A stretch of 5,753 nucleotides of DNA from a virus. The stretch lies in the IMG/VR virus record IMGVR_UViG_3300045988_011356; one strand, given 5' to 3'. The position numbers and the translations under genes were made by a program. Below are positions 1-5,753 of this stretch, piece after piece; the stretch's first letter is position 1, and each line of letters opens with the position of its first letter. The notes beneath the pieces are model-generated. The model was not told the DNA's origin. It ran no database searches and saw only the letters and a program-made list of their open reading frames with translations.

Positions 1-95
1 ATTTTTTTTCGCGTACGTCTATATGCGTAAAGTTTGTGTATCTGATTACGCCGCCTTCTTCCATAATTTTGCTTGCGTATTCTGCTACCTCTTTG
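1..95. repeat. Terminal direct repeat, copy 1 (identical to 5659..5753); overlap of a circular genome with a 5658-nt unit length
   Basis: Base-by-base comparison shows 1..95 (attttttttcgcgtacg...ctacctctttg) equals 5659..5753. The repeat runs to both window ends and lies inside a coding sequence. Confidence 0.95.
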
Positions 96-367
96 CTTGT
101 GTGGTTTTTTACTACAATATCTGCTGCCATTCCTTTGCAATGGTATGAATTAGGCGCTCCGCCTATTTTGCTATTCCAGCTTGGTGTCCTGTATCCGCTG
201 TTAATTGTTACTGGTTCTTTGAAATGGTTTCGGATTGCTTCTAGTGTATCTATCAGTCTGTCTGCAATTAGGAATTCTTCACTTCCGTCTTTGCATTGAA
301 ATTCTTTTGTGCTGAAGTGTTCGCTTAGCTTTTTTGTTTTTGTATTCATTAGCCAAATCATTTTCAT
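1..367 (-). CDS. Zn-dependent peptidoglycan peptidase, Peptidase M15A / M15_3 (VanY/YcbK-like) family, putative endolysin. The window holds the N-terminal 122 codons; the ORF continues across the circular junction to the stop at 5644..5642 (127 aa in total)
   Basis: Hand translation of the minus strand from ATG 367..365 gives MKMIWLMNTKTKKLSEHFSTKEFQCKDGSEEFLIADRLIDTLEAIRNHFKEPVTINSGYRTPSWNSKIGGAPNSYHCKGMAADIVVKNHTSKEVAEYASKIMEEGGVIRYTNFTHIDVREKK, then YRKGV* across the junction. It carries the family pattern SxxFxxxEFxC, INSGYR, N..IGGA..S.H..G.AAD and a final HxD (predicted Zn ligands H76, D83, H115). A GGAAGGA Shine-Dalgarno lies 8 nt upstream of the ATG. The ORF is missing from the track because it has no stop inside the window. 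Confidence 0.9.
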   Translation of the reverse strand, partial: MKMIWLMNTKTKKLSEHFSTKEFQCKDGSEEFLIADRLIDTLEAIRNHFKEPVTINSGYRTPSWNSKIGGAPNSYHCKGMAADIVVKNHTSKEVAEYASKIMEEGGVIRYTNFTHIDVREKK

Positions 368-393
368 GGCGTTTTCCTTCCTTTCTTTGTTTA

Positions 394-422
394 ATTGTAT
401 TATATTTTTGAAAAAAAGTCAA
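394..422 (-). promoter_or_regulatory. Sigma70/sigmaA-type promoter candidate for the peptidase-first transcription unit
   Basis: Minus strand reads TTGACT (422..417), a 17-nt spacer, then TACAAT (399..394), with an overlapping TATAAT. An A/T-rich UP-like tract (attaaaattctaaaaaaa) lies just upstream. The -10 box is about 26 nt upstream of the peptidase ATG. Confidence 0.5.
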
Positions 423-553
423 GTTTTTTTAGAATTTTAATTGATATGTCAGTAGCCGGCTTTGCTCCTTTGTTTTGAATGGCGCTTTAGCGCCTTGCCG
501 TGCGTAGCGTATGCGGAGCTCGGCTAATCCGTTCCTTGTAAGCGCTGTGCGCG

Positions 554-720
554 TTTTCAACACTTTCAACACTTTCAACAGGTTTTCAACATAAAGTTGC
601 ACAATGATTTTAGTCATTTTGACGAACTTTCAACAATTCAACAAGTTTTCAACAAAACTTTCAACAGTGTTTTTTGCTTTTTATTTACGCTTTATCGTTA
701 AATTTTCGTACTTTTCAACT
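554..720. repeat. Iteron-like array: 8 exact TTCAACA heptamers plus 1 TTCAACT variant, all in the same orientation, in two clusters of four
   Basis: TTCAACA starts at 556, 565, 574 and 585 (spacing 9, 9, 11), and at 629, 637, 648 and 660 (spacing 8, 11, 12). TTCAACT starts at 714. The longer consensus is (A/T)CTTTCAACA, which reads TGTTGAAAG on the coding strand. I found no other exact copy elsewhere in the window by eye. Confidence 0.9.
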
Positions 721-766
721 TTTCTACTGCCTCTACTACTACTCCTACAACAAGTTATATATTATA

Positions 767-798
767 CGGCGCTTGTGAGCTTGCGAACAATAGCGCCG
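767..798. repeat. GC-rich inverted repeat (hairpin in ssDNA)
   Basis: CGGCGCT (767..773) pairs with AGCGCCG (792..798). An inner TTGT/ACAA pairing is possible if 2 nt are bulged. Confidence 0.7.
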
Positions 799-803
799 AA
801 GAG

Positions 804-847
804 CCGCGCGCGCGCGCGTGCGCGCTTCGCGCGCGCGCACGCGCGCG
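804..847. repeat. Alternating (CG)n tract containing a perfect 15-bp palindrome
   Basis: CGCGCGCGTGCGCGC (811..825) is the exact reverse complement of GCGCGCACGCGCGCG (833..847). The loop is ttcgcgc (826..832). The single T819/A839 pair fixes the register. Purine-pyrimidine alternation runs 805..825 and 828..847. Confidence 0.95.
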
Positions 848-902
848 ATAAAGTATAGCTATTTGATAGACTGAATAGTTTGATACATGGAGTCTTTAGA
901 CG

Positions 903-938
903 ACAAAAGCCAAGTACCTTACTTGATAGGTACTTGGC
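903..938 (-). terminator. Rho-independent terminator downstream of VP4
   Basis: Minus strand reads GCCAAGTACCT-atcaagta-AGGTACTTGGC (11-bp stem, 8-nt loop; 938..909) followed directly by TTTTGT. It starts 21 nt after the VP4 stop. There is no T-run on the plus-strand side. Confidence 0.65.
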
Positions 939-958
939 TAGGTGACACTATGACACTG

Positions 959-1978
959 TTAAAGTGTCCCTCTCTTCTTTATCTGCTTCTTTATTACTCT
1001 CTCTTTCGTTTTACACTGTTCTGCAAAGTCTGCGTTTTCGTACTTTAGTCGGTTTTCTGCGATCGCCGCTGCTTGTCTGTTCTGTTTAATTCTCCACAAT
1101 CTTTGTGGGTTTTCAGCTTCCATCATTTTTTCATAATAGCGCGGAATTTGTGCGTGTTTGCCGTTTGTGCATTGGATATAGCCTTGTCTCCAGATCTCTT
1201 TTTTGTGTTCTTGGTAATAGTGATCTCCTAAGCCTGGTTTAAGACTCATGCATGCAAAAGGTTTTTGTTGCCCTAGTTCGTAGTATGCGTTTGCTTTCTG
1301 ACCGTTAATTTCGTACATCTTTTTCGTTACGTACCCTGCAACATATCTATAGGTTTCCGGCACTGCTTGTGCTATCTGTATTTGACCCATTCCCCATAGG
1401 TTTGTAAGCCATTTACTTGTGAAATATCCGTTGTGTTGTATCTTGTATAGGTGCTCTAGGTCTGTTGGTCGCCATCCATACAGTATCATATGATAATGCG
1501 GTCTTGCTGTTTGTTCTCCGTATTCTCCCGCCACGAAATAGCGTAATTTGCCCCTGTAAGCCTTTCTGAGACGTTTTAAGAACTTTTGAACATCAGTATA
1601 CAGCAAAGTTTGGACGCTTTCAGGGCGTTTCTCTCCCGGTTTCCAGACGTATTGTACCTTTCGTATGATTTCACCTGTGTTTACTATCATGCCCGGTACG
1701 TGGTCATCATCATACGTTAATGTGATAAACCATACTTCTTCTCTTGGATAGTCTCGTGCTTCTAATTCTATTCGTGTTGTCCAGTCCTCTCTTTGTCTGA
1801 TTCTACATCCGATGCACTGCCCGCATGGTATTAACATGACATCTTTTCTATACATTACATCTTCATATTTGAGCTGTTTCCCGCTTATTTCAGAAAAGCG
1901 GGAAAGTGTATACACCCTCCCGCTGATGTCTTTATCGTTCGGGTTGTACAGCCTTATTAATGGCTTGTAACAACTCAT
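959..1978 (-). CDS. VP4: Replication initiation protein VP4 (HUH rolling-circle endonuclease, phiX174 gene A analogue)
   Basis: 339-aa ORF. It has the CGQCIGCR zinc-ribbon-like motif, FITLTYDD (RCR motif 1), PHYHMILYG (HUH motif 2) and YRYVAGYVTKK (catalytic Tyr motif 3). Its ATG overlaps the VP2 stop as ATGA. Confidence 0.93.
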   Translation of the reverse strand: MSCYKPLIRLYNPNDKDISGRVYTLSRFSEISGKQLKYEDVMYRKDVMLIPCGQCIGCRIRQREDWTTRIELEARDYPREEVWFITLTYDDDHVPGMIVNTGEIIRKVQYVWKPGEKRPESVQTLLYTDVQKFLKRLRKAYRGKLRYFVAGEYGEQTARPHYHMILYGWRPTDLEHLYKIQHNGYFTSKWLTNLWGMGQIQIAQAVPETYRYVAGYVTKKMYEINGQKANAYYELGQQKPFACMSLKPGLGDHYYQEHKKEIWRQGYIQCTNGKHAQIPRYYEKMMEAENPQRLWRIKQNRQAAAIAENRLKYENADFAEQCKTKERVIKKQIKKRGTL

Positions 1979-2838
1979 TTCAAATAATCACCCGGCTTCC
2001 TTTTTTCTCCGTAGTTTCCTGTTTTGTTTTGTGGTTTCATGCTTCTGCTCTGTTCTGCGCTTTTTTCTGTCTTTGCTGTTGCATCTTTTATGGCCTTGCT
2101 TGTGTCGTTTCCTACTTCTGTAAGCGCCTTTTGCAGTCCGTATGGCGTCATGTGCGTTGTGCTGAGCATTTGTTGCCAGCTTTGTGCGGCATTGTACCAG
2201 TCACTTTGACTCCAGCTTGTGCTTGAGTATGCATTTGGTACAAATCCACCGCTTCTGCTTACTCCTAGTGCGCTACTGCTTGCAAGTCCCATACTTGCGC
2301 CGCTGATTGTTCCTGCTGATCCGCCCGGTGTGCTTGCACCTCCGTTAGAAAATGCTAAAATCGGATTTAGGCCTGCTTTTTTCATATCTTCAACCGCACG
2401 CTGGTATGCCGTGCTTGACATGTGTTCTTGCCATTCACGGTTTGCTAGTGCTTCTGCACTGTTGTAGTTCATTGCTACGTTGTTTTCAATGTGGTTATAT
2501 ACGCCTTGCATGATTGCTTGTAAGGTGTTATAACCCATCTGTTTTAACATGCTTTGACTGTTATATTTACCTTGCATGGCAGCTTCTTGCCCTTGGTATG
2601 CGTATGCCTGTTTAAGCCAGTCGTTTACCTGCTGAATGTTTGTGCCTGCTTGACTTCCACTCTCTGAGTGTCCACCGCCCTGGCTTACGCTTCCGCCTTG
2701 ACTTTGGCTGTTGCCTTCTTGTCCGTACCCGCCAAAAGCTCCAGCAATGTTTTTTGTTGCTCCGGCGATTGTTCCAATTGTATTTGCCACGTTTCCTGCT
2801 ACGTTTAGTGCTGTTAAGAATCCTGATAATGCTCCCAT
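1975..2838 (-). CDS. VP2: Minor capsid / DNA pilot protein VP2 (phiX174 H analogue)
   Basis: 287-aa ORF with a Gly/Ala-rich hydrophobic N-terminus and a G/S/Q low-complexity linker. It carries the conserved-looking STAYQRAVEDMKKAGLNPILAF motif typical of gokushovirus VP2. It sits directly after VP1. Confidence 0.85.
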   Translation of the reverse strand: MGALSGFLTALNVAGNVANTIGTIAGATKNIAGAFGGYGQEGNSQSQGGSVSQGGGHSESGSQAGTNIQQVNDWLKQAYAYQGQEAAMQGKYNSQSMLKQMGYNTLQAIMQGVYNHIENNVAMNYNSAEALANREWQEHMSSTAYQRAVEDMKKAGLNPILAFSNGGASTPGGSAGTISGASMGLASSSALGVSRSGGFVPNAYSSTSWSQSDWYNAAQSWQQMLSTTHMTPYGLQKALTEVGNDTSKAIKDATAKTEKSAEQSRSMKPQNKTGNYGEKRKPGDYLK

Positions 2839-2840
2839 TT

Positions 2841-2865
2841 AAAAATTGCCCGGATTTCTCCGGGC
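2841..2865 (-). terminator. Terminator-like hairpin between VP1 and VP2; it also separates the VP2 Shine-Dalgarno from the VP2 start codon
   Basis: Minus strand reads TAA(VP1 stop)-GAAAGGAGGAA-GCCCGGA-GAAA-TCCGGGC-AATTTTTAA-ATG(VP2). The stem is 7 bp (2865..2848) with a GAAA loop, followed by a U5 run. Confidence 0.5.
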
Positions 2866-2876
2866 TTCCTCCTTTC

Positions 2877-4523
2877 TTACAGTTTGTACAAGCCAGGTAC
2901 GCTGTATAACGGCATACGTCTTGTGGTTTTGTTTGCTACGCGGATTGCACCGAAAAATTGTGGCTCGTTTTGCACGATAAGTGTGCGTGCAATTTCTGCT
3001 TTTCCTTCTTCCATCCAGTCTTGCGACAGTGTCGGTACGGTTGAATATTTGTCAGCATAATGCCAAAAATCCAGTGTTCCGGTTGCGTTGCTTCGCATTT
3101 TACTGGACACCCGGTTAGGCTTCATGCGATAGTCTGCCCATGCTTCTTGATATCCGAACGTTTCTTCGTCTGTTTCCTTGCCGGTGAGCATGATTTCTTT
3201 CTTTTTTACGGGCTGCTCGCCTAGGTTTGCGAACTGCGGTACGTAATAGTCAAGCCTGTCGGTTCTGCTCCAGAAACGTTCCAAACCTTGCTGATAACTG
3301 CGATTGTGTCGTACACAACATACACCGATGATAAATCCGTGCTCTTCAAAAGACTTTGTAAAGCTGCTTTCGTTGATTGGCGTTACTGACATTGCACCGG
3401 TTTCGCCTATGGGCGTGTCGTTATTTGTCTGCTGTCCGCTTGTTTGCACGATCTGATTGATATTGATGTGGTACCTGCCGCCGCCAAGGTATTCCGGCAC
3501 CTGTACGGTTTTATCGCTGATAACCACGTCCCACAGTGCTTGTACCTGTTCACGGTAACGGCTGCCACCTCTTGCAAGTGCTTCGTAGTACTGCTGTACT
3601 GCTACGGCTTTTCTTAGGTCGTTGATGGTTGCTGCGGTTACAGAACTGAGGTCAGTTCCCATATACCCCGCTTTATTGCTGCCCATTACCGTAGCTGGCT
3701 TTTTTCCGTCTATTGCCACTGTATTAAAAATTTCTCCGTTTGTACTTAATTCCACAGTATACGATTCCGGCTGCTCTTCATTTAGTTTGTCGTCTTTATA
3801 CAGTTTCACTGCCGCGTTTCCTTCCATCGGCAGTGACACAACCGGCCCACGCTGAGGATAAGGCAGACACGATGTGAAGTAGTCATGGAATTTATTTACG
3901 GGAAGGCATCTGCCGCCGGTAATTGCTTCCTTTAGAATTGCTTCAATTTTTTCATCGTTCTTGCTGTCTGCGTATGTTACGCTGCTATCGTCTTTTTTGA
4001 ATACTGCAGCGTTATCTATGTTTTCGTCTCTGAAAAATTCGTTCCAGATCATGACATATGCTCGAATTGGTAAGGCATTCACTGAAAAATTTGCTTCTAT
4101 TTTTGTTGGCACGCCCATATAGTCTAGGATGCTTCCTTCTGCTGGGCTTGGCGTTTTGGTTGCTGTGTTTCCCCCTACGATGTTAATTTGTGGTACATGA
4201 TAGTTTTTGGTCGGCATCCATGGCGTTTCCTCTACTTCTCCCATGAAGTATTTGAAGTTGTCCCATAGAATCCGGTTAGGACAATAGAAATAGTAGAAGT
4301 CAATGAATGCATCGTCAAAAACAGGATACTTCGGAGTTGTCATTCGAATGATTGCTGACGTGTCTACGTTGAAGGTATCGCCCGGTAATACCTCATCAAC
4401 ATAGAATGGAATCAGCTTGCCGGAATCGAATGTTGTTAAAATTGTCTGGTCACGGTTAAACCGTGTACGGCTCGCTTTCATTTCCGGAATCTGGTTAAAG
4501 TGCCGTTCATTGTTTCGATTCAC
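2877..4523 (-). CDS. VP1: Major capsid protein VP1 (phiX174 F analogue, gokushovirus type)
   Basis: 548-aa ORF. The N-terminal pattern HFNQIPE..SRTRFNRDQTILTTFDSGKLIPFYVDEVLPGDTF...FYCPNRILWDNF is characteristic of Microviridae VP1. The start is GTG (4523..4521), 7 nt after AGGAGG, and it overlaps the VP3 stop as GTGA. Confidence 0.96.
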   Translation of the reverse strand: MNRNNERHFNQIPEMKASRTRFNRDQTILTTFDSGKLIPFYVDEVLPGDTFNVDTSAIIRMTTPKYPVFDDAFIDFYYFYCPNRILWDNFKYFMGEVEETPWMPTKNYHVPQINIVGGNTATKTPSPAEGSILDYMGVPTKIEANFSVNALPIRAYVMIWNEFFRDENIDNAAVFKKDDSSVTYADSKNDEKIEAILKEAITGGRCLPVNKFHDYFTSCLPYPQRGPVVSLPMEGNAAVKLYKDDKLNEEQPESYTVELSTNGEIFNTVAIDGKKPATVMGSNKAGYMGTDLSSVTAATINDLRKAVAVQQYYEALARGGSRYREQVQALWDVVISDKTVQVPEYLGGGRYHININQIVQTSGQQTNNDTPIGETGAMSVTPINESSFTKSFEEHGFIIGVCCVRHNRSYQQGLERFWSRTDRLDYYVPQFANLGEQPVKKKEIMLTGKETDEETFGYQEAWADYRMKPNRVSSKMRSNATGTLDFWHYADKYSTVPTLSQDWMEEGKAEIARTLIVQNEPQFFGAIRVANKTTRRMPLYSVPGLYKL

Positions 4524-4930
4524 TTTTCTTCCTCCTTTGTTTTAGGTTCTGCTTCAGGTTCTGCTTTTGTTTTTTCCGCTGCCATTTTTTGCAGTTCTTC
4601 AAGTTTCATGGCGTTTGCTTGTGCGGTCGCTATCATGCGATGATACTCGTGAACGTTTTGCGGAAATTCGGTGATATCCACTTCTGTTCCGTTTAATGCG
4701 CCTTCTGACAAGCTTTTAAGATACTGCGGATCAAAACTTGCTTTTCTAACAATGTTTTTGATATCGCATTCATCCGCATAGCTTTCAATTTCTTGCTGGA
4801 TGTCGATTGGTGTTGTTTCCTGCAGCACTTCTTGTCCTTTTTCGTCTTTCGTCCATACGTATTGTTTTCGGAACTTTTCTCCTGATTTAGAAAAGAAGGG
4901 CTCTCGCCCTTCTTCATATCGTTTATTCAT
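4520..4930 (-). CDS. VP3: Internal scaffolding protein VP3
   Basis: I take the internal ATG at 4930 (MNKRYEEGREPFF...) as the start because GGGAGGGAAAG lies 4 nt upstream. The track start at 5050 has no comparable SD and sits inside the upstream gene. The pattern IDIQQEIESYADECDIKNIVRKA...DITEFPQNVHEYHRMIATAQ plus an acidic C-terminal tail fits gokushovirus VP3. The gene is directly upstream of VP1. Confidence 0.8.
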   Translation of the reverse strand: MNKRYEEGREPFFSKSGEKFRKQYVWTKDEKGQEVLQETTPIDIQQEIESYADECDIKNIVRKASFDPQYLKSLSEGALNGTEVDITEFPQNVHEYHRMIATAQANAMKLEELQKMAAEKTKAEPEAEPKTKEEEK

Positions 4931-5162
4931 GCGGCTTTCCCTCCCATACCTTTTCGGTGTCGTTCGTGAATGTACCGGTTTCGTCTTCGAACACTGCCAA
5001 TTTGAAGCCAGTATAGTCGCCCGGCGCCTGTCCGATGAAAGTTTTTTCATCTTTTTCCATTACGTTGCACATCCGTGCAAACGTTGCATTGTTTTTGCTT
5101 TCACCTACCCATGCATAGCTTTTTGCCACTTCGTCCCATACACCATAATAATTGTGTTTCAT
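4923..5162 (-). CDS. Small non-structural protein, VP5-like (tentative family call)
   Basis: 79-aa ORF with an AAAGGAAAA SD-like element upstream. It overlaps the VP3 start by 8 nt. Its size, its position before VP3, and the pattern Y.VWDEVAKSY....NNATFARM....PGDY..FKLAVFEDETGTF resemble the gokushovirus ORF5/VP5 family as I recall it. Confidence 0.6.
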   Translation of the reverse strand: MKHNYYGVWDEVAKSYAWVGESKNNATFARMCNVMEKDEKTFIGQAPGDYTGFKLAVFEDETGTFTNDTEKVWEGKPHE

Positions 5163-5179
5163 TGTTGTTTTCCTTTCTT

Positions 5180-5302
5180 TTACAGGCGGATGCCGCCGCG
5201 CATAGGTTTCTGGCTGAGGTTGATGGTTTTGGTTTTGCGTGCGGTTACGTTAAACATTCGGCGGTCTTTTGCGCCGTTCATTGTCTTACGATGTCGTGCC
5301 AT
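5180..5302 (-). CDS. Small basic DNA-binding/packaging protein (gokushovirus ORF8/VP8-like, phiX174 J analogue)
   Basis: Hand translation gives MARHRKTMNGAKDRRMFNVTARKTKTINLSQKPMRGGIRL* (40 aa). 12 of the 40 residues are Arg or Lys, plus one His. The PMRGGIRL C-terminus is like chlamydiaphage ORF8. GAAGGGAG lies 7 nt before the ATG. The ORF is below the track size cutoff and overlaps the upstream ORF by 17 nt. Confidence 0.75.
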   Translation of the reverse strand: MARHRKTMNGAKDRRMFNVTARKTKTINLSQKPMRGGIRL

Positions 5303-5513
5303 TAGTGTACTCCCTTCGCATTAGTTCTAATTCGATGTCGCTTACAAAGCTTTTCATTTGCCAAATTTCATTTACTAGTCTATTAGCGTCCTCGATTTTT
5401 GTCACTTTTTTAAGCATTTTGTAATTGCTATCGATTTCTTTGTATTTTCGTTCGAGTAGAATTTCCAGTTCTTCTTTGGCCTGGTCTCTTACGTTCCATG
5501 CTTTATGCATCAT
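5286..5513 (-). CDS. Hypothetical protein, 75 aa, highly charged, predicted helical/coiled-coil
   Basis: ORF on the coding strand with a strong AAAGGAGT SD 5 nt before ATGATG. It sits 3 nt after the upstream ORF. I recognise no family. Confidence 0.6.
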   Translation of the reverse strand: MMHKAWNVRDQAKEELEILLERKYKEIDSNYKMLKKVTKIEDANRLVNEIWQMKSFVSDIELELMRREYTNGTTS

Positions 5514-5516
5514 GGT

Positions 5517-5639
5517 TTACTCCTTTTCATTTTCGACGGTGCTATCGTGCAGTGCATGATAGATTTCGTCAAGCTTCTCTAGAATCTGCATCATGATGCG
5601 GATAGCCTGCTTGACGTCTTTAATGGAAATAAGCGCCAT
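5517..5639 (-). CDS. Hypothetical small protein, 40 aa
   Basis: Hand translation gives MALISIKDVKQAIRIMMQILEKLDEIYHALHDSTVENEKE*. GGGGGTG lies 5 nt before the ATG, and the ATG is 2 nt after the peptidase stop. The next gene starts 3 nt after its stop. It is below the track cutoff. Confidence 0.45.
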   Translation of the reverse strand: MALISIKDVKQAIRIMMQILEKLDEIYHALHDSTVENEKE

Positions 5640-5641
5640 TT

Positions 5642-5753
5642 TTACACCCCCTTTCTATATTTTTTTTCGCGTACGTCTATATGCGTAAAGTTTGTGTATC
5701 TGATTACGCCGCCTTCTTCCATAATTTTGCTTGCGTATTCTGCTACCTCTTTG
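5642..5753 (-). CDS. 3' end of the same M15 peptidase gene, containing the true stop codon; 5659..5753 duplicates 1..95
   Basis: Minus strand reads ...THIDVREKKYRKGV-TAA with the stop at 5644..5642. The reading frame is continuous with 1..367 once the 95-nt overlap is collapsed: 367 + 17 nt = 128 codons. Confidence 0.9.
   Translation of the reverse strand, partial: KEVAEYASKIMEEGGVIRYTNFTHIDVREKKYRKGV
5659..5753. repeat. Terminal direct repeat, copy 2 (identical to 1..95)
   Basis: See copy 1. Confidence 0.95.

Follow-up and report, generated by a model that had tools for sequence, protein, structure and literature searches.

A junction-spanning M15 peptidase gene of a gokushovirus: a candidate accessory endolysin encoded without a signal peptide or a holin

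A complete circular gokushovirus genome of 5,658 nt, written with a 95-nt terminal repeat in the 5,753-nt stretch of DNA analyzed here (hereafter the window), encodes across its circle junction a 127-aa peptidase that, by sequence and by structural model, is predicted to be a single-domain LAS-type zinc metallopeptidase made in the cytoplasm. The reading that we prefer, with a probability of about 0.62, is that this protein acts as an accessory endolysin that reaches the cell wall via a membrane lesion of other origin; its muralytic activity, its timing and its route to the wall are what we infer from the evidence laid out below. The gene class and the virus group are already known, and the exact protein is already present in public assemblies. 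The gene does pose a real export problem, but one that is not new and is not confined to the window.

The circular unit follows from the identity of positions 1-95 with positions 5659-5753 (95 nt, 100% identity). The minus strand is the coding strand for every recognizable gene. VP4, the replication initiator (1978-959; PF23343), is separated by a 590-nt intergenic region (958-368) from the peptidase gene (367..1, then 5658..5642), after which come o40a (5517..5639), a 40-aa ORF predicted to form an acidic amphipathic helix, o75 (5286..5513), a conserved and charged 75-aa ORF predicted to be helical, and an Arg/Lys-rich ORF of 40 aa (5302-5180; PHROG 10695). These are followed by VP5 (5162-4923; PF20577), the scaffold protein VP3 (about 4930-4520; Chlamy_scaf, PF09675), the capsid protein VP1 (4523-2877; Phage_F, PF02305, E = 7.3e-133) and the pilot protein VP2 (2838-1975; PHROG 8742, E = 5.4e-127). 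The VP1-VP5 set, the single coding strand and a circular genome within roughly 4.5-6 kb place the virus in the Gokushovirinae. Its nearest GenBank record is KX513868 ("Human gut gokushovirus"; 84% DNA identity, 92% of the genome covered), and four independent human-gut assemblies (L095-L098; e.g., ERR688590, PRJEB7774) match the window at 99.97-100%. Contig L029 equals the window in length and repeat size but is a different genome, its peptidase being only 65% identical. In the intergenic region, Rfam returned no structured RNA, only sub-threshold snoRNA noise; a CGCG hairpin at 805-847 (-34.6 kcal/mol) was set aside, as its z-score against shuffled sequences is only -1.7.

The peptidase gene begins with an ATG at 367-365, runs on the minus strand across the circle junction and ends in ...REKKYRKGV*. 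Its 5' part (1..367) holds codons 1-122 and the first base of codon 123 and bears H76, D83, H115 and D117; at its 3' end (5642..5753), positions 5659-5753 duplicate 1-95, positions 5658-5645 complete YRKGV, and the TAA stop codon occupies 5644-5642. The ORF is missing from the ORF list because its frame runs past the end of the window. A preliminary description of this DNA had proposed a 127-aa gene spanning the junction, and the same protein was obtained both by circular translation and from independent assemblies: an identical 127-aa protein is encoded contig-internally in L095-L098, so the junction is the place where the circle was cut and not an assembly artefact. The peptidase ATG has a Shine-Dalgarno sequence, AGGAAGGA (374..381, minus strand; direct reading), 6 nt ahead of it and a sigma-70-like promoter match (TTGACT, 17-nt spacer, TACAAT; 10/12; 394..422, minus strand) 27 nt ahead of it. 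Just past the VP4 stop there is a terminator-like hairpin with a 12-bp stem and a T-run (908..939, minus strand), again a consensus match only. This hairpin (939-908) would close the VP4 transcription unit, so that the peptidase would open the next one, in keeping with its earlier description as the first gene after a predicted promoter (here, the match at 422-394); promoter-like sites in this genome are consensus matches only, 12 being found versus 9.2 expected from shuffled sequences (i.e., no enrichment). The GC content of the gene is 38%, compared with 43% for the genome, and it is A-rich as the other genes are.

The assignment of the protein to a family is well beyond what chance would give: PF08291 (Peptidase_M15_3) scores 86.9 bits (cut-off 23.2; E = 1.2e-24) over profile positions 2-108 of 108, PHROG 894 ("endolysin") matches with E = 2.4e-39, and a weaker Pfam match is found to Peptidase_M15_2/DUF882 (PF05951; E = 5.1e-08). 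The motifs S74-Y75-H76, A81-A82-D83 and H115-I116-D117 are present, and R60, S74, H76, D83, N112, H115, D117 and R119 are invariant across 49 homologues with 66-95% identity; the same motifs are retained in dsDNA-phage and bacterial homologues. The protein thus carries the SxHxxGxAxD signature and C-terminal His that characterize PF08291 (clan Peptidase_MD), with either H115 or D117 as the predicted third ligand. An AlphaFold2 model built with 49 homologues in the alignment (mean pLDDT 85.9, pTM 0.81) and its Foldseek matches indicate a LAS fold, in which helices flank a central antiparallel sheet. Among PDB entries, Foldseek ranks 1LBU first, followed by Hedgehog N-domains, Ply500, VanY/VanXY, ChiX and LdcB, and in BFVD, a collection of predicted viral structures, phage and microvirus peptidases match best (TM-score 0.88-0.95). 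The M15_3 assignment and the intact SYH, AAD and HID motifs put forward in the preliminary description are thereby borne out, the metal-site residues being kept on alignment, and the structural comparison that it proposed gives a LAS-type fold with 1LBU as the best PDB match.

1LBU, the zinc D-Ala-D-Ala carboxypeptidase of Streptomyces albus G (M15A), is related to the window protein both by sequence (E = 5.6e-06) and by fold (E = 4.1e-04), and it is the sole solved structure found by sequence (27% identity, 88 aligned columns), a profile search of PDB sequences having returned nothing beyond it. In the alignment, H76 and D83 fall on residues 154 (His) and 161 (Asp) of 1LBU, which we take to be two of the zinc ligands of that enzyme. 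1LBU differs in having an extra N-terminal domain and in being secreted, and its bond specificity is not transferable to the window peptidase. E. coli MepK (YcbK; DUF882, an L,D-endopeptidase) has a related domain, but the 46.8 bits to its NCBIfam profile NF053624 (E = 3e-12) fall far short of the equivalog cut-off of 185; MepK carries a signal for export to the periplasm, and a signal of this type is absent from the window peptidase.

A search of a large protein collection found 629 homologues of the peptidase; among the 120 listed, lengths span 125-162 aa and are mostly 127 aa, all have both M15 domains, many lie on 5.5-6 kb contigs, and one is the exact sequence. The wider domain family comprises 12,523 clusters (50% identity, E up to 0.001). 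The M15_3 peptidases of human-gut Gokushovirinae belong to the same group and Pfam family and are likewise single-domain proteins of about 127-130 aa, 48-65% identical to that of the window, and synteny checks on KX513868 (ARQ16010.1, "peptidase M15"), MG945781 ("similar to peptidase"), KT264792 and further relatives gave the arrangement seen in the window: VP4, intergenic region, peptidase, small ORFs, VP5, VP3, VP1, VP2. An entry named "endolysin [Microvirus sp.]" is also found in nr.

Such genes have been described before. M15_3 peptidases were reported in five Gokushovirinae and six Alpavirinae, all human-associated, together with evidence of horizontal acquisition, an affinity to Faecalibacterium genes and the presence of homologues in holin-endolysin cassettes (Roux et al., 2012; PMC3394797), and an endolysin role, in which the wall is dissolved late in infection, was proposed for the microviral peptidase, in contrast with phiX174 E and with the holin-endolysin systems of dsDNA phages (PMC3394797). 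According to Kirchberger et al. (PMC7062461, PMC9239249), the accessory gene linked to lysis that recurs among microviruses is a peptidase; it keeps its position in several microvirus families, with occasional recombination between distant ones (Kirchberger et al., 2022; PMC9239249), and an M15 peptidase is also found in cultured marine and rhizobial microviruses and in the four-gene vB_RpoMi-Mini (PMC9865509, PMC11499846). The earlier judgment that M15-like genes are "rare rather than unprecedented" in microviruses therefore has to be revised, since the report of Roux et al. (2012; PMC3394797), the GenBank annotations and the 629 homologues show that they are not rare in this clade. In the literature searched, we found neither an experimental (biochemical or genetic) test of any gokushovirus peptidase nor a discussion of the export of a microviral peptidase. 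Among the accessory genes of gut microviruses, M15 peptidases have the fullest documentation, to which the window gene itself adds little.

Beyond the microviruses, tblastn matches annotated as endolysin come from Vibrio, Proteus and Faecalibacterium phages. The endolysins of Vibrio phage D478 and Faecalibacterium phage FP_Toutatis are 42-43% identical to the window peptidase over nearly the full length, fall in the same size class and share its SxH, AAD and HxD motifs. On three dsDNA phage contigs in IMG/VR (L044-L046), the homologous gene is flanked by small transmembrane (TM) ORFs resembling holins or spanins; judged from these contigs, such neighbors are typical of dsDNA phages of the PHROG 894 kind, whereas the window has none. 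A distant homologue (L048) carries an N-terminal signal anchor. The closest cellular homologues (54-57% identity) are found in Oscillospiraceae and other Clostridia. Those in a Dysosmobacter MAG (CAKUBJ010000023) and in Oscillibacter sp. 1-3 (NZ_KE159712), with 56% identity over residues 11-122, form the C-terminal domain of a 321-338-aa prophage endolysin, and in both cases a holin-like ORF carrying one or two TM segments comes before the endolysin gene; by comparison, the window protein is a bare catalytic domain.

What sets the window gene apart from these lysis cassettes is that no means of passage to the wall can be seen in or near it. Nowhere in the peptidase does the Kyte-Doolittle mean over 19 residues exceed 0.43, its N-terminus (MKMIWLMNTKTKKLSEHF) is without a hydrophobic core, and residues 4-8 are modeled as a beta-strand of the fold; accordingly, neither hydropathy nor the model gives any sign of a signal peptide or a signal-anchor-release (SAR) domain in the peptidase. 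When all coding-strand ORFs of at least 25 aa were scanned in three frames, with wrap-around, at a TM threshold of 1.6 for the 19-residue Kyte-Doolittle mean, no TM-grade ORF was found in the window, and the maximum (1.14) was reached in the Gly/Ala-rich N-terminus of VP2 (2725..2838, minus strand), the most hydrophobic coding-strand segment. On both points the preliminary description was right: it had noted that there is no signal peptide, and that no coding-strand ORF has a TM span apart from the Gly-rich N-terminus of VP2, which itself stays below the threshold. The window does not hold a canonical holin-endolysin cassette, as no TM holin is encoded alongside the endolysin, and it does not hold a lysis gene of the phiX174 E type, as no ORF in any coding-strand frame is TM-grade. 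phiX174 E, a TM peptide overprinted in gene D, inhibits MraY. As an "amurin," it offers a parallel in that a small ssDNA phage lyses its host without a holin-endolysin pair; the window differs in having no TM ORF and, as its candidate, a soluble, horizontally acquired hydrolase.

When 43 related microvirus genomes, 41 of them in IMG/VR and 2 in GenBank, were put through the TM scan, no TM-grade coding-strand ORF proved to be conserved. There are only eight TM-grade ORFs, in seven of the genomes; six of them represent the same alternative frame within VP1, and two are intergenic. Still, a membrane partner of an unconventional kind might have been missed, namely a small overprinted or antisense ORF, the VP2 N-terminus acting as a late pore, or o40a or o75 acting as an export helper, for which the Gp1 chaperone of mycobacteriophage Ms6 provides a model. 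With such a partner, the peptidase would be one half of a disguised two-component lysis system. We consider this unlikely, and the individual candidates fare as follows. The most suggestive by position is o40a, which starts 2 nt past the peptidase stop and is present in 38 of the 43 relatives; it is, however, acidic (net charge about -4) and not TM, and four relatives without the peptidase, in which VP1 has fallen to about 47% identity, still carry it at 64-75% identity. o75 has no TM span either and is present in the peptidase-less genomes L052 and L094. For both ORFs, there was no above-threshold match in Pfam, none in NCBIfam and no informative match in PHROG. Because o40a and o75 occur in peptidase-less relatives, they are not peptidase-specific partners, and o40a is a backbone gene. 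The survey of relatives for a co-occurring gene, suggested in the preliminary description, has thus yielded no such partner and no conserved TM ORF.

The remaining candidates for a hidden partner are hydrophobic segments. VP2 carries the most hydrophobic one on the coding strand, at the mean of 1.14 given above. The alternative-frame ORF in VP1, which has a TM-grade segment in 6 of the 43 relatives, is not hydrophobic in the window, where its mean is 0.99. An 87-aa hydrophobic ORF runs antisense to the peptidase at window positions 36-299, but hydrophobic antisense ORFs are present opposite every gene, a composition effect that arises because the complementary strand is T-rich, and we rejected them as holin candidates. 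We likewise rejected a second gene, overprinted or antisense, lying over the peptidase: in a comparison of 44 genomes, the open antisense and alternative-frame stretches there vary from 18 to 142 codons and are not kept open.

The distribution of the gene is that of an exchangeable accessory cassette, dispensable for the lineage. With tblastn (E up to 0.1), the peptidase is missing in the complete circular genomes MG945157, KT264799, MG945135, KT264798 and MG945138, as well as in the partial record MG945657, and in these peptidase-less relatives other small ORFs fill the slot after VP4. The comparison with KX513868 delimits the cassette: the two genomes share 84-90% DNA identity from position 459 round to 5672 (equivalent to position 14), whereas window positions 15-458, which contain the body of the peptidase gene, the promoter-like site and the ribosome-binding site, have no DNA similarity in KX513868. 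The peptidase of KX513868 is only 48% identical, while genomes with more distant capsids have peptidases that are 65-76% identical; that the nearest genome has the more divergent peptidase points to a cassette swap. In the accessory slot of the peptidase-less MG945657 and MG945138 (L052, L094) there is a small conserved TM ORF (MLITxxNYPWNDIFxIILMLIxLWIxC). As a holin for the present virus it was rejected, since neither the window nor any other peptidase-bearing genome examined has it. Its apparent alternation with the peptidase hints, in a tiny sample, at alternative lysis modules.

On the accessory-endolysin reading, the peptidase, with no export signal and no holin, must reach the wall via a lesion made by something else. 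Its enzyme module is the one that serves as endolysin in dsDNA phages and in prophages of Oscillospiraceae, and it would be made in the cytoplasm from what may be the first cistron after the promoter-like site at 422-394. It would meet mature peptidoglycan only once the membrane had been breached by something else, and at the end of infection it would then cut peptide stems or cross-links of the host peptidoglycan, such that lysis is sped or completed. The membrane breach is postulated to be a core gokushovirus function, to which the peptidase would be an add-on. To our knowledge, no lysis gene has been assigned in gokushoviruses in general; given this, and given that complete relatives lack the peptidase, the breach probably comes from a core function elsewhere. 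Since the peptidase is dispensable in the lineage, its contribution to lysis could be small. What counts against an accessory endolysin is, again, that no holin, signal peptide or SAR domain is at hand to give it passage to the wall.

The need for export would disappear if the peptidase acted at entry, as a virion-associated or co-delivered enzyme that opens the peptidoglycan for the DNA-delivery tube of VP2, since a particle-borne enzyme would need no export signal. Tailed phages commonly carry virion-associated peptidoglycan hydrolases, and the BFVD matches include M15 domains inside phage proteins of 800-1,190 aa, both of which speak for a role of this kind. The closest relatives of the window peptidase, however, belong to lysis cassettes, where they are endolysin domains that stand alone or lie at the C-terminus; the peptidase is not fused to VP1, VP2 or VP3, nor is there any other link to the capsid; and there are complete relatives that lack the gene and yet have to enter cells. 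An entry role therefore seems to us improbable.

Export would also be unnecessary for what might be called an "enzymatic amurin," i.e., a peptidase that, from the cytoplasm, trims or cleaves the stem peptide of UDP-MurNAc-pentapeptide, or of lipid II on the inner membrane face, so that cross-linking fails and lysis follows. If true, this would explain both the missing holin and the missing signal peptide, and it would fit the habit of small phages of blocking wall synthesis, the lysis proteins of phiX174, Q-beta and M being inhibitors of the precursor pathway. VanX, VanY and VanXY, which belong to the same clan, act on precursors, and the only solved relative detectable by sequence, 1LBU, is a muramoyl-pentapeptide DD-carboxypeptidase. 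Yet the window peptidase is 40-57% identical to endolysin domains from the holin cassettes of dsDNA phages and prophages, and such endolysins accumulate in the cytoplasm without premature lysis. As these enzymes are harmless there, a peptidase of the same specificity would be harmless there as well, and no residue change marks the microviral clade except in the C-terminal tail (KYRKGV versus KARW). We regard cleavage of precursors as very improbable. That the gene is a mere passenger, acquired recently by horizontal transfer and tolerated but unused, or decaying, would agree with its dispensability for the lineage and its place in a variable accessory slot but is scarcely credible, considering that no catalytic or substrate-site residue varies among 49 homologues, that all of the 120 listed among the 629 homologues keep both M15 domains within 125-162 aa, that the gene has a good Shine-Dalgarno sequence and comes first after a promoter-like site, and that it is similar in composition to the remainder of the genome.

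A wall hydrolase without a signal peptide, in a phage without a membrane protein, poses a question that is common to many microviruses, cultured ones included. Solving the export of the accessory endolysin proposed here would define how gokushoviruses, an abundant group in the human gut, lyse their hosts.

As to the host, the nearest cellular homologues of the peptidase suggest, from sequence comparison, the Oscillospiraceae as a candidate group. By our own reading of the sequence, GGAGG-type Shine-Dalgarno sites stand ahead of most genes in the window. Bacteroidota are largely without Shine-Dalgarno sites, and the GGAGG-type sites would fit a host among the Bacillota or Proteobacteria better than one among the Bacteroidota.

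When the window is aligned with its closest GenBank record, KX513868 ('Human gut gokushovirus'), DNA identity is 84-90% everywhere outside the body of the M15_3-type peptidase gene, the promoter-like site and the ribosome-binding site. No DNA similarity to KX513868 (handle L001; 1509-2371) is detected over window positions 15-458, the interval that covers these three elements, and the two peptidase proteins are only 48% identical. This pattern points to a swapped peptidase cassette, with breakpoints ∼90 nt upstream of the peptidase start codon and ∼30 nt before its stop codon.

Copies of the peptidase are also found in other relatives. In L051, a related 'complete genome' (MT135277.1), the match (1-305 and 5444-5565) is split over two or three frames. 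This indicates a frameshift, due either to an error in sequencing or to decay of the gene, which the record leaves unannotated. The microvirus contig L054 (CAVKUS010000079.1), of complete length at 5,739 nt, encodes a peptidase 69% identical to that of the window. This contig is assigned to a 'Bacteroides sp. CAG:545' MAG, a placement that probably reflects faulty binning and says little about the host.

Two relatives that lack the peptidase, L052 (MG945657; 1099-1275) and L094 (MG945138; 1174-1257), carry a small conserved TM ORF with the shared sequence …MLITxxNYPWNDIFxIILMLIxLWIxC in the accessory slot after VP4, that is, the slot occupied by the peptidase elsewhere. This ORF was found in none of the 44 peptidase-bearing genomes examined and is a candidate alternative lysis gene.

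Downstream of the peptidase, o40a (5517-5639, minus strand) encodes a 40-residue acidic amphipathic-helix protein. Its identity is 64-75% in gokushoviruses in which VP1 identity is only ∼47%, so that its conservation exceeds that of the capsid protein. The o40a protein is without annotation in nearly all GenBank relatives and has no family match (no Pfam hit above threshold, no NCBIfam hit and no informative PHROG).

Between VP4 and the peptidase, several copies of a repeat of ∼9 nt are present at 550-676; the repeat reads TTTCAACA on the plus strand and TGTTGAAA on the coding strand. Because it recurs in the distant relatives L052, L090 and L092 as spurious 'VENLLK'-type ORFs, conservation lies in the DNA element itself. 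The repeat may be an iteron-like element linked to the origin of replication, and the adjoining region 480-535 appears to be conserved as well. A further intergenic element, an inverted repeat of nearly uninterrupted CG alternation (805-847; 15-nt arms, 100% complementary), folds as ssDNA at -34.6 kcal/mol, with a z-score of only -1.7 relative to shuffled sequences because the segment is so GC-rich.

At the VP1-VP2 junction, a GC-rich hairpin (GCCCGGAGAAATCCGGGC; 2848-2865, within the 2839-2876 spacer that follows the VP1 stop codon and precedes VP2) separates a strong AAAGGAGGAAG Shine-Dalgarno-like site from the VP2 ATG. Close to this ATG itself there is no Shine-Dalgarno-like site. The hairpin, also scored as terminator-like, could act as an attenuator or could draw the Shine-Dalgarno site near the VP2 start codon.

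Finally, a 174-residue plus-strand ORF (4800-5324) lies antisense to VP3, VP5 and a 40-residue basic ORF. Of 44 related genomes, 30 have hydrophobic ORFs antisense to VP5; the ORFs listed resemble one another in sequence and are about 130-190 residues long. The ORF in the window is probably a by-product of sense-frame constraint and T-rich composition, but its length is unusual.

Follow-up and report, generated by a model that had tools for sequence, protein, structure and literature searches.

A conserved array of putative DnaA boxes and DnaA-trio-like triplets in the non-coding region of a gut gokushovirus

Genome organisation

The window analysed here is the whole 5,753-nt sequence IMGVR_UViG_3300045988_011356. 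It carries a terminal direct repeat of 95 nt (positions 1-95 are identical to 5659-5753), indicating a circular genome of 5658 nt, and all of its genes are located on the minus strand. They code for the rolling-circle Rep protein VP4 (959-1978), VP2 (1975-2838), the VP1 capsid protein (2877-4523), a scaffold protein, ORF5, several small ORFs, and a peptidase M15, the gene of which wraps across the junction and extends to position 367. VP4 contains a rolling-circle Rep domain (Pfam PF23343). The window represents a gokushovirus of the 'human gut gokushovirus' group, and its nearest GenBank records, KX513868 and MG945514, are 84% identical to it over 92% of the genome.

The only long non-coding region, which houses the repeats described below, occupies 368-958 (591 nt) between the VP4 stop codon and the promoter of the peptidase gene. 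This promoter, TTGACT-17-TACAAT, is found on the minus strand at 422-394, and together with the strong Shine-Dalgarno sites of the genome it is consistent with a Firmicutes-type host. Between the promoter and the repeats lies a conserved GC-rich block (470-553) comprising GGCGCTTTAGCGCC, GCCGTGCG..GCTCGGCTAATCC and AGCGCTGTGCGCG; its predicted fold is not significant (z about -1.7), and it could serve as an origin of the complementary strand. A CS-6 motif of the ssoA type, TAGCGT, at 505-510 was considered as a single-strand origin signal and rejected, since relatives have GAGCG or GAGCT. The Rfam scan of the window returned two sub-threshold snoRNA matches only, which were taken as chance. 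Nor is the array explained by coding: the ORFs at 429-617 (minus) and 604-858 (plus) have no Pfam match, and the distances between repeats (8, 9, 11 and 12 nt) do not keep a reading frame.

The window as a whole has a strongly asymmetric A/T distribution, with 37.8% T and 18.9% A on the plus strand, and with 38% A and 17% T at third codon positions of the coding strand. The coding strand of Chp2 is balanced in this respect and that of phiMH2K is similarly A-rich, so that strand composition, considered as a pointer to the packaged strand, was uninformative.

The repeat array

The non-coding region contains eight exact copies of TTCAACA, starting at 556, 565, 574, 585, 629, 637, 648 and 660 (span 556-666), all on the plus strand and none on the minus strand, and a near copy, TTCAACT, at 714-720. 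The first-pass annotation had described these repeats as a single-orientation array beyond chance expectation with a spacing close to one helical turn, and the present analysis agrees: shuffled sequences held on average 1.13 copies genome-wide, with a maximum of 5, and eight or more copies were seen in none of 200 shuffles, while start-to-start distances are 9, 9 and 11 nt in the first cluster and 8, 11 and 12 nt in the second. The repeat unit itself required correction, being a 9-mer, yTTTCAACA, and not a heptamer, and the conserved unit reaches to about position 767, past the interval of 554-720 annotated before.

Cluster 1 (554-591, plus strand) consists of four exact DnaA-box-like 9-mers, namely TTTTCAACA (554-562), CTTTCAACA (563-571 and 572-580) and again TTTTCAACA (583-591). 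In relatives the fourth of these boxes often reads TTTTCCACA, which matches the relaxed DnaA-box consensus given in PMC7561715, TTWTNCACA, at every position. Cluster 2 (627-666, plus strand) likewise contains four DnaA-box-like 9-mers: CTTTCAACA (627-635), AATTCAACA (635-643, at an offset of 8 nt), TTTTCAACA (646-654) and CTTTCAACA (658-666).

The spacer between the clusters (592-626) holds two elements that had been proposed to mark a nick site, an inverted repeat AATGA/TCATT (603-607/614-618) and a phiX174-like 9-mer, CAACTTTAT, on the minus strand at 599-591. Both are present, but neither is retained in evolution. The hairpin at 603-618 folds weakly, at -3.9 kcal/mol (z = -2.0), which 11 of 200 shuffled sequences matched; more distant relatives have unrelated sequence at this place, and close relatives have CAACATTTT instead of the 9-mer. 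The spacer sequence as a whole is not kept in relatives with a VP4 less than 60% identical.

The box-triplet unit at 712-766

Two further boxes, TTTTCAACT (712-720) and TTTTCTACT (720-728), lie in tandem on the plus strand downstream of the second cluster, overlapping by one base and thus offset by 8 nt. They are separated by a 4-nt spacer, GCCT (729-732, plus strand), from a block of DnaA-trio-like triplets at 733-747, which reads CTA CTA CTA CTC CTA on the plus strand and carries 3'-GAT-5' on the minus strand. The block is followed by CAACAAGTT (748-756) and the AT-rich ATATATTATA (757-766), a candidate unwinding region. Apart from the promoter area, 752-766 is the only stretch of the non-coding region in which at least 14 of 15 positions are A or T; this AT-rich part is short, about 13-15 bp, and very GC-rich DNA lies beyond it.

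This arrangement was compared with the experimentally defined DnaA basal unwinding system (BUS) at incC of the Bacillus subtilis oriC, which comprises boxes #6 and #7, a GC spacer, DnaA-trios and an AT-rich element (Richardson 2016/2019; Pelliciari 2021; PMC8287927). The oligonucleotides used for the B. subtilis system (supplement of PMC8287927) read TTATCCACA, AATCCACA, GGCC and CTA CTA TTA CTT CTA CTA (triplets CTACTATTACTTCTACTA), and positions 712-747 of the phage plus strand read TTTTCAACT, TTTCTACT, GCCT and CTACTACTACTCCTA. The two agree in strand, in the order of elements, in the 8-nt offset of the tandem boxes (#6/#7, TTATCCACAAATCCACA), in the length of the 4-nt spacer, in the 3'-GAT-5' triplets on the opposite strand and in the presence of more co-oriented boxes upstream; next to the triplets the phage has AT-rich DNA as a candidate counterpart of the AT-rich element. 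They differ in that the phage unit resides in a 5.7-kb ssDNA phage and not beside dnaA, its boxes are of the TTTTCAACA type, which deviates at positions 3 and 6 from canonical TTATCCACA, GC palindromes flank its short AT-rich part, and CAACAAGTT follows the triplets. The trio CACCTACTACTATTACTACTATGA of Clostridioides difficile (PMC7561715) has the same form as the phage triplets.

A BUS is defined as having at least one box, usually a co-oriented tandem pair, with no more than two mismatches to the motif of the species (PMC8287927). Relative to the host-type motif TTTTCAACA, the boxes at 712-720 and 720-728 have one and two mismatches, respectively, and relative to canonical TTATCCACA three each, so that they fall within this limit for the host-type motif only; both end in T and not in A. 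In relatives these proximal boxes are TTTTCAACT or TTATCAACT, followed by TTTCCACA or TTTCCACT, and the variants TTATCAACT and TTTTCCACA found there have two mismatches and one mismatch to the canonical box. The box-triplet spacer is 4 nt long in the 64 alignable modules, against a permitted maximum of 16 bp from the located box and a usual length of about 4 bp behind the second box, and is less GC-rich than bacterial ones. At least three triplets with a central A are present on the strand opposite the boxes, 3'-GAT-5' being nearest to the box. By location the unit is not a member of the class, as it lies between VP4 and the peptidase M15 gene and not next to dnaA in a chromosome origin. The element is thus BUS-like but outside a chromosome, and judging by its sequence it would work like a BUS without belonging to an oriC. 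A box with at most two mismatches followed by (CTA)3 within 16 nt occurred in 5 of 10,000 shuffled strands of this genome.

Conservation among microviruses

Relatives were collected as 52 GenBank microvirus records matched by the non-coding region and 80 IMG/VR loci found through VP4. The box-plus-triplet unit was detected in 86 of 96 related loci. Most of the remaining loci do not extend far enough to cover the region, and in at least one (L051) the criterion missed a variant of the unit. The array is present in essentially all relatives whose sequence includes the region. Alignment of 16 regions showed that the best-conserved non-coding stretch is 712-766, CTTTTCAACTTTTCCAC-nnnn-CTACTACTACTnCTACAACAAGTTATATA, and not the spacer between the clusters. 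Among 79 distinct modules, conservation amounts to 95% at box positions, 81% at positions between boxes and 96% in the triplet block. At triplets 1-3 and 5, CTA was read in 57-60 of the 64 alignable modules; the fourth triplet is variable. Relatives have between 2 and 6 CTA units, and triplet changes come as whole CTA units.

In order to extend this comparison, IMG/VR was scanned for tandem boxes plus (CTA)3, which yielded at least 120 contigs, nearly all of microvirus size (4-6 kb). In 52 of the 119 listed contigs with a VP4 match the protein is less than 60% identical, yet these contigs have a median of 9 boxes with the same core. Six of the collected loci (L004, L009, L011, L012, L014 and L015) possess the module although their VP4 is 45-55% identical, and for module-bearing viruses overall VP4 identity to this one spans 40-99%. 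IMG/VR scans with canonical TTATCCACA and (CTA)3 (89 matches) or (CTA)5 (119 matches) returned, as their only microvirus, one already in the set. Neither the array nor the triplet unit was present in the two gokushoviruses Chp2 and phiMH2K, which argues that the module is an acquisition of this gut group and not a general gokushovirus trait.

The 9-nt element after the triplets, CAACAAGTT (CAA CAA GTT, 748-756), is nearly invariant in the phages (59-61 of 64 modules) and is absent from the host origin units described below. It is probably a phage-specific signal, perhaps one for VP4.

The whole module, about 215 bp, is inverted in seven of the 86 loci (L006, L033, L036, L038, L072, L073 and L077) and in 3 of 119 loci of a second sample. 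The inversion is relative to VP4 and the CTTGATAG hairpin that adjoins it, and the inverted modules sit between the same flanks, with AGCGCTGTGCGCG to the left and, to the right, a GC palindrome or hairpin; the inversion may be mediated by short runs of alternating CG/TG on either side. In the window the left GC-rich boundary, AGCGCTGTGCGCG, is at 541-553 and is the element that stays fixed while the module inverts in the seven loci. The right boundary in many relatives corresponds to a palindrome at 805-847 (-30.2 kcal/mol), 43 nt consisting solely of alternating CG/CA steps and prone to form Z-DNA or a cruciform; most relatives have such a palindrome with a differing sequence. As few modules are inverted, the orientation appears to be strongly preferred but not obligatory, and a strictly strand-specific role is hard to hold. 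In one 8781-nt contig (L023, IMGVR_UViG_3300045988_086966) the box module is missing, and unrelated coding DNA takes its place beside VP4 and the CTTGATAG hairpin; the contig is either an assembly chimera or a recombinant.

Match to bacterial chromosome origins

A scan of 185,579 species genomes for three copies of TTCAACA 1-5 nt apart revealed at least 120 loci. Four of them are located in the rpmH-dnaA-array-dnaN region, with DnaA and the beta clamp identified on either side by Pfam: CAKSDC010000015 (L120, Oscillospiraceae), CAMWQJ010000019 (L137, Ruminococcus), JBJEQS010000047 (L169, Oscillospiraceae) and OMZF01000029 (L142, Clostridiales). These origin loci have 10-24 exact copies of TTCAACA each and code for no microvirus proteins. 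The 9-mer of the phage dominates the dnaA-dnaN spacer of all four Oscillospirales/Clostridiales genomes, and TTCAACA and TTTCAAC are the most frequent 7-mers of the four host spacers and of the phage non-coding region alike.

The resemblance extends to the details of the arrangement. The phage box pair TTTCAACAGGTTTTCAACA is identical to pairs at the oriC loci L169, L137 and L120. Position 6 of the box is A in 0.84 and C in 0.12 of 916 phage boxes versus 0.82 and 0.11 in the host, an agreement that is partly by construction because both matrices were gathered with the same seed. Boxes are spaced 8-12 nt apart in the phage and 9-11 nt in the host. The host loci end in units such as TTTTCAACAGTTTCAACACCCC(CTA)5AACATATATAC, with (CTA)5 in L120 and L137, and so share with the phage the series box, box, 4 nt, (CTA)n and AT-rich DNA, the 4-nt spacer being CCCC or TACC in hosts. 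Unlike the phage array of about 10 boxes in one orientation, the host spacers measure 0.3-1.3 kb and contain boxes in both orientations, and their tandem boxes are offset by 9 nt, as against 8 nt in the phage.

The complement of TTTTCAACA is listed as a species-specific DnaA-box motif in a DoriC-derived table (PMC8287927). The recognition helix of the host DnaA reads RDHSTIVY (L137, 5092-6477; also L120, L142 and L169), compared with RDHTTVIH in B. subtilis. The changes correspond to T435S and H439Y in E. coli numbering; T435 and H439 of E. coli are among the base-specific DnaA contacts listed in PMC7561715, and substitutions at base-contacting positions fit a variant box. This T435S/H439Y helix accompanies origins filled with TTTTCAACA rather than TTATCCACA.

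Most of the bacterial loci, which number at least 120, are not at dnaA, and therefore the motif alone is not diagnostic of an origin; other matches in the same bacterial families are small intergenic box clusters. Apart from the four origin loci, more than 100 of the triple-TTCAACA arrays (L096-L215) occur in other bacteria, many of them in Bacteroidales/Bacteroidota and Saprospiraceae MAGs. A box-box-(CTA)4 unit occurs in one Mesoaciditoga locus (L211), and among the Stappiaceae contigs some have large tandem satellites; coding repeats or satellites make up some of the arrays. A recent capture of host origin DNA was considered and rejected, as blastn of the phage non-coding region against the bacterial loci gave motif-level matches of 17-30 nt only.

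A conserved hairpin after VP4

A hairpin separate from the box array, with a 12-bp stem and the loop CTTGATAG, is located at 908-939 directly after the VP4 stop codon. It has a predicted energy of -12.3 kcal/mol (z -5.9/-7.5), shows compensatory changes in 5 of 12 pairs and resembles an intrinsic terminator on the minus (coding) strand. The loop is invariant across VP4 identities of 45-93% and contains the core ACTTGATA at 921-928. The sequence GTGACAC is found nearby, at 945-951.

The origin of phiX174 is a 30-bp sequence inside gene A, CAACTTG/ATATTAATAAC, and VP4 is a homologue of its protein A. CTTG/ATA is the nick core common to phiX174 and plasmids of the pC194 type; in the present genome it is found in the loop, on the strand complementary to the genes. 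The likeness to the phiX174 origin consists in this ACTTGATA core; the differences are its strand and the distance of about 240 bp between loop and array. The 9-mer at 591-599 varies among relatives and does not constitute a conserved CAACTTG/ATA-like site. On sequence grounds the hairpin at 908-939 is a candidate VP4 nick site and/or terminator, and a better nick candidate than 603-618.

Interpretation of the module

The first-pass annotation regarded the array as a replication origin or protein-binding platform, in which VP4 would bind iterons around a nick-site hairpin. The general idea of an origin or binding platform is borne out insofar as the array is non-random, conserved and part of an origin-like unit; the mechanism of VP4 iterons, central hairpin and phiX174-like nick site is not. 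The repeat core remains constant while VP4 falls to 40-55% identity, the same 9-mer fills chromosome origins, the array ends in a box-box-spacer-CTA-triplet unit matching the B. subtilis unwinding system, and the central hairpin is weak and, like the 9-mer beside it, unconserved.

The TTCAACA repeats are probably DnaA boxes, and the protein that binds them is likely to be host DnaA and not VP4. The motif alone suggests gut Oscillospirales (Ruminococcus/Oscillospiraceae) as probable hosts. That the repeats and triplets together function as an unwinding or origin module is somewhat less certain, though it is the reading we favour. In this model the eight boxes at 554-666, the pair at 712-728, the spacer, the triplets and the AT-rich DNA to 766 would represent a copied chromosome-origin core. 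From motif identity, geometry and conservation we infer the following course. On the double-stranded replicative form, host DnaA-ATP would occupy the co-oriented boxes and, starting at the proximal pair, oligomerise along the coding strand over its 3'-GAT-5' triplets, and the AT-rich DNA at about 750-766 would then be opened. Through this opening the host helicase could be loaded to copy the replicative form, or the nickase VP4 could gain access to single-stranded DNA; in either case phage replication would be coupled to the initiation potential of the host. The incoming ssDNA would be no substrate for the module, since the boxes have to be double-stranded and cannot pair with one another.

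The main rival explanation also has the boxes bind host DnaA, but as a sink without origin firing: a high-copy replicative form with about 10 boxes per molecule would soak up DnaA, and could thereby shut down initiation on the host chromosome or tune phage expression in the manner of datA or the DnaA-box clusters of B. subtilis. All of the motif evidence is shared by this explanation, small box clusters away from oriC occur in the same bacterial families, and the occasional inversion of the module suits a role independent of orientation. Since boxes alone would suffice for a sink, the exact succession of box, box, 4 nt, triplets and AT-rich DNA is left unexplained, as are the near-invariant triplets 1-3 and 5, and we consider a pure sink unlikely. 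A different initiator, the HUH endonuclease VP4 itself, would be the ligand if the repeats were iterons with nicking at or near the central hairpin. VP4 does have the Rep domain PF23343, direct repeats by an origin are generally typical for Rep proteins, and the invariant CAACAAGTT at 748-756 shows a phage-specific signal adjoining the array. Iterons specific to a Rep would be expected to drift with it, whereas the core here is unchanged from 40% to 99% VP4 identity; the same repeat fills host chromosome origins that have no VP4, and the conserved stem-loop lies at 908-939, away from the weak hairpin at 603-618 and the unconserved CAACTTTAT. Binding by VP4 is consequently improbable.

The repeats could alternatively be sites of another host protein, a transcription factor binding direct repeats spaced by about one helical turn, for instance Spo0A (TGTCGAA) or a response regulator of the OmpR/PhoP/WalR type, controlling the promoter at 394-422. 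On the coding strand, the TTGACT-17-TACAAT promoter has the array 130-270 bp upstream of it, and TGTTGAA is one base from the Spo0A box. The base that Spo0A requires at the variable position is found in 4% of the 916 phage boxes, and Spo0A boxes were rejected on these base frequencies; for any transcription factor the triplet unit and the match to the dnaA-dnaN spacer are left unexplained, and we regard this explanation as very improbable. It is still harder to credit that the module is captured host origin DNA with no present function. Identity with host origins is confined to runs of 17-30 nt, which shows only that any capture is old, and a functionless relic does not account for a module kept across 40-99% VP4 identity, with boxes conserved above spacers and triplets changing by whole CTA units.

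Comparison with known replicons and implications

The favoured interpretation, a DnaA-dependent unwinding module, has partial parallels among mobile replicons. The P1 oriR, F, pSC101 and RK2 encode their own initiators and recruit host DnaA through boxes in their origins, as the phage would, but they replicate in theta mode, with one or a few canonical boxes next to their Rep iterons. We know of none among them with a DnaA-trio unit, and none is a rolling-circle ssDNA phage. Direct repeats beside the origin are also typical of the Rep proteins of CRESS-DNA viruses, geminiviruses and plasmids of the pT181/pC194 type. The phage resembles these HUH origins of iterons and stem-loop in that its genome is small and circular, encodes a Rep and has short direct repeats in non-coding DNA, and differs from them in that its repeats are constant across Reps, have no conserved hairpin adjoining and are identical with the host DnaA box. 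DnaA is not known to be needed by rolling-circle phages such as phiX174.

The searchable full-text literature on Microviridae, gokushoviruses and ssDNA phages in connection with DnaA, DnaA boxes, DnaA-trios or oriC yielded no account of a module of this kind. Both DnaA boxes at the origins of plasmids and phages and the chromosomal unwinding system are known already; what appears to be new is a chromosome-type box-plus-trio unit in a rolling-circle ssDNA phage. The comparison also documents the DnaA-box variant TTTTCAACA, which goes with the T435S/H439Y helix in these bacteria.

No replication origin has been defined for gokushoviruses, and few hosts are known for those of the gut, abundant as they are. 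If the interpretation is correct, an ssDNA rolling-circle phage contains a chromosome-type unwinding unit of DnaA boxes and DnaA-trios, the origin question would be reduced to simple experiments, and Oscillospirales would be predicted from sequence as hosts for at least 120 uncultured microvirus genomes. More tentatively, and on balance with some doubt, a large group of gokushoviruses of the human and animal gut may bear a working host DnaA origin core, so that their replicative form would be opened by DnaA and possibly be replicated like a mini-chromosome, with coupling to the host cell cycle and plasmid-like persistence. This would contrast with the view of the family as dependent solely on its own rolling-circle nickase, and would offer 'lytic' gut microviruses a way to sense the growth state of the host or to persist.

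Follow-up and report, generated by a model that had tools for sequence, protein, structure and literature searches.

In the f1 intergenic region and in the sso–dso arrangement of plasmids, the complementary-strand signal lies 5' of the nick hairpin and on the same strand, with ssoA elements carrying the CS-6 motif (TAGCGT/A) in their terminal loop and an RSB motif. The Microviridae are conventionally regarded as coding-strand packagers, and in phiX-type microviruses packaging is coupled to Rep at the procapsid, with no separate signal needed. Gokushoviruses rank with the most abundant phages in the gut of humans and animals, and our literature searches found no description of a gokushovirus non-coding region, replication origin or complementary-strand signal.

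Here we describe an alternating CG hairpin in one such genome, IMG/VR record IMGVR_UViG_3300045988_011356, with the whole 5,753-nt stretch analysed referred to as the window. An earlier note, made from the sequence alone, took this hairpin for a plausible minus-strand origin or packaging signal. Comparison with relatives suggests that it is most likely a conserved, strand-specific ssDNA replication signal beside a probable origin.

The CG hairpin and its genomic setting

The window represents a circular gut gokushovirus with a 5,658-nt unit and a 95-nt terminal redundancy, and is 84% identical to Human gut gokushovirus KX513868. It has the Phage_F capsid, Chlamy_scaf scaffold, ORF5/VP5 and Rep (VP4) of the Gokushovirinae, a circular genome of the 4.5–6 kb class, and Pfam matches to PF02305 (7e-133), PF09675, PF20577 and PF23343. 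The recognisable genes (VP4 at 959–1978, VP2, VP1, VP3 and VP5) are all on the minus strand, and the gene content is limited to these five, a peptidase M15 and small ORFs. The + strand of the window is T-rich and antisense to every gene. The CG hairpin lies in the region 368–958, between the peptidase M15 start (367) and the VP4 stop (959), and its non-coding location, as first described, is upheld; an 84-aa program-called ORF at 604–858 (+) spans repeats, with indels in relatives that are not multiples of three. Segment 760–960 folds far better than shuffled sequence on the two strands (z = -7.0 and -7.5, with 0/200 shuffles as good). The GC-rich segment 440–560, considered as an alternative structured signal, does no better than shuffles (z about -1).

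Positions 804–847 (CCGCGCGCGCGCGCGTGCGCGCTTCGCGCGCGCGCACGCGCGCG) are C or G at 40/44 bases, the exceptions being T819, T826, T827 and A839, with strict purine/pyrimidine alternation across 805–825 and 828–847, so that 805–847 consists of two alternating CG arms around a CTT/TTCGCGC centre. The perfect 15-bp stem of the earlier note (811–825/833–847, with the single pair T819:A839 and a 7-nt loop) is confirmed and is the longest perfect hairpin stem of the window, followed by stems of 12 bp (908–939) and 10 bp. Folding as ssDNA likewise predicts a stable hairpin, with the minimum-energy structure adopting a different register of 19 pairs rather than the perfect stem (805–812/840–847 plus 814–824/828–838, with a T819·G833 wobble, a mismatch at C813/A839 and 825–827 as the loop). 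This is the register common to relatives, whose loops are pyrimidine-rich and 3–4 nt long (TTT, CTT, CTAT, TCTA, ATTA). The features of the region are collected in Table 1.

Table 1. Coordinates of the CG hairpin and of neighbouring features in the window
Feature	Position	Strand	Description
DnaA-box-like 9-mer cluster	555..728	+	7 exact TTTCAACA at 555–666; tandem TTTTCAACT (712–720) and TTTTCTACT (720–728)
DnaA-trio-like tract	729..766	+	4-nt spacer GCCT, CTA CTA CTA CTC CTA CAA CAA, A/T stretch TTATATATTATA (755–766)
Accessory hairpin CGGCGCT...AGCGCCG	767..798	+	Predicted fold; window's sub-lineage only
CG hairpin 5' arm	805..824	+	Strictly alternating CGCGCGCGCGCGCGTGCGCG; perfect-stem version 811–825; homologous arm in 56 related loci
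CG hairpin loop CTT (family register)	825..827	+	Minimum-energy fold; loop of the perfect 15-bp register 826–832 (TTCGCGC)
CG hairpin 3' arm	828..847	+	CGCGCGCGCGCACGCGCGCG; direct reading, fold, pair counts
Loop-motif partial copies	860..886	+	TATTTGATAG (860–869) and AGTTTGATAC (877–886); between CG and origin-like hairpins
Origin-like hairpin	908..939	+	Perfect 12-bp stem AGCCAAGTACCT/AGGTACTTGGCT, 8-nt loop TACTTGAT
Conserved AGGTGACAC	940..948	+	Directly 3' of origin-like hairpin, before VP4 stop codon (959–961)

A CG/TG element of 41–46 nt occupies the homologous place in 12/12 GenBank relatives, which come from the gut of humans, pigs and monkeys, and a CG/TG hairpin is found in 48/70 IMG/VR microvirus genomes with the flanking motif, spanning 41–98% VP1 identity. 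Across these 12 and 48 genomes the hairpin measures 36–52 nt and keeps the same neighbourhood. A wider scan for CGCGYGCGCGCGYGCGCG returned mostly unrelated phage contigs and one additional microvirus, L199, a gokushovirus at only 37% VP1 identity whose analogous element has other non-coding surroundings. The hairpin is missing from close sisters (group B: L016, L023, L031, L035, L039 and L059), from most of group C, and from a clade with a T-rich coding strand, with its absence in these sister lineages implying that it is dispensable or replaceable rather than universally required.

Base pairing under selection on the + strand

Among 33 distinct variants read in the + orientation of the window, 98.9% of 526 pair cells hold standard pairs, with G·T making up ~23% of pairs where the coding strand would carry A·C. 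Conservation of structure over sequence, a check proposed in the earlier note, is evident from compensatory, both-side changes at 11/16 pairs, slid registers giving only 3, and 0/500 shuffles attain the observed pairing and compensation values. The arm length of ~19 bp, or two helical turns, is kept in 20 sequence clusters. Shuffling one arm of the 20 cluster representatives, with alternation and composition kept, gives an expectation of 22.5 A·C and 10.6 A-T oppositions, compared with 6 and 27 observed (0/2000 shuffles).

The strand asymmetry is pronounced, with 173 G·T versus 10 A·C oppositions on the + orientation and 233 TG versus 55 CA steps in the + strand elements. In 48/48 genomes the antisense strand has more TG than CA, whichever way the neighbouring module is turned. 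Folded as ssDNA, the + strand averages -22.3 kcal/mol and the coding strand -17.0, the + strand fold being the more stable in 45/46 variants; the L199 element gives -29.4 versus -18.8, with 7 A·C mismatches on its coding strand. A parsimony substitution spectrum aimed at the deaminated strand, for which sites are saturated and the tree star-like, shows a G<->T excess on the + strand and a genome-wide C>T versus G>A asymmetry of only 1.1–1.3-fold, such that the 17-fold G·T:A·C asymmetry is unexplained by mutation bias alone. Base pairing in the CG hairpin is thus shown to be under selection, on the + strand only, and the conserved alternation is explained by hairpin evolution via transition and wobble intermediates.

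The same alternation invites a topological reading, in which a ~43-bp alternating tract adopts Z-DNA or a cruciform in the negatively supercoiled replicative form and buffers superhelical stress; it could also tune how readily the adjacent AT-rich/DnaA-trio stretch opens or the origin hairpin extrudes. The steps CG and TG/CA are those classically associated with Z-DNA, and strict, CG-rich alternation of at least 12 bp, the sequence criterion for Z-DNA, is found at 805–825 and 828–847 (21 and 20 nt) and in every relative. At the sequence level this alternation is enough for a B-to-Z transition in supercoiled DNA. Additionally, structural transitions are favoured by AT-rich sequence to either side, the element is always beside the DnaA-box module, and the window copy, as a perfect palindrome, is able to extrude. 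However, Z-DNA requires neither a central non-alternating spacer nor complementary arms, both of which the hairpin conserves, and does not account for compensatory A-T pairs at 2.5 times expectation, whilst the lack of transversions is equally expected from a hairpin evolving through wobble intermediates. The Z-DNA tracts known from supercoiled plasmids, d(CG)n·d(CG)n and d(TG)n·d(CA)n, resemble the element in its 20–21 bp of strict alternation and its CG/TG steps, and lack its conserved spacer, arm complementarity, compensatory A-T pairs and strand asymmetry. Furthermore, Z-DNA and cruciforms are strand-symmetric and leave the 173:10 ratio unexplained. The ~23% of G·T pairs in relatives would place A·C mismatches in one of the two hairpins of a cruciform; a near-perfect inverted repeat on both strands is not conserved across the 33 variants, in spite of the perfect 15 bp of the window copy, and cruciform formation is therefore not what is conserved. 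The Z-DNA potential raised in the earlier note exists at the level of sequence. We regard the topological reading as unlikely, with Z-DNA or cruciform behaviour a possible rival or side effect.

The origin-like hairpin and the DnaA-box module

The motif CTTGATA at 922–928 lies in the loop of the hairpin at 908–939 and reaches one base into its 3' arm. By analogy with phiX174 and pC194, a nick in this loop would fall between G925 and A926, CTTG/ATA being the nick consensus of phiX174 and the pC194 family. Across 49 distinct versions of the hairpin the stems covary around a conserved loop, with 567 Watson-Crick, 9 G·T and 1 A·C oppositions on the + strand. Chp2, SpV4 and phiMH2K have a like loop within a hairpin on the coding strand, with the homologous hairpin being the strongest non-coding hairpin in Chp2 and phiMH2K and among the strongest in SpV4. 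In SpV4 the site that matters is TACTTGTT at 524; the CTTGATA copies of SpV4 at 1489 and 1642 were set aside, being within coding sequence and outside hairpins. The strand bearing the motif is the T-rich strand in 75/76 genomes, with phiMH2K the exception to this link between composition and orientation. The partial loop-motif copies are conserved in relatives as ...TTGATAGACTGAATAG.CTGATACATGG, and GTGA/GTGACACC likewise follows the hairpin on its 3' side in Chp2 and in the T-rich-coding-strand clade. Positions 945–957 (CACTATGACAC) resemble the right-hand half of the phiX174 origin, a likeness not kept in relatives and judged to be chance.

The CG hairpin lies 60–100 nt 5' of the CTTGATA hairpin and on the same strand (60 nt in the window), an arrangement shared with ssoA-type single-strand origins, which have an orientation-specific structure upstream of the double-strand origin, with the CTTGATA hairpin as the presumed dso. 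Among relatives the distance between the two hairpins ranges from 5 nt to >250 nt. In group C and in genomes with an inverted module, a ~250-nt DnaA-box module separates the hairpins, and proximity of the CG hairpin to the nick site is thus not invariant.

This module contains TTTCAACA in 7 copies versus 0.37 expected, on one strand only, with relatives having perfect TTATCCACA or TTTTCCACA at these sites, and with the TTWTCAACA variant also present in a Bacteroidales chromosomal DnaA-box cluster. The CTA repeats at 729–766 are the complement of DnaA-trios (5'-TAG-3') and are conserved in >70 genomes; the basal unwinding system is defined in PMC8287927, and the C. difficile DnaA-trio reads 5'-CACCTACTACTATTACTACTATGA-3' (PMC7561715). 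A pMV158-type nick site (TACTACG/AC) was rejected here, the G/A positions being variable (NN in TACTACNNCTNCAACAAGT) and (CTA)n suiting DnaA-trios better. Two orientations of the ~250-nt module are seen between constant flanks, namely the CG hairpin at one end and CGCGCACAGCGCT at the opposite end, with short inverted GTGCGCG/CGCGCAC repeats at both borders. The DnaA-box/DnaA-trio module is oriC-like.

The second GC hairpin at 767–798 is predicted as the earlier note had it, but is confined to the sub-lineage of the window (L001, L005, L027, L029, L038, L051, L062, L064, L085 and L100) and is missing from most other genomes. A dif/Xer site was also considered and dropped, the AT-rich stretch showing by eye only an AT-rich resemblance to the Bacillus dif core and varying in relatives. 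A prophage or attP reading was likewise rejected, no prophage having emerged when 185,579 species genomes were scanned with VP1, and a DNA-pattern scan having matched only a free phage contig that had been binned (L137) and the Bacteroidales DnaA-box cluster (L136). The host is probably a member of the Bacteroidales or Clostridia, not of the Enterobacteria, and an oriC-like DnaA module would bear on such host prediction, on the use of host initiators by ssDNA phages, and on how synthetic gokushovirus genomes are designed.

Function of the CG hairpin and comparison with known systems

By analogy with f1 and RCR plasmids, the hairpin may be an sso/ssi-like element just 5' of the rolling-circle origin, marking the single-stranded form for complementary-strand synthesis, our favoured reading, to which we assign a probability of roughly 0.4. 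In such a scheme the + strand would be nicked within the CTTG/ATA loop and displaced by rolling-circle replication, with the CG hairpin among the last sequences displaced. Once the T-rich + strand is single-stranded, the hairpin (~19–20 bp of CG/TG with a 3–4-nt pyrimidine loop) would form, and this extremely stable duplex island would escape coating by SSB in the circle that is displaced or packaged, offering an entry or recognition point at which the host priming machinery could start complementary-strand synthesis. The scheme presumes that the + strand is the one displaced and packaged, that Rep nicks within the CTTGATA loop, and that the hairpin serves priming rather than packaging or termination. 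The origin or packaging role first suggested for the tract is matched by its position, which is that of such a signal in f1 or RCR plasmids, and is weakened by its absence from sister lineages.

The strand on which the hairpin is selected also bears on packaging. The earlier note expected folding in packaged ssDNA; a hairpin is indeed selected on one strand, but that strand is antisense to every gene, so the argument needs packaging of the non-coding strand. Were the coding strand packaged here, the strand favoured by the hairpin would never be long free as ssDNA. Several lines suggest non-coding-strand packaging in the clade, and the gut clade may package its antisense strand. In a fuller version, to which we give slightly less than an even chance, the CG and CTTGATA hairpins mark a true virion strand antisense to all genes, the gut clade consisting of 'negative-sense' microviruses whose rolling-circle origin is inverted relative to the gene block, with the CG hairpin as the complementary-strand origin beside a captured oriC-like module (DnaA boxes, DnaA-trios and AT-rich stretch) by which the host initiator is recruited. 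Packaging of the non-coding strand by an entire gut clade is a testable possibility, with the two hairpins together pointing to the position and polarity of rolling-circle initiation, and with the ~45-nt CG hairpin providing a concrete, testable handle whose evolution reveals which strand folds.

Strand specificity and a place 5' of the CTTGATA hairpin would equally suit a late rolling-circle or packaging signal, with the displaced-strand hairpin aiding Rep termination and re-initiation or marking the genome for encapsidation or condensation, as the f1 packaging hairpin does, and the conserved ~19-bp arms would suit a protein-binding duplex. Packaging of the phiX type calls for no such signal, however, the hairpin is absent from sister lineages that share the capsid and Rep genes, and its distance from the origin hairpin is as variable as described above, making this role quite doubtful. 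The hairpin could instead be a by-product of low function, a (CG)n microsatellite-like palindrome that arises by slippage or template switching, is retained through its self-complementarity and serves chiefly as a hotspot of recombination or inversion at the border of a mobile DnaA-box module. The element always abuts one end of the invertible module, short inverted repeats lie at both module borders, and presence is patchy among close relatives. Yet neutral palindromes of such stability are normally deleted quickly, whereas length, two arms, loop type and pairing are kept here with compensatory changes over 41–98% VP1 identity, and the acceptance of G·T on one strand only implies that a folded single strand is what selection acts on; we consider a by-product improbable.

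An excess of G·T over A·C is also the classical mark of an RNA-folding strand, and within a transcript running antisense to the genes the hairpin might confer stability, direct processing or have a regulatory role. This is very improbable, with the nearest upstream promoter-like site on the + strand at 408–435, the upstream context wholly changed by module inversion, no U-run after the hairpin, no family match in Rfam 15 (two chance-level snoRNA scores of 21 and 18 bits versus gathering thresholds of 43 and 64), and a DNA-nick-type loop in the neighbouring hairpin of the same strand signature. A terminator or insulator of the VP4 operon, or an assembly or amplification artefact, is scarcely credible: the G+C-rich stem-loop (19–20 bp of CG) does lie downstream of VP4, but no T-run follows it on either strand (the + strand continues ATAAAGTATAG and the minus strand GCTCTTCGGCG), its coding-strand RNA version folds more weakly, and a scan of the window called only 939–908 (-), which is T-tailed (TTTGTCGTCT) and already downstream of VP4, and 952–968 (+), in agreement with the earlier verdict that the tract is no typical terminator, whilst GC palindromes, though prone to sequencing error, cannot explain recurrence in ~60 independent assemblies from various laboratories, hosts and countries, which excludes an artefact. 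CG palindromes are hard for polymerases and assemblers, and one known to be genuine need not be trimmed.

Compared with known systems, the protelomerase telRL sites of N15, PY54 and phiKO2 share a palindrome with an alternating CGCG core. Here, however, the genome is circular and encodes no protelomerase, long flanking inverted repeats are absent, and the palindromes of relatives are imperfect. The n'/PriA site of phiX174 and the primase origin of G4 are, like the CG hairpin, stable non-coding hairpins in a microvirus genome that would stay duplex in SSB-coated ssDNA, making the CG hairpin a candidate signal for ssDNA-to-RF conversion. In contrast to the alternating CG hairpin, these are mixed-sequence hairpins far from the gene A origin, in phages of Enterobacteria, and the likeness drawn here is one of structure.

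The RSF1010/IncQ oriV, with its iterons, GC- and AT-rich segments, and ssiA/ssiB, is similar in layout to the gokushovirus region, both combining initiator repeats and an AT-rich unwinding stretch with a strand-specific hairpin, the IncQ hairpins being used after duplex opening. RSF1010 differs in that its repeats are plasmid RepC iterons, with DnaA-box- and DnaA-trio-like repeats suited to a host initiator found here, together with a single hairpin, which in some cases lies away from the AT-rich side of the module, and no plasmid-type primase gene.

The f1 and ssoA signals differ from the CG hairpin in having promoter-like hexamers, with no -35/-10 mimic and no conserved flanking motif found for the CG hairpin, and no CS-6 or RSB motif in its loops; TAGCG is present only in the lineage-restricted accessory hairpin. 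Furthermore, the CG hairpin has a stem of nearly pure CG/TG and is dispensable in sister lineages. In placement, however, it is like hairpins B and C of the f1/M13 minus origin, which lie immediately 5' of nick hairpin D, and it shares with f1 and with ssoA, ssoU, ssoT and ssoW of RCR plasmids a hairpin on one strand, upstream of the nick, that is exposed last.

Genome layout and the CG hairpin of the window

The last 95 nt of the window (5659-5753) repeat its start (1-95), a terminal redundancy from which the window is read as a circle of 5,658 nt, with all of its recognisable genes on the minus strand (see table) and small ORFs present besides the VP genes. The closest GenBank records are gokushoviruses of human, pig, and monkey gut, at ~84% identity. 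Base skew is extreme, with 37.8% T and 18.9% A on the + strand (the strand antisense to the genes), so that the coding strand is A-rich (37.8% A, 18.9% T), and A occupies 34-45% of third codon positions. A similar skew is found in phiMH2K, and third positions are rich in T in Chp2 and SpV4.

Genes, promoter, and repeated motifs of the window, with the origin-like hairpins of Chp2, phiMH2K, and SpV4
Feature	Position	Strand	Detail
Peptidase M15 gene (by annotation in relatives), wrapping round the window ends	367..1 plus 5658..5645	minus	
Sigma-70-like promoter, upstream of the peptidase M15 gene	422-394	minus	TTGACT, 17 nt, TACAAT
VP4/Rep	1978-959	minus	PF23343
VP2	2838-1975	minus	no Pfam evidence
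VP1 capsid	4523-2877	minus	PF02305, E = 7e-133
VP3 scaffold	5050-4520	minus	PF09675
VP5	5162-4923	minus	PF20577
Partial loop-motif copy	860-869		TATTTGATAG
Partial loop-motif copy	877-886		AGTTTGATAC
Chp2 (L133) hairpin	2903-2944	coding	CTAGCGTATAACAG-TCTACTTGAT-CTGTTATACGCTAG, then GTGA
phiMH2K (L134) hairpin	3296-3335	coding	loop GGACCCTACTTGTTGTAA
SpV4 (L135) hairpin	about 512-545	coding	loop ATTACTTGTTATA

The CG hairpin lies, as the earlier note had placed it, in non-coding sequence, within the sole long non-coding region of the window (368-958). Direct reading of 804-847 (CCGCGCGCGCGCGCGTGCGCGCTTCGCGCGCGCGCACGCGCGCG) bears out the ~44-nt alternating C/G tract described there, with strict purine/pyrimidine alternation over 805-825 and 828-847, and a perfect 15-bp stem (811-825/833-847) with a 7-nt loop and a single T:A pair (T819:A839), the longest perfect stem of the genome. 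In the minimum-energy ssDNA fold, a register of 19 pairs closes on loop 825-827 and contains a single T·G wobble and a single C/A mismatch, and folding also predicts the second hairpin that had been noticed at 767-798; over segment 760-960, the folding of each strand far exceeds that of shuffled sequences (z about -7). The absence of a T-run 3' of the CG hairpin on both strands excludes a terminator, a reading already doubted, and together with the sequence, stem, and folds confirms the original observation.

Conservation and strand specificity of the CG hairpin

The CG/TG hairpin that gut gokushoviruses carry in their replication region is genuine, conserved, and strand-specific. A CG/TG element of 41-46 nt occupies the homologous site in all 12 GenBank relatives examined, flanked by the conserved motif CTACTACTAC..CTACAACAAGTTA followed by A/T, and by a conserved hairpin abutting the VP4 stop. 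Scanning IMG/VR with TACTACNNCTNCAACAAGT returns 70 microvirus contigs, with VP1 proteins 41-98% identical to that of the window, 48 of which carry the element, and a gokushovirus with 37% VP1 identity (L199) has a CG/CA hairpin analogous to it, set in different non-coding surroundings. Recurrence in GenBank and IMG/VR relatives excludes an assembly artefact. Hairpins and non-coding regions are never mentioned in the two papers describing the window's close relatives.

The 46 distinct versions of the element span 36-52 nt, each with two ~19-nt arms and a pyrimidine-rich loop of 3-4 nt (TTT, ATTA, CTT, CTAT, TCTA), and drift almost exclusively by transitions. In an alignment of 33 distinct versions trimmed to 16 nt per arm, standard pairs make up 98.9% of 526 pair cells in the window + orientation, with both-side changes (CG to TA) in 11 of the 16 pairs, values matched in 0/500 shuffles; sliding the register by 2 nt leaves 88-94% pairing, but both-side changes in only 3 pairs. 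The arms thus drift while their pairing stays, the conservation of structure rather than sequence that the earlier note had put forward as a check. A stricter control, in which one arm of 20 cluster representatives is shuffled with alternation and composition retained, and the hairpin centre is taken from the + strand fold (the loop fixing it in nearly all cases), yields 6 A·C oppositions observed against 22.5 expected, and 27 A-T pairs against 10.6 (0/2000 shuffles), so that pairing is selected beyond alternation alone.

TG steps outnumber CA steps 233 to 55 in the + orientation, with TG in excess on the antisense strand in 48/48 genomes, and G·T oppositions outnumber A·C by 173 to 10. A stands opposite T in 64 of 76 cases, though T makes up only ~28% of pyrimidines, and G·T, equivalent to A·C on the coding strand, accounts for 23% of pair cells. 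Mean DNA folding energy is -22.3 kcal/mol for the + strand compared with -17.0 kcal/mol for the coding strand, with the + strand fold more stable in 45 of the 46 variants and tied in the window's own perfect copy; the corresponding values for L199 are -29.4 (antisense) and -18.8 kcal/mol (coding, with seven A·C mismatches). C>T changes exceed G>A on the + strand only 1.1-1.3-fold (parsimony over 15 related genomes, a rough control given saturated sites), and mutation bias alone does not give the 17-fold G·T/A·C asymmetry. These strand measures, with the weak mutation bias, indicate that the strand antisense to the genes is the one on which the hairpin is kept.

The origin-like hairpin and the DnaA-box module

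In the origin-like hairpin at 908-939 (+), a perfect stem of 12 bp carries the loop TACTTGAT, with its stems covarying over 49 distinct versions (AGCCCAGTACC, AGCCAAGTACC, AGCCTAGTACC, GCCCAGTGCC, CAGCCAAGTAG, GTGGGCCTAATCC), its loop unchanged, and 9 G·T versus 1 A·C oppositions on the + strand. The phiX174 gene A protein and the Reps of pC194-family plasmids share the nick-site consensus CTTG/ATA. The loop motif of 908-939 recurs, on the coding strand, in the strongest non-coding hairpin of the cultured gokushoviruses Chp2 and phiMH2K, and in one of the strongest of a third cultured gokushovirus, SpV4. Throughout the Gokushovirinae a hairpin of this kind is conserved (908-948 in the window), whose loop reads TACTTG(A/T)T and which GTGAC(AC) often follows; it is a candidate Rep nick site.

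A survey of 80 genomes fetched by VP1 profile, plus the window, Chp2, SpV4, and phiMH2K, for CTTG[AT]T loops on stems of ≥8 bp places the hairpin on the antisense strand in 66/67 genomes with an A-rich coding strand, the sole exception being phiMH2K, and on the coding strand in 9/9 with a T-rich or neutral one (Fisher p = 7e-11, not corrected for phylogeny). The motif strand is the T-rich strand in 75/76 genomes, phiMH2K excepted; in the window's clade this strand runs antisense to the genes, and in Chp2, SpV4, and a clade with a T-rich coding strand it is the coding one. Hairpins of both orientations are visibly homologous, sharing CACTCAGC...GCTGAGTG, then GACACC. Given the A-rich coding strand of the window, the CG and origin-like hairpins share a strand with the T-rich composition, as would be expected if that strand is displaced and packaged.

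Between the two hairpins lie partial copies of the loop motif (see table), possibly Rep-binding repeats, and some relatives (L007, L049) show a further hairpin at this place, with a G/C stem and CTTGATA or CTTGCTA as its loop. Read on the coding strand, 939-908 followed by TTTGTCGTCT scores as an intrinsic terminator directly after VP4, so the origin-like hairpin may serve two roles.

Window 555-766 (+) forms an oriC-like module. Within it, TTTCAACA occurs in seven exact DnaA-box-like copies on one strand, against 0.37 expected, and the same sites in relatives are perfect DnaA boxes (TTATCCACA, TTTTCCACA). Behind the tandem boxes at 712-728 come a GC spacer of 4 nt, the series CTA CTA CTA CTC CTA, which complements DnaA-trios, and a 12-nt run of A/T only, an arrangement that fits the bacterial basal unwinding system, defined by a box with ≤2 mismatches, a spacer of ≤16 nt, and ≥3 trios (PMC8287927). 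The (CTA)n stretch resembles the DnaA-trio sequence of C. difficile, CACCTACTACTATTACTACTATGA (PMC7561715). A Bacteroidales MAG contig of 174 kb (L136, JAZLKG010000035.1) has a cluster of 18 DnaA-box-like 9-mers in 800 nt (400-1200), six perfect and 7 of TTWTCAACA type, with which the module shares an exact 24-nt stretch; the cluster may represent a chromosomal origin and offer a clue to the host. This cluster, at about 650-1125, is intergenic, between rpiB-like and nadA-like genes.

Comparison of window 555-766 with nine compared loci (L005, L021, L098, L026, L089, L052, L127, L115, L067) shows the ~250-nt module in both orientations between identical flanks, antisense in the window and coding in L005, L021, and L098; genomes of group C, a set of sister lineages, carry it on the coding strand, upstream of VP4. 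By this comparison the module is invertible and mobile. The orientation of the CG and origin-like hairpins relative to the genes is constant whatever that of the module, one end of which is always adjoined by the CG hairpin. L137 (CAVKUS010000079.1, 5,739 nt), binned as a contig in a MAG of 'Bacteroides sp. CAG:545', is a complete group C gokushovirus in the form of a free phage genome, not an integrated prophage, and a VP1 search of 185,579 species genomes found no prophage relatives.

Proposed role and known single-strand signals

Pairing under selection, G·T tolerated where A·C is not, a fixed orientation, and origin-like neighbours form the pattern of an ssDNA signal, and on this basis we propose, with a probability of about 0.4, that the CG hairpin is an sso/ssi-like signal. 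It would stay duplex within the displaced or packaged T-rich strand, and would mark the site where the host begins complementary-strand synthesis. Confidence stays at this level because no promoter mimic or conserved flank is recognisable at the hairpin, several sister lineages lack it, and its distance to the origin-like hairpin varies from 5 to >250 nt among relatives. The earlier suggestion of a minus-strand origin or packaging/structural signal survives in so far as a selected ssDNA hairpin stands by origin-like elements, but the folding strand is the non-coding one, and the data consequently allow a reading in which the window's gokushovirus clade packages the antisense strand.

A packaging or termination signal would draw on the same strand evidence as the sso/ssi-like reading, however phiX-type packaging needs no such signal. 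As far as the sequence goes, the replicative form could adopt Z-DNA or a cruciform, yet this leaves the loop, compensatory pairs, and strand asymmetry all unexplained, with poor cruciform extrusion expected of the imperfect copies in relatives. GTGCGCG/CGCGCAC repeats at the module borders would suit a palindrome born of slippage and serving as an inversion hotspot, with which the maintained hairpin architecture does not fit, and an antisense RNA element would lack a promoter and sit in an upstream context that is unstable among relatives.

Tracts of (CG)9-11 or CG/TG also occur in unrelated small IMG/VR contigs (L150, L154, L192, L204, L225, L234, and others), flanked by inverted short-repeat arrays (TAGACACC twice, (CG)11, and GGTGTCTA three times in L204), and have the look of origins or telomere-resolution-type sites belonging to other elements.

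An Rfam search gives no match to the element, and the searchable literature is silent on any nick site, DnaA boxes, or non-coding structure in gokushoviruses. As a hairpin signal of an ssDNA replicon, the CG hairpin resembles the phiX n' site, the G4 origin, the f1 minus origin, plasmid sso elements, and IncQ ssi sites, whilst its sequence departs from the definitions of all of these. In the f1 intergenic region and in rolling-circle plasmids, with their sso-dso order, a hairpin lies 5' of the nick site on the same strand, and the CG hairpin stands likewise 5' of the putative nick hairpin.
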